From Escherichia coli (lineage in GTDB: Bacteria > Pseudomonadota > Gammaproteobacteria > Enterobacterales > Enterobacteriaceae): a stretch of DNA of 64,000 bases. Each line of letters starts with the position of its first letter. Within the stretch, counting starts at the first letter, position 1. The notes below the pieces were generated by a model. It saw nothing but the letters and a program-made list of their open reading frames with translations. It ran no database searches and had not been told where the DNA came from. The position numbers were made by a program, and so were the translations under genes. Positions 1 through 64,000 of this stretch are shown here, one piece after another. The DNA lies in assembly GCF_003019035.1 (NCBI RefSeq), contig NZ_CP027447.1; one strand, written 5' to 3'.

Positions 1-1
1 G

Positions 2-634
2 GAGCTGCGCGTTGAAACCATATCCTGCTGGCTGGCCCGCACAATTATTCAGACAAAGCACTATTCCCGCCGTTTTGTGAATAACTCTTACCTCCACCTG
101 GGAGTGTTCAGCGGACGCGATCTGGTTGGCGTTCTCCAGTGGGGATATGCCCTTAACCCCAACTCAGGTCGTCGTGTCGTGCTTGAAACGGATAACCGGG
201 GCTATATGGAGTTGAATCGCATGTGGCTACACGACGACATGCCCCGCAACTCTGAATCACGGGCCATCAGCTACGCGCTGAAAGTTATCAGATTACTGTA
301 TCCGTCAGTGGAGTGGGTTCAGTCCTTTGCTGACGAACGCTGCGGACGCGCAGGCGTTGTGTATCAGGCGTCGAATTTTGATTTTATTGGCAGCCATGAA
401 AGCACGTTCTACGAGCTGGATGGTGAGTGGTATCACGAGATAACGATGAACGCAATTAAGCGCGGTGGACAACGAGGCGTGTATTTACGGGCTAATAAAG
501 AGCGTGCCGTGGTGCACAAATTTAATCAGTATCGCTACATCAGGTTCCTGAACAAGCGAGCAAGGAAGCGACTAAATACTAATCTATTCAGGATCCAACC
601 ATATCCAAAATCAACTCTGACTAGTATCAAATAA
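2..634 (+). CDS. Prophage protein, 5' partial (frame is open from the window start); tentatively Mom-like (GNAT-fold DNA-modification family)
   Basis: Frame open from nt 2 with no upstream stop, so the N-terminus lies outside the window; last large rightward ORF before the Mu-type end, which is where mom sits in Mu. Family assignment is from memory only. Confidence 0.35.
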
Positions 635-769
635 CTTATTTATTCCTGCTGAAAAGCAGCTCCTCATGGCATAAAATTGTTCACGTGAGTTTAAAATGAC
701 CAAATGGCAGTACAGTATTTGGTCATTTTATGGGGTGAATTTTAAAGTCAAAACGATGGTAAGGTGCAT

Positions 770-1105
770 ATGAAAAAAATACTCATAGCAGTACTACTTT
801 GCTTTGGTGTTCTTTCTGCTAATCAGGCAATAGCGGCTGTTACCTTAAGCGGTAAGTATCCTGCATGCATATCTGCTAATGAATTCGAGCGATTAAGCTC
901 AATTTTGCAACACGAAGATCAAGAGGCGTTTGAAGAGATCTTTAAGACATCATGCTTTATGCCTAAAAAGGGGGTTAAAGTTGATAAAGTTGTTTCTATG
1001 GGGTGGACCAGTGGAGTTGCGCATGTCAAAGTTTATGTAAAAGGCAATCTTTACGATCTTTGGACTAACACCGAAAATCTTCAGTCCGAGAAGGCTGGTA
1101 AATAA
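770..1105 (+). CDS. Small secreted hypothetical protein (about 111 aa) with N-terminal signal peptide; candidate prophage cargo gene
   Basis: ATG at 770 preceded by TAAGG about 7 nt upstream; N-terminus MKKILIAVLLCFGVLSANQAIA is signal-peptide-like; sits between the last phage ORF and the Mu-type end. Confidence 0.5.
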   Translation: MKKILIAVLLCFGVLSANQAIAAVTLSGKYPACISANEFERLSSILQHEDQEAFEEIFKTSCFMPKKGVKVDKVVSMGWTSGVAHVKVYVKGNLYDLWTNTENLQSEKAGK

Positions 1106-1330
1106 CGCTGTAATCAACGTGTAATCACATCTCCTACCAGCTATCGCCTGATAAAGTTAGGTGATAGCTATTTCAATACTCTCTAGTTTCACTGAAAGCA
1201 CGAAACTTAATACCTCCATTCCAGATTGCTTAATAATCGAGCATTTTTATCTTGAATGTTTTTGCGCGCTTTATCAGCCATACCCTAAGTGATCCCCATG
1301 TAATGAATAAAAAGCAGTAATTAATACTGC

Positions 1331-1407
1331 TGTTTCATTTGAAGCGCGAAAGCTAAAGTTTTCGCATTTATCGTGAAACGCTTTCGCGTTTTTCGTGCGC
1401 CGCTTCA
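1331..1407 (+). repeat. Mu attR-like end: three MuA-binding-site-like repeats (R3 1331-1352 inverted, R2 1358-1380, R1 1381-1407)
   Basis: TGTTTCATTTGAAGCGCGAAAG (1331-1352); reverse complements read TTTCACGATAAATGCGAAAAC and TGAAGCGGCGCACGAAAAACGCGAAAG; all share a ...CGAAA... core. Confidence 0.7.
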
Positions 1408-1706
1408 TTCAGGGTGAACGTCCACTCTTTTTGATCGTCAGACGCTTTCCAGCTACTTGCCAGATCGCCTTCAACGTCGGTTGAGCCTTTATCACCGTCC
1501 GTTTTGTACTGAACCAGTCGCTGATAAGACGGGTAGGTCACTGTCCAGTCGTTATTATCAATTGTCACCGCTGGGTCGAGGGTTTGTGGGTCGGCAGCTT
1601 TACCGATCACCAGCATATCTTTCGGTACGGCGGCGTGCGCAACCGGCATTGTTGTGGCAAGGACGATCGCGAGCAATGTAGGACGAAACAAAATCGATCT
1701 CTTCAT
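1368..1706 (-). pseudogene. ddpA: ddpA 5' fragment (D,D-dipeptide periplasmic binding protein), truncated by the prophage insertion
   Basis: Begins MKRSILFRPTLLAIVLATTMPVAHAAVPKDMLVIGKAADPQTLDP... (DdpA N-terminus); frame runs into the Mu end and stops after 12 foreign codons; full DdpA is about 516 aa. Confidence 0.8.
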
Positions 1707-1719
1707 GACAGTTTCCTGA

Positions 1720-2301
1720 TTAACTGGCGTGCTGTGTGCCAGGGGATATAAAACAGGTGAATTGATCAGCGAGTAGTGGGTAACTCGCTGCCTGGGGTAA
1801 TTCGAAGTGCCACCATTCGCTCGGGATACCGACAAAGCCACCGCCAGTCATAATCGCATTCAGCAACAGCCGATTGCGCTGAGCGGCTGGCGGGACGGAA
1901 GGGTGATAAGCATGGGAACGTTCGTGCATTTCATCGAACTCTGCACCCATATCCAGTATGTTCCCGTGCTCATCACGAAGCGTCAGGTCGATCGCTGTGC
2001 CACGGCTGTGATTAGAACCGACCGCCACATCAACAACATATTGCGGGTCTGGGCAGGCTTGCCACAACATCGCCTGTGCTTGTTGTGGGCGATACGCATC
2101 GTAAATCACCAGTTGTAAGCCTGACAGCTGGGCGATACTGATACTTTTCGCCAGCGCAGTAATCGCATCCTTGTGTAACAGACAACGCGCTTGCTGATAA
2201 ATAGCTTTGCCTGTGATGTTATCAGCACAGGCGTATTTCAATTCGATCTCCAGATCAGGGAAGATCACGGCTAAATCAACCAGTTCGGTGGTATCCGACA
2301 T
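1720..2301 (-). CDS. ddpX: D-Ala-D-Ala dipeptidase
   Basis: 193-aa ORF matching E. coli DdpX; 13 nt upstream of the ddpA start. Confidence 0.92.
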   Translation of the reverse strand: MSDTTELVDLAVIFPDLEIELKYACADNITGKAIYQQARCLLHKDAITALAKSISIAQLSGLQLVIYDAYRPQQAQAMLWQACPDPQYVVDVAVGSNHSRGTAIDLTLRDEHGNILDMGAEFDEMHERSHAYHPSVPPAAQRNRLLLNAIMTGGGFVGIPSEWWHFELPQAASYPLLADQFTCFISPGTQHAS

Positions 2302-2558
2302 AAACGGTTCCTGTATAAGACAAAAATTGCTGCGCTTTCCGCTTATGCAGATCTCATGCCACGCCGGGATAAGCGCCAGAATGCTGGCTTAAAGTTATAT
2401 TTTTTAACTTTTGATCAACATTTGTGCATCGTAATGCAGTTTTGGTGCAAGAGGGGAAGTTAAGGAAGGAATCTCCCGGAATCGTAGCTGAAATCACAGT
2501 ATTTAAGTGACAGTGTCACGTTAAAGGAAAACCCGCGAGTGCGGGCGAGAGGAATTTG

Positions 2559-4958
2559 TCAGATTTTCAGCGGTAACACGCTGCTCATCCAGCCTGGAAT
2601 TTCTTCGGCGGGCAGGGGGCGGGAAAAGAAATATCCCTGAATAACGCGACAGTGGATCTTGCGTAGCATCTCAAATTGCTCTTTGGTTTCGACGCCTTCC
2701 GCCACGACGGTTAAATTAAGGCTTTGCCCAATGCTGGTAATGGCTTCAAGTAAGGCAAGGATGCGTTTTTCGGTCAGACAACGATCGACAAAACTTTTGT
2801 CAATTTTGATTTCCGTTACTGGAAGACTGACTAAGCGGGATAATCCGGAAAAGCCCGTGCCAAAATCATCTACCGATAAACCCACGCCCATATCGCGCAG
2901 GATCTGAATGCGTTTAAAGATTTCGGTATCGTGTTCCATCATCATGCTTTCCGTGATTTCCACCGTCAGCTGGTGGCCGTTAATACCCCAGGCTTGCATT
3001 GCATCAGACACCTGATTAGGCAGCTGATTACTGCGAAAGTGCAGCGCCGACAAGTTCACGGATAACGCCGGGATATGAATATTCTGGCTACGCCATTCTG
3101 CTAACTGACGGCAAGCTTCCGCGATGACCCAGCGTCCAATATTTTCGATTTCACCGATCTCTTCTGCGAGAGGAATAAACCGTGAAGGGGGCACATGACC
3201 ATGCAGGGGATCGTGCCAGCGAGCAAGGGCTTCGATGCCGTACAGTTCACCCGTTTCTGCGAAGATTTGTGGCTGGTAAACCAGTTTCAGTTGGTTATTG
3301 CTAATTGCTTCTTTCAGCGCCGCGCCTAAAACCAAACGCTCTTTTACCATTTCGTTCATCGCCGGGCTGAAGAACTGCCAGCCGTTACCGCCATTTTTGC
3401 GAATAAAATCCATTGCATTGTGAGCAGTGGAGAGCAGGTAATCGCGGTTTTTACCCACGTCGTAGCTGATGCCAATGCTCAAGGTGAGCGGGAATGGTTT
3501 ATCGTCAATCATTATCGGCTTGCTGACCACATTCCGTAGCTCATCGGCGATCTGCGTAATGTTACTGACGTCGTTTTCCAGGCTCACGAGGACAAACTGC
3601 GTACCTTCGATACGACAGAGATATTGATCCGGTTTGAGTTTTTCACGAAAGCGATTGACCACTTCCAGCAATGCCTGATCGGCCCACGCATAGCCAAGGC
3701 TATCAATCACATCCTGAATATGGTCAACACCGATGAGATACACCACCGGAGAGACGGCTTTGTCGACCAGGTCATCGAGGTAATTGTGCAGGTTATTGCG
3801 ATTTGGCAGACCGGTCATCGGATCAAATTGGATGAGTTGTTCAATATGCTGACGGCTTTTTTCCTGTTCCAGCGCCAGCGCGGCCATATGCTGGCTAATA
3901 TCTGCCACGCGTTCGATAAAGGCGCTGGTTTCTGCTCCTGACGAGGTTTTAATTTGCAGGATCCCCGCCGGCGCACCATCACGCTGACGAATGGTCGCTG
4001 ACCAGCTTTGCGCATTTTGAACTTCTGCACCGTGCGAAGATGACGCCCAGTGTATCGGCATCCCGTTGCGCAGCGCGAACAGCGAAACATGCGATTCGTT
4101 GAGTACAGATTCGATGTTACGACAAATGATTTCCCCCATTTCATGAAATGGCGGGCTGCTGCACATGGCGGCGAGAATATTGCCTTCAAGCTGGCGGATT
4201 TGCCGTTCTTCGGTGATATCCGAGAAGGTCATTACCAGGTTCTGCAGATGCGCGAGCACGTCATAAACCGGGCTGATAGAGGCTTTAATCCAGATTTTTT
4301 CACCGGTGCGCGTCAACAGCAGAAATTCATCCTGATCGCGGGCGGTTTTCCATAGCAACTGTTGTAAACGAATGCGGTTATCGGCAGGGAATTCAGGAAT
4401 GTTCAGGAGTGTATCGGGCTGCATACCGCTGGCTTCGCTAATGCAGTAACCAAACATTTCGGTAAATGCGCGATTGCACTGCACAATATGGCGTTCCGGA
4501 TCGAGGACAATCACCGGTCGGTCGAGATGGTCAACAGCAATAATCAATTGTCGGGTCTGTTCTTTTTGCGCCATTTCTACGCTGGCATCCCGTACCAGCG
4601 CCAGGTAATAAACTTTCCCCTCGGCGCTCACTTTCGATAGCGCAAAACGGGTCCAGATTTTACTGCCGTCTTTTTTCTCCAGCTGCAGCTCCCGACTCAT
4701 CCCCTCGACGCGCGCTTTACCGCCTTCACGGTTATGACGAATGTATTCAGGATGCGCAGGACGCAAATCCCGCGGAATCAGCATATCAATGTTATTGCCA
4801 ATGACTTCTTCACGTTTGTACCCCCAGAGCTTCTCTGCGGCGGGGTTGAAAAACATCACTTCATCATTTTCGTTAATTAACACCGCGCCCATCATATTTT
4901 GCTCAAGGGCGGGGAAAAAAATGCCATCGGCGGCATTATCCGCATCGGTTAGCTTCAT
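2559..4958 (-). CDS. dosP: Oxygen-sensing c-di-GMP phosphodiesterase (heme PAS + GGDEF-like + EAL)
   Basis: Matches DosP from MKLTDADNAADGIFFPALEQ; the supplied ORF has an 8-codon upstream extension. Confidence 0.92.
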   Translation of the reverse strand: MKLTDADNAADGIFFPALEQNMMGAVLINENDEVMFFNPAAEKLWGYKREEVIGNNIDMLIPRDLRPAHPEYIRHNREGGKARVEGMSRELQLEKKDGSKIWTRFALSKVSAEGKVYYLALVRDASVEMAQKEQTRQLIIAVDHLDRPVIVLDPERHIVQCNRAFTEMFGYCISEASGMQPDTLLNIPEFPADNRIRLQQLLWKTARDQDEFLLLTRTGEKIWIKASISPVYDVLAHLQNLVMTFSDITEERQIRQLEGNILAAMCSSPPFHEMGEIICRNIESVLNESHVSLFALRNGMPIHWASSSHGAEVQNAQSWSATIRQRDGAPAGILQIKTSSGAETSAFIERVADISQHMAALALEQEKSRQHIEQLIQFDPMTGLPNRNNLHNYLDDLVDKAVSPVVYLIGVDHIQDVIDSLGYAWADQALLEVVNRFREKLKPDQYLCRIEGTQFVLVSLENDVSNITQIADELRNVVSKPIMIDDKPFPLTLSIGISYDVGKNRDYLLSTAHNAMDFIRKNGGNGWQFFSPAMNEMVKERLVLGAALKEAISNNQLKLVYQPQIFAETGELYGIEALARWHDPLHGHVPPSRFIPLAEEIGEIENIGRWVIAEACRQLAEWRSQNIHIPALSVNLSALHFRSNQLPNQVSDAMQAWGINGHQLTVEITESMMMEHDTEIFKRIQILRDMGVGLSVDDFGTGFSGLSRLVSLPVTEIKIDKSFVDRCLTEKRILALLEAITSIGQSLNLTVVAEGVETKEQFEMLRKIHCRVIQGYFFSRPLPAEEIPGWMSSVLPLKI

Positions 4959-4982
4959 AATTACCTCTGCATCCTGACGCAT

Positions 4983-6365
4983 CTAAAGACTGGCTTTCCA
5001 GAGTTCAACACGGTTTCTACCTCGTCTTTTGGCGATATACAGAGCTTCATCGGCTATTTGAATGAGGCGCTCATAGTCAGGATGACCATTAAACATGGCG
5101 GCACCGATGGAAAGTGAGAGGGCAATATCTTCGCCGTTTGCGGCTTTCAGTTTGGTTTTCTCCACCCGACTGCGAATACGTTCTGCGGTACGTAACGTTT
5201 CGTTTTCCGAAGCTTCAGTCAAAACAATGATAAATTCATCGCCCCCGTAGCGGAAAACATAATCACTACTGCGGACGTTGTCATAAAAGGCCTGAGAGAC
5301 TTTACGCAGAATTTCATCGCCAGTGTTATGGCCCCACGTATCGTTAATCTCTTTGAATTTATCAACGTCAATAATCAGCACTGACAGCGGTGTACCGGTC
5401 CGGTTGGCATGGGCAATTTCGCGTTTGAAGATCGTCGGCAGGAAACGGCGGTTAAGTAATTTCGTCAGTACATCCATACCGACTTCGTGGCGCGATACTT
5501 CTTCAAACAATTCACGCAACAAGGTAATAATTTGCGATACGGTATTTCTTATCTGTAATAAAAATTTCACCCGTAAACTTCTGTTATTCAAATTCCTGGT
5601 GTTACGCATGGTTTGATTGAAAATACCGTCGAAATCCTGAATCAGACGGGAGATATGGCCCACTTCGGCTATGCCGCTAAAATAATGTCGACCTTTATGG
5701 TTAAACCACAGGCCAAAATCAGCCTGGCTTAAAGGCAAACTACTGCCTAAATCAGAATCCAGCAGGACTTTATAGATAATATCTATTTCCCATGAAAGTA
5801 TTGAGGCTATTTGCCGTTCTTTTTCTTCTTCGGCGTTTTCCAGTAACGAGAAGATACGATAGTTTTCATCTTCCTTTGAGGCACTACTGTCACTAAAGGT
5901 AAACGCGCGGGTCATCACCTCCATAGCGATATCAATACTGTTAATAGAGAAATGGTAGACCTGAAGTTTTTCTGCGGCGGAATAATCCGAAGAGAAGATT
6001 ACCGGATAGAGGATTTTTTTCAGCACCCGAAACCCCATCTCGACAATTTCTACCGGAATTCCTATGCGGGCATGCACTTCCGCGACGGTATGCTGGATTT
6101 GTATTAGCCTTTCGACATCGTCAACCTGGGCAGAAAGCACGTTAATAATCCAGCGTTCCATCGCACTTTTCAACTGCCGCTCAACTTGTTCATTACTCAA
6201 GAATTCTTCGGCATGCGGGTCGATGCGGACAATTCGATAAAACTCAATACTCAGATAATGAGCATGCGCAACGGCAATTTCCGCGGCTTTAGCACGAATG
6301 AGCGGATCTGCTTGTTCGACAAGCCCGGTCCACTCATCTTTCATTCTTTTAAAATACATCTCCAT
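4983..6365 (-). CDS. dosC: Oxygen-sensing diguanylate cyclase (globin sensor + GGDEF)
   Basis: 460 aa, contains RYGGDEF; immediately upstream of dosP on the same strand. Confidence 0.93.
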   Translation of the reverse strand: MEMYFKRMKDEWTGLVEQADPLIRAKAAEIAVAHAHYLSIEFYRIVRIDPHAEEFLSNEQVERQLKSAMERWIINVLSAQVDDVERLIQIQHTVAEVHARIGIPVEIVEMGFRVLKKILYPVIFSSDYSAAEKLQVYHFSINSIDIAMEVMTRAFTFSDSSASKEDENYRIFSLLENAEEEKERQIASILSWEIDIIYKVLLDSDLGSSLPLSQADFGLWFNHKGRHYFSGIAEVGHISRLIQDFDGIFNQTMRNTRNLNNRSLRVKFLLQIRNTVSQIITLLRELFEEVSRHEVGMDVLTKLLNRRFLPTIFKREIAHANRTGTPLSVLIIDVDKFKEINDTWGHNTGDEILRKVSQAFYDNVRSSDYVFRYGGDEFIIVLTEASENETLRTAERIRSRVEKTKLKAANGEDIALSLSIGAAMFNGHPDYERLIQIADEALYIAKRRGRNRVELWKASL

Positions 6366-6689
6366 AATTCACACCCTTATAAGGCTGGGAAAGCAGACGG
6401 AATCAAAACGAAACGCAACGTGCGAGATCGACTAACTGCACCATACTCTCCTGAAATATGAAGATATACTGAAAACAAATAAGCGACTTAGGACAGTTTC
6501 AATCTACGCTACTGTTCTTCAGAAGAGTATAGCCCATCGTAATTATTTTTCGGTGACAGCGAATATCGTATGTTTTTTCATGTTCATACTTTTTTTAGGG
6601 GATTTATGACTGTTTAACTAAGTGTGGTTAATTGCGTAGTTAATTTGACTTAAGTAAGCATGATTACTAGTGGGATATTTCAAGAGGGT

Positions 6690-6719
6690 AACAAGCCGGG
6701 GGGAAAGCACCGGCTTGTT
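6690..6719 (-). terminator. Stem-loop downstream of yddW
   Basis: AACAAGCCGG ... CCGGCTTGTT 10-bp inverted repeat. Confidence 0.5.
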
Positions 6720-6738
6720 ACAAAGTAAGAATGGGAGT

Positions 6739-8058
6739 TTAACTGCCCCAACGACTTTGCAGATAGCTGACCGCTTGTTGAGTCTGTGGCTTATTCAGAT
6801 AGTCCTCACGGAACAAGATTGTGCCGCTAATTTCTGGCACGGCATCGTTAAGATCGAGCTGCTTTTTCAGTTCCGGTACGCCGCCGTTAATCATCCAGTC
6901 TGGCTCTATCTTTGAAGGTTCTCCTACTTTATAGAAGGCGATACCGATATACAGGCGGGTCCTGGTCGGTTTAACGACATCCGCCCACCATTTTGCCAAC
7001 ACGTCATAACGCGCGGCACTCCGTGAGAACGGCCAGTAAATTTGGGGAGCAATGTAATCCAGCAACCCTTGTTCCACCCATCGACGGGTATCAGCGTAGG
7101 ATTCGTCATAGGCTGCCGCGCCTCGGGTATCGGAACCGAGCGGATCGTGTGATCGGTTACGCCACACGCCTGCCGGGCTAACGCCAAATTCGACTTCCGG
7201 CTTAATGCTTTTAATGGTGTGCGATACCTTCGCAATTAACTGCTGAGTATTGTTGCGCCGCCAGTCTGCTTTTGACGCAAATGCGCCGCCGTATTTGCGG
7301 TACGTTTCATTATCATTTAGCCGTGAAGCTGGCGACTCAGTATAGAAATAGTCGTCAAACTGCACGCCATCTACCGGATAGCGGGAAACCACTTCCACAA
7401 CTATTGATGTGATCCAGTCCTGAACCTCAGGTATGCCCGGGTCGAGGACAAAGCGATCGCCGGACGTTCTGATCCAGTCGCGGTGTTGCACATAGACGCT
7501 CGCCGGTTGTTGAGACAGGGTGCTATTCAGTTCCCTGATAGTACCGGGCTTCGTATTAACCGATACGCGATAGGGGTTAAACCATGCGTGTACTTTCATC
7601 CCACGCTTGTGGGCTTCGTCGAGCATAAATTGCAGCGGATCGTAACCCGGATTTTCACCAATCTTACCGGTCATAAGATCGGACCACGGCAAAATTTTCG
7701 ATGGCCACAGGGCGGTACCATCCGGCTTGACCTGGAAAAAGACCGTGTTTATGCCGAGACGTTGCAGATGATCCAGTTTGTCGATCATCGCCTGTTGTTG
7801 TACACGTGCCCGGCTGGCGGGGTTACTAATGTTAACCGAGGATACCGGTGGCCAGTCGAGGCGAGACACCGTGGCCAGCCAGATGCCACGCATCGGTTGT
7901 GACGATTGTTGCGTCGTGGCTGGTGGCTTTGAACCCGCTGGTGGTGTCACCATGGACTCTGGAGGCGTGCTTTTACAACTACACAGTAAAAGTGCCAGTG
8001 CAACCAGTATCGCTGGTCTTCTAATCGCTAATTTCTCGTTTCGGGAGCAGATATCCAT
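6739..8058 (-). CDS. yddW: Lipoprotein YddW (glycoside-hydrolase-like family)
   Basis: 439-aa ORF; N-terminal signal with LLLCSC lipobox-like motif. Confidence 0.88.
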   Translation of the reverse strand: MDICSRNEKLAIRRPAILVALALLLCSCKSTPPESMVTPPAGSKPPATTQQSSQPMRGIWLATVSRLDWPPVSSVNISNPASRARVQQQAMIDKLDHLQRLGINTVFFQVKPDGTALWPSKILPWSDLMTGKIGENPGYDPLQFMLDEAHKRGMKVHAWFNPYRVSVNTKPGTIRELNSTLSQQPASVYVQHRDWIRTSGDRFVLDPGIPEVQDWITSIVVEVVSRYPVDGVQFDDYFYTESPASRLNDNETYRKYGGAFASKADWRRNNTQQLIAKVSHTIKSIKPEVEFGVSPAGVWRNRSHDPLGSDTRGAAAYDESYADTRRWVEQGLLDYIAPQIYWPFSRSAARYDVLAKWWADVVKPTRTRLYIGIAFYKVGEPSKIEPDWMINGGVPELKKQLDLNDAVPEISGTILFREDYLNKPQTQQAVSYLQSRWGS

Positions 8059-8135
8059 ATGTGCTGGTTTCCGGTAAACAGATGTGCGCTCATTCTCGTA
8101 CTTATCCCGGTTAAGTCAATACGACAGCAAGCACG

Positions 8136-8163
8136 AAAAAGGGAGCGATGAATTATCGCTCCC
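8136..8163 (-). terminator. Rho-independent terminator after gadC
   Basis: GGGAGCGAT-GAATT-ATCGCTCCC hairpin followed by a T-run on the minus strand. Confidence 0.7.
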
Positions 8164-8188
8164 TTATCTTATAACCATTCAGACATGG

Positions 8189-9724
8189 TTAGTGTTTCTT
8201 GTCATTCATCACAATATAGTGTGGTGAACGTGCACGCGGGTGCAGGAAGAAGTGACCTTTTGGTGCGTTCTGACTGTTGATTGGCTCCAGAGTAACGCCG
8301 GTATTCCCTTTGCCTTTACGATCATGAACAGCATAGAGAATAAAGGGCAGGGCAAGTACCACCAGGAAACTCACGACCAGTAATTCAACATACATATCAG
8401 TAGAGTCACCCTGGATGTTATCCGGCGGCAGGAAGGAAACAATAAACGCCATAATTGAAGTCAGCAGACCGACAATAGCCACGACCAGTTTCACCCCTTT
8501 ACCACCAGGGATATTAAATGTGCGTTTTAAGTCAGGATGTTTGAGAACCAACACAATGTAGCCAATAAACAGCATGAAATAAGCACACAGATAAATCACC
8601 ACCGTCAGCGCCAGTGCGATCAGGAAGGACATGTTGTTACCGCCACCGGTATTGGTGAGGATGATCAACGCGATAGAAGTAATCACCAGCTGCGAAATGA
8701 CCAGCGTTACCGGTACGCCATTTTTGTTCATTTTAGCGAATGCTGCTGGCAGCAGGTTTTTCTGCGCTGTGACATACATCCCGCGAGAAGGACCAACAAT
8801 CCAGGAAGCGATTTCCGCCAGAACACCCAGCAACAGCAGTGCGGAGATCACGCGAACCGTCCACTCAATTTCCGGTGCCACATGTGACATCAGAACGGTA
8901 AAGGTTTGCATTACCCCTGCGGAGAGGTTGATTTCATTACCCGGAATGACCATCGCAATAGACAAACCGCCAACAGAGCTTAAGCAGATTGCCGCCACCA
9001 TCAGTAGTAACATAGCCAGTGGATAGTCGCGCCCGGGGTTGCTCATTTCATTGACGTGGGTTGCGGAAGCTTCAACGCCCATATAACTCAAAATGAAGGC
9101 AACAAATACAACCAGAGTGCCCACTTTAGAGAAGTCAGGGAAGAAGGTCTTCGCATCCATTTCGATAGCAACGGGGGCACCGGAGTGCAGATAAATAGCC
9201 GCTAATGCGATCAAAATAAATGCAGGTAACAGGATACCGGCGAAGAAGCCAACTTTAGCAATTCGCGCCGTGTATTTCGTGCCACCAAACTGCGTTAATG
9301 CCAGCGCCCAAAGAATGATGAGTGCTGCAATAGTTTTGGTAATGGGGTCTTCATTCAGAGCTGGCCATTTCAGGATGTAGGAGAGTGCCCCTAACACGAA
9401 ATAGAGCATCGGAATAAAACCAATGGCGATTTGCAGATAGCCAAATGAGATCGCTGCAAATCCCCATCTCGGCCCCAGAGTATTTGATACCCAGGCGAAG
9501 ACGCCACCTTCTTCCCAGCCGTCGACGGTAGCCATTTCCGCAGCACAAAGTCCCACGGGAATAAACCATAAAATCCCGCCTAATAGCAGGAAGAAGACTA
9601 ATGAAAAGCCCGATGTTGCGAAGGTAGGGTATTCATAAACAGCCATTACCATCGATGCCGTTATGGCAAAGAATCCGAGTAATGTGAGCTGCTTAGCTTT
9701 ACCTGTCTGTACTGATGTAGCCAT
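8189..9724 (-). CDS. gadC: Glutamate:GABA antiporter
   Basis: 511-aa polytopic membrane protein matching GadC; directly downstream of gadB. Confidence 0.93.
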
Positions 9725-9833
9725 ATTATCCCCCTAAAACGGTATTCCTGTCGGAACCGCACCTGTTTTGTTCTGAAGCGTATTCAGAACAATATTTTCC
9801 GTTGCTAATGCCAGTGAACAGACTTTGGAAATT

Positions 9834-9859
9834 GTCCCGAAACGGCTTCGTTTCGGGAC
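9834..9859 (-). terminator. Stem-loop in the gadB-gadC intergenic region
   Basis: GTCCCGAAACG-GCTT-CGTTTCGGGAC, 11-bp perfect stem. Confidence 0.6.
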
Positions 9860-9879
9860 ACCGTTACCGTTAAACGTTA

Positions 9880-11280
9880 TCAGGTGTGTTTAAAGCCGTT
9901 CTGCTGGGCAATACCCTGCAGTTTCGGGTGGTCGCTGAGATATTTCAGGGAGGCTTTGTAGTCTTCCAGCAACAGTTCAGCAAAGTCCATTTCGAAGCCG
10001 CGACGACACATAATGCGCATCACCACGATGTCGGTGGCTTCACCGCCGAGAGTGAAGGCCGGAACCTGCCAGCCGCGCAGACGCAGACGTTCAGAGAGGT
10101 CGTACAGGGTGTATCCCGGATCTTCACCATCTTTCAGTTTGAAGCAAACCGCCGGGATGCCTTCGTCCGGGCGACCGGTACAGATGAACTCATACGGCCC
10201 CAGTTTGGCGATTTCATCCGCCAGATAAGCGGCAACCTGGTAGGAAGCGTTCTGTACTTTGGTATAGCCTTCACGACCGAGGCGCAGGAATTCATAGTAC
10301 TGTGCAATCACCTGACCCGCCGGGCGGGAGAAGTTGATGGCGAAAGTACCAATCTGACCGCCGAGGTAGTCAACGTTGAACACCAGTTCCTGCGGCAGCG
10401 CTTCTTCATCACGCCAGATAACCCAGCCGCAGCCCAGCGGAGCCAGACCGAATTTATGGCCTGAAGCACTGATCGATTTCACACGCGGCAGGCGGAAGTC
10501 CCAGACGATATCCGGAGCGACGAACGGTGCCAGGAAGCCACCGCTGGCAGCGTCGATGTGCATGTCGATGTCGATACCGGTGTCGGCCTGGAATTTATCC
10601 AGCGCATCGTGCAGCGGCTGCGGGAACTCATAGTTACCGGTATAGGTCACGCCGAAAGTCGGCACCACGCCGATGGTATTTTCGTCGCAGGCTTCAATCA
10701 TGCGTTTCGGGTCCATAAACAACTGACCGGGGCGCATAGGGATCTCACGCAACTCCACATCCCAGTAGCGGGCGAATTTATGCCAGCAGATTTGTACCGG
10801 ACCGCACACCAGGTTTGGTTTATCCGTTGGCTTACCTGCAGCTTCCATACGCTTGCGCCAACGCCATTTCATCGCCATCCCGCCAAGCATACAGGCCTCG
10901 GAAGAACCAATGGTGTTGGTGCCAACGGCCTGACCATTTTTCGGTGCAGGCGCATGCCACAGATCGGCAACCATGTTTACGCAACGCAGGTCGATGGCTG
11001 CGGATTGCGGATATTCTTCTTTGTCGATCCAGTTTTTGTTAATGGATAAATCCATCAACTTGTGGACGTTTTCGTCGTCCCAGGTCTGGCAGAAAGTGGC
11101 CAGGTTCTGACGAGCGTTGCCATCAAGATATAATTCGTCATTGATAATCTGAAATGCGACATCGTCGCGCATTTCGTGCAGCGGAAAACGTTTTGATTCT
11201 GCGATAGTGGAAATAGACTTTGCACCAAAACGTGAATCGAGTAGTTCCGACCTTAAATCCGTTACTTGCTTCTTATCCAT
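9880..11280 (-). CDS. gadB: Glutamate decarboxylase beta
   Basis: Matches GadB from [21 protein letters not shown] (466 aa); the supplied ORF has a 23-codon upstream extension. Confidence 0.93.
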
Positions 11281-11359
11281 TTTAAACTCCTTAAAATGAT
11301 TGGATCGCATTAAAAAAGTAGGATTTATCGATAAAGTAAGCAAGTGCAAAGGACTCGTG

Positions 11360-11379
11360 TTTAAATAACAAAATCCTAA
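11360..11379 (-). promoter_or_regulatory. GAD box (GadE binding site) upstream of gadB
   Basis: Reverse complement reads TTAGGATTTTGTTATTTAAA, which is the GAD-box sequence as I recall it. Confidence 0.6.
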
Positions 11380-11611
11380 TGTTATTTATCGCGAGATATT
11401 ATGTGAATTATATTTTATCATTGAAAATCAATATATTACTGAATTCTTGGGTGGTGGCAAGGTGTTTTATGCTGTTATTTTTATGCACTTTCTACGCCTC
11501 CTGAATTATCACGTAAAAATCAGACCTTAAAATATCACTATTAGCACTCGGCTATTATTTTGAACGCATTTATAAAATTATTACATAAAAATGGCGAATA
11601 TTGCTAAAATC

Positions 11612-11640
11612 CCCGCCAACGAGGTGTTGACGGGGCTGTG
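11612..11640 (-). terminator. Stem-loop downstream of pqqL
   Basis: Imperfect hairpin CCCCGCCAAC...GTTGACGGGG followed by a T-rich run on the minus strand. Confidence 0.45.
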
Positions 11641-11641
11641 A

Positions 11642-14437
11642 TTATTTTGGCAATAATACTCCGGTATAGGTATTCACCGGATGAGAAAGATATTGTTTAA
11701 CGGCAGTGTTAACATTCTCTACCGTCATTTGTTTCAATAATTGCTCCTGCTCAGTCCATGCTGCAGGATCGTCATATTGAATAAGACTATTTACAATGGT
11801 GTTCGCTAATTGTTGAACGCTACGCTGTTGGATATCGAGGCTGCGCTGAACGTTTTGCTGGTATTCATTCAGTTCTTGCTCACTGATCCCTTTAGCCAGA
11901 CGCTTAACCATCACTTCATTCGCTAACGTTAACAGTTCATCATGTCGTTCTGGTTGACAAGTAAAAGCCAGCAAATGACTGATATCTTTGGCCTGAGGAT
12001 CAACCGAGAGACGAGAAGAAACGCTGTATGCTCCAGATGCCTGTTCACGAATATTAACGCGTAGATCTTTTGCCAGTGCGACGTTAAAAGCATCGAGCGC
12101 CATACGCGTCTCCAGATTTACAGGTGTCCGGGAATCATAACGCTTCCACTGTGAAACCTGTGCCACAGGTTCATTTTGTTCTTTTACAGTAACCGATGCG
12201 TTGTCCGTCGCGCGAGTTAATGGTTTACCTGCGGCTAATGGCGAATCAGAGTGTTTGATTGATCCTAAGTAACGCGTAATTAACGCCACGAGTTTGTCTT
12301 CTGCGACATTACCGACAATGACAAACGTGATATCCGCTGGAGATGAAAACAACTGGCGATCGGCAGCCAGCGCATCTGCGGCAGTAAACTGTGCAATCTG
12401 ATTTTCTTGCGGTAATTTCGTGCGGTTATCAGCATAGCGCGTCTCATACATCTGCTGGGCGAATTTCTCCGCTGGACGCTGGTCGAGCGTTTTCAACGCC
12501 TGAATTTGAGCATTTTGTAGCGATGCCCAAATATTATCGTTAATCGTGCTGTGGGTGATTCGCTGGTTAATCAACTGGAAACCAGGTTCAGGGTTATTAG
12601 TCCGCGCGCTAACAGAGAGCAATGTATTCATGCCACTGACTTTACTGCTCATGGTTACCGAGTTTTCCGCACTCCAGCGTTTCAGGCTGGAAGAGGAGAG
12701 TTCACCAACGCCGCTTCCGCTTACTGCTTTATTTGCCAGCGCGATAAGTGATTTTTGCTGCGCAGGGAAACTTAAATCGCCTTTATTAGATACGGCAGTA
12801 ATTTGTAGCTTTTGCTCTTCACCCGCGGATTTTGCCAGAATAACCCTGGCACCATTGGAAAGTGTTAATGATGTCAGATTCTCAGCCAGCGTTTCTTTGC
12901 TGCTAATTTCCGCCTGTGGGTCAGCGTCTACTGTTAACGATAAATTTCTGCCTGGGAAGATGTAAGCTGCCAGCTTTTTGTTGGCGTACTCTTTTTCCAG
13001 CGCCAGGATAGCCGCAGGAGACAATGCTTTTTTGGCGGCAACTTCATTGTTTACCATTTGCTCCCAAAATGCGTCCTGGTTCTTTCTTAACTGCTGCCAT
13101 TTTTCCGCCAGACTTTGCACGGTAATTTGCTGCCACAGACGTTTCGAAAGTTGATATGTCTCTTCCGGCGACAAGAACGGCGTATTATTTAATGAGCTGG
13201 ATGCCAGGCGACTGGTCAGCATACGTAAATCACGCTCAGCTTGCTGATCAACCGCATTTTTCAGCCAGGTAAGGCGGGTAGATTTAACATCATCGAGTTC
13301 TTCAGCAGAAAAGCCATGCTGATCAATGGTTGCCAACTCTGCCATTAATGCATTCGCAGCATCCTGCATATTATCGTCTTGTGCATTTACACGGAAAAAC
13401 AGCGACTGATAATCGGGTGCAATTTTGACGCTGCGCGCAGTGCCGCCAGAAATAGTCTTCAACTCGCCCGACTGTATGCGTTCTTGCAGACGTTGGTTGA
13501 ACAGCTGAACTAACATGCTCCATTCAGCTTGTTCGATAAAGCTTTGCTCATCGCTCACTTGCACCATTGGCAGGCGATAATAGAGTGCGATGCCGTTCAC
13601 CCGGTTTTCTTTATCATTGATGATATTAAAGCGCAGGTGGTTTTCGGCTTTTGTCGGCCAGACGCGATTTTCAGCTGCTTTGTTAGCCGGAAGCTTACTT
13701 AAATTATCCTTTATCAGCGCCAGCGCTTCTTTACTGTCGATATCGCCGACCACAATAAAGGTCATATTATTTGGTTGATACCAGCGTTGATAAAATTGGC
13801 GCAATTGTGCCGGTGTGACCGTGGCGACGGTATCCATCAGGCCGATAGGTTCACGGTCTAAATTACGGGTATTTGCCAGCAGGAAAGGGCGGCGCGCCTG
13901 AGAGGTGCGCCATTTCGCATCCTGATGGGCACGCCATTCCTCAGTAATTACGCCGCGTTCAGCGTCTACTTCGAGTTTTTCAAAGGTTGCGGCATTACTC
14001 CATTCACTGAAGATTGCCATCACTTGTTGCAGATTTTGTTTCTGCGTAGTCGGCAAACTCACCTGATACACTGTTTCGTCATAGCTGGTATAGGCATTAA
14101 CATCGCGACCAAAACGCAGGCCCATTGACTCAAATGTTTCGATGACTTTATTACCCGGCCATGTTTTTGTGCCGTTAAACATCATATGTTCTACAAAATG
14201 AGCCACGCCGCGCTCATTGTCCTCTTCCTGCAATGAACCGGTATGAATTTGCAGCCATAAATTTACCTGATCCTTTGGTTGAGCATGCGGATAAATCATA
14301 TATCGCAAGCCATTGTCCAGTTGCCCGGTAATTAACTTTTCATCCTGCGGTAAGGCGGCGGCAATCAGTCGCCCGGGGAGCAACAGAGTTGCCACTAACG
14401 TCAGTAAGAAACAGAGGTTTCTCATAATTATCTCCAT
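11642..14437 (-). CDS. pqqL: Periplasmic M16-family zinc protease
   Basis: 931-aa ORF with signal peptide and HFVEH zinc-binding motif; matches PqqL. Confidence 0.9.
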   Translation of the reverse strand: MEIIMRNLCFLLTLVATLLLPGRLIAAALPQDEKLITGQLDNGLRYMIYPHAQPKDQVNLWLQIHTGSLQEEDNERGVAHFVEHMMFNGTKTWPGNKVIETFESMGLRFGRDVNAYTSYDETVYQVSLPTTQKQNLQQVMAIFSEWSNAATFEKLEVDAERGVITEEWRAHQDAKWRTSQARRPFLLANTRNLDREPIGLMDTVATVTPAQLRQFYQRWYQPNNMTFIVVGDIDSKEALALIKDNLSKLPANKAAENRVWPTKAENHLRFNIINDKENRVNGIALYYRLPMVQVSDEQSFIEQAEWSMLVQLFNQRLQERIQSGELKTISGGTARSVKIAPDYQSLFFRVNAQDDNMQDAANALMAELATIDQHGFSAEELDDVKSTRLTWLKNAVDQQAERDLRMLTSRLASSSLNNTPFLSPEETYQLSKRLWQQITVQSLAEKWQQLRKNQDAFWEQMVNNEVAAKKALSPAAILALEKEYANKKLAAYIFPGRNLSLTVDADPQAEISSKETLAENLTSLTLSNGARVILAKSAGEEQKLQITAVSNKGDLSFPAQQKSLIALANKAVSGSGVGELSSSSLKRWSAENSVTMSSKVSGMNTLLSVSARTNNPEPGFQLINQRITHSTINDNIWASLQNAQIQALKTLDQRPAEKFAQQMYETRYADNRTKLPQENQIAQFTAADALAADRQLFSSPADITFVIVGNVAEDKLVALITRYLGSIKHSDSPLAAGKPLTRATDNASVTVKEQNEPVAQVSQWKRYDSRTPVNLETRMALDAFNVALAKDLRVNIREQASGAYSVSSRLSVDPQAKDISHLLAFTCQPERHDELLTLANEVMVKRLAKGISEQELNEYQQNVQRSLDIQQRSVQQLANTIVNSLIQYDDPAAWTEQEQLLKQMTVENVNTAVKQYLSHPVNTYTGVLLPK

Positions 14438-14481
14438 GCGAAAACCGGGCGAATTTACCCGGTTAAGTAAAATCCGAACTA

Positions 14482-16854
14482 TTAAAATTTCATGCTGACA
14501 TCAAGCCAGAAAGTACGGCCACTGGCGTAGGTCGCCACACCGGTATTCGTTGTATCAACAGCGGTTTTGCTATCCAGTACATTGAGAATATCGGCACTGA
14601 ACGTCAGGTTTTGTTGTTTCAGAAATTGTGGCGTCCAGGACAAGCGGGTGTCCCAGGTCAGGCTGCTATCCAGTTTTTCGTCAACATACTGCTTGTAATC
14701 TGAATATTCGCTGATGTATTGCGCATTCGTCTTACCCAGGATAATGCGAGCTTTACGCGCTTCTTGCCAGGTCAGCGTATTCGCCCACACCAACCCGTTC
14801 GGTTGATGCGTGAAATCCATGTTTAAGGAGATCTTTAGTGGATTATTAAAATCCGCCACTGGAACGCTATCGTAAGAGACCAGATTACCGTTATAAACCA
14901 CCTGGTTATCACCGGTATTGCTCTCCTCATAACCATTGTTTAACGACAAGTTGCCCTTGCTCTTGATATAGCTAAAGACAATTTGCGGGTTAATATCTAC
15001 CTGGCTGATATGCAGGGGTTCGGCCAGTTCAAAACTGAGGTTGAACGAATGCGTTTTGGTTTTGCCGTCGTTGTTATATTCAGTAATGGTGGTTTTAGTC
15101 GCGCTGTCGGTACGACTGCTTTTGCTGATTTGATCATGCGCTTCACGGTAAACATAGTTTGCGCGCGCAATAACGTTCTTACTGATTTTTTGCTGCAATC
15201 CCATTGCCAGTTCATCGTTATAAGGCGTTTTCAAATCCTGATAACGCGTCAGGGTTTTATTGCCTGATACCGATTCCGTCCAGCTATTGCGAATATCACG
15301 TAATCCCATATCAAGAATATTCCCGCCATAGTAACGGTTATAACCTGCGGTAATCATTGAGGTTTGATCAGCAAAAATATCCCATTCCGTCATAAAACGC
15401 GGGGAGATATTGTGGTTTGACAGATAGTTGTCATAGTCATACCGCACGCCGGGCATTAATGACACATTACGCCAGCTAATGCGATCCGCCATATACAGCG
15501 TGTAGTTGTCAATTCCCAGGCTGCCTTTACCTTTATGGTAAATGGTATGGTTAGTTTTCTTTCCGGCAGCATTAATCACATAGGATTCAGACTGGTTATG
15601 GCGTTCAGTCCATGCATCGGAATAGATGTATTCCGCGCCGAAGTAGGGTTGATGCGAAACATTACCCACGGTGAATTTTTGCCAGTCCAGGCGTGTTTTG
15701 AAGGTGTAATTATCTACAGCCTGGGAAATGTGTCCTAATCCGCCACGGGTGCAACGCCCTGAAATATCACCATATGTACATGAAAGTTCGGTGTACCAGA
15801 TGTCATGATCGTGACGGGTATAATCACTAATATGATCCCAACCAACGGTGGTACGCAGTTTGGCCCATGCGAGCTGGGTATCCATATCCCATGCCAGACC
15901 ATAGGATTTATTACCCATTTCGCGATCAGACTCCGGGAAGGTGCTGGTATTATAATCACGGCTGGAGCCGGTATATTTTAAGGTTAAATCGTGGGTAAAG
16001 CGGTCGCTGGCAAACCAGGTAAATTTGCTCAATGCAGTATCGATAACGTTTTTATACTGTGCCCGGCCGGCGACAATGCCGTCATTCGAAACATAATCCG
16101 CGCGGGTGATATCAGACTGGCGGCGCGATAAACCGGCGGTAACGCCAAAGTTATCAGCGAGTTCCTGATTAAACGACAAGGTATAAAAGTTCTTTTTAAA
16201 ATCTGGAGAGTAATAAGTACTTCCTGAAGAACCTTGATTAAATGCGCTCTTGTTATTCTCATCGATATGCGATGTTAACCAGTCCGAACGCGTAGTGCGA
16301 TAACCCAGTTTCACGCTGCTATCATCAGCGTTGAAGCGTTTGATCTTTGCATCAATTACCCCGCCATTGAAGCGACCAAATTCAACCGGCACAAAACTGT
16401 CATAAAGCGTCACATTGTCCAGTAAGCTGACATCAAGATAATAGCCCTGTGACATCCCGCTAATATTGGTTGCACTACTGGCATCGGACTCATTCGCTGG
16501 GTTCAGGTTATTCGTTGCACTAATGCCATCAATCAAATAGGCATTCTGGTAGGGCGACGCACCGTGAATAGAGATTTTCTCCGGGCGAATATCTCCCTGG
16601 TTCAATGAGGTACTTTGCGTTGAATCCATGCGTACCGCAGGGTTGGTTCTCAGCAGATCGCTGATATTGCCATTCCCGGTCGGTAAACGCTCGATGCTTT
16701 CACTGGTGTAATGCGTGTTGCCGTTTACGGGTACAGGGACAGGAGCATAGACCGTCATCTCTTCAAAAACATGCATGTACATATTTTTGTCATCGACGGC
16801 CTGCGCTACATCAGCGCCACATAAAATGACGCCAGGAATAAGAACTCGCTTCAT
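14482..16854 (-). CDS. yddB: TonB-dependent outer-membrane receptor
   Basis: 790-aa ORF with signal peptide and C-terminal aromatic residue (…DVSMKF); matches YddB. Confidence 0.9.
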   Translation of the reverse strand: MKRVLIPGVILCGADVAQAVDDKNMYMHVFEEMTVYAPVPVPVNGNTHYTSESIERLPTGNGNISDLLRTNPAVRMDSTQSTSLNQGDIRPEKISIHGASPYQNAYLIDGISATNNLNPANESDASSATNISGMSQGYYLDVSLLDNVTLYDSFVPVEFGRFNGGVIDAKIKRFNADDSSVKLGYRTTRSDWLTSHIDENNKSAFNQGSSGSTYYSPDFKKNFYTLSFNQELADNFGVTAGLSRRQSDITRADYVSNDGIVAGRAQYKNVIDTALSKFTWFASDRFTHDLTLKYTGSSRDYNTSTFPESDREMGNKSYGLAWDMDTQLAWAKLRTTVGWDHISDYTRHDHDIWYTELSCTYGDISGRCTRGGLGHISQAVDNYTFKTRLDWQKFTVGNVSHQPYFGAEYIYSDAWTERHNQSESYVINAAGKKTNHTIYHKGKGSLGIDNYTLYMADRISWRNVSLMPGVRYDYDNYLSNHNISPRFMTEWDIFADQTSMITAGYNRYYGGNILDMGLRDIRNSWTESVSGNKTLTRYQDLKTPYNDELAMGLQQKISKNVIARANYVYREAHDQISKSSRTDSATKTTITEYNNDGKTKTHSFNLSFELAEPLHISQVDINPQIVFSYIKSKGNLSLNNGYEESNTGDNQVVYNGNLVSYDSVPVADFNNPLKISLNMDFTHQPNGLVWANTLTWQEARKARIILGKTNAQYISEYSDYKQYVDEKLDSSLTWDTRLSWTPQFLKQQNLTFSADILNVLDSKTAVDTTNTGVATYASGRTFWLDVSMKF

Positions 16855-16891
16855 TTATTTATATCTCCGTACAGCAGGGCTTTTATTGTTT

Positions 16892-18577
16892 TTATAAAAC
16901 CGCGCTAATGTCACAAATATCATCGGCCAGGTTCCAGACACCGGGTTGATGTGTAACCATAATGACGCCGCTTGTGGGGAGTTTTTCTCGCACTAAACGC
17001 AGTAAGCGGATTGCCTCTTGTTCCTCAAGATGAGAGGTAGTTTCGTCAAGAAATATCCATTTCGGACGTCGTAAAATTAATCGAGCCAGGGCGATACGTT
17101 GTTTTTCGCCGCTGGAAAGAATATCTCCCCAGCGATCGTGGTCATGAATACGCGCAGCCAATTTCCCCAGTCCAACCTGATGCAGTACTTCACTCAACGA
17201 TTTATCGTCTACGGACAGGGGAAGTGCTTTACAAATAATCTCTTTCAGTAAGCCGGTTTTGATTAACGGTGTTTGTGACACATACCAACTGTCAGCAGGA
17301 GAAGAAATATCACCTTTAAACCACGGCCAGCAGTGGGATAATGTTTTAAGCAGTGTGGTTTTTCCCGCACCAGAGTAACCTTTCAGCAATAGCCATTTGC
17401 CTGGCAAAACATGAAAGTTCAGGTTCTCTAATATGATCTTATTATCAGGAGTACGAATACTCGCGTCAGCCACTTGTACCGCATGTTGGCAATTTTTAGG
17501 CTTATTCGTAGGGCGCTGTTCGGTGAGTTGATGGAACTCATACAAGCGATCGATAACCGCAGCCAGTTCAGCAAGTTCATCATATTTATAAATAAACCAG
17601 CTTAAATTGTTCGATACCAGCATAAATGCCTGGCGCGATTTCATCAGTCCGCCCAGATTGATCTGTCCGCTAATAAACTGCGGCAATAACAGAAAGTAGG
17701 GAAGAACGCTAAGCGAGCGCGAATAAATATTCTGCCAGTAATCAAGCCACCGCTGACGATTCATTAAACGATGCCAGTTCTCTTTAATGGTATGAAAATT
17801 TTCGCTCAACTCCTGGCGTTGTAGAGACTCAGCATTGCTTAGCGCAATCAGTTCTGCCTGCTTATTATGCTGCACAAGATTAGTTCGAAATGTCGCTTCG
17901 CTACGTTGTTTTTCCACATTAAGCGGACGAATACGTTTACCAACCTTATGGGTAAATAAAGTTCCACCGATCACAATGAGCACGACGGTATAGACCATAT
18001 ACCCCTGGATATTCCATTCAGTTCCACCAACAGTGAATGAGAGCGTACCCGCGCTTTGCCAAAGAATAACGGTAAAGGTGATCAGCATGCTAAGTGACTG
18101 GATGAAGCCAAATGAAAGACTGAGCGTTTTGCTGATCAGTAAGAGAATGTCTTCAGCGATACGTTGGTCAGGGTTATCTGTATTTTTATGCTCGCCGTAG
18201 ATCTGCGTGAAGTAGTAGTTTTTATCTGCAAACCAGCGATTAAGGTAGTAATCTGTTAACCATTCGCGCCAGCGAATAGTCAGTAGTTTAATTAACCATG
18301 TTTTGTTTACGGATATTAATACAAAGATCCCCAGCAGGGCAGGGAACCAAAGGACAAGCTGCCAAAGCTTATCAGTTTCTTTCTGGCTTAGCGCATTGAA
18401 AAAATCATTATTCCAGTCGTTTAACCAGACCTGAATTTTAACCACGCCAAGGATCATGGCGAGGATAATAATGATTAACAACACTGAAGTTTTATTATTC
18501 TTACGCAGCCAAAAGGGCTTCAGCAGACAGAGATACTTTGCTATCAACATACAAAACGTAATGGGAATGGTTATCAT
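16892..18577 (-). CDS. yddA: ABC transporter, fused permease/ATPase
   Basis: 561-aa ORF; Walker A GYSGAGKTT and ABC signature LSSGEKQR. Confidence 0.9.
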   Translation of the reverse strand: MITIPITFCMLIAKYLCLLKPFWLRKNNKTSVLLIIIILAMILGVVKIQVWLNDWNNDFFNALSQKETDKLWQLVLWFPALLGIFVLISVNKTWLIKLLTIRWREWLTDYYLNRWFADKNYYFTQIYGEHKNTDNPDQRIAEDILLLISKTLSLSFGFIQSLSMLITFTVILWQSAGTLSFTVGGTEWNIQGYMVYTVVLIVIGGTLFTHKVGKRIRPLNVEKQRSEATFRTNLVQHNKQAELIALSNAESLQRQELSENFHTIKENWHRLMNRQRWLDYWQNIYSRSLSVLPYFLLLPQFISGQINLGGLMKSRQAFMLVSNNLSWFIYKYDELAELAAVIDRLYEFHQLTEQRPTNKPKNCQHAVQVADASIRTPDNKIILENLNFHVLPGKWLLLKGYSGAGKTTLLKTLSHCWPWFKGDISSPADSWYVSQTPLIKTGLLKEIICKALPLSVDDKSLSEVLHQVGLGKLAARIHDHDRWGDILSSGEKQRIALARLILRRPKWIFLDETTSHLEEQEAIRLLRLVREKLPTSGVIMVTHQPGVWNLADDICDISAVL

Positions 18578-18788
18578 TAGCGAAAATTTATTGTGCCATC
18601 CAATGATTATCTATGGCAATGATATACTGATGAAATTTATTTAAGTATCATTTAACAATATGAAATATAAAGAAATATTTCATTTTCAGTGGTTATGGTT
18701 ATGCTATTGATAATCAAGGGTATTGCTAATGCCCTGACGCATACCTCGTAAGCCAGGATTTTCGCAAAGGAAGATGATGAAGACGAAA

Positions 18789-18814
18789 CACCCGACAGGA
18801 ATTTATGTCGGGTG
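18789..18814 (-). terminator. Stem-loop downstream of ydeM
   Basis: CACCCGACA ... TGTCGGGTG inverted repeat. Confidence 0.45.
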
Positions 18815-18867
18815 CCTTGTTAAGGTCATAAGAAGGAGGCTAAGAATGGAGCTAAGGGGGAGCGTTA

Positions 18868-20025
18868 TTAATTATTCTCCATTTGTTTTGCAACATCCAT
18901 AATGTGGTAAAGCGGTACTCTGTTCTTAGCTAACTCCACCATGGCGTTCATATAAGGTACCATGGTTGAAAAAAGGATTTTATAACCTTCGCAAAAATAG
19001 GAAACAGTCTCATTGTTTACTTTAGTAATACGATGCTTAGGGCAACCACCATTGCAGATAGGTTTATATGCACATTGCTGACATTTCGCTGAAATCCGTT
19101 TTTTTTGCGCTGTCAGTTGAACACTGTTCATCGTTTTGAGTTCAGATTTATTAATGTTTCCAATTTTGTACTGTGGATAGACAAAATGATCGCATTCGTA
19201 AATATCTCCATTACTTTCAACAACCAGATTATCCTTGCAGGATTCCTGGAAAATACAACTGGTATGCCCATTCCCCAAAAAACGGCTGACAAAGCTTTCA
19301 AACTGACGGATGAAAATTTCACCCACATCGTTTTTAACCCATTGCATAAAAATGGTTGACATAAACTTGCCATAAGCCGTGGGAGGCACAGAAAAATCAA
19401 TGATACGGAATGTGTTCTCACTATGACCACTGAAATCAATATTCGGCGTCCCGGTTTCTAGCAATTCGATAAATTGCATATGTTTACTGCCGATAGATTT
19501 TAAAAAATGATAAACCTCATGAGGGTAATGGACATTAACGTTATTAATGACGGTTAACGTATTAAACTCTACTTGATATGATTTCAGACGCTCGATGGCT
19601 GCTATCACTTTTGCAAAAGTACCGTTGCCTGAATTACTGCGTCTGTAACGGTCATGTAGCTCCTGGGGGCCATCGATCGAGATACCAACCAGAAACTCAT
19701 GTTCTTTGAGAAAGGCACACCATTCATTATTCAATAAAATGCCATTCGTTTGTAATGCATTAAAAATACGTTTTTGGCCTGCATAGCGTTGTTGATAGTG
19801 AATAACTTTACGGAAAAAATCCAGGCCAGCCAGAGTGGGTTCACCCCCTTGCCAGGTAAAATAGACCTGATTGCCAGACGCTGCGATATATTGTTTGATG
19901 AACTCTTTCAGAGTGCTGTCATCCATCCATTTTTCATGAGTAAACTGCGACTCTTTTTCAAGGTAAAAACAGTAATCACATTTGAGATTACATTGAAAAC
20001 TGGAGGGCTTGGCTGTAACGTGCAT
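18868..20025 (-). CDS. ydeM: Radical-SAM anaerobic sulfatase-maturating enzyme homolog
   Basis: CNLKCDYC radical-SAM motif near the N-terminus; matches YdeM (about 385 aa); start chosen at MHVTAK. Confidence 0.85.
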
Positions 20026-20076
20026 CGCTATCTCGCTCAATAAGGCGGCGGAAAAATCCGCCGCATGAAGGTTTAG

Positions 20077-21759
20077 TTATTTCGCTTCGCTTAGTGCTTT
20101 CTTGATATTGTTAAACTTCTCCTGATTTACCTCGCTAAGCGGTGGTTGGCTGCTGTCGATAAACTCTCTTACCACGCCTTGCATCTCTTTAACGACCTGC
20201 GGATTGGCGGCCGCAAGGTTATCTTTTTGCTGTAGATCCGTCAGTTTGTATAGACCTAACTGATTGTTTTCTACTGTATAGACTAGCGAATAATCGTTAT
20301 TTCTCACCGTATAAGAGAATTGGCTTAAATCCTCGGTGTTGGGGTTATGCGGGTAATCGTCTGACTGATGGCGGACAAATTTGTGGTAATTATCCCAGAA
20401 GGGAATATTTTCCTCATCAAACCAGTGAGAATAAGAGGTTATCCAGGTCAGATTTTTATGTGGCTCGCCTTGTTTCTTATCTTGCAACCACGGCAGCAAG
20501 GAAACGCCATCCAGCTTAAGGTCTTTTGGAATGCTGATATCGGCTGCATCAAGAGCTGTCGGGTAGAAATCCATTGCGGAAATCAGCTTGTCATAATTAC
20601 CGGGTTGAAGTTTTCCTTTCCACCACATAAACATTGGGGTGTGAGTACCGCCAGGATAAGTCTGACTCTTATAGCCTTTTTGCGCCCCGTTCAGCGGCAG
20701 AGGACCATCGATAACCGCACCATTATCGGAGGTAAAGAGAATAATAGTATTGTCATACTGTCCGTTTTTCTTCAGTTGTTCGAGAATGCGTTTTACACCC
20801 TGATCAACAGAATAAACGGAAGCGTAGTAGTTATCTGCTGTTTGACTACCGGTATTAAATTGCTTCTGATATTGCTCCGGTGCAGGATTATCATTTGGCA
20901 GGTGCGGAGCATTATAAGCCAGGTAAAGCATAAAAGGCTGGTCAAGTGTTTTGGCACGATCAACAACGCCAATTGCCTCATCGGTTAACTGATCGCTGAT
21001 ATAACCTTTTGCTGGGACGCGTTCACGGTTTTTGAACAGTGAAGGGGAGTTGTAATATGCCGTTCCTGCAGCGTGGAATCCCATAAAGTAATCAAAGCCA
21101 CGGTTTTGAGGTTGCCATTCTTCCGCAGAAAATGTGGTGAAGTTGTCATGATAGTCACGCGTTTGTTTATCTTCCGGTACCGGCACATTACTGATTTTTG
21201 ACAAGTGCCATTTACCTACTGCTGCAGTGTAATAACCATGATTCTGGAATAATTCAGGCAAGAAAGTTTCTGTTAGCGGAATACCATCCTGAGCATCGGT
21301 ATTGGAATAGACACCAAAGCGGGCGGGCGCTCGACCGGTCATTATTGCGGCGCGGGAGGGGCCGGAAACACCGTGCGCCACATAGCCGTTAGTAAAACGT
21401 ACGCCTTCATCCATTAATGAAAGGAGCGTCGGCGTTGATTTTTGCGCAGCTTCAATGGCTTTATCTATCCCTATTTTGTAGGTATCGACAACTTCACGAT
21501 TTTCCATTGTTTTTGGGTCAAAAGATCCCTTATCAAAAGGAAGTTGTCCATAACCAAGATCATCCATGGTCAGTACGATAATATTTGGCTTTCCTTTGGT
21601 ACTGTATTCAGTCGGCGTAAAGTCTGAGAAAGCAACGTTTGTTTTGGTTGCTTTCAGCTTTACATCATCTGCCGCATGAGCAGCAAATGCAGCCATACCA
21701 GATGCCAGTATCAAAGATATCGAGGTACTTACGACACTTTTCTTTAATGCAGACTTCAT
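20077..21759 (-). CDS. ydeN: Sulfatase (putative periplasmic)
   Basis: 560 aa from MKSALKK with signal peptide; the supplied ORF has a 60-codon upstream extension. Confidence 0.85.
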   Translation of the reverse strand: MKSALKKSVVSTSISLILASGMAAFAAHAADDVKLKATKTNVAFSDFTPTEYSTKGKPNIIVLTMDDLGYGQLPFDKGSFDPKTMENREVVDTYKIGIDKAIEAAQKSTPTLLSLMDEGVRFTNGYVAHGVSGPSRAAIMTGRAPARFGVYSNTDAQDGIPLTETFLPELFQNHGYYTAAVGKWHLSKISNVPVPEDKQTRDYHDNFTTFSAEEWQPQNRGFDYFMGFHAAGTAYYNSPSLFKNRERVPAKGYISDQLTDEAIGVVDRAKTLDQPFMLYLAYNAPHLPNDNPAPEQYQKQFNTGSQTADNYYASVYSVDQGVKRILEQLKKNGQYDNTIILFTSDNGAVIDGPLPLNGAQKGYKSQTYPGGTHTPMFMWWKGKLQPGNYDKLISAMDFYPTALDAADISIPKDLKLDGVSLLPWLQDKKQGEPHKNLTWITSYSHWFDEENIPFWDNYHKFVRHQSDDYPHNPNTEDLSQFSYTVRNNDYSLVYTVENNQLGLYKLTDLQQKDNLAAANPQVVKEMQGVVREFIDSSQPPLSEVNQEKFNNIKKALSEAK

Positions 21760-22080
21760 AAATGTTCCTCTTCTTATTGTACTTAATTCCAAAGTAATTT
21801 TACGAAGAGAAATAAGTGGATGTAAGTGAAGTGAGTCACATAAAGAGATAGCAGATTTAGCTAAAAAAAGAGAAATAACAGTCCATAAACTGTTGACATT
21901 ACTTTCTGTTCTACTAAGTAATTTCTCGTTGATAAACAACTAATCTATTGATATTTAACAAATTATTTAATTTCACCGACAAAATACCGAATTGAGATCA
22001 TAAATAATCATGCAACGGGTTATGCAAATGCATAAATATGTGATGGCTGTCACTTATTTATTTCAAGAAATATATCACCT

Positions 22081-22113
22081 AAAAACAACGCGGGGCAGGG
22101 AATGGCTGCCCCA
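22081..22113 (-). terminator. Rho-independent terminator after ydeO
   Basis: GGGGCAG-GGAATGG-CTGCCCC hairpin with a T-run on the minus strand. Confidence 0.7.
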
Positions 22114-22160
22114 TTTAATTCTTACGCAGCGTGTGTGGTTGACTACTCGTTAGCAAATAA

Positions 22161-22922
22161 TCAAATAGCTAAAGCACTCATCGTGTTGTCCGTGTTCATA
22201 CCGGTGTGCCTTTGACAACGGTACTCCTTAGAAACTCTCTTTGGACTGTTGCCGAAATGTTTGCGGAACGCATAAATAAAATAAGATGTACTCGCATAAC
22301 CACATTGTTCGGCAATTTTATTGACTGAACCTTCTACGCGTATCAAATTTTTTGCGTGCTGCATTCTGGCATCTAAAAGAATCTGTGAGAATGTCGTTTG
22401 CTCTTGCTTTAGTTTTTTCTTCAACAGGCTTTCACTGATGTACAGGCAGTCACAAATATCTTTCAGCTTCCATGGGTGCGCCAGCTTCATGTTGACAATA
22501 TTTCTCACTTTCCCGGAAACGGATAGCACACCGTTAGTTAATAGTGTAATGAAACCTTTGCATGCGGCAAAAATAGACAGGCAAGAAAAAAGCAAAAGTT
22601 CTGAAAAATTATGATGATTGCGTTCTTCCGAGTTGAGATAAGCAATCATTTCATTAAGCAATCCAGTCGGTACATTTGAAGCACGTAAAAACTTCGCAGG
22701 AACAGGCACCGTCACTGTCTGGATGTTAGTGCATTGTAGATATTTTTTAATGGTATTTTCATTAAATCCGATTTCTTTAAAATGCCGCTCATAAGGTTCA
22801 AAATGTGTACGAACAGCGTTATCTACCATCAGGATCTCGCCGTCAGAGAAGGCGTAATCTTTATCTAAAATGTTAGCGTTGAAAGCATGATGAATAAATA
22901 TAACAGAACAAACGAGCGACAT
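22161..22922 (-). CDS. ydeO: AraC-family acid-resistance regulator
   Basis: 253-aa ORF with C-terminal AraC-type HTH; downstream of safA. Confidence 0.9.
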   Translation of the reverse strand: MSLVCSVIFIHHAFNANILDKDYAFSDGEILMVDNAVRTHFEPYERHFKEIGFNENTIKKYLQCTNIQTVTVPVPAKFLRASNVPTGLLNEMIAYLNSEERNHHNFSELLLFSCLSIFAACKGFITLLTNGVLSVSGKVRNIVNMKLAHPWKLKDICDCLYISESLLKKKLKQEQTTFSQILLDARMQHAKNLIRVEGSVNKIAEQCGYASTSYFIYAFRKHFGNSPKRVSKEYRCQRHTGMNTDNTMSALAI

Positions 22923-22995
22923 TTTATCTCCTTAAAACAATAAAGTTTTATCGATACCTTTTAAACATTTCACATTTATAATTTGCTGTTTATTT

Positions 22996-23193
22996 TCAGT
23001 CTTGCAAACTATTGATAATGAAATGTGTAAGATCTCTTGCAATGCGACCCATTTCTGAAATACTCAGCTGATCAATTGCCGAAAAAATGGCTATCAACGT
23101 AAGTGTCAGTAATAAGACAACCACAATTACAGACATGATTTCTTTATAGTTGTCTCTTTGCGTGATTTTGTTTTTCACTGTGGTCGCATGCAT
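22996..23193 (-). CDS. safA: EvgS/PhoQ two-component connector small membrane protein
   Basis: 65-aa ORF matching SafA, with a single transmembrane segment. Confidence 0.85.
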   Translation of the reverse strand: MHATTVKNKITQRDNYKEIMSVIVVVLLLTLTLIAIFSAIDQLSISEMGRIARDLTHFIINSLQD

Positions 23194-23304
23194 TTCAAAT
23201 ATGTTTATTTAGCGGATAACGTTAAAAATCGTAAATCAGTATGCTTAATATAACAGGCTGGATAAAAGAGGAAATAGGACTGGTGCTTCAGTACTGAGCG
23301 GAGT

Positions 23305-23320
23305 TTCTTACAGCTGTAGG
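23305..23320 (-). promoter_or_regulatory. Candidate EvgA box upstream of safA-ydeO
   Basis: TTCTTACAGCTGTAGG, an imperfect inverted repeat resembling the EvgA consensus; the same core recurs upstream of ydeP. Confidence 0.5.
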
Positions 23321-23440
23321 CAGAAGTTTATATCTTATAGTATGTAGTTTAATTTAATCCATATGAGCAAATTGCGTGATAATAGTCAATGAGGAATTCT
23401 TCTGCTGTGCGGATGACAGCAGAAGAAATGAGAAGAGGCA

Positions 23441-25720
23441 TTAATTTGATGGTTCTAATTCAACCGGAATACTTTTATAGCCAGGAATGCCACTTAATGG
23501 ATCGTGGTTATCAAGTGTTAGCATGTGATTCGATTCTGGAAAATAGGTCACCAGTGAGCGGTCAGCCATAGGGTAAATGACCACTTTTAATCTATCCATG
23601 CGGCGTGAGCTTCGCTTACCGTCTGGCGTAAGCGCAATAAGATTAACTCTTTCGCCGTTTTTTACACGGCAAATTTTAGCTTGTTTAGCACTCATAAAGA
23701 CCACATCTCGTTGACCGAATACCCCTCGATAGCGATCATCCATACCATAAATCGTCGTGTTGTACTGATCGTGACTGCGTACTGTCGCCATGACTAGCTT
23801 ACTGTTAAACGCTGAAGAGGGATCTTCTAACAGCCCTTTACTGGTAATGAAATTAGCCTTACCTGACGGCGTCATCCAGCGCCTTTCAGCAGCTGCATTT
23901 ATCAGGTGAAAACCACCGGGATGACGGATGCGCTGGTTATAGTCGGCGAACTCTGGCAGCACAGCTTCAATGTCATTGCGAATGCGATCATAATCTTCCA
24001 CCAGATACTCCCAGGCTACCACGCTCTGGGGTAGTGCTGCCTGCGCGATTCCCGCGACCACTGCACACTCTGATTTCAGCATTACACCGGCGGGTTTTAA
24101 CACACCACGCGAGGCATGAATCATCGACATTGAATCTTCAACGGTTACCGCCTGCGCACCGCTTTTTTGCATGTCAATCTCGCTACGTCCCAGAACCGGC
24201 AGAATATAGCTATGCCGTGCGGTCAGCAGATGAGAGCGGTTAAGCTTAGTGGCTACGTGTACCGCCAAATCTAATTGCGTTAACGGTACAGCGCTCGCTT
24301 CCCGATCTGGCATTGCCAGCGCAAAGTTGCCCCCCATGCAGATCAATGCTCGAGCTTGCCCCGTACATATTGCTTGCATGCTGGCAATTGCAGCATGTCC
24401 AGGTGCATGAGGTGGGGTGAAACCATAGCGCTCACCCAGGCGAGCCAGAAACTCTGCAGACGGTTTCTCGGTGATACCGACGGTTCGGTCGCCCTGTACA
24501 TTAGAGTGACCTCGTAGTGGGCAGATGCCCGCACCAGGCTTGCCAATGTTACCTTTCATCAACAGCAGATTGACCAGTTGCTGTACATTCTGGGTACCAT
24601 GTTCGTGCTGAGTGATCCCCATTCCGTAACAGATAATGGTGCGTTCGGCAGCGGCATATGCATCAGCCAGTTCGGCGATTTGAGTCTGACTTAGTCCAGA
24701 AATACGCTCGATATCTTTCCACTCGGAATTGAGAACGTCACGGCGTAGCTCGTCAAAGCCGACGGTATGCGTTTGAATAAATTCGTCATCCAGCAATGAG
24801 GGCCGACCTGCGGCGCTTGCAGCATCATCGCGCTCAATTAACAGGCGCATCATCCCCTTGAGCAACGCCATATCACCACCAATGCGCACGTTGTAGTAGG
24901 CACTGGCCAACTGAGTCTCAGAGTTCGTCAGCATTTCAAACGGGTTTTGCGGTGCGGTAAATCGCTCCAGGCCACGTTCCTGTAGAGGATTGATGGCGAT
25001 CATTTTCGCTCCCCGTTTCACTAAAGCGCGCAACGAAGTCAACATGCGAGGGTGGTTTGTACCAGGGTTATGCCCAATGCAAATGACTAAATCGCATTTC
25101 TCAAAGTCTTCCAGCAACACGGTCCCTTTACCTACACCGATACTCGCTGCCAAACCCACACTGGTCGGTTCATGGCACATGTTGGAGCAGTCGGGGAAGT
25201 TATTGCTCCCGTATTCACGGGCAAAAAGCTGATAAAGAAAGGCAGCTTCATTGGAAGTGCGGCCCGAAGTATAGAATTCAACCTGATTGGGATCACTATA
25301 GCTTTGAAGGCGTTCGCCAATTTCGTCGAAAGCTTGTTGCCAGCTTAATGGCTTGTAACAGTCGCTGACGGCATCATATTTCAAAGGCTGGGTGAGACGC
25401 CCCGCAGCCTCAAGCTCGTGATCTCCCCAGGTAAGTAATGATTGAACCGTATTCTCAGCAAAGAAAGAGGCATTTACCTGCTTATCCGTGACTTCCCAGG
25501 CGATTGCTTTTGCGCCGTTTTCACAAATGTCGAATGACGCACTGTGCTTAGGATCTGGCCATGCACAACCCGGACAGTCAAAGCCCTCTGGCTTATTCAT
25601 GTCAAACATGGCAATAACATCCTGGCGTATATCCATCTGCTTACGTACTGCATTCGCTACGGATTTAACAGCACCCCAACCACCGGCAGCCCCCTGGTAG
25701 GATTCAATTTTTTTCTTCAT
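23441..25720 (-). CDS. ydeP: Molybdopterin-family oxidoreductase (acid resistance)
   Basis: 759-aa ORF matching YdeP. Confidence 0.9.
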
Positions 25721-25962
25721 CTACTTATCCTGTGTGGAAATGAATTATTAGGATTTGTAATAGCGATGATGCACAGTATATACAAAGGGATTATCGTCAA
25801 TATGGATATATAAGAGTAGGGGACTACTCTCTTTCTATTTTAATCTATTATCGTTAAACAAAAGATTAAATACGATAAATTAAGCATCATCTCTCATAGT
25901 GTTTAAATTAACATATTTTTCAATATAAAAAATAAGACTCTGGCTTCAATTGTGCGCGGATT

Positions 25963-25979
25963 TTCTTACAGATGTAGGA
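25963..25979 (-). promoter_or_regulatory. Candidate EvgA box upstream of ydeP
   Basis: TTCTTACAGATGTAGGA, the same core as the safA site. Confidence 0.5.
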
Positions 25980-26052
25980 TAATAGCCTTCACAAAATAAT
26001 TATCCGCGCAATTTTCGTGAATGGAGCGCATAGACTAAGGTCAAAATCACAA

Positions 26053-26967
26053 TTATTCATAGATAAAAGTGACACCAATGACTGACTGGACGGTTCCGGC
26101 TGCAACCTTGTTTCCTGTTTGTCCATAGGTTGCGCTTAAACCCAGAGGTACTTTGCTTTTATTTACTGTCCCCAGGGAGACGTTTTCTCCCGTAGCCAGT
26201 ATTTTTCCATTACGCATCAGAGAGACACCCACTCCCGATGCTTTTGTTGCATCTGGTGCTGTGTTAGCAAACACTTGTCTGGCACTGTCAGTGGTAGCAC
26301 CCGAAAGATAAAATGAGAGCTTTTGTTCACTTGAGCAATATACGCCAAGGGGTATTTCTGCGCTTCCAGGAAAGTCAGGGAGATTCACGGTGACATTACG
26401 ACTATCAACGGTGCAGCCGCCTGTTGGCATAACAACACTGTTATTTGAAATAATATTCCACGTAAAATTACGCGGATTTCCGCTTCCTAACGTGGCAATT
26501 TTATACATATGAATACGGGCAATAACTTCCCCAGCTTTTATGACAACTCCACCGGCCGCACCGACTGGGGTAATATAGAGTTTTAACGGTAATGGCATCG
26601 GTGTCTTATCACCAATATCTAATACATTAGTATTTGTCGTCAACGGGAAGGGGTAGGTCACATTATTCCAGTACAGCGATCCTTTATATGACTGTAGGGA
26701 GCCTGCGAAAGCTGAGCCTTGTACCAGGTTTATATGATCAGTGTCGTACCAGCCGCCGTAATCATTCCAGCAACTTATATGCTGAGACAAGTCTACAACC
26801 AGATTCTGGCCCGGTTGTATTACAGGGTCGAGATTAACATAAACAGAGGTTGTACCTGCTCCAATACTTGACCCGCCATCGACATTACAACTGAAGGCAA
26901 AAACTTTGCCTGCCATTAATAGAAGATAAATACTGAACAGAACCTTTATACTGAATGTTTTACCCAT
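26053..26967 (-). CDS. ydeQ: F9 (Fml-type) fimbrial tip adhesin, FimH-like
   Basis: 304 aa, alignable along its length with FimH as I recall it (…VYVNL.PV…GQNLVVDLS……VTFIY). Confidence 0.85.
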
Positions 26968-27025
26968 GATATATCCTAAGGTTAAAAAATTGATTTAAAT
27001 AGAGGCAAAAAAAATCAAATTGATG

Positions 27026-27529
27026 TTATTGCCAGGTATAGATCACATTGATTAGCGACTCGATCGTTCCCTGGCTTGCGTTTCCATTCACCGTGATAGC
27101 TCTTGCCTTAAGTGGAAACTGTGCATTACGAGTGATCTCATCAACAATAACCGTTTTGCTATCGCCATTTTTTAACGTCGCATCCTGGTCATCCCTTAGC
27201 TCTATCTGAATATTTTCGGCAGTACCTTCATTTTTGTAATAACCCGTATTGTCAGTTGAACCTGTCACGATTGCCGTCACTGCACTTGTTTCAATCGGAC
27301 AATCGGTTAATGACAAAGTAATATTGTGCCAGCCAGATGCAGAACCAGGTTGTTGCAGATTGCGTGTATAAAGATCCCCGAGATTAACGTTAGCTTCTTT
27401 GGTTTGAATAGTGCATGGTTTAGCGACTACCCGACCATTAACAGTGATAGTGACATCGGCGGCCTGGAGAGTTGCTGTGAATAATGTGCAAAACGTAGCT
27501 AACAGGAACCTCTTGTGAAGTCTTTTCAT
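27026..27529 (-). CDS. ydeR: Fimbrial minor subunit (FimG-like)
   Basis: 167-aa ORF with signal peptide; pilin-like. Confidence 0.85.
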   Translation of the reverse strand: MKRLHKRFLLATFCTLFTATLQAADVTITVNGRVVAKPCTIQTKEANVNLGDLYTRNLQQPGSASGWHNITLSLTDCPIETSAVTAIVTGSTDNTGYYKNEGTAENIQIELRDDQDATLKNGDSKTVIVDEITRNAQFPLKARAITVNGNASQGTIESLINVIYTWQ

Positions 27530-27541
27530 ATCTGACTCTGA

Positions 27542-28072
27542 TTATTGAAATTCAAGGGTAAAGGTTGCCGAAGCGCTCACCAGTCCAGGATTGACGGACT
27601 TCTGAGTTGACTTCAAACGAGCGGAGTAAGGCAAAATATTGTTCTGTTCTGGTACCAATGGGATCCACTGCATCCCGGCATGAAGGTCATTCAATTTCAC
27701 CGGACGCATATTTCCGTCCAGTATTTCTATACCCAAACCGGAGGCCGTATTGCTTCCTTCATCCAGTTTCAACAGAGTATTATTTTCTGCATCCTCAATA
27801 CCGTTAAATGCAACCCGAACTCCCGTTGTCCCTTTGCTGCATTCACTTAATGTAATCTGAAAAGGGACGGCTGGACTTGTGCTACCGGTCGTTGGAAATT
27901 GTCTGGCACTGTTTTTTTGGAGATCTACGGTAAAATTAAGCGAATCCGATGAGACTGTGCAGCCATAATCGAGGACGCGCCCGCTAATTTTAATAACGCT
28001 ATCTGCAGATAAAGCAGAATAGGTGGTTAACCCCAGACATAAACCGAGGAAAATAATGTTATTGTATTTCAT
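27542..28072 (-). CDS. ydeS: Fimbrial minor subunit (FimF-like)
   Basis: 176-aa ORF with signal peptide; pilin-like. Confidence 0.85.
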   Translation of the reverse strand: MKYNNIIFLGLCLGLTTYSALSADSVIKISGRVLDYGCTVSSDSLNFTVDLQKNSARQFPTTGSTSPAVPFQITLSECSKGTTGVRVAFNGIEDAENNTLLKLDEGSNTASGLGIEILDGNMRPVKLNDLHAGMQWIPLVPEQNNILPYSARLKSTQKSVNPGLVSASATFTLEFQ

Positions 28073-28085
28073 AATCTATTGTTCC

Positions 28086-30737
28086 TTAGCGACAGATTGC
28101 TGTCTGCTGGTTCAGTAAGGTACCAGGAGAAACTTCAGGAAGCTTGTACTCGACAATACAGTTTGAGTTTTTATCTTTGCCCCATGAAACCTGTAATTTC
28201 CCTGACTGTGGAAGTCCAGTCAGATAAACCTGACCGTTTTCCGCGACAATGCTGCCATTTTTATTCTCTCCATGTGTGACAATTGCACCGAATGGAACGC
28301 TCTTATTACCGTACTTCAACGTCATTAATACTTTCCCGCCGATTTGTGCATTAAATGTTGCTCTGGCAATAGCACCGTGAGTTGGGATGACAGTGACAAC
28401 GGTTTCATCCAGTTCAACATTATCTGCAAGGGAATTCGCGTTAAGAGCGACACGATTTTCTCTATATTCTGTCGCAAATGGTAATATGGCATAGCCACGC
28501 CAGTCGGTATGAATTCCGGTCTGGTTCTCTATTTTGACATTATCAGCGCCAGGAGCCTTAACCAGAACCATTGTGTCGCCCAGCGGCTGTCCAAAGGTGA
28601 TGCCATCAGCATGAGCAATAATCCCACCACTCATTCCGTAATAAATCTGGCTGCTGTCACCACTCCGACTGTAACCGACATTCGTATTACCGTAAGCTCC
28701 ACGATAATTAAGAGAACTGTAACCACTGGTGCCAGACGATGTATTACCCCCTTGGGTGTTACCGACCTGAACGCTATAATTCAGGTTATTATCCGGCAGC
28801 AGAGTGCCATAAACCCCTGATAGGTTGGTCATGCCGCCTTTCAAATCGTTTGACATACTGTAACTGGCGTTTGAATTACGAAATGCCGACTGACTGTCTG
28901 TACGCATCCAATGACTGAAGGGAACATTAAGCGTAAAAGCAAGTAAATGATCCCGATCGTTTTGCCATATATTATTGGAATAGCTGTAATTCAGCGAAGT
29001 CGTAATATCACCAAACGGCACATTTAATCCAAATGATATTTGCTGGTCGCTGCGTGACGTGTTCCAGTAACTTTGGCGACTGGCACTGAAAAATGTCGTA
29101 CCGTAATGTCCAAGCTGCTGAGAGATGCTTATTTGTTCCTGACCACGCTTACTGTAAAACAGATTAAAATAATCAATAAATAGTGTCTGCTCATTGCTGT
29201 CTCCGGTAGGAGGCTTGACGGTGTAACCACTCATTCGACTGTATGCACTGTCGGATAAGTTATAAAAACCTTGCGTAGAATAGCGATATCCTGCGACCTG
29301 GATATTGGTTCCCGTCTGGTAGAAGGATTTGCTGTAGACGGATTTAACCGATTGCCCGCTGTGACGGGTGCCATCTGCAAGTGTCGTATTGGCCTGCGTG
29401 ATATCGAAAGAAAAGGCACCAAAAAGTCCTAAATCTTTACCAATACCAAGGTTGAAGGCCTGATATTCTTCTGCAATTTGTATTCCGCCATAAGGTGTCC
29501 AGTTTCCTTTCAGACCATGCATCAAGCTTGCTTGTACGAACTTGGGGGAGCTTTGCAGGTTATTTCCACTACGATATTCCCCCATGGCAAGCGCATAACG
29601 CGTATATCCAGCACGTTGGAGAACCGGAACAGACGAATAAGGAACATATAATGTCTGAATACTGCCGTCTGCCTCTTTTATAGTTACTTGCAGATCACCA
29701 CCATTGGCCGCAGAGTTGATATCATCAATAGTAAAAGGGCCGGGTGGAACAGTAGTCTGATAAACATCGTATCCGTTCTGTTTTACACTCACTTGTGCGG
29801 TGCCACGGGCAATACCATGAATCACCGGAGCGAAACCATGTTGGCTATCGGGCAACATCGCTTCTGTTGAATTTATTTTTAGGCCACGAAAGTTCACACT
29901 ATCAAAAATATCGCCATCGGTATAACTATCACCTACCGTTAAGCGTGAGCGTAAGGGAATAATGTCACGTTCAGCCGACGTATTGATATGCTGCCATTTA
30001 TTGCTGTCAGATGAATTGCTACTCCCACTGTTATAACTCCACGTTGAGTTATCGCGCAGTCGCCAACTACCAATGTTGATGCCACTCTGTAAATTCAAAT
30101 ATGCATAGTTGGATTTTCCAGCATTATGGTTACTACGATTATTAATAGAATTACCATTAAAACTATAGTTTAGAAGCCCAGCATTTATTCCTTCTTCCCA
30201 CAGATCAGGAGAAACATAGCCGCGAGCCATTCTGCCAACATATATTTGCGGAACGGAGAGTGACAGATGTTGCTGACCAACATCAAACTCAGATGATGCG
30301 TCAGCCAAACGATCCTGGAGTGGTGTGCATGCGCTGTTGTCCGGCACATGTTTTTCTGCCGAATGTTCCTTGTTGTCTAATAATGCTGATTTTTTTATGC
30401 CAAGACTGACAAGAAGGTCTGTACTCAGGCATGGGATGAGATCTGCGTTATTATCATCTGCAATAAAAGTAATATCCCGACTAGTCATAAATTCGTCGTT
30501 CAAATAAATGTCGACCCGATATGTACCAGGTGGTGCCTCGCGCCCCTTAGTAAAGGCGGATAAATCGACAGATTCAGCAAGATCATTGCTTAAAAACCGT
30601 GGATTAAAATAATACTCTGCGTCAACGGGAAATACCGCAGTTGCTAAGCCAAGGGCAATGGTAAGCCGTGCAAAGCGAGGCAGTAGTAACACCTGATGCA
30701 TACGATATGCCTTAAATGCGGCACGAAAGGCTGTCAT
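28086..30737 (-). CDS. ydeT: Fimbrial usher, full length (FimD-like); ydeT is a fragment in K-12
   Basis: 883 aa, collinear with FimD (…YFNPRFL… to …CR); exact start uncertain (M1 or M13). Confidence 0.85.
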   Translation of the reverse strand: MTAFRAAFKAYRMHQVLLLPRFARLTIALGLATAVFPVDAEYYFNPRFLSNDLAESVDLSAFTKGREAPPGTYRVDIYLNDEFMTSRDITFIADDNNADLIPCLSTDLLVSLGIKKSALLDNKEHSAEKHVPDNSACTPLQDRLADASSEFDVGQQHLSLSVPQIYVGRMARGYVSPDLWEEGINAGLLNYSFNGNSINNRSNHNAGKSNYAYLNLQSGINIGSWRLRDNSTWSYNSGSSNSSDSNKWQHINTSAERDIIPLRSRLTVGDSYTDGDIFDSVNFRGLKINSTEAMLPDSQHGFAPVIHGIARGTAQVSVKQNGYDVYQTTVPPGPFTIDDINSAANGGDLQVTIKEADGSIQTLYVPYSSVPVLQRAGYTRYALAMGEYRSGNNLQSSPKFVQASLMHGLKGNWTPYGGIQIAEEYQAFNLGIGKDLGLFGAFSFDITQANTTLADGTRHSGQSVKSVYSKSFYQTGTNIQVAGYRYSTQGFYNLSDSAYSRMSGYTVKPPTGDSNEQTLFIDYFNLFYSKRGQEQISISQQLGHYGTTFFSASRQSYWNTSRSDQQISFGLNVPFGDITTSLNYSYSNNIWQNDRDHLLAFTLNVPFSHWMRTDSQSAFRNSNASYSMSNDLKGGMTNLSGVYGTLLPDNNLNYSVQVGNTQGGNTSSGTSGYSSLNYRGAYGNTNVGYSRSGDSSQIYYGMSGGIIAHADGITFGQPLGDTMVLVKAPGADNVKIENQTGIHTDWRGYAILPFATEYRENRVALNANSLADNVELDETVVTVIPTHGAIARATFNAQIGGKVLMTLKYGNKSVPFGAIVTHGENKNGSIVAENGQVYLTGLPQSGKLQVSWGKDKNSNCIVEYKLPEVSPGTLLNQQTAICR

Positions 30738-30778
30738 TATTAATTCCGATTGAGTTTATTATTAATTAGGTCACTGGC

Positions 30779-31498
30779 TTACTGCATGGTTGCCTTAATA
30801 CGCGGAGTTAATGCACCGTAATCATTGATCGTCTGAAAACTGATATCCCCGGTTGCAACATGCGGGATATCCACCGATACTTCACCTTTTGGCGGCACCA
30901 TGGTGTTTGGGAGATTGCTATTTCCTGCTTTCATATTTGTTACGGTAATGAAGTAGGGCGTTGGATTAATAAGAGTGAGTTTGCTACCGCTGCGACGAAA
31001 CCGAAGCATTGCTGGCGCTTCTTCAGGTGCCATTGCCAGGTTCGTGGGGCGATAAAACATTTTTATGCGGCTAATAATTGCCAGCTGTAATGAATTCTCA
31101 TTCTTCTGGTCTTTTTCCATAGCAGGAATAGCTTTAACATTAACCCAGAACAGGCTTTCACGGTCGCCTGGTAACTGATGATTAGTGGCGTTGATTATCC
31201 GCAGCGTATTCTCTTTTTTACCTTGCATGGAAAAAAGCGGTGGGGTAATGACAAACTGGGTGTCTTTTTGGTCACCTGCATTTTCTATCCATGACTGAAT
31301 GAGATAGACACTGGCAGGATCATTATTCGTGACAGGCAATAAAACCTGTTTCTGGTTTGCCGGATAAATTACCCGCGTCGCACCAAGTGCGACAGCTGCG
31401 TTGGCAATGGTGCTATGGCAAGCAAAGAGCAATAAAAGTAACACTGTCGCCATAAAGGAAACAGAGTAGGGGGTACGCGTAGTTTGCATCTGATGCAT
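30779..31498 (-). CDS. Periplasmic fimbrial chaperone (FimC-like)
   Basis: 239-aa ORF with signal peptide and PapD-like features; absent from K-12 at this locus. Confidence 0.85.
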   Translation of the reverse strand: MHQMQTTRTPYSVSFMATVLLLLLFACHSTIANAAVALGATRVIYPANQKQVLLPVTNNDPASVYLIQSWIENAGDQKDTQFVITPPLFSMQGKKENTLRIINATNHQLPGDRESLFWVNVKAIPAMEKDQKNENSLQLAIISRIKMFYRPTNLAMAPEEAPAMLRFRRSGSKLTLINPTPYFITVTNMKAGNSNLPNTMVPPKGEVSVDIPHVATGDISFQTINDYGALTPRIKATMQ

Positions 31499-31851
31499 TC
31501 TCCATGTGTTAAGAGGATAAGCGGGAAAACCGTTACATCAGACAATCAGTAAATGTTGCTAATACATTGGCGACTCGCCGGGTTTCCAGACTTAATGCGT
31601 TTGTAATAAATGTTGGTTCTCTTTTAATAGGAAAACCTTGCTACAAAGTAAATATTTTAAATAACAGTAAGTTTAACTACTGTTGTTTATTGATCGTTTA
31701 GATATTATGTGATTTTTTCATACCGCTCCAAAACACAAACTATTCCTCATTAATAATGAGATGAACATTGGTGAATTGCTCGGGTGTGCGTAGCCATGCC
31801 ACACACACCCTGTTTCAATTTCAGATGACGTATAGCCACCTTAAGATTGAA

Positions 31852-32415
31852 TTATAGATATTGAACTTTGAAGGTCGCATCTGCGTTTGCAGTACCAGCT
31901 ACTGACTGCCCGAGAGCAATATATCGAGCCTGGAACGGCAATATATTCGTGCCATCAATCAAGTCAGTTTTAGCGCTAAAAGTGGCACCATCAAGTATTA
32001 ATACCTCCCCCGTACGGTCCAAAATTTGAATACCAACATTTTGGGCAGAGCCTGCCGCTGAACTCTGCAGCGCTAACGTATCGTCATTACTGGTGACAGT
32101 AGTACCCAGGAATGCAACAGCTGCATTACTGGAAACATTGGTATCACAATCATTCAACTTGATATTGAAGCCAACGGCAGAGCTGAGGTCACCCGCTTTA
32201 GCCAGGCGAGAAGAACGGACCTGACCCAGCTCAACCGTTTGGTTCATTGATTCTGAATCAATCGCACAAGCGGCATTTACCACTTCACCTTTAAAATGAA
32301 TAACACCGCCATTAACAGTGGTCGTTACTGATTCATCACCCTCGGCTGCGCTTACCGCAGCAGACGACATCGCCAACACAGAAACGACAATCATACCGAC
32401 ATGTTTGAGTTTCAT
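31852..32415 (-). CDS. F9 major fimbrial subunit (FimA-like)
   Basis: Start taken at [23 protein letters not shown] (signal peptide); C-terminus …[10 protein letters not shown] is pilin-like. Confidence 0.8.
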
Positions 32416-32848
32416 AATTCTCCAAAATTTATATTTAAGTAGCTGAATAAAGAAAGTTAACAATCAAGTCATTCTGTTATTGCTTATAAAACAAGAATCA
32501 TTCTTGATGGGATATTGCCCTGAGAATATAGTTTCCGGGGTTATTACATTTCACGAAGAACGATAATATCTTTAAATTACAAGGACACCTAATCACAACA
32601 AGTTTATTGCAGCACTTGTTGTAGAGAGTATTTGCAAAGACATTTTATGTCGCTAAATAACATGACAATTTCATTATGCATGTTATTTATAAACCGTGAC
32701 TAAACAGAATATTATTGCGAACAAGGGAAGTGTCAGGAAAGGTCAAGAGCGACCAATGGCTTATATGGCTATAAATCATTAGCTATAGTTAATGTTTGCC
32801 TGGTGTAACTAACACGGAATTGCTCTAAACAGATAAGTGCAGGGTTTA

Positions 32849-33103
32849 TTAAAGCTGACCGACAGACTTTCTTAACCTGGTAATATCTCTCTTAGGTGAC
32901 TCTCCAAACATCCGCGAATATTCCCGACAGAAATGGGATAAGCTTTCGTAACCGACAACATAGGCTGCAGTGGTGACATCGTAATGTTCATTCAGCATCA
33001 GTCGCCTGACTTCATTGAGGCGTAGCCATTTCTGATACCGGAGTGGACTCATTCCCGCAAGCTGTCTGAAGTGTTGATGGAAAGAGGGGGTGTTCATTTG
33101 CAC
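32849..33103 (-). pseudogene. yneL: AraC-family regulator remnant (HTH domain only)
   Basis: 84-aa ORF containing only an AraC-type HTH; no intact N-terminal domain upstream. Confidence 0.65.
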
Positions 33104-33383
33104 GCGGTTTGCCAGCCTGACTCTTCAACGCAGGGAAGATGCGGCAAACGGCAAACCTGCATACCAGCCAGCCTATATCCGGTATGCACAGGCCAATCAT
33201 GAAAGAGGAGAGGCTTTATGTTCTGGAACCCTGAAGTAATAACGACGACCGAAAAATCGCTTCGCATCACTCAAATTACATTTAACATAATATACATTAT
33301 GCGCACCAACATAAACCAAGGGAGAATCCAGTCGTTGGCGGTCATGATTGTCCTGCTCATTAACAACGGCCAAACCCCATATC

Positions 33384-34706
33384 TTACTTAATACCGTATT
33401 CTCGGCTTAACCGACGGTGCAACCTTAACACATTGGTTTCAACTGCCGTCACCACGTTCTCCGGAAAATCTGTCGGTAATGAAGTCTTCACATGATCCAG
33501 TGCTGCCGGAATCATTCTGGCAAAGTCACTCAGGATTTCATGCATCTGCACTTGCGGAAATTTCAGCACCTTTGCTGTCGCCAGAAAATGTCGCGGATAA
33601 ATTTTATCGATTGCCGTTTTTTTGCCTTTGGATGCGTTAAGCCCCATTGCCAGTTTGAGATCGCTGATGTGTATTCCTGCGCCACCCAATACCGGAAATG
33701 CTGAAATGATGTCGTAAAATGGCGTGAGTCGATAACTGCCGCCAGCCTGAATAAATACGGAGAAGTTTTTTGCATGGCCATCCGTTGCGCCAATCAACCA
33801 CTGGAAGACCTGGAATTTCATAAAATCATAACGATCTTTCAGCGCCTCGCTGGACCCCATCAAAAAAGCCATGATCCGCGCGATGCCTGGGCCTCCATCT
33901 GATTCATATTTCACCGATGAAGGTAAACCAAATGTCTGACACATATCCTCCTGTGGCAAGCGAAGTAAAACCGTTCGCTCAGTATTCCAACGCCTGTCAA
34001 AACGTTCGACCGCTAACGCGCGCACATTTCCCGCTTTAATGATTTCTGCGTCCGGCACATTCAACCCAAGTTCTTTCGCCAGCAGCAGACAGTAATACTC
34101 ATTATCAACGCTTTGGCTGAGATCGAGCGTCGCATTGGGCTGCCTGATTTCGCCAATCGGTAATTTAATGATGTGCGTCGTCGGCGTTATTCCTTTCGGA
34201 ATGCACCAGTCATTGCCTATTCTGAGCAGTGCTGTCTTCTCCTGTGCGCCAGCAACCGAGATGCGAAAGTCATTTTCTTCTCTAATCATGCCTAGCGGGA
34301 TATCTGCTTTATAAGCCGTTAATACTTCTTCAAGTCTGGCTTCAGTAAGCTTTTCCCATGCCATTATCGGACGCGTTACGGTTTCGTCTTCGGGTATTAA
34401 CGTCACAGCACCAACGCTGTCTCGCCCTATTTCTGACAATAAATCAAACGGTTGTCTGGATTTAGCATGATAACGTTTAACGATCCGGTCACGTACAATC
34501 GGGCTATCGGGTAGCAGGTTATCGAAGAAGTTAAATACAGCATCAGAGGTGATATTCCCCCTCTGCAATGGCAGCGAAAGTGATAACGGTCTGGCATAAC
34601 GGTTGGCTAACCACTCCGGTGCATACTTAAAGGTGTGCGCGCCGTTGGCTAACTTCGTTAACTCGCCTACCCGCTGGTTGTTCATCCAGGTGACAAGTTT
34701 AGGCAT
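33384..34706 (-). CDS. hipA: HipA serine/threonine kinase toxin
   Basis: 440 aa from MPKLVTWMNNQRVGEL; start overlaps the hipB stop by 1 nt. Confidence 0.95.
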   Translation of the reverse strand: MPKLVTWMNNQRVGELTKLANGAHTFKYAPEWLANRYARPLSLSLPLQRGNITSDAVFNFFDNLLPDSPIVRDRIVKRYHAKSRQPFDLLSEIGRDSVGAVTLIPEDETVTRPIMAWEKLTEARLEEVLTAYKADIPLGMIREENDFRISVAGAQEKTALLRIGNDWCIPKGITPTTHIIKLPIGEIRQPNATLDLSQSVDNEYYCLLLAKELGLNVPDAEIIKAGNVRALAVERFDRRWNTERTVLLRLPQEDMCQTFGLPSSVKYESDGGPGIARIMAFLMGSSEALKDRYDFMKFQVFQWLIGATDGHAKNFSVFIQAGGSYRLTPFYDIISAFPVLGGAGIHISDLKLAMGLNASKGKKTAIDKIYPRHFLATAKVLKFPQVQMHEILSDFARMIPAALDHVKTSLPTDFPENVVTAVETNVLRLHRRLSREYGIK

Positions 34707-34972
34707 TACCACTCCAGATCTTGCTGTTCTGTTGATTCTGGCGAGGCATTTTTCGTGTCGCATAGCGTCATTGAGAGTTCAAGCGACTGTAAAATCTTAA
34801 AAAATGTCGTGAGCGTGGTATTGTCAGGGTTGTTTTCGAAATTGGAAATTGTCGCCTGCTTAATACCGATTTTTTTCGCCAGCTCGCTCTGCGTCCAGCC
34901 ATTTTGCTGACGAACCAGTTTCATTGCATTCGCTAATTGCGTTGGGTTATAGATCTTCTGAAAGCTCATCAT
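34706..34972 (-). CDS. hipB: HipB antitoxin (Cro/C1-type HTH)
   Basis: 88 aa from MMSFQKIY. Confidence 0.93.
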   Translation of the reverse strand: MMSFQKIYNPTQLANAMKLVRQQNGWTQSELAKKIGIKQATISNFENNPDNTTLTTFFKILQSLELSMTLCDTKNASPESTEQQDLEW

Positions 34973-34983
34973 GTCATACGTCC

Positions 34984-35097
34984 ACAGCATATTTATCCGC
35001 TCAAGGGGATATTATCAGTTTTATCCTTTAGTGGGGATAAAGTCAATCAGGAAACACATCTTATCCGCTCTACGGGATAAACACTGTGATATCCGCG
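34984..35097 (-). promoter_or_regulatory. hipBA promoter with four HipB operators (TATCC-N8-GGATA)
   Basis: Perfect TATCC-N8-GGATA at 34984-35001, 35012-35029, 35052-35069 and 35080-35097. Confidence 0.9.
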
Positions 35098-35182
35098 ATC
35101 GCGGATAAAAAGGAGGATTTAAAAGTCGTTTGAAGTCGGCAATATTAAGCCGCATGCATCTTCGACATGCGGCTTATACGGT

Positions 35183-38100
35183 TTACCAGCTATATTTCAC
35201 ACCCAGCATGCCCTGAGTATCGCTATAGCCTTTATCACCTAGTTGCACACCGACATTCCCCCACAGGCTAAGGTTGTTATTTACTTTCGCCTCAACCCCG
35301 GTACGTACTTCACCGAGATTACGCGCACCATCACGGCTTACGTTTTGACCATTCATCTTCACGGCGTAGACTTTGCTGTTGTTGATCCAGTTCGCTTCAA
35401 TGTAAGGCTGGAACTCACGCTGTTTACCATTGTCACGCTGGTGATGACTGTTCTGGTAGGTTTTCACCCCAAGTCGTGTTTGCACGTTTCCGTCTCCTTC
35501 CGTTTCAATGCGTGTTCCGTCTTTCCGGGTATGGTCAGAATCTTTCACACCCATCCAGGTGATTTGTACCTGTGGCTGGACGTACCAGGTATTCAGCGTC
35601 CCTTCGCTGCCGCTAAATGTTCCCGCTTCAAAGGTATACCCACCCTCAACAGAGGCCGTCACACCGCGAGAATCATAGTCGTCAGCAGAACGGTTATCGG
35701 AACTGACGCTGTTATCAAACCAGTTATACAGCGCCCAGCTGTCAACATAAGCGCCGGTCTTATTCGCATCGTTCTGATACCAGGTCGCGTACAGTCCTGC
35801 GCTGTAACCGCTGATGCGCCCATCCGATTTATAACCCACATGATTACTCTGAGTATTACTGTGCTGATTGGCATAGCCTGCCATCACGCCGAGATGCCAG
35901 CGATCCTGCGCGTTGCTACTCCACTGCGCCAAATCGCCGCCTAGCTGCAATACATAGCGGTTAGCCTGAGTATTTAGCTGACCATCACCGGTCCTGAAAC
36001 GTTCGTGCCCTCCGACATGACGCATCCATATACTGGTTGCCGAATCCTGAACTCGCAGTGAATCTGTATACTGCGGCTCACCCAGACGGTCGTGTAAGCG
36101 ATGGCTAAACAGCGAGTTGGCTGCGGCAATGTTGCTGATATAGCTTCCGGCCTCCGGGCGATAAACTGATGGGCCTTCCGGATCCACAACAGGGGGATTA
36201 TTGATGGGATCGGGTGTATCCGCTGGCGTTACGCCGTCCCATTTACTGGTCAGATACCAGTTTTTCTCGTCATTCCCCTTCCCTTTAGCCAGCGTGTAGA
36301 CGTAAGCCCCAGCTTCGACAGTTCCGGTGGTCAGCGCGAAGTTACCTGCAGAATTACCGCCAACCTCAATGAGTTCAATACCGTTGACCGTTTGTGCACC
36401 GACGCCGCCAATGTTATTAACCCGAACGCGGGTATTGCCCTGCGTATCACCTTTTACGTTCATTTTATCCGTGGGGGAATTATCGCTACCCAGCGTCGCG
36501 TTGAACGTCATCAGGCCATTGTTTCCGGTATAGTTACCGTTAACGGTCAGTACATTCCCCGGTTTCCCCCCTTCGCTGTTCATTTGAACCGTGCCACCAT
36601 TCTCCAGGTTACCGCCGACAGTGGTTTTAGCGACACGCAGTGTCCCCCCAGGCATAACGTTCACATCACCTGCAGTGGTGACATTTCCCGACATCACACC
36701 GCTGTTATGGATATTAATGTGCTGACTTGCCATATTAATGGCAGAGTCGGAACCGAAAGCAATTTCACCACCCACGATATCCGTCGTACCCTGGTACGCC
36801 GCGGAATCGTTGTTAAGAGTCAGGATCCCGGACCCCAGTTTTGTCACACCGCCGCTACCGGTGATACTGTGCGTCATCGCCCAGCTACGCTCAGTGGAGA
36901 TGGTGAGCAGGCCATTATTGATAACGGAAGCATCACCCAGGTTTTTCTGCTCGTTGACGCTGAGCGCGCTGCCTGTATCAATGTTGAATTGCCCCACAAA
37001 GCGGCTATTATCGCCATCCAGCTCTACGTCTGTCCTGGCGGTTGCGCTCACGATACCCTTCCCGCTTATGCTATTACGCAGTTCGCCGGTCACGTTTTTT
37101 AGCGTTAACAGACCGTCATTGGCAATATTTCCTCTGCCTAACCCCTGCGTATTATCGAGGCTGACTTCCGCATTTGGGCTAACGCTGGTTAACGCATTGT
37201 AGCGTGCATTAAGCCCCTCGATAGCCAGCGTTCCCCCTGTAACATTCAGGTTTCCGCCACCTGTCAGTTCACCCTGACTGATCCCACCTTTATTCACCGT
37301 CAGCGACCCTTCTTTGAACAAAACAGTCGAACCCATCTGCCCGGTGAATGTCTCTACCGTCTGCGTCGATCCATTAAGATCGACGATGGCCGCGTTGCTG
37401 ATGTTCAGTTCCCGGGTGTTGCCCAGCGCGCCATCCGCATCGGTACGTAATGTCCCCATCTGAACGTAGGTTGCCCCCTGATAGTCGTTCTGACCGTTGG
37501 AAAGCGAAACCTGTCGCACCGTATTGATTGCCAGATCCCCTTCACCACCGATTTTTGCCGACATATCGGCCGTTGCGCCATAGGCTCCGCCATGTTCGGC
37601 TAATGTCAGCTTTTGCCCACCATGGATGTTCAGCGCTTTCAGCCCATAGTTAACGTACAAACCATCACCTGGTGCGGTCGTGAGGCGGAATCCATAATCA
37701 CCCTCGGCGACCACCGTTCCGTTTTGCGCAATGTGTAACGTTTTGTCCGCTTCCACCTCGTCGCCCTGTAAATCACGTAACGTTAATGAGCCACCCGACC
37801 CAATAACCGTTTGCGCCTTCACCAGTTGAACGCCGACATGGTTATCATCGTGTTCCAGCAAATTGAGCGTCGTCAGAGGGTTATTCGCCATGGGATCATT
37901 CCACGGTTTAGGCACGTCGATAAGCACGTCGCCCGTCCCGTTTACCTGATAGTTACGGCCTTTCCAGGTGTAGTCACCCGCGCCGACAGCCAGCGTATCG
38001 ACGCTGATATATCCCTCCGCAAGCGTCGCAGCAGGTATATCCGTATCGAAAGTGAGCGTACCGCCATTCATGGCTAGTCCACCAATGGATTGCTCTCCCA

Positions 38101-40603
38101 CGTTTACCGATGTGGTATTTTCACTGTCAGACTGAAGCATCGCGTGAGTAAGCGCAGCGGTGTTGTCGCGTTCCAGTGTGAAGGTACTGTCTTTCAGTTG
38201 GACAACACCGGCGAATTCAGTTCCTGTTGCATGGGTAAAGCCAAACATTTTGTCGGAGGATGACAGCTGCACTCGCATCAAGCCATCGCCTTTGAGCGCA
38301 TTGGTCAGCGTGTAATCTCCTGCGCTGTTCGTTGATGCGAGAATGTCGAGCGTACCGGGGCTTGCAATGGTGACTTCACTCGAACCCATGCCCGTTACCC
38401 CATCTGCCGTATGTGACGCAATGGTCAGGAGGCCGTCATTGACCAGCGTTTTACCGCTATAAGTATTCCCTGCATTGAACACCGTATGGCCTGCATCATG
38501 TATCACTTTTCCGTCTTTATCGTCACCCGTAATCAGCATATCGACCTGGTAGCCGGCATCACTGTTATTGGTATGATTAAAGACAAAAACACCTTCGCCA
38601 GAACCAAACTCTACTTTCGTCGCGTTGGCGATAAACCCGGCATCTGCCGCCGCCTCACCGTGAGCAGCACCAATGTTTAGCGTTCCTACAGCAGGTTCAA
38701 AAAGACCTAAGTAAACTTCGCCACCTTCGACATTCAGCGTGCCGTTATTCGTCAGGGTTAACGTACCCGTACCAGACGTCCCTACATTCATATTGAATGT
38801 TTCAAGAAGAGAGTTCTGCCCATCCACCCGCACGTCGCCCTTACTTTTGTCATTCAGAGCTATCTGTGTATCACGCGCTTTAACTATACCTCCGGTGGTA
38901 ATATTCAGTTCACCCGTACCTAATACACCGACCTGTAGCAATTGGGCGTTAGTAGATGACGTTTTTAAATTCCAGAGACTATCCGTTGAAATATTAACTA
39001 TCCCCTTACCGGAGGCATTTCCTCCGATAAATCCATAGCCCGTTGAATTAAGGGTGGCACCATTACTGACATTTACGATGCCGCTACCAAAATTACCGAC
39101 ATTGATACCTACAGTATCGAACGATGATGTCGCATCCATCAGGTTCAGTGTGCCGATACCGCTTGCTTTATCGCCCAAAAAAGTAATATTTTGCGATACG
39201 AACTTACCGCCATCGCTGATATTGAGGTTTCCGACGCCCGCAACACCAATGGTGGTGTAGACATTCTTATTGACCTCCCATATCCCCCCCGTGGTGATGC
39301 TAACCTTCCCGACGCCGGTTTCTCCATAACCGAGTGAACTTCCTCCGTTGCTGACAACAAGCCCCTCATTACTGATATTCATTTCGCCGTGGCCGTCATA
39401 ACCAAGATTAGTTCCGAGATTAGTGATAACGGAGTTCTTATCCTTAACAGTAATGTTGCCTGTGCCTGTTTCTTTCATCCCCGCAGTGATAATTCCCGAA
39501 TCTACTTTGCCTTCACTAGAGACATTAAGTTCACCGTCGCCAGCATCACCGATATAGATATAGCGGAAAGCTTCGCCCGTTCCGAGGAAATTCCAATGCC
39601 CTTTATCGGTCACGTTGACGACACCGTGGGAACCGTCCTGAACGCCCACCAATGAATATTCTTTGTTATTAATCAGTCCATTATTGGAAATATTGACTTT
39701 GCCATTACCGAAATATCCATTATAGAGTCTGCGTACCGTGATGACAGAGTCTTGATCCTGCACATTCAGGGTTCCGATACCGGTGGCATTGCCTCCGATA
39801 ATCGTATTTTCAGCCGTAATTAGCCCACCCTCGCGAATAGTCGCTTCCCCAGTTCCTTGATTACCAATTTGAAATTCAATTGAGGAATCGTTATTTTTTA
39901 TTAGCCACTCACCGCCCTTTTCAACGACAACCTTACCATTACTGTTCGCTTGATATCCTACAGTGGCGACTATTGAACTCGTGACGTAACCCTTATCCGT
40001 AATATTTAATGAGCCCGTACCGTAACTCCCTATTTCGAATAATTCGGTCGTCAGAACCGAGTCCTCTCCCTCAACATTAACCGTCCCGACGCCTCCTGTC
40101 GAAGAACCTATCCTTAAATATCCTCCGTCAACGTGACCCTTCTGTTTAATATTCAGCGTCCCCGTTCCGGATTGACCCACATTTAAAGGCCTTGCATTAT
40201 TTCCGCTATCATACAATCGCCAGGTCCCACCCAAAACATTAACGGTGCCCTCCGAGTCCTCATTAGCGCCAATGACGCTGGTAGTAATAGTGGTTAAGGA
40301 AGCATTACCGCCAGCCAAAATATTAAGCACTCCAGTGCCATACCAGCCAACCAGGTAGGCATCATAAGCAACATCAGTATCAATATTGGTAATCTGACCA
40401 TTATCAACTTCCAGACTCGCACCAGACGCTGAACCGCTTAGTGCCAGCAAAACACCCAGCGTCAATCTACTGAGTTTCGTTGTCAGTCCAGAGGATTTAC
40501 GCAAATTAACCGTCGATGTTTTACCTACCCTGCGAGTTAATTCAGAGCAGGCCTGAAATACCTGTAGAGTGCAATTCCATATCACGCGATAGATTCTATT
40601 CAT
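35183..40603 (-). CDS. yneO: AIDA-type autotransporter adhesin, intact 1806 aa (yneO/ydeK pseudogene locus in K-12)
   Basis: Extended signal peptide MNRIYRVIWN…; repetitive glycine-rich passenger; C-terminal beta-domain ending …GVKYSW. Confidence 0.85.
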   Translation of the reverse strand: MNRIYRVIWNCTLQVFQACSELTRRVGKTSTVNLRKSSGLTTKLSRLTLGVLLALSGSASGASLEVDNGQITNIDTDVAYDAYLVGWYGTGVLNILAGGNASLTTITTSVIGANEDSEGTVNVLGGTWRLYDSGNNARPLNVGQSGTGTLNIKQKGHVDGGYLRIGSSTGGVGTVNVEGEDSVLTTELFEIGSYGTGSLNITDKGYVTSSIVATVGYQANSNGKVVVEKGGEWLIKNNDSSIEFQIGNQGTGEATIREGGLITAENTIIGGNATGIGTLNVQDQDSVITVRRLYNGYFGNGKVNISNNGLINNKEYSLVGVQDGSHGVVNVTDKGHWNFLGTGEAFRYIYIGDAGDGELNVSSEGKVDSGIITAGMKETGTGNITVKDKNSVITNLGTNLGYDGHGEMNISNEGLVVSNGGSSLGYGETGVGKVSITTGGIWEVNKNVYTTIGVAGVGNLNISDGGKFVSQNITFLGDKASGIGTLNLMDATSSFDTVGINVGNFGSGIVNVSNGATLNSTGYGFIGGNASGKGIVNISTDSLWNLKTSSTNAQLLQVGVLGTGELNITTGGIVKARDTQIALNDKSKGDVRVDGQNSLLETFNMNVGTSGTGTLTLTNNGTLNVEGGEVYLGLFEPAVGTLNIGAAHGEAAADAGFIANATKVEFGSGEGVFVFNHTNNSDAGYQVDMLITGDDKDGKVIHDAGHTVFNAGNTYSGKTLVNDGLLTIASHTADGVTGMGSSEVTIASPGTLDILASTNSAGDYTLTNALKGDGLMRVQLSSSDKMFGFTHATGTEFAGVVQLKDSTFTLERDNTAALTHAMLQSDSENTTSVNVGEQSIGGLAMNGGTLTFDTDIPAATLAEGYISVDTLAVGAGDYTWKGRNYQVNGTGDVLIDVPKPWNDPMANNPLTTLNLLEHDDNHVGVQLVKAQTVIGSGGSLTLRDLQGDEVEADKTLHIAQNGTVVAEGDYGFRLTTAPGDGLYVNYGLKALNIHGGQKLTLAEHGGAYGATADMSAKIGGEGDLAINTVRQVSLSNGQNDYQGATYVQMGTLRTDADGALGNTRELNISNAAIVDLNGSTQTVETFTGQMGSTVLFKEGSLTVNKGGISQGELTGGGNLNVTGGTLAIEGLNARYNALTSVSPNAEVSLDNTQGLGRGNIANDGLLTLKNVTGELRNSISGKGIVSATARTDVELDGDNSRFVGQFNIDTGSALSVNEQKNLGDASVINNGLLTISTERSWAMTHSITGSGGVTKLGSGILTLNNDSAAYQGTTDIVGGEIAFGSDSAINMASQHINIHNSGVMSGNVTTAGDVNVMPGGTLRVAKTTVGGNLENGGTVQMNSEGGKPGNVLTVNGNYTGNNGLMTFNATLGSDNSPTDKMNVKGDTQGNTRVRVNNIGGVGAQTVNGIELIEVGGNSAGNFALTTGTVEAGAYVYTLAKGKGNDEKNWYLTSKWDGVTPADTPDPINNPPVVDPEGPSVYRPEAGSYISNIAAANSLFSHRLHDRLGEPQYTDSLRVQDSATSIWMRHVGGHERFRTGDGQLNTQANRYVLQLGGDLAQWSSNAQDRWHLGVMAGYANQHSNTQSNHVGYKSDGRISGYSAGLYATWYQNDANKTGAYVDSWALYNWFDNSVSSDNRSADDYDSRGVTASVEGGYTFEAGTFSGSEGTLNTWYVQPQVQITWMGVKDSDHTRKDGTRIETEGDGNVQTRLGVKTYQNSHHQRDNGKQREFQPYIEANWINNSKVYAVKMNGQNVSRDGARNLGEVRTGVEAKVNNNLSLWGNVGVQLGDKGYSDTQGMLGVKYSW

Positions 40604-41132
40604 ATAAACGCTCCATATACAAACAATACAGCCACGAAAGAGATGAGTCGCCAGACATTAAAAATGAAACTTATTAAATTGTCAGAGGTCTGTATTGAGT
40701 GTTAGTTGGAGATGGGAAGGTGTCAATTTGGCTAATTTGCTAATGCTTTCGAATTGATAGATTAAAAATTGCATAGTTCTTATTTTATTTAAAAATGAAC
40801 TATGAGTTATTGTTGCTTAATAAGAAAAATGTTTCTTTCAATAAGAAAATTACCATCATCATATTTAACAAAGAATAGCACCAATTGCTAAAAAAGAACT
40901 CTATTAAAACTCTTTTTCATTCATTTATGCTTTTAGGAATATTCGCTATAAAATAAGGGTTATGCTTAATGCTTTAAGAAAAATAGCAATTTCCCCTTGA
41001 ATATAGTACTGGCGATGGAACGATGAATCTGCAAGCTGGCATTTAACAAGCCAGTTCTAAAAGAAGGGAAATAAGAATAACTATACTCAAAAACTAACAG
41101 CCACGGTCATCATGATGTGGCTGTCAATGAAA

Positions 41133-42725
41133 CTATAACCCAGGCGCTTTCCATAACGACGTCGTCAGTCCATGATCAACCAGCCCCAGCTGATCCTGAT
41201 AAACTGCCTGCCACTTATCGCGTGAATCCTGATAAAGTTCATGCTTTTCTGGGTCTGGTGTGTGCGTCCGTTCCCAGCGAACCAGGCGTTCTCCGGTTTC
41301 TGCCATTGATGAAAAAATTCCGGCACCGACGCCAGCTGCAATGGCACATCCTAATGCAGTGGCTTCTTTGACCACCGGAATATTGACGGGTAATCCCGAG
41401 ACATCAGCGAGAATTTGACTCCATAATTTCCCTTTTGAACCTCCGCCTGCAAAGACCAGAGCGGTGGGATGAATATTCGAAAAATCAGCAATTTGCTGCA
41501 AGTTACACGCTGATACAATCGCCGCATTTTCTTCCAGCGCACGGAACAATGTCGCTTTGTTACATTTATCCGGGTCAATGGACAAGTTAATAAAGGAAGG
41601 CGCAGCGTGATACCAGGTTTTAAAGCGCATTCTGTCGGAGAATATCGGCATTACGCCCCACGACCCAGGCGGCACCCGACTGGCCATCTCTTCAAGCAGC
41701 GTATAGGTGTCGATGCCTAAACGTTCGGCAATCAGTTTTTCTTCGGCACAGAAAGCATCGCGGAACCAGCGCATGGTGAGTCCGGTAAAAAAGCTTATAG
41801 ATTCAGCTTGTACCATGCCAGGAATAACATGGGGATTAACGCGCACGTTCATTTCTGGGTCTGTCACCGGCGCGGCTAAGTTTACAACTTGCTGCCAGAA
41901 TGTACCGCCAAGAACCGCGGTTTGTGCCGGACGGACAACGCCTAACCCCAGGCAACCAAGCTGCACGTCACCTCCTCCAACGACCACCGGAGTGCCCGCC
42001 TTCAGACCGCAGAGTTCCGCCGCTTGTGAACTTACCACGCCCAGCAATGTGCCGGTTTCTTTGACAGGAGAAAGAATATCGGCCCGCAGTCCGGCCATAT
42101 CCAGCAATGCAGGTTTCCAGTCACGGGTGGTTAGATCAAGAAGTCCCGTGGTGCCAGCGTTAGAGGGATCCACCGCCAGTTCGCCGCTGAGCATATAGGC
42201 CAGCCAGTCGCTGATCATGGTGATGGTCGACGCCTGTCGGTAGATATCGGAACGATGGTGCGCCAGCCAAAGTAATCTGGGGATGGCGCTTAAAGCCAGC
42301 GTTTGCCCGGTCGCTCGATAAACTTTGTTTTCAAAGGTATTGTTGTGCAGTTCTTTAAGTTCGCTAACTTCGCGCGCCGCTCTGGCATCCACATTGGCGC
42401 AGGCCCAGATCGGTGTTCCATCATTGTTATATAAAACAATGCCTTCACGCATCGAACATGCCGAAACGGCAGCGATATACTCCGGGGCTATGCCGGCGTT
42501 GTGCAGCGCCTGGCGCATACACTCACACGCCAGTTGCCAGTTTTTGTTGAGATCAAATTCCATAGAACCAGGAACGTCCGGTACTGCCAGGTGCCGCCAC
42601 TCCGCCTGTCCCACGGCTATTTGATTGCCTTCCAGGTCGAATATCACAGCCCGAATACTTCCGGTACCTGCATCCAGCGCCATCAGGTAATACTTTGATT
42701 CTGAAGGGGTAAAGAGTCGAGCCAT
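41133..42725 (-). CDS. lsrK: Autoinducer-2 kinase
   Basis: 530-aa FGGY-family kinase matching LsrK. Confidence 0.93.
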
Positions 42726-42803
42726 TAGATTATCCTCGGCTTATGCGTTCTGTCTGTTCCTCTATACGTTCTCCATCATTCCCGGTAATAAGGTCATGCA
42801 AAT

Positions 42804-43757
42804 TTAACTACGTAAAATCGCCGCTGCTGTATCCTGATCGGTAACCAGTGCGTTGATATAACCGCCTTTCATTGCAGCGGCAATGGCTTCGGCTTTATTT
42901 TCTCCCCCTGCCACGCCAACCCGGACGGGTATGGTCTTCAGCGCGCTTAAAGGTAAGCCAATCAGTTCGTTATGTATTTTAATATCCGTGACAACGTCAC
43001 CTTTTGCATCAAAAAAGTAGCCTAAAATGTCGCCAACCGCCCCTTTTCGACCAATCATTAACTGTTCGCCCTGGCTGATATAGCCGGAGCGAATGATTGT
43101 TGCGTCGTCTTGTTGACTCACAGCCCCAATGCCGACAATCGCTACATCCGCTGCTTGCGCGGCTAGCAGAACATCTTTGACGCAATTTTCATTTTTTAGC
43201 GTACGGGCAATGTCAGCGGAGGATGCCCGCAACGGAGCCGGAATAATATTCACACTGCACGCCGCGTTAAGCTGCCCGATACCCGTCATATAAGAACCGA
43301 CTCCACCGGAGAGCGTGACCAGGCGAATTTGCTGTGACGAAATAAAACCACTTAAGCGTTGCAGCGTATTCATGGTTGCCTCGCCAAAACCAATCGCCAG
43401 CATCTGTTGTGGTTGAAGTAAACTCATCAACATATGCGCCGCGCCTATACCTAGTCGCCCGCCGACATCAGCATCCGCAAGCCCTGGGATCACCCGGACA
43501 TGTTGCAGCGAAAACTGACGACGTAATTGTGTTTCATATTCCAGACAGCCTTCAAAGCGAGAATTAATCTGTACGCGAATAATGCCGGATTGATGCCCTT
43601 TCTCCAGTAATCGCGACACTTTCAAACGGGTCAGGCCGAGACGATCGCTGATCTCACTCTGGGTCAGCCCGTCGTGGTAGTAAAACCACGCAATCCGCGC
43701 GACCTGTTCTTCTTCACACATTCCCTGTTCTGAAATTACCGAATCGTTGATTGTCAT
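42804..43757 (-). CDS. lsrR: lsr operon repressor
   Basis: 317-aa ORF matching LsrR. Confidence 0.93.
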
Positions 43758-43773
43758 AATTCATTCTTCACTT

Positions 43774-43974
43774 TGAACATACTTAAATCTTTAATGCAAT
43801 TGTTCAGTTCTTGCGCATTTATATCTGTGATGGCAACCACAGTTTGACTCTATGAGCATGAACAAACGCAACCGTGAAAATCAAAATAGCATAAATTGTG
43901 ATCTATTCGTCGGAAATATGTGCAATGTCCACCTAAGGTTATGAACAAATTAAAAACAGAAATACATTTGTTCA
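43774..43974. promoter_or_regulatory. Divergent lsrR/lsrA promoter region with two TGAACA…TGTTCA inverted repeats (candidate LsrR operators) and a CRP-like site
   Basis: TGAACA (43774-43779) / TGTTCA (43801-43806); TGAACAAAT (43942-43950) / ATTTGTTCA (43966-43974); TGTGATGGCAACCACAG between them. Confidence 0.55.
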
Positions 43975-44005
43975 AAACTCACCTGCAAAACTGAACGGGG
44001 GAAAT

Positions 44006-45541
44006 ATGCAAACGAGTGATACCCGCGCGTTACCGCTACTTTGCGCCCGCTCGGTTTATAAACAGTATTCAGGAGTTAATGTCCTGAAAGGCATCGATTT
44101 TACGTTGCATCAGGGGGAGGTCCACGCCCTGCTCGGCGGCAATGGTGCCGGTAAATCGACGTTAATGAAGATTATTGCCGGTATTACCCCTGCTGATAGC
44201 GGTACGCTGGAGATTGGGGGCAACAACTACGTCAGATTAACGCCAGTTCATGCTCATCAGCTGGGCATTTATCTCGTTCCCCAGGAACCGCTGCTTTTTC
44301 CAAGCCTGTCGATAAAAGAAAACATCCTGTTTGGTCTGGCAAAAAAACAGCTCTCCATACAGAAAATGAATAACTTGCTGGCGGCGCTGGGCTGCCAGTT
44401 TGATCTGCATAGTCTGGCAGGATCGCTGGATGTCGCCGATCGCCAAATGGTGGAAATCCTCCGCGGGCTGATGCGCGATTCGCGAATTCTGATCCTCGAT
44501 GAACCTACCGCCTCGCTTACTCCCGCCGAAACCGAACGTTTGTTTATTCGCTTGCGGGAGCTGCTTGCTACTGGCGTGGGTATTGTTTTTATCTCGCATA
44601 AGCTGCCGGAAATTCGCCAGATTGCCGACCGAATTAGCGTGATGCGCGACGGAACCATCGCCTTAAGCGGCAAAACCAGCGAACTGTCTACCGACGACAT
44701 TATTCAGGCCATTACGCCAGCGCTACGGGAAAAATCGCTCTCTGCCAGCCAAAAATTATGGCTGGAATTACCTGGCAACCGCCCACAACATGCCGCGGGA
44801 ACGCCGGTGCTGACACTGGAAAATCTGACCGGCGAAGGTTTCAGGAATGTCAGCCTGACGCTCAATGCCGGAGAAATTCTGGGCCTGGCTGGGCTGGTGG
44901 GAGCCGGACGCACAGAACTGGCCGAGACGCTCTATGGTCTGCGTACTTTGCGTGGCGGACGCATTATGCTGAATGGTAAAGAGATCAATAGATTATCCAC
45001 CGGAGAACGTTTACTGCGCGGTCTGGTTTATCTGCCGGAAGATCGCCAGTCATCCGGACTTAATCTCGATGCTTCACTGGCGTGGAACGTCTGCGCCCTT
45101 ACTCATAACCTTCGTGGATTCTGGGCGAAAACCGCGAAAGATAATGCCACCCTGGAACGATATCGTCGGGCGCTGAATATTAAATTTAACCAACCGGAAC
45201 AAGCTGCGCGGACCTTATCCGGCGGCAACCAGCAAAAAATCCTGATTGCCAAATGCCTGGAAGCCTCGCCGCAAGTATTGATTGTCGATGAGCCGACGCG
45301 CGGCGTGGATGTCTCGGCGCGTAATGATATCTACCAACTGTTGCGCAGCATCGCCGCACAGAATGTGGCTGTGCTGCTTATCTCCTCTGATCTCGAAGAG
45401 ATCGAACTGATGGCAGATCGCGTGTATGTGATGCATCAGGGCGAAATTGCCCACTCTGCACTGACCGGGCGCGATATTAATGTCGAGACCATTATGCGCG
45501 TTGCCTTCGGCGATAGTCAGCGTCAGGAGGCGTCATGCTGA
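44006..45541 (+). CDS. lsrA: AI-2 ABC transporter ATPase (two ABC domains)
   Basis: 511-aa ORF with Walker [10 protein letters not shown]. Confidence 0.93.
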
Positions 45542-46563
45542 AATTTATTCAGAACAACCGTGAAATCACGGCACTGCTGGCGGTGGTGCTGCTGTTTGTA
45601 TTACCCGGTTTTCTCGACCGTCAGTATTTAAGTGTGCAAACGCTGACCATGGTTTATAGCAGCGCGCAAATCCTGATCCTGCTGGCAATGGGCGCGACGC
45701 TGGTAATGCTTACGCGCAATATTGATGTTTCAGTGGGTTCGATTACCGGAATGTGCGCGGTGCTGTTGGGGATGTTACTGAACGCGGGGTATTCACTACC
45801 TGTTGCTTGTGTCGCGACTTTACTGCTTGGTTTGCTCGCGGGATTTTTCAACGGTGTCCTGGTCGCGTGGCTAAAGATCCCTGCCATTGTTGCCACCCTT
45901 GGCACGTTAGGGTTGTACAGAGGCATCATGTTGCTGTGGACTGGCGGTAAATGGATTGAGGGATTACCCGCCGAACTGAAACAACTCTCCGCCCCGCTGC
46001 TGTTTGGCGTTTCCGCGATTGGTTGGTTGACGATAATTCTGGTGGCATTTATGGCCTGGCTGCTGGCAAAGACGGCGTTTGGACGCAGTTTTTATGTCAC
46101 GGGCGATAATTTACAGGGCGCTCGTCAACTGGGCGTTCGTACGGAAGCCATTCGCATTGTGGCATTTTCGTTGAACGGCTGCATGGCGGCACTGGCGGGA
46201 ATTGTGTTTGCTTCGCAGATTGGTTTTATCCCCAACCAGACCGGTACCGGGCTGGAGATGAAAGCAATTGCAGCCTGCGTGCTGGGCGGCATTAGTTTGC
46301 TCGGCGGTTCCGGCGCGATCATCGGTGCGGTACTCGGTGCATGGTTCCTGACGCAGATCGATAGTGTACTGGTGCTGTTGCGCATTCCGGCATGGTGGAA
46401 TGATTTTATCGCGGGCATGGTTCTGCTGGCGGTGCTGGTGTTTGATGGACGCCTGCGTTGTGCGCTGGAACGTAATCTGCGGCGGCAAAAATATGCCCGC
46501 TTTATGATGCCACCGCCATCCGTTAAACCCGCTTCGTCAGGTAAAAAACGGGAGGCCGCGTAA
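45535..46563 (+). CDS. lsrC: AI-2 ABC transporter permease
   Basis: 342-aa membrane protein; overlaps the lsrA stop. Confidence 0.93.
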
Positions 46564-47555
46564 TGCGTATTCGCTACGGTTGGGAACTGGCTCTTGCCGC
46601 ACTGCTCGTTATTGAGATTGTTGCATTTGGTGCAATTAACCCGCGGATGTTAGATCTCAATATGTTGCTGTTCAGCACCAGTGACTTTATCTGCATTGGC
46701 ATTGTCGCCCTACCGCTGACGATGGTGATTGTCAGTGGTGGGATCGATATTTCGTTTGGTTCGACCATCGGCCTCTGCGCCATTGCATTGGGCGTACTGT
46801 TTCAAAGTGGTGTGCCGATGCCGCTGGCGATTCTTCTGACCTTACTGCTCGGCGCATTGTGCGGGTTGATCAACGCCGGATTAATTATCTATACCAAAGT
46901 TAACCCGCTGGTGATTACGCTTGGCACGCTGTATCTGTTTGCCGGAAGCGCCCTGCTGCTTTCCGGGATGGCCGGAGCGACGGGGTACGAAGGTATTGGT
47001 GGATTCCCGATGGCGTTTACAGATTTCGCTAACCTGGATGTGCTGGGACTCCCCGTTCCGCTGATTATCTTCCTGATATGTCTCCTCGTTTTCTGGCTCT
47101 GGCTGCATAAAACCCATGCCGGACGTAACGTGTTTTTAATTGGGCAAAGCCCGCGTGTGGCGGTTTATAGCGCGATTCCAGTTAACCGCACCTTGTGTGC
47201 GCTCTATGCCATGACGGGGCTGGCGTCTGCGGTCGCCGCTGTGCTGCTGGTATCGTATTTTGGTTCAGCACGTTCCGATCTCGGTGCGTCGTTTCTGATG
47301 CCCGCCATCACCGCCGTAGTGCTCGGCGGTGCCAATATTTATGGTGGTTCTGGTTCCATTATCGGCACCGCCATTGCGGTTTTATTAGTGGGATATTTGC
47401 AACAAGGTTTGCAAATGGCAGGAGTGCCAAATCAGGTGTCCAGCGCCCTTTCCGGTGCGCTACTTATCGTCGTTGTCGTAGGTCGTTCCGTTAGCCTGCA
47501 TCGCCAGCAAATTAAAGAGTGGCTGGCGCGTCGGGCCAATAACCCATTGCCATAA
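46563..47555 (+). CDS. lsrD: AI-2 ABC transporter permease
   Basis: 330-aa membrane protein. Confidence 0.93.
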
Positions 47556-47566
47556 AGGATATCTTC

Positions 47567-48589
47567 ATGACACTTCATCGCTTTAAGAAAATCGCCTTAA
47601 TTAGCGCGCTTGGCATTGCCGTAATCTCTATGAATGTGCAGGCGGCAGAGCGTATTGCATTTATTCCCAAACTGGTTGGCGTAGGATTTTTTACCAGCGG
47701 TGGCAACGGCGCACAACAAGCTGGTAAAGAGCTGGGCGTTGATGTGACCTACGACGGGCCGACAGAACCCAGTGTTTCTGGTCAGGTACAGTTGATTAAT
47801 AACTTCGTCAATCAGGGTTATAACGCCATTATCGTTTCTGCGGTTTCGCCTGATGGCTTGTGTCCGGCACTGAAACGCGCCATGCAACGTGGTGTGAGAG
47901 TGCTGACCTGGGACTCTGATACTAAACCGGAGTGCCGCTCTTACTACATTAATCAGGGAACGCCCGCCCAGTTGGGAGGTATGTTGGTGGATATGGCGGC
48001 GCGTCAGGTGAATAAAGACAAAGCCAAAGTCGCGTTTTTCTACTCAAGCCCCACCGTTACGGACCAAAACCAGTGGGTGAAAGAAGCGAAAGCGAAAATC
48101 GCCAAAGAGCATCCAGGCTGGGAAATTGTCACTACGCAGTTTGGCTATAACGATGCCACTAAATCATTACAAACCGCAGAAGGAATATTAAAAGCGTATA
48201 GCGATCTCGACGCTATTATCGCCCCCGATGCCAATGCCCTGCCCGCTGCCGCACAAGCCGCAGAAAACCTGAAAAATGACAAAGTTGCGATTGTCGGATT
48301 CAGTACGCCAAACGTGATGCGTCCATATGTGGAACGCGGCACGGTGAAAGAATTTGGCCTGTGGGATGTGGTTCAGCAAGGCAAAATATCAGTTTATGTC
48401 GCGGATGCATTATTGAAAAAAGGATCAATGAAAACGGGCGACAAGCTGGATATTCAGGGCGTAGGTCAGGTGGAAGTCTCGCCAAACAGCGTTCAGGGCT
48501 ATGACTACGAAGCGGATGGTAATGGCATCGTACTGTTACCGGAGCGCGTGATATTCAACAAAGAGAATATCGGCAAATACGATTTCTGA
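47567..48589 (+). CDS. lsrB: AI-2 periplasmic binding protein
   Basis: 340-aa ORF with signal peptide. Confidence 0.93.
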
Positions 48590-48615
48590 TGTGCATTACT
48601 TAACCGGAGTACGTT

Positions 48616-49491
48616 ATGGCAGATTTAGACGATATTAAAGATGGTAAAGATTTTCGTACCGATCAACCGCAACAAAATATCCCTTTTACCCTGAAAGGTT
48701 GCGGTGCACTGGATTGGGGAATGCAGTCACGCTTATCGCGGATATTTAATCCGAAAACGGGTAAAACCGTGATGCTGGCCTTTGATCATGGTTATTTTCA
48801 GGGGCCGACTACCGGACTTGAACGCATTGATATAAATATCGCCCCGCTGTTTGAACATGCCGATGTATTAATGTGTACGCGCGGCATTTTGCGCAGCGTA
48901 GTCCCCCCTGCGACCAATAAGCCGGTGGTACTGCGGGCGTCAGGTGCGAACTCTATTCTGGCGGAATTAAGTAATGAAGCCGTGGCGTTATCGATGGATG
49001 ACGCCGTGCGCCTGAACAGTTGCGCGGTGGCGGCGCAGGTTTATATCGGCAGCGAATATGAACATCAGTCGATCAAAAATATTATTCAGCTGGTCGATGC
49101 CGGAATGAAAGCGGGAATGCCGACCATGGCCGTGACTGGTGTGGGCAAAGATATGGTGCGCGATCAGCGTTATTTCTCGCTCGCGACTCGAATCGCCGCT
49201 GAAATGGGGGCGCAGATTATCAAAACTTATTATGTCGATAAAGGTTTTGAACGGATTGTTGCCGGATGTCCGGTACCCATTGTTATTGCTGGCGGTAAAA
49301 AGTTACCGGAGCGCGAGGCGCTGGAAATGTGCTGGCAGGCTATCGATCAGGGCGCTTCTGGTGTGGATATGGGGCGTAATATTTTCCAGTCTGACCATCC
49401 GGTGGCGATGATGAAAGCCGTACAGGCGGTGGTACACCATAACGAAACGGCTGATCGGGCATATGAACTCTATCTGAGTGAAAAACAGTAA
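48616..49491 (+). CDS. lsrF: P-DPD thiolase (aldolase-like)
   Basis: 291-aa ORF matching LsrF. Confidence 0.92.
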
Positions 49492-49514
49492 CTGCGGATT
49501 TAAGGAGAAGAATT

Positions 49515-49805
49515 ATGCACGTCACACTGGTTGAAATTAACGTTCATGAAGACAAGGTTGACGAGTTTATCGAAGTTTTTCGCCAGAACCACCTGGGCTC
49601 GGTACAGGAAGAAGGCAATTTGCGCTTCGATGTCTTACAGGACCCGGAAGTGAATTCGCGCTTTTATATCTACGAAGCTTATAAAGATGAAGACGCAGTG
49701 GCGTTCCATAAAACCACGCCCCACTACAAAACCTGTGTCGCAAAACTGGAAGCTTTAATGACCGGGCCGCGTAAAAAACGTCTGTTCAATGGATTGATGC
49801 CGTGA
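49515..49805 (+). CDS. lsrG: P-DPD isomerase
   Basis: 96-aa ORF matching LsrG. Confidence 0.92.
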
Positions 49806-49861
49806 GGCGAATTTATCAGTTTTATCTACACTAGGGGTAACGCGCTGACGGGAGTAAAAAT

Positions 49862-50620
49862 ATGTCTGACTGGAACCCCTCTTTATATCTGCACTTTGCC
49901 GCTGAACGATCGCGTCCGGCGATGGAGCTGCTTGCCAGAGTGCCGCTGGAGAATATCGAATACGTTGCCGATCTTGGCTGTGGCCCAGGTAACAGCACCG
50001 CACTGCTGCATCAACGTTGGCCTGCGGCCAGGATAACAGGCATCGACTCGTCTCCGGCGATGATTGCTGAAGCGCGCAGTGCTTTGCCAGACTGCCAGTT
50101 CGTGGAAGCAGACATCCGCAACTGGCAACCGGAACAGGCACTCGATCTGATTTTTGCTAATGCCTCACTGCAATGGCTGCCCGACCACTACGAATTGTTC
50201 CCTCATCTGGTTTCTTTACTTAATTCGCATGGTGTGTTGGCAGTACAGATGCCAGATAACTGGCTAGAGCCAACCCATGTGCTCATGCGCGAAGTCGCCT
50301 GGGAACAAAATTATCCGGATCGCGGGCGTGAGCCGCTGGCTGGCGTTCATGCTTACTACGATATTTTGAGCGAAGCCGGATGTGAGGTCGATATCTGGCG
50401 AACCACTTACTATCACCAGATGCCGTCGCACCAGGCGATTATCGATTGGGTGACCGCCACTGGATTACGTCCGTGGTTACAGGATCTGACCGAGAGCGAA
50501 CAGCAGCATTTTCTTACGCGCTACCATCAGATGCTGGAAGAGCAGTATCCACTGCAAGAGAACGGAGAGATACTGCTGGCATTTCCGCGTCTGTTTATTG
50601 TTGCCCGCCGTACGGAGTAA
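49862..50620 (+). CDS. tam: trans-Aconitate 2-methyltransferase
   Basis: 252-aa ORF with SAM motif LGCGPG. Confidence 0.92.
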
Positions 50621-50623
50621 TTA

Positions 50624-51538
50624 TCACGTCAGCTGGTAATGGCGATCGGGAAGAATTTTCGCTGGAATTTCTGCTTCATCGTTCATCTGTAACAGGTCAA
50701 TTTCAATAGCGTTGCAGATGGCATCCAGCGGTAAGTCATTGTTTTCAGTACCGAAGGGATCTTCCAGTTCTTCCGCCAGACAATCCAGCGAAATAAAAGT
50801 GTAGGAAATCAGCACAGAGATAAAAGGCGTCATGTAATGCAGGTCCACGACCAGCGCAAACGGCAGCATGATACAAAACAGATAAACGGTACGATGCAAA
50901 ATCAGGGTGTAGGCAAAGGGAATTGGCGTATAGGCAATGCGCTCGCAGCCTGCCAGAACCGCTGAAATATCATTAAGCCGATCGTTGAGGCTAATAAACA
51001 GGATATCTGAAAGCTGCCCATTGCGGCGCTGAACCGCCAACCACTCCCCCATTATTAACAAGATGCGGTTAGCTGGAGAGTTCGAAGCCAGTACACGCTG
51101 AAGATCTTCCGTCTTGAGATAATGAGCCAGCACTTCCGCCTGTGGCTGTTTGCGTAATGTCATGCGCAAACAGTGGGCGAAGGCGATTTGCAGCCGGGCA
51201 AACTCCCTTACACTTGCCGAATCCGGTAATGTCGTTTTTACCTCGCGCAGTAACGACCGCGAGGCAATCATCAACTGCCCCCAAAGTTTTCGCGCTTCAA
51301 CGTAACGGGCGTAACCGGCATTATTACGAAAACCAAGAAAAATGGCGATGGCGACACCGAGAATGCTGAACGGTGCGAGGGTGAATTTAATGCCCAAATG
51401 CGTGTACCAGGGCAGCATGAAAATAACAGCGATCGAAAAGAGAAAATTGAGTAGTAAGCGCGAGGATATCTTGGATAATACTGAACCGTGCCAGACAAAA
51501 ATACGGCGCAGCCAGTGTTGTTGTGGACGAACAATCAT
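50624..51538 (-). CDS. yneE: Bestrophin-family membrane protein
   Basis: 304 aa from MIVRPQQHWL; the supplied ORF has a 17-codon upstream extension. Confidence 0.85.
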   Translation of the reverse strand: MIVRPQQHWLRRIFVWHGSVLSKISSRLLLNFLFSIAVIFMLPWYTHLGIKFTLAPFSILGVAIAIFLGFRNNAGYARYVEARKLWGQLMIASRSLLREVKTTLPDSASVREFARLQIAFAHCLRMTLRKQPQAEVLAHYLKTEDLQRVLASNSPANRILLIMGEWLAVQRRNGQLSDILFISLNDRLNDISAVLAGCERIAYTPIPFAYTLILHRTVYLFCIMLPFALVVDLHYMTPFISVLISYTFISLDCLAEELEDPFGTENNDLPLDAICNAIEIDLLQMNDEAEIPAKILPDRHYQLT

Positions 51539-51734
51539 GGTTATCTTCAGGCGTGGAAAAGTCGCCCTATTAAACGTGATTACGATCACATTCTCAAGAC
51601 ACTACTTACAAATTACCTACAAGCTTACAACATTAACAGGTGCTGCATGTAGCACCTGTTAATGATAAAGGCACATAGGATGTTGTAACTAATATAGTGA
51701 AATAAGAAACCCGGTCGAAACCGGGTTCAGAGTA

Positions 51735-53186
51735 TTAGCACAACGGACGTACAGCTTCGCGCATTCCTTTTTCGAGAATCGCATCCAGGTCATTAGCCAC
51801 CTGCTCGACCAGACCAGGCACTTGCGTCAGGTCCTGCTCCCAGTGGTCTTTTTCAGCCAACACAATAGCAACCAGTTCCTGGGTGCCGATAACACGGTCA
51901 CGATGCTGGCTCCAGAGTTGCTGATAACGTTCCAGCCAGTGGGCATCGTCCTGTACCGGATATGTTTCTCCATTACGCTCACCGCGATAAAACGCAATCA
52001 ATGCCGCTAATGCGAAAGTAAGGCGCGCCGGAAGTGTGCCGTTTGCCTTCTGCCCTGCCAGCAGCTGCGGCAGGATACGGGTGCGGAACTTGGTCATACC
52101 GTTAAGCGCGATAGACAGCAGCTGATGCTTAATGTACGGATTACGGAAACGTCCGGTGACTGCACTGGCGAAAGATTCCAGTTCATCACGAGGCAAATCC
52201 AGTACCGGAATAATCTCTTCGTAGATGGCTTTTTCAACGAATGCACAAATTTCAGCATCGTTCATCGCTTCACCTACGGTATCCAGCCCTGCCTGGAACG
52301 CCACCGGCACCAGCGCGGTGTGCGCACCGTTGAGGATTGCCACTTTGCGTTCTTTATACGGTTTAATATCGTCAACAATCAGCACGTTGAGCGGATATTT
52401 GTCCAGACGCAGTTCAGTCGCTAAGGATTTCGGCCCCTGAATCACAAACAGGTAAAAGTGTTCAGCGGTGTCGAGGAAACCATCGTGATAACCCAGTTCT
52501 TCTTCCAGTTTAGCCACTTCATCACGCGGATAGCCGGTAACGATACGGTCCACCAGCGTAGAACAGAAGCTGTTAGCCTGATCCAGCCATTGAATAAATG
52601 CTTCTGGCAGTGCCCACTCTTGCGCATAGCGCAGCACCAGTTCACGCAACGCGTCGCCATTGTAGTCGATCAACTCACACGGGATGATGATCCAACCTTT
52701 ATCCAGCGCACCGTTGAAATGGCTAAAACGTTCGAACAGCAGACGGGTCAGTTTTGCCGGATAACTTACCGCTGGCGCGTCATCGAATTTATCGCCCGCA
52801 TGGTAGCTGATACCCGCTTCGGTGGTGTTAGAGAAAACAAAGCGCATTTCCGGGTTGTGCGCCAGTTTCAGGAATTCATCGTATTCACTGTAGACGCTGA
52901 TTTCACGATTAACAGAGCGAATCAGACGTGCGTCGCTGACCGCTTCCCCCTTCTCGTTCAGACCACGGATAATGGTGGTGTACAGACCATCCTGCGTGCT
53001 CAGTGACGGCGGGAATGAAGTTTCAATCGGACGAACAACGACCACGCCAGAATTCAGATCGGTGTGCTCATTCAGGAGATCGATTTGCCAGTCAACAAAG
53101 GCGCGCAGGAAGTTACCTTCACCAAACTGAATGATACGTTCTGGATACTGTGCACCGGGAAAATCGCGACGATTTAGTGTTTTCAC
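51735..53186 (-). CDS. uxaB: Altronate oxidoreductase (tagaturonate reductase)
   Basis: 483-aa ORF matching UxaB. Confidence 0.92.
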
Positions 53187-53413
53187 AATGGGTTCCCTTC
53201 TGATTAGTCATACAACCTGTTTGAATTGGTACGACAGGTTAGCAAACTTTAATACGCCGAACCCCTGTTTTGATCAACTCCTGATGATTAATGAGCAGTT
53301 TTATGAGAAAAGTGTGGCGCGGATCATGGTTTAATCGAGGAACTACGCCTTTTATTCGCTCAATAAAGTGGTAGAACACATTCCATTTAAATCGCTGTGA
53401 ATGAATAAAGATG

Positions 53414-54832
53414 TCAGACAACTTCCTCACCGTAACGCATAGTGCTGGTACGGTTGCGCCCATCTTTCTTCGAGCGATACAGACATGTATCGGCTTCGAC
53501 CATCAATTTATTAAAGTCATCGGTCAGCGTTCGGTACGATGCGCAACCACTACCGACGCCAATACTTACCGTGAGATAAAGCGTTTTTTGTTGCCAGGTG
53601 AACGGTTGCAGTTCAACGCCTTTACGGATTTTTTCCGCCATTAGCAGACCATCGACAGGATTCACCGATGGCACTGCAACAGCAAATTCCTCGCCGCCCA
53701 TTCGCGCCACCAGCCCCTTATCACCGACAATCTTCTGAATATGCTGGGCAAACACGCTTAACACTTTATCGCCACATTCATGTCCATAGTTATCGTTAAT
53801 GCTTTTGAAATAGTCGATATCAAGCAGCATGACAGTCAGATGTTGTGTCTGTTTCAGCGATGGACTTTTCAGCGCCTCATAAAGACCGGACCGTGAGTAA
53901 ACCTGAGTCAGAAAATCAAAGTCGGCTCGCAGCGCAACTTGCTTCATTAGCGAATTGATCGCTGCCACGCTAAAAGAAACCATAATTGGGCATATCGCCA
54001 TCGTGGCAATACCGAGACGTGCGGAGAACATTTGCGGAATGGAGAACGGCGAACCGACCGAGATATCAATCACCGAATTTGCCACCATTACGATTTCCAC
54101 CGCACCGGTGACAAAGGTCAACAGACATGTTACCTGCGGCGTATAGCGCACTGCACACCAGATTAATGCAGGCAGCGGGAACGCCAGACTCCCCGCTCCG
54201 CCAATGACTACCGAGGCAATAACCGACACAATAAGCGCGATAGCGGGCATCATCTGTTCTGCTTTAAAGCGCGGCAGCACTCCAGGAATTGCCAACGTCA
54301 GCATACAAGGCACGATCAACACGCCCGTTGAGAATTGCTCACTGAACCAGTCGGCAAGCAAAGGCCAGAAATCCAGACTATCAATACTGACCGAACCAAT
54401 CGCCCCGACAATAGCGCATAATAATGCGGCAATCAGACAGTAATTAAATAGCCGTAAGGCACTTACTGGCTCGTACTTATTTTTCCCCAGACGCTTATCC
54501 CGCGCGACCAGTAAGGCGACGGTAACAATAAACATCATATTGGAGAAATTGATAGCCAGTGAAACCAGCCCCCATTCGGTGGTTATGGCATCATAAACCA
54601 GCATCGCCACATAACTGATCGCATAGTAATGCAGTCGATTAAGCCAGACATAGCGGGCAAACACCCCCGCCATTACGCCATTCAGCGGCCAGAAAAGAGA
54701 AAGTTCGTGAACCAGCCGTAACTCTGCACCAATAAAATAGAACAGCGTGGTTAGCGCAAAAATAGCGATGCTATTACGTAGCAGATGACCTTCCTGGAAC
54801 AAACGGAAAGTTGAAATGGGCTGTACATGCAT
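53414..54832 (-). CDS. yneF: Membrane-anchored diguanylate cyclase (GGDEF)
   Basis: 472-aa ORF with N-terminal multi-transmembrane region and C-terminal GGEEF motif; start uncertain (I recall the K-12 annotation as shorter). Confidence 0.8.
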   Translation of the reverse strand: MHVQPISTFRLFQEGHLLRNSIAIFALTTLFYFIGAELRLVHELSLFWPLNGVMAGVFARYVWLNRLHYYAISYVAMLVYDAITTEWGLVSLAINFSNMMFIVTVALLVARDKRLGKNKYEPVSALRLFNYCLIAALLCAIVGAIGSVSIDSLDFWPLLADWFSEQFSTGVLIVPCMLTLAIPGVLPRFKAEQMMPAIALIVSVIASVVIGGAGSLAFPLPALIWCAVRYTPQVTCLLTFVTGAVEIVMVANSVIDISVGSPFSIPQMFSARLGIATMAICPIMVSFSVAAINSLMKQVALRADFDFLTQVYSRSGLYEALKSPSLKQTQHLTVMLLDIDYFKSINDNYGHECGDKVLSVFAQHIQKIVGDKGLVARMGGEEFAVAVPSVNPVDGLLMAEKIRKGVELQPFTWQQKTLYLTVSIGVGSGCASYRTLTDDFNKLMVEADTCLYRSKKDGRNRTSTMRYGEEVV

Positions 54833-54970
54833 TAATTATCTGTCCATACAATTGCGGGTGGCAATTATCTCAACGTAATAAGTAAATTCTTATAAAGGAT
54901 AGCATGTTCGCTGACAGCGGCGGCAAATAAAGATACCTAATGAATGCCATTTTATCGATTTCCGTAATTA

Positions 54971-55330
54971 TCATGGCTGATTCATCTGTATAACCAGCCA
55001 GTGATAGATTACCGTCACAATATAACGTTGTTGCTCCTCACTTAACGCTTCCCCCTGAGGAATGTTATGCCACTTAGCCAGACAACCGCGACAACAGGTC
55101 GCGGTGGCGTGTTGAGCGATAAAAACCGGATGCCCGCGCATGGGGGTTTGCTTACCGTCGTTAGCCGGTAATGCCGGAGCAAGACGTTTAGCGACAAAAT
55201 CTGCCGCATGTTGTTCAATGACTGGCGCGCCTTTCTCCAGACAATACTGACGCTCTTTCACACCCAAACGAAAGCGAGAGCGAAATTTTGAACGGGATAA
55301 ACGCGCGAAGAGTGGATCGAGAGACTGCAT
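54971..55330 (-). CDS. yneG: Conserved protein YneG
   Basis: 119-aa ORF whose start overlaps the glsB stop. Confidence 0.85.
   Translation of the reverse strand: MQSLDPLFARLSRSKFRSRFRLGVKERQYCLEKGAPVIEQHAADFVAKRLAPALPANDGKQTPMRGHPVFIAQHATATCCRGCLAKWHNIPQGEALSEEQQRYIVTVIYHWLVIQMNQP

Positions 55331-64000: not shown

Follow-up and report, generated by a model that had tools for sequence, protein, structure and literature searches.

The hipB and hipA genes lie next to each other on the minus strand of the window, which is the whole 64-kb stretch of Escherichia coli chromosomal DNA that was analysed, so that upstream of these genes means higher coordinates. The hipB coding sequence (34706..34972, -) encodes an antitoxin and repressor of 88 aa with an Xre/Cro-type helix-turn-helix, and downstream of it hipA (33384..34706, -) encodes a Ser/Thr kinase toxin of 440 aa. 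As the first-pass annotation had stated, the two genes overlap by 1 nt; at the junction ...GAG TGG TAATG CCT..., in which TAATG occupies 34708-34704, the base 34706 is common to the TAA stop of hipB and the ATG start of hipA. The same overlap is found in K-12 and is the published arrangement for E. coli (PMC4150777). Further downstream of hipA, an ORF of 84 aa (32849-33103, -) corresponds to the C-terminal portion of an AraC-type HTH regulator; its position is that of yneL in K-12, and in E. coli SCU-301 it is annotated as an incomplete pseudogene.

The gene names given in the first-pass annotation were confirmed by model scores, structures and comparison with other strains. HipB scored 183.6 bits on the NCBIfam HipB equivalog NF007271 (cutoff 79), covering residues 1-88 of 88, and also matched Pfam HTH_3, and in HipA the Pfam domains Couple_hipA and HipA_C were detected. 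Both proteins match crystallised HipA-HipB and HipA-HipB-DNA entries of the PDB (2wiu, 3dnv, 3hzi, 4yg7 and others); those matched by HipB include 3dnv, 2wiu and 4yg7, and those matched by HipA have E values of about 1e-293. E. coli SCU-301, which is 100% identical over a 2-kb query, carries hipB and hipA with the same CDS limits in its RefSeq annotation. With an alternative start at the in-frame ATG at 34988-34990, 18 nt 5' of the one annotated for hipB, the protein would be longer by MLWTYD, but the NCBIfam model and the crystallised proteins speak for the annotated start (MMSFQ).

In comparison to K-12 MG1655, HipB is 97% identical, with three changes (S9N, A73T and N85D) which all fall outside the helix-turn-helix, and the C-terminal W88 is kept. 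HipA is 98% identical, and none of its 10 substitutions affects G22, P86, S150, K181, D291, D309 or D332. Among these, we take S150, K181, D309 and D332 to be the residues of HipA catalysis and autophosphorylation. G22 and D291 are the sites altered in hipA7 (PMC3376134); both are wild type here, and the allele is not hipA7.

Directly upstream of hipB, an exact motif search located four TATCC-N8-GGATA sites within 114 bp, as the first-pass annotation had reported. The distal operator TATCCGCGATCGCGGATA (35090..35107, -) is a full 18-bp palindrome, whereas the other three are palindromic just in their 5-bp half-sites. These are the second operator TATCCCGTAGAGCGGATA, given on the hipB-sense strand (35062..35079, -), the third operator TATCCCCACTAAAGGATA (35022..35039, -) and the proximal, or fourth, operator TATCCCCTTGAGCGGATA (34994..35011, -), which starts 39 nt from the hipB ATG. 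The operators are named by position and not by number, as the 'O1O2' oligonucleotide of Hansen et al. 2012 corresponds to the hipB-proximal pair (PMC3376134). The array spans 34994-35107, and the interval 34984-35097 given for it in the first-pass annotation is exactly 10 nt too low at both ends, so that it takes in just 8 of the 18 nt of the distal operator. Moreover, the spacing is not regular as had been described, since the start-to-start steps are 28, 40 and 28 bp (gaps of 10, 22 and 10 bp), that is, two tight pairs joined by a longer linker. A GATC sequence, the target of Dam methylation, lies at the dyad centre of the distal operator (35097-35100).

The question whether such sites could arise by chance, or persist as a relic with no present regulatory role, was addressed by counting matches to TATCCNNNNNNNNGGATA over the window and in 100 dinucleotide-preserving shuffles of it. 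The chance expectation was 0.07 sites per 64-kb window, and at least five sites were seen in 0 of the 100 shuffles, whereas the window itself has five, four clustered next to hipB and one distant. The distant match shows that the motif can occur outside hip control regions. It is the palindrome TATCCTGCGACCTGGATA at 29287-29304, inside an intact fimbrial usher gene (28086..30737, -) and at a distance of 5.7 kb from hipB. Thousands of genomes conserve it as coding sequence, and in K-12 it is still present at 1590054, immediately beyond the limits annotated for the truncated ydeT. This fifth palindrome was considered as an additional HipB target and set aside as a probable chance occurrence (p about 0.07), given its place in the usher coding sequence and its conservation as such.

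The K-12 hipBA promoter is said to have been mapped and its four operators described by Black et al. 1994 and Schumacher et al. 2009 and 2015, and a HipB footprint covering all four sites has reportedly been published for the K-12 allele. The first-pass annotation had held that the array matches the known hipBA architecture and had proposed a direct comparison with the K-12 promoter. In an alignment of the two upstream regions (b1508/b1507 in K-12), all four operators fall at homologous positions. The motif, the number of sites and their arrangement thus agree with what had been claimed, including the 28-bp step inside each pair and the 39 nt between the proximal operator and the ATG, whereas the region as a whole is not identical to that of K-12. 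The two distal operators have the same sequence in both, and the two proximal ones each differ by one base within N8 (TATCCTCAC... in the third operator of K-12 and CTTAAGC in the proximal one). The step between the pairs is 39 bp in K-12 (28/39/28) and 40 bp in the window, which has an extra T after the conserved TTGAC; the T run that joins TTGAC to the third operator (35039-35041) reads TTT in the window and TT in K-12. Further, the hexamer abutting the proximal operator is TATAAT in K-12 and GATAAT in the window. The gaps of 10/21/10 published for E. coli (Wen et al. 2014, PMC4150777) agree with the K-12 sequence. The 10/22/10 of the window differs from them as a natural allele and gives no reason to deny these sites membership in a HipB operator array.

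Upstream of the distal operator, K-12 is also longer by 13 bp, GCGCATCAACGCC. This segment, whose place in the window is 35117-35119, is present in K-12 and in UTME-12 and is absent from the window and from most of the sampled strains. The only match to the relaxed IHF-like core ATCAANNNNTTR was found within these extra 13 bp of K-12, and the strict IHF consensus WATCAANNNNTTR was absent from every haplotype examined, K-12 included.

More distant hipBA loci were collected by tblastn of a plasmid collection with HipB. Loci of Klebsiella pneumoniae, Enterobacter mori and Pantoea sp. At-9b, in which HipB is 55-59% identical, have TATCC-N8-GGATA sites at the same 28-bp step as within the pairs of the window, numbering three in Klebsiella (one of them imperfect), two in Enterobacter and four in Pantoea (again with one imperfect). 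In all three genera the sequence TTGAC lies 7 nt before one operator, as in the window, whereas in K-12 this offset is 6. That operator would occupy the spacer of the putative promoter, and another lies 28 bp further downstream, at a distance of about 40-64 nt from the hipB start given in the annotation. Unlike the window, these loci are without a long linker, and in Pantoea all sites are 28 bp apart. Proteus and Aeromonas homologues, with 38-44% HipB identity, were found to lack the E. coli motif, the best sites having two mismatches, and in Proteus a different repeated sequence lies upstream. The HipAB system of Shewanella oneidensis also has four palindromic operators upstream of hipBA which are bound by HipB with HipA, but their motif is GTGTA-N6-TACAC and every gap measures 34 bp; one of the operators is situated within hipB, and 3 bp separate the genes in place of the overlap seen in E. 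coli (PMC4150777).

Neither in the window nor in K-12 did a consensus sigma-70 scan identify a promoter, and the promoter hexamers were therefore assigned from conservation across genera. The putative -35 element is TTGACT (35041..35046, -), which lies within the array, where a 22-bp linker joins the two pairs, and whose TTGAC keeps its offset across genera. The putative -10 element is TAAAAC (35018..35023, -), which begins 17 nt after TTGACT, takes its first two bases from the end of the third operator and is without the usual final T of a -10. At the same offset TAAAAC is found in Klebsiella, TAAACA in Enterobacter and TAAATT in Pantoea, so that in four genera the third operator stands between a conserved TTGAC and a TAAAnn that comes 17 nt further on. 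An alternative -10 would be the hexamer GATAAT (35016..35011, -; TATAAT in K-12), which abuts the fourth operator. No mapped hipB transcription start was found in the accessible literature. We infer from this layout that the third operator fills the spacer between -35 and -10 and that the proximal operator probably covers the start site; the proximal operators would lie over the core promoter with either choice of -10. On this assignment the promoter spacer would be 17 nt in the window and 16 nt in K-12, where the linker is 21 bp.

Taken with the intact genes, these features argue that this is almost certainly the region through which the chromosomal hipBA type II toxin-antitoxin operon of E. 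coli natively regulates itself, the proximal operators probably overlapping the core promoter. In K-12, hipBA is repressed by HipB, which binds cooperatively to its four TATCCN8GGATA operators, and HipA serves as co-repressor (PMC3920265, PMC3376134). HipB bends the operator by about 70 degrees (PMC3920265), its Kd for operator-pair DNA is about 0.6 nM, and Lon degrades free HipB but not HipB which is bound to DNA or to HipA (PMC3376134). If the binding, cooperativity, co-repression and Lon degradation described for K-12 are carried over to the present locus, HipB dimers, with their Cro/Xre helix-turn-helix, would bind cooperatively to each of the four 18-bp operators, and HipA would join HipB as co-repressor and stay inactive. 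One of the proximal operators would be located in the spacer between TTGACT and the -10 and the other over the transcription start; as they would overlap the core promoter, occupancy of this pair would keep RNA polymerase out, with the distal pair contributing cooperativity. Degradation of free HipB by Lon would then derepress the operon. The operator array itself is already known, and the region is the ordinary control region of the E. coli persistence operon.

The variation of the region within the species was studied at two levels. With the 163-bp intergenic sequence as query, 48 records were at least 99% identical, 1,672 were at 95-99% and 3,141 at 90-95%, and the hipBA intergenic region is thus polymorphic in E. 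coli. A set of 12 haplotypes was then compared column by column, consisting of the window, K-12 and the hipBA-bearing copies among 10 chromosomal representatives of identity classes and one E. coli plasmid copy. Four perfect operators are retained in all 12, as is the GATC at the centre of the distal one. No half-site column varies (0 of 40), in comparison to 6 of 32 N8 columns and 5 of 41 linker columns, the linker bearing the indel being excluded from the count; the difference between half-sites and the rest (Fisher's exact p = 0.0075) is indicative only, as the haplotypes are related and non-randomly sampled. Because the half-sites are invariant where the N8 cores and linkers vary, and because, more tellingly, both the motif and the 28-bp step are kept in genera with only 55-59% HipB identity, present function of the half-sites is favoured. 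Together with the shuffle statistics, this conservation excludes a chance origin of the four sites, and the probability that they are an accident or a relic is practically negligible.

Among the 12 haplotypes the step between the pairs is 40 bp in nine and 39 bp in three, and TATAAT occurs in K-12 only. For a wider count of the alleles, each variant was placed at the centre of a 45-nt query, which forces the 28-nt megablast seed to cross it. The 40-bp junction was found in about 2,737 complete genomes, counted as 2,434 plus another 303 that share the haplotype of the window, and the 39-bp junction of the K-12 type in 2,059, the collection being a biased sample. GATAAT was found in 3,108 genomes and TATAAT in 1,680. 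Complete E. coli genomes are hence split roughly 57/43 by the 1-bp indel in the T run (TTT as in the window, TT as in K-12) and 65/35 by the T/G change in the hexamer. Both alleles are clearly common, and the window has the majority form at both variants.

These counts bear on the possibility that the operators are intact while the module is non-functional in this strain or regulated in a manner materially unlike K-12. Possible causes can be named: the linker is 1 bp longer, GATAAT stands in place of TATAAT, the 13-bp segment of K-12 with the only IHF-like core is missing, and the two proteins together carry 13 amino acid substitutions. The 2-kb hipBA allele (33300-35300) is also rare, with identity of at least 99% in only 6 of 5,419 matching records, most of which are about 96% identical; its best match is SCU-301, which came from a human rectal swab in California. 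On the other hand, both ORFs are intact, and no substitution falls in the helix-turn-helix of HipB or on a known catalytic or hipA7 residue of HipA. In E. coli the 40-bp step and GATAAT each outnumber the alternative form, and the offset that goes with the 40-bp step is the one found in other genera. A module that is silent or differently controlled is accordingly considered improbable, although less so than a chance or relic array.

The gene immediately upstream offers another explanation. An intact autotransporter gene of the ECSE_1600 family (1,806 aa; 35183-40603, -) is read in the same direction as hipBA, and the array starts 75 nt past its stop codon (35183), so that the sites might mainly serve this neighbour, for example with bound protein as a roadblock against read-through into hipBA. 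Between the stop codon and the array lies a hairpin (35146-35176, -) with a 12-bp stem and a 7-nt loop, which begins 7 nt after the stop codon. It was not called in the terminator scan, which found none in the window or in K-12, since no U-tract follows it. The 95-nt stretch containing the hairpin folds at -24.1 kcal/mol, and its stem is conserved among strains whereas the loop varies. The conserved TTGAC embedded in the array speaks against this reading. Moreover, the operators are kept in ST131-type strains, on the plasmid and in the loci of Klebsiella, Enterobacter and Pantoea, all of which have other upstream neighbours, and because the array is retained there, a roadblock role is very unlikely, falling between the relic and the silent module in probability. 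Autoregulation of hipBA remains the preferred role of the four sites. The autotransporter gene itself is a pseudogene in K-12 (yneO) and is frameshifted or shortened in several other strains.

Our study reflects that K-12 is not representative of the species at the hipBA promoter, since the indel in the T run and the T/G change in the -10-like hexamer each divide complete E. coli genomes into two large groups. The K-12 spacing looks derived, by a 1-bp deletion between TTGAC and the promoter operator, because the hipBA loci of Klebsiella, Enterobacter and Pantoea have the offset between TTGAC and operator that is seen in the window; the alleles of the window would then be apparently ancestral, and the deletion would be common to about 43% of complete E. 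coli genomes. Lying in a T run, this indel may recur. No prior description of polymorphism in the hipBA promoter was found in the accessible literature, a limited library, so that this is not proof of novelty. The control region is dimorphic in E. coli; the form carried by K-12 and by the oligonucleotide of Hansen 2012 (21-bp linker, 16-nt putative spacer and TATAAT) appears to be the derived and less common one, and most strains, that of the window among them, have a 22-bp linker, a 17-nt putative spacer and GATAAT. One extra base would change both the spacer between -35 and -10 and the rotational phasing between the pairs (by about 34 degrees). It may be speculated, as a tentative proposal which we hold to be less probable than its negation, that the two forms for this reason show unequal basal hipBA expression or unequal higher-order HipA-HipB-DNA assembly, and hence unequal persister frequencies. 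Studies which link noise in hipBA expression to persister frequency in clinical isolates should take the promoter alleles into account. The operator region as a whole has no match in 567 of 5,426 complete genomes and is present in roughly 4,860. In E. coli KFu014 (329-400), where hipBA is missing, the similarity ends a few bases after the second operator and the distal pair alone remains.

Follow-up and report, generated by a model that had tools for sequence, protein, structure and literature searches.

Adhesins of the AIDA class influence gut colonization, aggregation and biofilm formation, and also serve as display scaffolds. The glycosylated adhesin systems AIDA-I and TibA have an adjacent heptosyltransferase gene (aah or tibC), AIDA-I contains repeats of approximately 19 residues, and Ag43 is phase-varied by Dam/OxyR. 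Salmonella MisL and ShdA and E. coli YfaL/EhaC are large chromosomal adhesins of the AIDA type, and phase-variable autotransporters with poly-G or poly-C tracts are found in Bordetella, Neisseria, Haemophilus and Chlamydia. An autotransporter of 1806 aa, ECSE_1600, was described in the SE11 genome paper and is the namesake of a further family (PMC2608844). Our search of the literature on yneO, ydeK, ydeU and ECSE_1600 yielded only genome descriptions, SELEX tables, an entry in a CpxR-regulon table and mutation lists, and zero experiments on the ECSE_1600/yneO protein in any strain.

Here, we describe an allele of this family in the window, by which we mean the whole stretch of E. coli DNA that was analyzed (64 kb; Table 1). 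A first-pass annotation, made from the sequence alone, had proposed a single intact ORF of 1806 aa encoding an AIDA-type autotransporter at the yneO/ydeK pseudogene locus beside hipBA. The ORF is uninterrupted as proposed, with an ATG start, 1806 sense codons followed by a stop, zero internal stops and a GC content of 50.2%. The 5,950-nt region under study matches E. coli SCU-301 with 100% identity, and in that strain RefSeq annotates a CDS at the identical position (WP_096986979.1) as "ECSE_1600 family autotransporter". The NCBIfam model NF011422 scores 4110.2 bits, compared to a cut-off of 2335, and aligns without gaps from 1 to 1806 of its 1806 positions. ECSE_1600 of SE11, which belongs to the same model, has the same length and the same location, with hipB on one side and lsrK on the other. 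Taking the explanation as a whole, we consider it likely that the gene is an intact copy of the chromosomal E. coli ECSE_1600 family autotransporter gene and corresponds, in functional form, to the pseudogene yneO of K-12. An intact gene of 1806 aa is already known: it is the ordinary, normal form of a catalogued gene whose function is predicted only, and the current understanding of autotransporters is unchanged by this finding. The main value of the finding is practical, in providing a clean allele of full length that is suitable for cloning to learn the role of a large surface protein.

Table 1. Features of the autotransporter locus, in window coordinates
Feature	Coordinates	Strand	Basis
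ECSE_1600-family autotransporter CDS, complete (1806 aa + stop)	35183..40603	-	ORF list, translation, RefSeq WP_096986979.1, NF011422
Extended signal peptide, residues 1-61	40421..40603	-	Pfam ESPR PF13018, residues 1-48, E = 3.8e-14
N-terminal passenger module, residues 62-660, ~22 coils of ~25 residues (T5SS/PEP-CTERM-associated repeat)	38624..40420	-	TIGR04393, AlphaFold2, Foldseek
Second passenger region, residues 661-1331, mostly beta-helix with PATR repeats	36611..38623	-	Pfam PATR, AlphaFold2, Foldseek
Autochaperone / pertactin-like junction, residues 1332-1452	36248..36610	-	Pfam AC_1 and Pertactin; IcsA 3ML3
Proline-rich spacer and expected pore-spanning linker, residues 1453-1524	36032..36247	-	Alignment to AIDA-I transport unit 4MEE
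C-terminal translocator beta-barrel, residues 1525-1806	35186..36031	-	PF03797, TIGR01414, 4MEE
AT-rich upstream spacer, 529 bp, 31.2% GC, orthologous to K-12 yneO-lsrK spacer	40604..41132	-	Composition; conserved among seven alleles
Sigma-70 promoter-like element CTGACA-17-TTTAAT, ~54 nt upstream of ATG	40657..40685	-	Predicted, identical to K-12 yneO promoter
Ribosome-binding site GGAG, 7 nt before ATG	40611..40614	-	Direct reading of sequence
G7 run on the coding strand (ORF nt 1314-1320)	39284..39290	-	Only G/C homopolymer of at least 7 in the 64-kb window
GGGTGGTG, interrupted form of the G8 run of most other alleles, encoding the same V-G-G-E	36766..36773	-	Allele alignment
G6 run followed by A, site of the K-12 frameshift (G7 in intact K-12-like alleles, G8 in K-12)	36644..36649	-	Alignments

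The chromosomal setting of the gene is the same in several strains. The hipB start is 210 bp downstream of the autotransporter stop codon and hipA is next after hipB, while on the other side the lsrK stop codon at 41133 bounds the upstream spacer. Both neighbors, hipB and lsrK, are shared with SCU-301, K-12, E24377A and O111 11128, and in O26 11368 lsrK was found on the upstream side, which was the side checked. This is the position of K-12 yneO (b4696; formerly ydeK, b1510, and ydeU, b1509), so the placement in the first-pass annotation was correct. The K-12 copy has approximately 96.7% DNA identity to the window copy, but is frameshifted, with a pseudogene of 5422 nt compared to 5421 nt for the intact ORF. 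The comparison with the K-12 fragments that the first-pass annotation had suggested identified one extra G as the lesion, which converts the G7 run of intact close alleles to G8. A single base thus separates K-12 yneO from the whole gene that a large proportion of natural E. coli retain.

The intactness of the window copy could itself be an artefact of assembly, if a miscalled homopolymer masked a true frameshift, as the gene has G6 and G7 runs and homopolymer lengths vary between assemblies of related strains. We give this explanation almost no credence in view of the exact model length and gapless alignment to the family profile, the identical 5421-nt ORF in eight other independently sequenced genomes, and the lack of the two longest G runs in the window allele.

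The protein is a monomeric type Va autotransporter, having an ESPR signal peptide, a beta-helical passenger with an autochaperone, and a barrel in the same chain. A domain search for autotransporter and pertactin-like regions, another of the suggested checks, matched the Autotransporter, AC_1, Pertactin, PATR and ESPR models. The canonical C-terminal beta-barrel that had been claimed is evident from PF03797 (residues 1525-1784, E = 4.6e-42, model positions 1-254 of 255), from TIGR01414 (404 bits compared to a cut-off of 16) and from the AIDA-I structure 4MEE (E = 3.3e-88), to which the alignment reaches the last residue; the barrel is of the AIDA-I type. Preceding the barrel, AC_1 (PF18883) matches residues 1332-1438 (E = 2.9e-26) and Pertactin (PF03212) matches residues 1335-1452 (E = 6.3e-11), and this region also resembles the autochaperone of IcsA (3ML3, E = 2e-18; 5KE1 matches as well). 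Based on the family, residues 1453-1524 should include an alpha-helical linker. In the extended signal peptide, correctly anticipated by the first-pass annotation, MNRIYRVIWN is the ESPR motif, LTLGVLLAL is the hydrophobic core and the n-region is basic. Cleavage probably occurs near A62/S63, as judged by eye from the sequence rather than with a predictor. [quoted passage not shown] We rejected this label for the window protein; no lipobox cysteine is present close to where the hydrophobic core ends (residues 47-62), and the only cysteines, at residues 11 and 19, are both within the ESPR.

AIDA-I and the window protein share the type Va organization, the ESPR signal peptide and a beta-helical passenger, and their autochaperone, linker and barrel (4MEE; NF033176) align over 462 residues (E = 3e-88). 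The two differ in that the window passenger is approximately 500 residues longer and is built from coils of approximately 25 residues, and in that the window gene has no adjacent heptosyltransferase gene such as aah. Its neighbors are hipB and lsrK, and the annotation of the entire 64 kb includes no glycosyltransferase. Orthology to AIDA-I was rejected: NF033176 scores 343 bits, compared to a cut-off of 1200, and only residues 1070-1805, the C-terminal 40%, align. The C-terminal third also matches the NCBIfam models of MisL, ShdA and YfaL, whose passengers are unrelated to that of the window protein outside the junction region. As candidate orthologs these were likewise rejected, with scores of 467, 206 and 198 bits compared to equivalog cut-offs of 1297, 2249 and 1459, respectively.

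For the passenger, which spans approximately 1,390 residues, the prediction is an extended beta-helix in two sections, of which the first most resembles the self-associating adhesins Ag43 and TibA and the second the passengers of AIDA-I, IcsA and pertactin. The first-pass annotation had described it as long, repetitive and glycine-rich, and each of these descriptions holds. Glycine makes up 14.9% of the whole protein and 17.9% of residues 62-660, where the motif G-x-G-x-[LV]-N-[IV] recurs from residue 89 to 645 with a period of approximately 25 residues (spacing 24-30) and TIGR04393 matches eight stretches (168 bits). AlphaFold2 models residues 55-700 as all-beta, in regular three-strand coils (pLDDT 93.1, pTM 0.92). 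The best Foldseek matches to this N-terminal module, which is common to 3191 representative proteins, are Ag43 (4KH3, 7KOH, 7KOB) and TibA (4Q1Q), with E values of 1e-6 to 1e-4; the shared fold is a three-faced right-handed beta-helix. Sequence identity to them is just 14-17%, and TM-scores are low (0.2-0.6) because length and curvature differ. In the second section, Pfam PATR matches residues 1253-1281 (E = 3.7e-5) and falls below threshold at 704-728 (E = 0.026) and 1034-1053 (E = 1.2-1.3), and the alignment to the NCBIfam AIDA-I model begins at residue 1070. The AlphaFold2 model of residues 640-1460 has a pLDDT of 76, and Foldseek matches it to SepA, Hap, pertactin, IcsA and Ag43 (E = 4e-6 to 2e-4).

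Based on fold and family only, the most likely role of the passenger is in adhesion or aggregation. A non-adhesive activity, such as that of a protease, lipase or toxin, would find room in residues ~854-1009, a segment of approximately 155 residues that AlphaFold2 models poorly, that has no domain assignment and that could contain structure other than beta-helix. We consider such an activity very unlikely, as no catalytic Pfam or NCBIfam domain, including any SPATE-type protease domain, is found in the 1806 residues, the folds matching the first module are those of the adhesins Ag43 and TibA, and the SPATE matches are confined to beta-helical stems. For the favored adhesive role, knowledge of the family suggests the following route. 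The precursor would cross the inner membrane via Sec, BAM would insert the barrel, and the passenger would be threaded out C-terminus first, with the autochaperone seeding its folding into a surface rod. This rod would most likely act as an adhesin or as a factor in cell-cell aggregation and biofilm formation.

The locus is carried at a fixed chromosomal site by approximately 73% of 5,426 complete E. coli genomes. Roughly 20% of complete genomes lack the gene, and its absence from phylogroup B2 strains has been reported (PMC2608844). In an even sample of 12 carriers, the same 5421-nt ORF is intact in eight and annotated as frameshifted in four. Intactness is thus not unusual, and the family model has a canonical length of 1806 aa. 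Two clusters of 1806-aa proteins, with 5,726 and 18,868 member sequences, have approximately 97% amino-acid identity to the window protein. The window allele itself represents a minority lineage: only 5 of 4,368 records have at least 99% identity to it, and the others have approximately 97%. Compared to eight other intact alleles, it has a dS of 0.07-0.095 and a dN/dS of 0.14-0.17 (approximately 0.15), falling to 0.045 in the autochaperone. Given these values, the typical GC content of the ORF and the fixed site, the gene looks like an old resident, and the term "xenogeneic" is apt for the spacer only.

Loss and breakage of the gene are frequent, which argues for a dispensable or niche function. 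They also bear on the possibility that the window ORF, although open, is a cryptic relic that is permanently silenced and decaying as in K-12, O157:H7, O26 and O111. In addition to the frameshifted third of the sampled carriers, independent lesions are seen in K-12 (+G), O157:H7 (an 8-bp duplication), O26 11368 (a frameshift and a shorter gene) and O111 11128 (an IS3 insertion), and many variants of 1400-1714 aa have in-frame deletions, as does the 1327-aa variant of E24377A, which has no frameshift. Set against this decay, the protein database contains far more copies of the canonical 1806-aa form than of any other, and a dN/dS of approximately 0.15 over a dS of approximately 0.09 points to long-term purifying selection on intact alleles, the window allele included.

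The upstream region provides further evidence on both sides. The first-pass annotation had noted approximately 530 bp of very AT-rich upstream DNA. This spacer is the most AT-rich 529-nt stretch in the 64 kb, with only 0.09% of 529-nt windows being equally AT-rich and with a 200-bp core of 21.5% GC. The orthologous K-12 spacer is listed as bound by both RpoD holoenzyme and H-NS in genomic SELEX (PMC3946193, Table 2), is one of 78 "promoter islands" (PMC3661553, Table 1) and was described as transcriptionally poor and H-NS-bound (PMC3661553), as would be expected of a relic; the H-NS binding was observed with K-12 DNA rather than with DNA of the window strain. The sigma-70 promoter-like element in the spacer has the sequence of the K-12 yneO promoter predicted from genomic SELEX (PMC3946193, Table 2) and was located solely via that published sequence. 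This 29-mer occurs once in the window, where the number of chance occurrences expected is 0. A generic scan for promoters and terminators between 34900 and 41300 gave counts equal to those in shuffled controls and nothing in the spacer, and a search of the entire window against Rfam, using gathering thresholds, found no RNA family, so no known riboswitch or sRNA lies in the spacer. Alleles share a conserved promoter, ribosome-binding site and start codon, which argues against a relic. Weighing the lesions and the silencing against this conservation and the purifying selection, we regard a relic as improbable.

We favor instead an intact gene whose expression is probably restrained. By analogy with K-12, transcription would begin at a weak sigma-70 promoter within the 529-bp AT-rich, H-NS-coated spacer, and such a coat would probably keep the gene silent under standard laboratory growth. 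The earlier proposal of a xenogeneically silenced adhesin promoter is supported in part: it suits the spacer, which is AT-rich and whose K-12 ortholog is reported to bind RpoD and H-NS, but not the ORF, which has a genome-typical GC content. The Dam/OxyR arrangement of Ag43 was not seen at the window gene.

Repeated loss of the protein could also involve G runs. In most alleles, an uninterrupted G8 run occupies the position of 36766..36773, and a census of this position in 5,426 complete genomes gave G8 in 2639, G9 in 365, G7 in 303 and the interrupted form in 715, counts that mix true changes with possible errors and for which the window offers no other G8 run as a control. Among the 3,307 genomes with an uninterrupted run, 668 (approximately 20%) have it out of frame, as G9 or G7. 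For example, G9 was confirmed in the O26 reference strain 11368, and O111 assemblies disagree, with G7 in RM9322 (PacBio) compared to G8 in 11128. The G7 run of the window at 39284..39290 is G8 in N196, which is otherwise identical to N2456 apart from differences in two G runs.

One interpretation is that the G7-G8 runs of the common A/B1/E-type alleles are mutational on/off switches, constituting a simple-sequence contingency locus of a kind rare in E. coli, and that the window allele, with GGT codons at the first run and an A after the second, is "locked on". An in-ORF G8 that many E. coli strains carry as G7 or G9 resembles the phase-variable autotransporter tracts of Bordetella, Neisseria, Haemophilus and Chlamydia. 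In contrast to classical contingency tracts, the E. coli runs are shorter, the signal of variation may be due in part to sequencing error, and the window allele is without the run. We view this interpretation as doubtful. If it is true, a "locked-on" variant of the G runs could explain the intactness of the window allele. The census itself points to a simple way for lineages to lose the protein repeatedly, and perhaps to regain it. The changes that break the G8 run in the window allele are synonymous, and this form is common to 715 genomes in total.

The autotransporter is an ECSE_1600 family member on both defining tests, and its gene is one that is already catalogued and widespread; the earlier observation of it was correct. 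The family model NF011422 matches positions 1-1806 of 1806, scoring 4110 bits where the curated cut-off is 2335 (NCBIfam search). The 5,950-nt interval formed by gene and upstream spacer (35183-41132) matches the E. coli SCU-301 chromosome (NZ_CP051751.1) at 100% identity; in this strain, isolated from a rectal swab of a healthy student, RefSeq labels the CDS "ECSE_1600 family autotransporter" (WP_096986979.1). The family takes its name from ECSE_1600 of the commensal strain SE11, described with the SE11 genome as a 1806-aa autotransporter with a pertactin motif; the gene was reported whole in SE11 and HS, broken in MG1655, E24377A and O157 Sakai, and missing from three B2 strains (PMC2608844). 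The literature searched contained no functional study of this protein, and mentions of it there are limited to mutation lists, an entry for ydeK in a CpxR-regulon table and the genome paper (PMC2608844). Orthology to AIDA-I, MisL, ShdA or YfaL was ruled out, as every NCBIfam score fell under its cut-off. The "lipoprotein" label of some relatives is inapplicable to this protein, which lacks a lipobox and has its sole cysteines at residues 11 and 19.

The first-pass annotation described a single uninterrupted 1806-aa ORF at the yneO/ydeK pseudogene locus, immediately beside hipBA, and each part of this description held. The translation has no internal stops, and a ribosome binding site, GGAG, lies 7 nt 5' of the ATG. 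GC content is 50.2% in the ORF and 47.2% in the whole window. hipB starts 210 bp past the stop codon and is followed by hipA; on the other side, the stop codon of lsrK bounds the spacer. In K-12, the pseudogene yneO (b4696, formerly ydeK and ydeU) occupies the same position and measures 5422 nt, compared to 5421 nt in the window. The surrounding order, namely ddp, dos, gad, yde fimbriae, hipBA, autotransporter, lsr and mar, is the ordinary K-12 gene order.

Positions of the autotransporter domains, of neighboring features and of the states of one poly-G run
Feature	Position	Evidence or content
Fimbrial operon	window 26053-32463, minus	fimA-like major subunit, chaperone, 883-aa usher, ydeS, ydeR, ydeQ
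Helix-turn-helix remnant	window 32849-33115, minus	annotated pseudogene without N-terminus
Autotransporter ORF	window 40603 to 35183, minus	one open frame, 1806 codons, ATG start (ORF list)
Upstream spacer	window 40604-41132	529 bp; GC 31.2%, 200-bp core 21.5%
K-12 predicted promoter 29-mer	window 40685-40657	one occurrence; zero expected by chance
Inverted repeat and T-run	window about 41086-41124, minus	ACAGCCAC-N12-GTGGCTGT, then TAGTTTTT; by eye only
ESPR extended signal peptide	residues 1-48	Pfam E = 3.8e-14
N-terminal repeat module, about 22 coils	residues 62-660	TIGR04393, eight stretches
Second beta-helical passenger region	residues 661-1331	PATR 1253-1281, E = 3.7e-5; sub-threshold PATR 704-728, 1034-1053
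Autochaperone AC_1	residues 1332-1438	E = 2.9e-26
Pertactin domain	residues 1335-1452	E = 6.3e-11
Autotransporter beta-domain	residues 1525-1784	E = 4.6e-42
G8 (in frame)	ORF nt 3831-3838	2639 genomes
G9	ORF nt 3831-3838	365 genomes
G7	ORF nt 3831-3838	303 genomes
Interrupted, GGGTGGTG	ORF nt 3831-3838	715 genomes; window's form, amino acids unchanged

The domain set shows a type Va autotransporter. The extended signal peptide, repetitive glycine-rich passenger and C-terminal beta-barrel proposed from the sequence were all recovered by domain search. Glycine makes up 14.9% of residues, and a G-x-G-x-[LV]-N-[IV] motif recurs at 24-30-residue spacing across residues 89-645. The translocator is of the AIDA-I type: the C-terminal 462 residues match the solved AIDA-I transport unit (4MEE) with E = 3e-88, and the IcsA autochaperone (3ML3) aligns with the C-terminal unit with E = 2e-18. 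The N-terminal repeat is widespread, given that 3,191 relatives were found among 1.84 billion representative proteins searched. An AlphaFold2 model of residues 55-700, built from an alignment of 36 of these relatives, is a regular all-beta solenoid (pLDDT 93.1, pTM 0.92); its closest folds in the PDB are those of Ag43 and TibA. The model of residues 640-1460 has lower confidence (pLDDT 76) and still matches autotransporter passengers, among them those of SepA, Hap, pertactin, IcsA and Ag43. Within it, residues about 854-1009 (window about 37577-38044) have pLDDT < 50 and no domain hit in beta-helical surroundings; this segment may be an inserted subdomain, or its low confidence may simply reflect a shallow alignment.

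By analogy with the type Va family, Sec export of the precursor would be slowed by the ESPR, barrel insertion would depend on BAM, and the passenger would be exported C-to-N as a hairpin, with the autochaperone seeding its folding into a beta-helical rod. No catalytic domain was found in the autotransporter, and this, together with the predicted resemblance to Ag43 and TibA, suggests that the passenger may be adhesive or self-aggregating. AIDA-I and TibA have a glycosyltransferase partner, whereas no glycosyltransferase gene was found near this autotransporter.

The roughly 530 bp of very AT-rich upstream DNA noted earlier corresponds to the spacer; of the 529-nt windows in the 64-kb sequence, just 0.09% match its AT content or exceed it. 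A generic promoter scan of the spacer gave nothing above chance, and Rfam gave no match. The K-12 yneO-lsrK spacer is listed among the RpoD holoenzyme sites of genomic SELEX, with a predicted promoter, CTGACA-17-TTTAAT, and a marked H-NS site (PMC3946193, Table 2). It is also among 78 "promoter islands" that are reported to be bound by RNA polymerase and H-NS and to be transcriptionally unproductive (PMC3661553). The 29-mer of the K-12 promoter is present in the window, and the spacer holding it is well conserved among seven alleles. Based on the K-12 data, the gene is probably silenced by H-NS under laboratory conditions. Directly past the lsrK stop, the hairpin and T-run are probably the lsrRK terminator, which would shield the autotransporter gene from lsrRK read-through; the hairpin is absent from the terminator scan output because its loop exceeds 8 nt. 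The spacer tolerates small length changes. That of strain VCSW7 has a 21-bp tandem duplication, ATTTTTCTTATTGAAAGAAAC, in its AT-rich part (alignment A3 columns 312-332) and a 6-bp deletion closer to lsrK.

The interval was matched in 4,366 of 5,426 complete E. coli genomes, with at least 80% coverage in 3,958 (73%). Identity reaches 99% or more in only five records and is about 97% in the others; the window copy is therefore a minority allele. Of twelve matches sampled evenly along the ranking, eight carry the 5421-nt CDS intact and the annotation marks a frameshift in the other four; at face value, and with a wide confidence interval, this implies an intact copy in roughly half of all complete genomes. 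Sequences of 1806 aa form two protein-database clusters (5,726 and 18,868 members), and numerous single variants of 1400-1714 aa carry in-frame deletions. Comparison of the window allele with eight intact alleles gives dS values of 0.07-0.095 and dN/dS of 0.14-0.17, indicating purifying selection; by region, dN/dS is lowest in the autochaperone (0.045) and highest in the proline-rich spacer (0.70). Synonymous divergence and genome-typical GC are more consistent with long residence of the gene than with recent import.

Compared to intact close alleles, K-12 has gained a G in the G7 run at ORF nt 3955, which corresponds to window 36644-36649; the window allele reads G6 then A there. CFS3273 has gained a G in the G8 run at nt 3831-3838; N196 has lost one there and gained one in a G7 run at nt 1314. 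HUM3355 lacks a G at nt 156, and O157:H7 has an 8-bp duplication. A census of the nt 3831-3838 run with exact 52- to 63-mers found four states covering 4,022 of about 4,055 carriers (table), from which about 20% of uninterrupted runs are out of frame. The O26:H11 reference 11368, assembled independently of the PacBio O26 records showing G9, confirms G9. Part of the variation is likely sequencing error, since the O111 reference 11128 has G8 vs G7 in a PacBio O111 assembly, and two Swiss isolates that are otherwise identical have different lengths at two G runs. The sole G/C run of at least 7 in the entire 64-kb window lies in the autotransporter gene (39284-39290). Poly-G switching is possible in alleles other than the window's; this and the protein's function are the remaining interest of a gene whose interest is otherwise low. 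In the window allele, the runs at 36766-36773 and 36644-36649 are both interrupted. At these sites, whose counterparts lie in comparison loci L002, L007, L011 and L018 (O26:H11 11368; 493-531), most other alleles have G8 and G7 runs that are often one base longer or shorter. All three G/C runs of at least 7 in the 14-kb K-12 locus also fall within yneO.

Larger lesions were observed elsewhere. The autotransporter of E24377A is a 1327-aa in-frame deletion variant; in that strain (L017 11982-19803, 20278-24261), hipA is truncated beside a set of genes for a Zot-domain protein, a GspD-like secretin and a replication initiator, which looks like an integrated filamentous phage. In O111:H- 11128 (L020 14751-21431) an IS3-family element interrupts the autotransporter gene, and in O26:H11 11368 (L018 1-6453) it is shortened and frameshifted, and the adjoining lsrK is frameshifted too. 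These two STEC strains also have pseudogenes at several lsr genes. In the window, the chaperone-usher fimbrial operon is complete, so a second adhesion locus beside the autotransporter is also intact; in K-12, only ydeQRS and a truncated piece of the usher, ydeT, are left. The helix-turn-helix remnant between hipA and this operon is the equivalent of K-12 yneL.

Follow-up and report, generated by a model that had tools for sequence, protein, structure and literature searches.

Our results support a model in which each of the two 33-bp inverted repeats between the divergent lsrR and lsrA genes of Escherichia coli constitutes an entire operator, filled by a single tetramer of the repressor LsrR, so that both promoters, themselves activated by CRP, would be blocked by the bound protein. 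We place the probability of this reading at roughly 85%. The initial annotation of this DNA had noted two symmetric TGAACA...TGTTCA repeats, one near each divergent start, and had read them as the means by which LsrR represses both transcription units. Both repeats are present as exact matches to TGAACA-N21-TGTTCA, and the proposed repression of both units fits what we found: the repeat on the lsrR side (box R) matches the published binding box, and comparative evidence argues for the repeat on the lsrA side (box A). Repression of both units by LsrR and activation by CRP have been known since 2005–2009, and the repeats are almost certainly the LsrR binding sites of this known lsr control region, which makes them already largely known. 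What we add are refinements, namely a palindromic, DeoR-like operator, the recognition that the published lsrA-side motifs are not the conserved element, the location of the CRP site CRPI, and a decayed third box in fixed helical phase with the others. In the literature that we searched, we found no palindromic LsrR operator, no RegPrecise motif and no lsr start sites.

The window analyzed here is a 64,000-nucleotide stretch of E. coli DNA, in which the divergent lsrR–lsrA intergenic region occupies positions 43758–44005 (248 bp). The genes bordering this region are true lsrR and lsrA. Five open reading frames around it match the NCBIfam equivalogs LsrK, LsrR, LsrA, LsrC and LsrD, all above the curated cut-offs (for LsrR, NF011947, 619.9 bits against a cut-off of 486; for LsrA, NF011967, 954 bits against 586), and RefSeq gives the same genes the labels lsrK-lsrR and lsrACDBFG in E. 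coli SCU-301, in which the stretch is 100% identical. In that identical RefSeq record, a large gene for an "ECSE_1600 family autotransporter" lies downstream of lsrK, at about 38000–41100. The MG1655 intergenic region is numbered from −248 to −1 in the K-12 literature and thus has the same length as the region here, so that coordinates from K-12 papers transfer directly. The region is present in 4203 of 5426 complete E. coli genomes; the remaining 1223 are without it, and 14 match at only 80–90% identity. There is also a second "E. coli" LsrR (P0020; 332 aa), only 78% identical and found on 379 contigs. Together, the genomes without the region and the divergent second LsrR indicate that E. coli carries at least two divergent lsr alleles, plus strains that have no lsr locus.

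Table 1. Genes, proposed operators, CRP sites and predicted promoter elements of the lsrR–lsrA region, in window coordinates.
Feature	Position	Strand	Basis
lsrR CDS (SorC/DeoR-subfamily repressor of the lsr regulon)	42804–43757	−	ORF, NCBIfam and RefSeq
Box R, TGAACA-N21-TGTTCA; putative operator of the lsrR promoter, filled by a single LsrR tetramer	43774–43806		Exact match, published box, conservation
Predicted lsrR −10 hexamer AACAAT, overlapping the box R right arm	43799–43804	−	Inferred from the hexamer and its distance to CRPII
CRPII, TGTGATGGCAACCACA	43826–43841		One mismatch to TGTGA-N6-TCACA; labelled CRPII in Hauk 2016
Box M remnant, TGAACA-N21-ATAGCA, left arm only	43859–43891		Begins 83 bp upstream of box A
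CRPI, TGTGATCTATTCGTCG, second CRP site, strong left half only	43897–43912		7 bp upstream of TGTGCAAT; conservation
Predicted lsrA −10 hexamer TAAGGT	43934–43939	+	Conserved cTAnnnTT 2 nt upstream of box A (36 unique regions)
Box A, TGAACA-N21-TGTTCA (extended arms 43938–43978), proposed full operator for one LsrR tetramer	43942–43974		Exact match and conservation
Published "p-lsrA-box" motifs AAAACT and AAAACTGAA, directly downstream of box A	43974–43995	+	Quoted from Xue 2009
lsrA CDS, first gene of lsrACDBFG	44006–45541	+	ORF, NCBIfam and RefSeq

The two repeats are the only exact matches to TGAACA-N21-TGTTCA in the window, and 100 dinucleotide-preserving shuffles yielded none. When up to two mismatches were allowed, the window held four further matches, none of them in the intergenic region, against 3.2 expected. 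The TGAACA hexamer itself is concentrated between the two genes, where it occurs five times on the two strands, although its frequency across the window would predict 0.18 occurrences (Poisson P = 1.4e-6). As direct copies, the 33-mers of box R and box A are 73% identical and lie 168 bp apart, with box R beginning 17 bp from the lsrR ATG (43757, minus strand) and box A stopping 32 bp short of the lsrA ATG (44006). The arms of box A extend further, to 13 nt on each side (43938–43950 and 43966–43978), with 92% complementarity.

The lsrR-side repeat is backed directly by experiment, since it coincides with the published LsrR box and mutational data. In Hauk 2016, the "p-lsrR box" runs from −237 to −197 relative to the lsrA ATG. 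This interval, 43769–43809 in the window, contains all of box R and extends 5 and 3 nt beyond its ends. Two motifs on this side, AACAAT and AAGATTTAA, are reported as essential for LsrR binding (Xue et al. 2009, Cell Res 19:1258, as quoted in PMC5137460 and PMC8487509), and both lie within box R on the minus strand, at 43804–43799 and 43791–43783, respectively. In the error-prone PCR selection of Hauk 2016, 12 of 14 derepressed clones owed their phenotype to changes in TAATGCA at −214 to −208. This hot spot corresponds to 43792–43798, again within box R, where it forms a predicted inner half-site. Compared with the published LsrR data, therefore, the initial annotation fares well on the lsrR side: its repeat falls inside the published box and contains both the essential motifs and the derepression hot spot.

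The box pattern is widely conserved. A profile built from 15 LsrR orthologues retrieved 80 Enterobacterales loci, 66 of which had a divergent lsrA within reach. The box A pattern is exact in 61 of these 66 loci and carries one or two mismatches in the others, always with an N21 spacing. For measurements of identity to the window, we used 65 unique sequences, with Salmonella (L081) added and Escherichia excluded. The sequence around box A is not similarly conserved, as its flanks are 23–55% identical in comparison with 99–100% for the arms. A MAFFT alignment of the 36 unique regions that share the E. coli-like layout has few columns conserved at 90% or more, and these comprise TGAACA and CAATTGTTC of box R, CTGTGA...CA of CRPII, GTGATC of CRPI, the cTAnnnTT element, and TGAACA...CATTTGTTCA of box A; CAATTG is conserved at the same level. 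Beyond the Enterobacterales, an lsrR-lsrK/ABC-transporter locus of the Bacillus cereus group, whose LsrR is 40% identical, has AGAACA-N21-TGTTCT beside lsrA, and a Pasteurellaceae-type contig has TGAACA-N22-TGTTAA. We found no TGAACA box in the intergenic region (2285–2500) of a metagenome contig (L084) that encodes an LsrR-like protein 45% identical to LsrR (P0125), and thus not every LsrR-like protein is accompanied by the motif. The lsrR-lsrK locus on that contig faces a DeoC/LsrF-like gene and has several TGATCA-containing repeats instead, suggesting that half-site preference has shifted in this distant branch of LsrR. A short, GC-rich contig with another distant orthologue (P0127; L085) had neither lsr context nor the motif.

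Comparison among loci also revealed the remnant of a third box (box M) at 43859–43891, which is absent from the initial annotation. Only its left arm is intact in the window, and the same position holds a box with 0–2 mismatches in Salmonella, Kluyvera, Superficieibacter, Serratia H1w and Entomohabitans. Salmonella has three boxes spaced 83 bp apart, with 0, 1 and 0 mismatches, and Yersinia, Photorhabdus, Xenorhabdus, Morganella and Prodigiosinella have box M and box A only. Box A is accompanied by box R, box M or both in 69 of 69 Enterobacterales loci from more than 20 genera, distributed among the layouts R+A (27 loci), M+A (33 loci) and R+M+A (9 loci). Over these 69 loci, the distance from box to box is only ever 83–85 or 166–168 bp. 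Within the boxes themselves, almost every locus keeps 21 bp, and N20 or N22 is limited to a few cases of box M or of Pasteurellaceae. Because 84 and 168 bp correspond to 8 and 16 turns of B-DNA, this fixed phasing suggests cooperation, along a single face of the helix, between tetramers bound to different boxes.

The CRP-like TGTGA-N6-CCACA element that had been placed between the repeats is also present and conserved, and it is the site that the literature calls CRPII. Sites within two mismatches of TGTGA-N6-TCACA number 26 in the window against 28.9 expected, so that the CRPII match taken alone is at background level. It is therefore the conservation at 90% or more of CTGTGA in CRPII and of GTGATC in CRPI, rather than the match to the consensus, that supports these two sites. 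CRPI, at 43897–43912, is a second CRP site that the initial annotation did not include. The order shown in Fig. 2 of Hauk 2016 is p-lsrR box, CRPII, CRPI and p-lsrA box, with TGTGCAAT described as "very close to CRPI", and TGTGCAAT is located at 43919–43926 in the window. When CRPI was compared by hand with the 22-bp CRP consensus, its left 11-mer agreed at 10 of 11 positions and its right 11-mer at 2 of 11.

A scan with the consensus promoter found no sigma-70 site in the region, a result that we read as pointing to weak, CRP-dependent promoters rather than to the absence of promoters. Published work reports that lsr expression requires crp and is higher in an lsrR deletion. Two conserved −10-like hexamers, TAAGGT for lsrA and AACAAT for lsrR, are the basis for placing the starts, the CRP sites and the operators relative to one another. 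The first base of TAAGGT is 29.5 bp from the centre of CRPI. AACAAT, whose second and sixth bases are A and T, likewise has its first base 29.5 bp from the centre of CRPII (43833.5). The predicted lsrA start would then lie at about 43946, within the left arm of box A, with CRPI at −41.5 and box A spanning approximately −4 to +29. The predicted lsrR start would lie at about 43792, with CRPII at −41.5, the geometry of class II promoters, and box R spanning approximately −14 to +19. Two promoter-up mutations, TGTGCAAT to TGTACAAT and TGTGCAAT to TGTGTAAT, are ascribed by Hauk 2016 to a putative CytR site. Both change TGCAAT, which matches TATAAT at 4/6 positions, to a hexamer that matches at 5/6, namely TACAAT or TGTAAT. 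A stronger −10 hexamer created in this way, 13 bp ahead of the conserved TAAGGT, is a simpler explanation for them than a CytR site.

Several smaller features lie close to the lsrA start codon. An exact 9-nt direct repeat, GGAAATATG, occurs at 43912–43920 and at 44000–44008; the second copy constitutes the lsrA Shine-Dalgarno region and start codon, and the first would open an 8-codon reading frame (ATGTGCAATGTCCACCTAAGGTTATGA) upstream of the predicted lsrA start. The repeat and reading frame are unconserved in other genera and are probably due to chance. A lone TGAACG at 43992–43997 lies 17 nt past box A, within AAAACTGAA as published; it may be a stray half-site or simply belong to the ribosome-binding-site context. 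Beside the lsrA ribosome-binding site, (T)GAACGGAGG is semi-conserved in Enterobacteriaceae.

The identity of the operator on the lsrA side is where a competing account has to be weighed. The group that performed the footprinting named AAAACT and AAAACTGAA as motifs of the "p-lsrA-box" that are needed for binding (Xue 2009, as quoted in PMC8487509). On that account, only box R would be an LsrR operator, LsrR on the lsrA side would bind AAAACT-N7-AAAACTGAA, and the box A palindrome would serve some other role, either as an AT-rich promoter or initial-transcribed element or as the site of another protein. In the window, AAAACT maps to 43974–43979 and AAAACTGAA to 43987–43995, so that their overlap with box A amounts to a single base. 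Among the 65 unique non-Escherichia sequences, AAAACT is 34% and AAAACTGAA 23% identical to the window, values at the chance level for AT-rich DNA, whereas box A shows 100% and 99% identity in its arms and 51% in its spacer. The positions of the published motifs vary even within Escherichia; across three Escherichia loci and the window, changes in box A are confined to the centre of the spacer. Box A, moreover, shares its arms and spacing with the experimentally supported box R, and a repeat of its type recurs beside lsrA in Bacillus cereus. The published lsrA motifs are A-rich and low in information, and those put forward later in this line of work are just as loose. The comparative evidence strongly favours box A as the lsrA-side element, although the published experimental record points next door to it; judged by conservation across genera, the published motifs are not the conserved element. 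We consider it improbable that LsrR uses them in place of box A.

Two other accounts concern how the repeats act. If transcribed, they could form RNA hairpins in the lsrA and lsrR leaders, with effects on stability, attenuation or translation, and box A does fold as a 9–12-bp stem of −7 kcal/mol with a z-score of −2.6 relative to shuffles. That stem, however, is AU-rich and closes a 15-nt loop, the z-score is only −1.2 for box R and −0.4 for the predicted leader from 43944, the free energies are just −6 to −7 kcal/mol, and no Rfam family was matched. The arms do not covary, since it is their sequence that is invariant and not just their ability to pair. In addition, the predicted lsrA start lies within the left arm of box A, and the motif is a solved protein-binding site in DeoR. 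We dropped the hairpin reading for its weak structure and its lack of an Rfam match, and we give it hardly any credence. The other account accepts LsrR as the ligand but has a single tetramer bridge one half of box R and one half of box A in a 168-bp repression loop. This would fit the restriction of spacing to 83–85 and 166–168 bp, whole helical turns, across wide divergence, as well as the finding of Hauk 2016 that box R mutations derepress a reporter in the lsrA direction about 150 bp away. Nonetheless, the invariant N21 within the boxes and their match to the two-half DeoR operator argue that one tetramer fills one box, cooperation between tetramers accounts equally well for the phasing, and constraints of promoter geometry account for part of the fixed spacing. 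Given the invariant N21, a bridging tetramer is less likely than one tetramer per box, and we regard it as highly improbable.

In the model that we favour, which draws on B. subtilis DeoR and has one tetramer on each box, LsrR would act as a dimer of dimers, and a pair of its N-terminal helix-turn-helix domains would fill each half of a box. One domain of the pair would read the invariant outer arm (TGAACA or TGTTCA), and its partner would read a weaker inner site, roughly 11 bp closer to the centre of the box (..CA, 4 nt, TTCA on the right half). Under this arrangement, the sensitive pieces of box R would be assigned as follows: AACAAT to the outer site, TGCATTA (the hot spot) to the inner site of the same half, and AAGATTTAA to the inner site of the other half. 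Box R would overlap the predicted lsrR −10 element and start, and box A would cover the predicted lsrA start; from these positions, bound LsrR would exclude or stall RNA polymerase at both divergent promoters. cAMP-CRP would activate each promoter from its predicted −41.5 position, from CRPII in the case of lsrR and from CRPI in the case of lsrA. Phospho-AI-2, which is made by LsrK, is known to bind LsrR, split the tetramer and free both operators; the literature describes LsrR binding and its release by phospho-AI-2 for the entire region.

A broader version of the model is possible, although we hold it only tentatively. In this version, the operator at lsrA would have been wrongly defined, the true site being a 33-bp DeoR-like palindrome over the lsrA start, and the locus would descend from two or three ancestral operators locked 8 and 16 helical turns apart, on which tetramers would silence both promoters, either by cooperation or by looping of the DNA. 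Operators phased in this way, with cooperation between tetramers or looping, would explain how mutations in box R could derepress lsrA from 150 bp away.

As a discovery about the genome, these results add little; they describe no new kind of element, and their interest is moderate and mainly for specialists. They do have practical implications. The lsr promoter is widely used in synthetic biology as an AI-2-responsive switch, and claims that LsrR is a global regulator, built on very loose A/T-rich "motifs", are becoming more frequent. A sharp definition of the operator that has phylogenetic support, in the form of TGAACA-N21-TGTTCA with DeoR-like half-sites and fixed phasing, would offer a specific test of the extra targets that have been claimed, among them cysP, cysN, ahpCF, katG and phoP. 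It would also steer promoter engineering and tie LsrR to a solved DeoR–DNA structure.

The protein itself supports this connection. The crystal structures of LsrR itself, 4L5I and 4GO1, are matched with E = 2e-202, and in 4GO1 the protein is a tetramer; the B. subtilis DeoR–DNA complex 8R7Y is matched with E = 2.9e-28. LsrR carries the homeodomain-like HTH of the SorC/DeoR subfamily: over its 65 N-terminal aa it matches 7BHY, the DNA-binding domain of DeoR (E = 3e-4), and SorC (2W48), and its recognition helix aligns with SRPTVSRLLQ of DeoR, with VSRLL identical. Two arginines of LsrR, R44 and R49, take the places of DeoR R34 and R39, and neither varies among the 15 LsrR orthologues. We know of no structure of LsrR on DNA. 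In Salmonella LsrR, the R43A substitution is reported to weaken binding to the lsr promoter, and R43 of that protein corresponds to R44 in E. coli. The DeoR operator of dra-nupC-pdp is 39 bp long, ATTGAACAAAATTTCAATTACCAATTTACATATGTTCAA, and has the form TGAACA-N24-TGTTCA (PDB 8R7Y, 7BHY; PMC11229326). The DeoR tetramer places one DNA-binding dimer on each half of the operator and binds neither half alone, and R34 and R39 contact bases of TTGAACA (PMC11229326).

Compared with known systems, the arrangement described here is closest to the published E. coli LsrR boxes, with which it shares the locus, the repressor and a logic of two boxes with CRPI and CRPII between them; it differs in that the published boxes, in Xue 2009 as quoted in PMC5137460 and PMC8487509, are short A/T-rich motifs (6 bp and 9 bp) and not a 33-bp palindrome. 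Divergent class II CRP promoters of sugar-utilisation genes similarly have two CRP sites between the genes, predicted here to lie at −41.5, together with weak −35 elements, dependence on crp and operators over the starts, but in the lsr region the −41.5 positions are predicted from −10-like hexamers, and CRPI has one good half-site. With respect to DeoR, the two proteins have in common the SorC/DeoR subfamily, the outer arms TGAACA...TGTTCA, base-contacting arginines and a tetrameric state. The right halves are also similar, AAATACATTTGTTCAA in box A and ATTTACATATGTTCAA in the DeoR operator, with AAATA-CATTTG-TTCAA of box A close to ATTTA-CATATG-TTCAA of DeoR. In global alignments to the DeoR operator, the two boxes score 37 and 43 compared with 23.5 ± 3.5 for shuffles of box A, with a gap of 3 bp. 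The outer hexamers are 24 bp apart in the DeoR operator and 21 bp apart in the lsr boxes, which makes the latter a spacing variant rather than the same operator, and the DNA-binding dimers of LsrR would sit about 19 bp apart in contrast to about 22 bp for DeoR. The effectors also differ, being deoxyribose-5-phosphate for DeoR and phospho-AI-2 for LsrR. Finally, DeoR acts from a single operator at −60 to −21, whereas the lsr region carries two or three operators in phase with one another, its boxes being located over the predicted transcription starts.

Follow-up and report, generated by a model that had tools for sequence, protein, structure and literature searches.

The diguanylate cyclase gene yneF (dgcF) of E. 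coli has been described in two lengths. An extended yneF is found in O104:H4 and O157:H7 strains, and in K-12 the gene is truncated at the 5′ end by a deletion, carries a misannotated start codon and is not expressed (Richter et al. 2014, PMC4287979). In full-size YneF, some 300 residues at the N-terminus form a hydrophobic domain, and the protein is expressed very weakly and in a mainly RpoS-dependent manner (Richter et al. 2014, PMC4287979). Tagging of DgcF on the chromosome yielded no detectable protein in K-12, and the allele of strain 55989 was used in its place (Sarenko et al. 2017, PMC5635695). The K-12 truncation, the misannotated start and the lack of expression are therefore already published (PMC4287979, PMC5635695). 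In Shigella flexneri, DgcF raises the level of c-di-GMP while a GG to AA mutant does not, and both acid resistance and invasion are affected (PMC11327459). A CFT073 mutant deleted for yneF forms less biofilm and adheres less well, and the cyclase WspR restores these phenotypes (PMC3484386). Of the membrane cyclases tested by overexpression, K-12 DgcF alone left motility unaffected (PMC10127611).

The DNA analyzed here (the window) is a stretch of 64,000 nucleotides from E. coli that contains a dgcF gene of 472 codons. It can be said with little room for doubt that this is the intact ancestral allele, and that the 315 amino acids of the K-12 product stem from a 498-bp 5′ deletion after which a TTG was taken as the start. 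The analysis adds small points to the literature searched, namely the occurrence of the deleted allele in 22% of complete genomes, the likeness of the N-terminus to the MASE1 domain and a palindrome upstream of the gene. The features of the region are collected in Table 1.

Table 1. Features of the dgcF region, numbered from the first letter of the window
Feature	Position	Strand	Basis
dgcF (yneF) CDS, full length, 472 aa, ATG start	53414..54832	-	ORF list; RefSeq identity; ortholog lengths
GGDEF (diguanylate cyclase) domain, residues 303-461	53450..53926	-	Pfam PF00990, TIGR00254
A-site motif GGEEF, residues 379-383	53684..53698	-	translation, ortholog alignment
N-terminal integral-membrane sensor-type domain, residues 1-302, ~10 helices, predicted N-in/C-in	53927..54832	-	model, hydropathy, relatives
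TTG codon of Leu158, annotated start of the K-12 315-aa product	54359..54361	-	mapped; inside predicted helix 155-179
Segment absent from K-12	54400..54897	.	blastn of window vs MG1655; junction read directly
Conserved putative 5′ regulatory block	54833..54908	-	alignment of E. coli, E. fergusonii, C. amalonaticus, Enterobacter, Lelliottia
TATGGA, SD-like	54843-54848	-	upstream block
Palindrome AATTGC-N5-GCAATT	54850-54866	-	upstream block, between -10-like element and start codon
TGAGATAAT, extended -10-like	54864-54872	-	upstream block

The dgcF locus and its reading frame

Judged by its sequence, the gene is the E. coli yneF/dgcF locus and its product belongs to the DgcF/YneF orthologous group. 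It is flanked by uxaB on one side and by yneG, glsB and sad on the other. The CDS is 100% identical to that of strain SCU-301 in RefSeq (WP_000558442.1, a 472-aa 'sensor domain-containing diguanylate cyclase'), and identity at the locus is 100% with SCU-301 and 97–99% with other E. coli. The ORF list gives the 472 codons as a single open frame on the minus strand, and an in-frame TAA two codons 5′ of the ATG leaves no room for a further upstream extension. An AlphaFold2 model built on an alignment of 78 sequences has a mean pLDDT of 93 over the whole protein and a pTM of 0.87. The initial annotation of this DNA had described a 472-aa ORF with a multi-pass membrane N-terminus ahead of a GGDEF domain, and the reading frame, hydropathy, model and Pfam matches all bear this out.

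The full-length DgcF proteins of O104:H4, 55989, O157:H7, CFT073 and Shigella flexneri are encoded at the same locus, have 472 aa and are 98–99% identical. They share with the window protein the membrane N-terminus, the GGEEF site and the absence of an I-site. The window protein differs from them only by allelic substitutions that leave the structure unchanged. One of these is at codon 432 (53537-53539), which encodes Cys in the window and in SCU-301 and Arg in the common E. coli allele and in K-12. The change is probably neutral, as the column is variable in other genera.

The GGDEF domain

GGDEF is the sole domain found in a Pfam scan of the whole protein. The PF00990 match covers the full profile (positions 1–161) with an E-value of 4.5e-41 and 140.8 bits against a cut-off of 23.8, and the NCBIfam model TIGR00254 matches with an E-value of 4.5e-38 and 130.6 bits against a cut-off of 37.4. 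Residues G379, G380, E381, E382 and F383 of the A-site are invariant among the orthologs aligned. At the position of the RxxD motif (residues 370–373) the sequence is GDKG, and DgcF therefore has no I-site. This agrees with the intact A-site and missing I-site reported for full-size YneF (Richter et al. 2014, PMC4287979). By analogy with the orthologs studied in the literature, from which the activity is taken, the window DgcF is a putative inner-membrane diguanylate cyclase.

The deletion in K-12

Alignment of the window with MG1655 by blastn yields two collinear blocks, and the 498 bp between them are missing in K-12. The missing segment comprises codons 1–144 and one base of codon 145, together with the ATG, the SD-like motif and 65 bp of upstream sequence. 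At the K-12 junction ...GAACATGCTATC is joined directly to TTGGTTCGGTCAG... in codon 145. The GAACATGCTATC side ends 75 bp past the yneG stop codon, and no microhomology of note is seen at the junction. The deletion starts inside the conserved upstream block and the junction falls within a helix, the lost codons corresponding in the model to predicted helices 1–4 and most of helix 5.

K-12 dgcF (b1522, NP_416039.1) is annotated at 1610907..1611854 of NC_000913.3. With 948 bp and 315 aa it has the length of about 315 aa that the initial annotation had given. Its CDS begins TTGCTTGCGGAC, translated as MLADWF, and the product corresponds to residues 158–472 of the window protein with few substitutions. 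Unlike the window gene, K-12 dgcF is devoid of the upstream block, the start codon and codons 1–144, and it is annotated from the TTG of Leu158, which is the first start-type codon in the remaining frame. In other genomes, alleles of the K-12 type are marked by PGAP as a pseudogene, 'incomplete; missing N-terminus'.

The K-12 protein has 315 aa, almost certainly because 498 bp of the 5′ end of the gene were deleted. A single deletion took away the upstream block together with the ribosome-binding region, the start codon and codons 1–144, and annotators then settled on the first start-like codon, the TTG of Leu158, in what was left of the frame. The lack of expression in K-12 would be due to the joint loss of the upstream block, the ribosome-binding region with the ATG and half of the membrane domain.

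Ancestry of the long form and its start codon

A search with the N-terminal 306 residues against 5.8 billion proteins retrieved orthologs of 472–482 aa in E. fergusonii, Citrobacter, Enterobacter and Lelliottia that cover 98–100% of the query. Identity to the query is 86–88% in E. fergusonii, about 84% in Citrobacter amalonaticus and 70–75% in Enterobacter and Lelliottia. In the alignment their Met1 residues share one column, and from about residue 18 on the sequences are strongly conserved. The gene order sad-glsB-yneG-dgcF-uxaB is retained in E. fergusonii and C. amalonaticus, and only glsB-yneG-dgcF is retained in Enterobacter and Lelliottia. In the latter two genera, dgcF and uxaB are separated by one or two additional GGDEF genes (GAF-GGDEF and MASE2-GGDEF) and an acetyltransferase gene (L011, 4060-5025; L012, 4130-6158), and a chemoreceptor gene takes the place of sad upstream of glsB.

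Over codons 1–144 the dN/dS ratio is 0.05 in the comparison with E. fergusonii and 0.12 in that with C. amalonaticus. These values cannot be told apart from those of the remaining codons, with synonymous sites near saturation. The differences within E. coli (2–6 per class) are too few for an informative pN/pS. On this comparison of sequences, codons 1–144 are under purifying selection. Neither the ATG of dgcF nor the ATGGA located 10 nt before it varies among six taxa from five genera. Orthologs, gene order, dN/dS and the invariant ATG together argue that the long form is ancestral and that its start is well supported. The case for the ATG at the first codon as the genuine start is built on this conservation and on the lack of any alternative further upstream.

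The initial annotation was right that the gap in length is real, that the long membrane form is genuine and that K-12 is the exceptional entry, but neither of the two causes it proposed holds. According to one of them K-12 encodes the same long protein and its N-terminus is merely unannotated. An unusual TTG start without an obvious ribosome-binding site would fit such a view, as would the frame that stays open upstream of it. However, there are 328 open codons against 315 annotated, so that at most 13 codons could be added, and a TAG in intergenic sequence lies 30 codons upstream of the TTG. The DNA for codons 1–144 and the ATG is absent from MG1655, and the difference in length is therefore not a matter of annotation. 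With the tagged protein also undetectable in K-12 (PMC5635695), the chance that this account is correct is negligible. The other proposed cause was that the start of the 472-aa frame is set too far upstream and that translation begins internally, for example at Met54 or at the TTG of Leu158. The SD-like motif before the ATG is weak, and residues 1–16 are poorly conserved and modeled with low confidence, which speaks for an internal start. Such a start would nevertheless cut through the helices of a confidently modeled, co-folded domain of ten helices, and it is at odds with the high conservation from residue 18 onward, the dN/dS of 0.05–0.12 over codons 1–144 and the invariance of ATG and ATGGA. 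It is also at odds with the hundreds of distant relatives that align from about residue 10–35 onward, and is thus very improbable. The conservation of the N-terminus in orthologs, which the initial annotation had named as a check, is present, as the orthologs begin at the same Met1 and the outgroup genera keep the 144 residues.

The existence of two length classes within one species also raises the reverse scenario, in which the short K-12 form came first and some E. coli lineages acquired the long form by insertion or fusion of a membrane module. No support for it was found. In every outgroup genus the long form occupies the same place on the chromosome, and the K-12 junction lies inside both a helix and the conserved upstream block. 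The remnants in six carriers of the deletion differ by 0–2 nt, which marks the short allele as young. There is hardly any probability left for this scenario.

The conserved upstream block

About 75 nt immediately 5′ of the ATG are conserved in E. coli, E. fergusonii and Citrobacter, and the sequence farther upstream is not. The block is conserved despite the saturation of synonymous sites in dgcF, and its counterparts are located at about 2425–2500 of loci L009 and L010. The block may have a regulatory role. Within the block, the arms of the palindrome are conserved and its 5-nt spacer is variable; it may be an operator or a hairpin in the 5′-UTR. The GGA of the SD-like motif is weak and lies 10 nt from the ATG.

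A scan of the upstream region for the sigma-70 consensus gave one good match (10/12), and the total count of matches was not above that in shuffled sequences. This match ends 3 nt before the ATG and therefore cannot drive the start of dgcF, so that its position rules it out as the dgcF promoter. No terminator-like site was found in the scan of the upstream region.

In the adjoining stretch at 54898-55000 (the 3′ end of yneG and the first 75 bp of the yneG-dgcF spacer), the window and K-12 share only 89% identity, as opposed to about 98% in the body of dgcF. Two classes of alleles can be distinguished in this stretch, with the window and the Nissle-derived SYNB1934 in one and O157:H7, O104:H4 and K-12 in the other.

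The N-terminal membrane domain

Residues 1 to about 300 are strongly hydrophobic. Ten helices are predicted by the AlphaFold2 model within residues 17–304, and the tenth is a single long helix that runs into the GGDEF domain; residues 1–16 have low model confidence and are poorly conserved. By the positive-inside rule, the K/R-rich loops at 112–121 and 180–190 are consistent with both ends being cytoplasmic. Going by its family, DgcF would act as a dimer in the inner membrane. Its activity may be gated by a membrane-level signal that the N-terminal domain would perceive in or at the membrane and that would be passed through the long connecting helix to set the activity of the GGDEF domain.

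The MASE1 family in E. coli comprises DgcE, PdeA, PdeF and UhpB. These proteins have an N-terminal domain of about 300 aa with some 8–10 helices followed by a cytoplasmic output domain, and in its model DgcF is predicted to have the same layout, with a multi-helix membrane domain of about 300 residues ahead of its output domain. Unlike them, DgcF itself has no match to the MASE1 profile (PF05231, gathering score 29.8 bits): a Pfam scan of residues 1–306 with E-values up to 10 returned only a spurious SAYSvFN match. The relatives of the DgcF N-terminus give a different picture. An exhaustive search of 1.84 billion representatives of 50%-identity clusters retrieved 418 of them at E≤0.001, hundreds of them distant and aligned from about residue 10–35 onward; most among the matches listed are about 460–490 aa long and have the same layout. 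A set of 78 relatives with E≤2e-15 to DgcF was scanned individually against Pfam. GGDEF is present in 75 of the 78 and a MASE1 match in 52, with a best E-value of 3.2e-11, and these matches are colinear and span positions of about 4–297 of the 299 in the profile.

Direct comparisons were less productive. Alignment of the DgcF family profile with the N-termini of E. coli UhpB and PdeF by hhalign gave E-values of 0.16 and 0.044 over short stretches, neither of them significant. UhpB and PdeF were also missed when the N-terminal profile was run by hmmsearch on every ORF of the window and three K-12 loci. A profile search against the sequences of solved structures yielded nothing meaningful for the N-terminus, and Foldseek found no match of the N-terminal model in the PDB at E≤0.001. 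By transitivity through its relatives, the DgcF N-terminus would lie in or next to the MASE1 family, at best as a divergent branch; it is described here as MASE1-like and is not called a member. In the literature searched, no paper links DgcF to MASE1, and in 2014 its N-terminal domain was described as bearing no likeness to other proteins of E. coli.

Distribution of the deletion and K-12 as a reference

Of 5426 complete E. coli genomes, 5414 contain the dgcF locus and 4196 the 498-bp segment. In 1217 genomes (22%) a 60-mer taken across the K-12 junction matches without a break, in 1212 of them at ≥99% identity, so that the intact and deleted classes together account for 5413 genomes. The deletion is carried by K-12 laboratory strains and by isolates from humans, pigs, cattle, poultry, capybara, frog, soil and wastewater. 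In the literature it is treated as K-12-specific; these genomes show it to be a natural allele that is not peculiar to laboratory K-12. Among the remnants of the six carriers compared, all frames are open and the 0–2 nt differences in 981 are too few to gauge decay. The identical junction in 1217 genomes and the small divergence thus indicate a single, relatively young natural allele. A study by Povolotsky and Hengge in 2016 (J Bacteriol) may already cover the distribution of the dgcF deletion among strains. A broader reading, in which the deletion is one young allele that maybe represents a selected loss in one lineage, the N-terminus is a divergent MASE1 domain and the palindrome is maybe an operator, is possible as a whole but has somewhat less than an even chance.

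There is little new biology in these results, and their main use is as a caution on K-12 as a reference. A 315-aa "putative diguanylate cyclase DgcF" is still to be found in the MG1655 record, with its start at a TTG inside a transmembrane helix, and set against this entry the normal dgcF of other strains looks over-extended. Cloning or deleting the K-12 gene tests a remnant and not the enzyme. As about three quarters of sequenced E. coli have an intact dgcF, DgcF is to be studied in those strains.

Five of the matches to the 498-bp 5′ segment of dgcF come from records classed as plasmids, which one would not expect of a core-like gene on the chromosome. In two E. coli products (460 and 514 aa) the DgcF N-terminus is fused to a HipA C-terminal domain, and in a third of 394 aa it is combined with a Bestrophin_2 (YneE-like) domain (these are among P0007, P0009 and P0060). 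In one further E. coli genome (hit H30), tam lies beside a shortened dgcF. The fusions and the tam-adjacent short dgcF suggest that the locus has undergone other, independent rearrangements.
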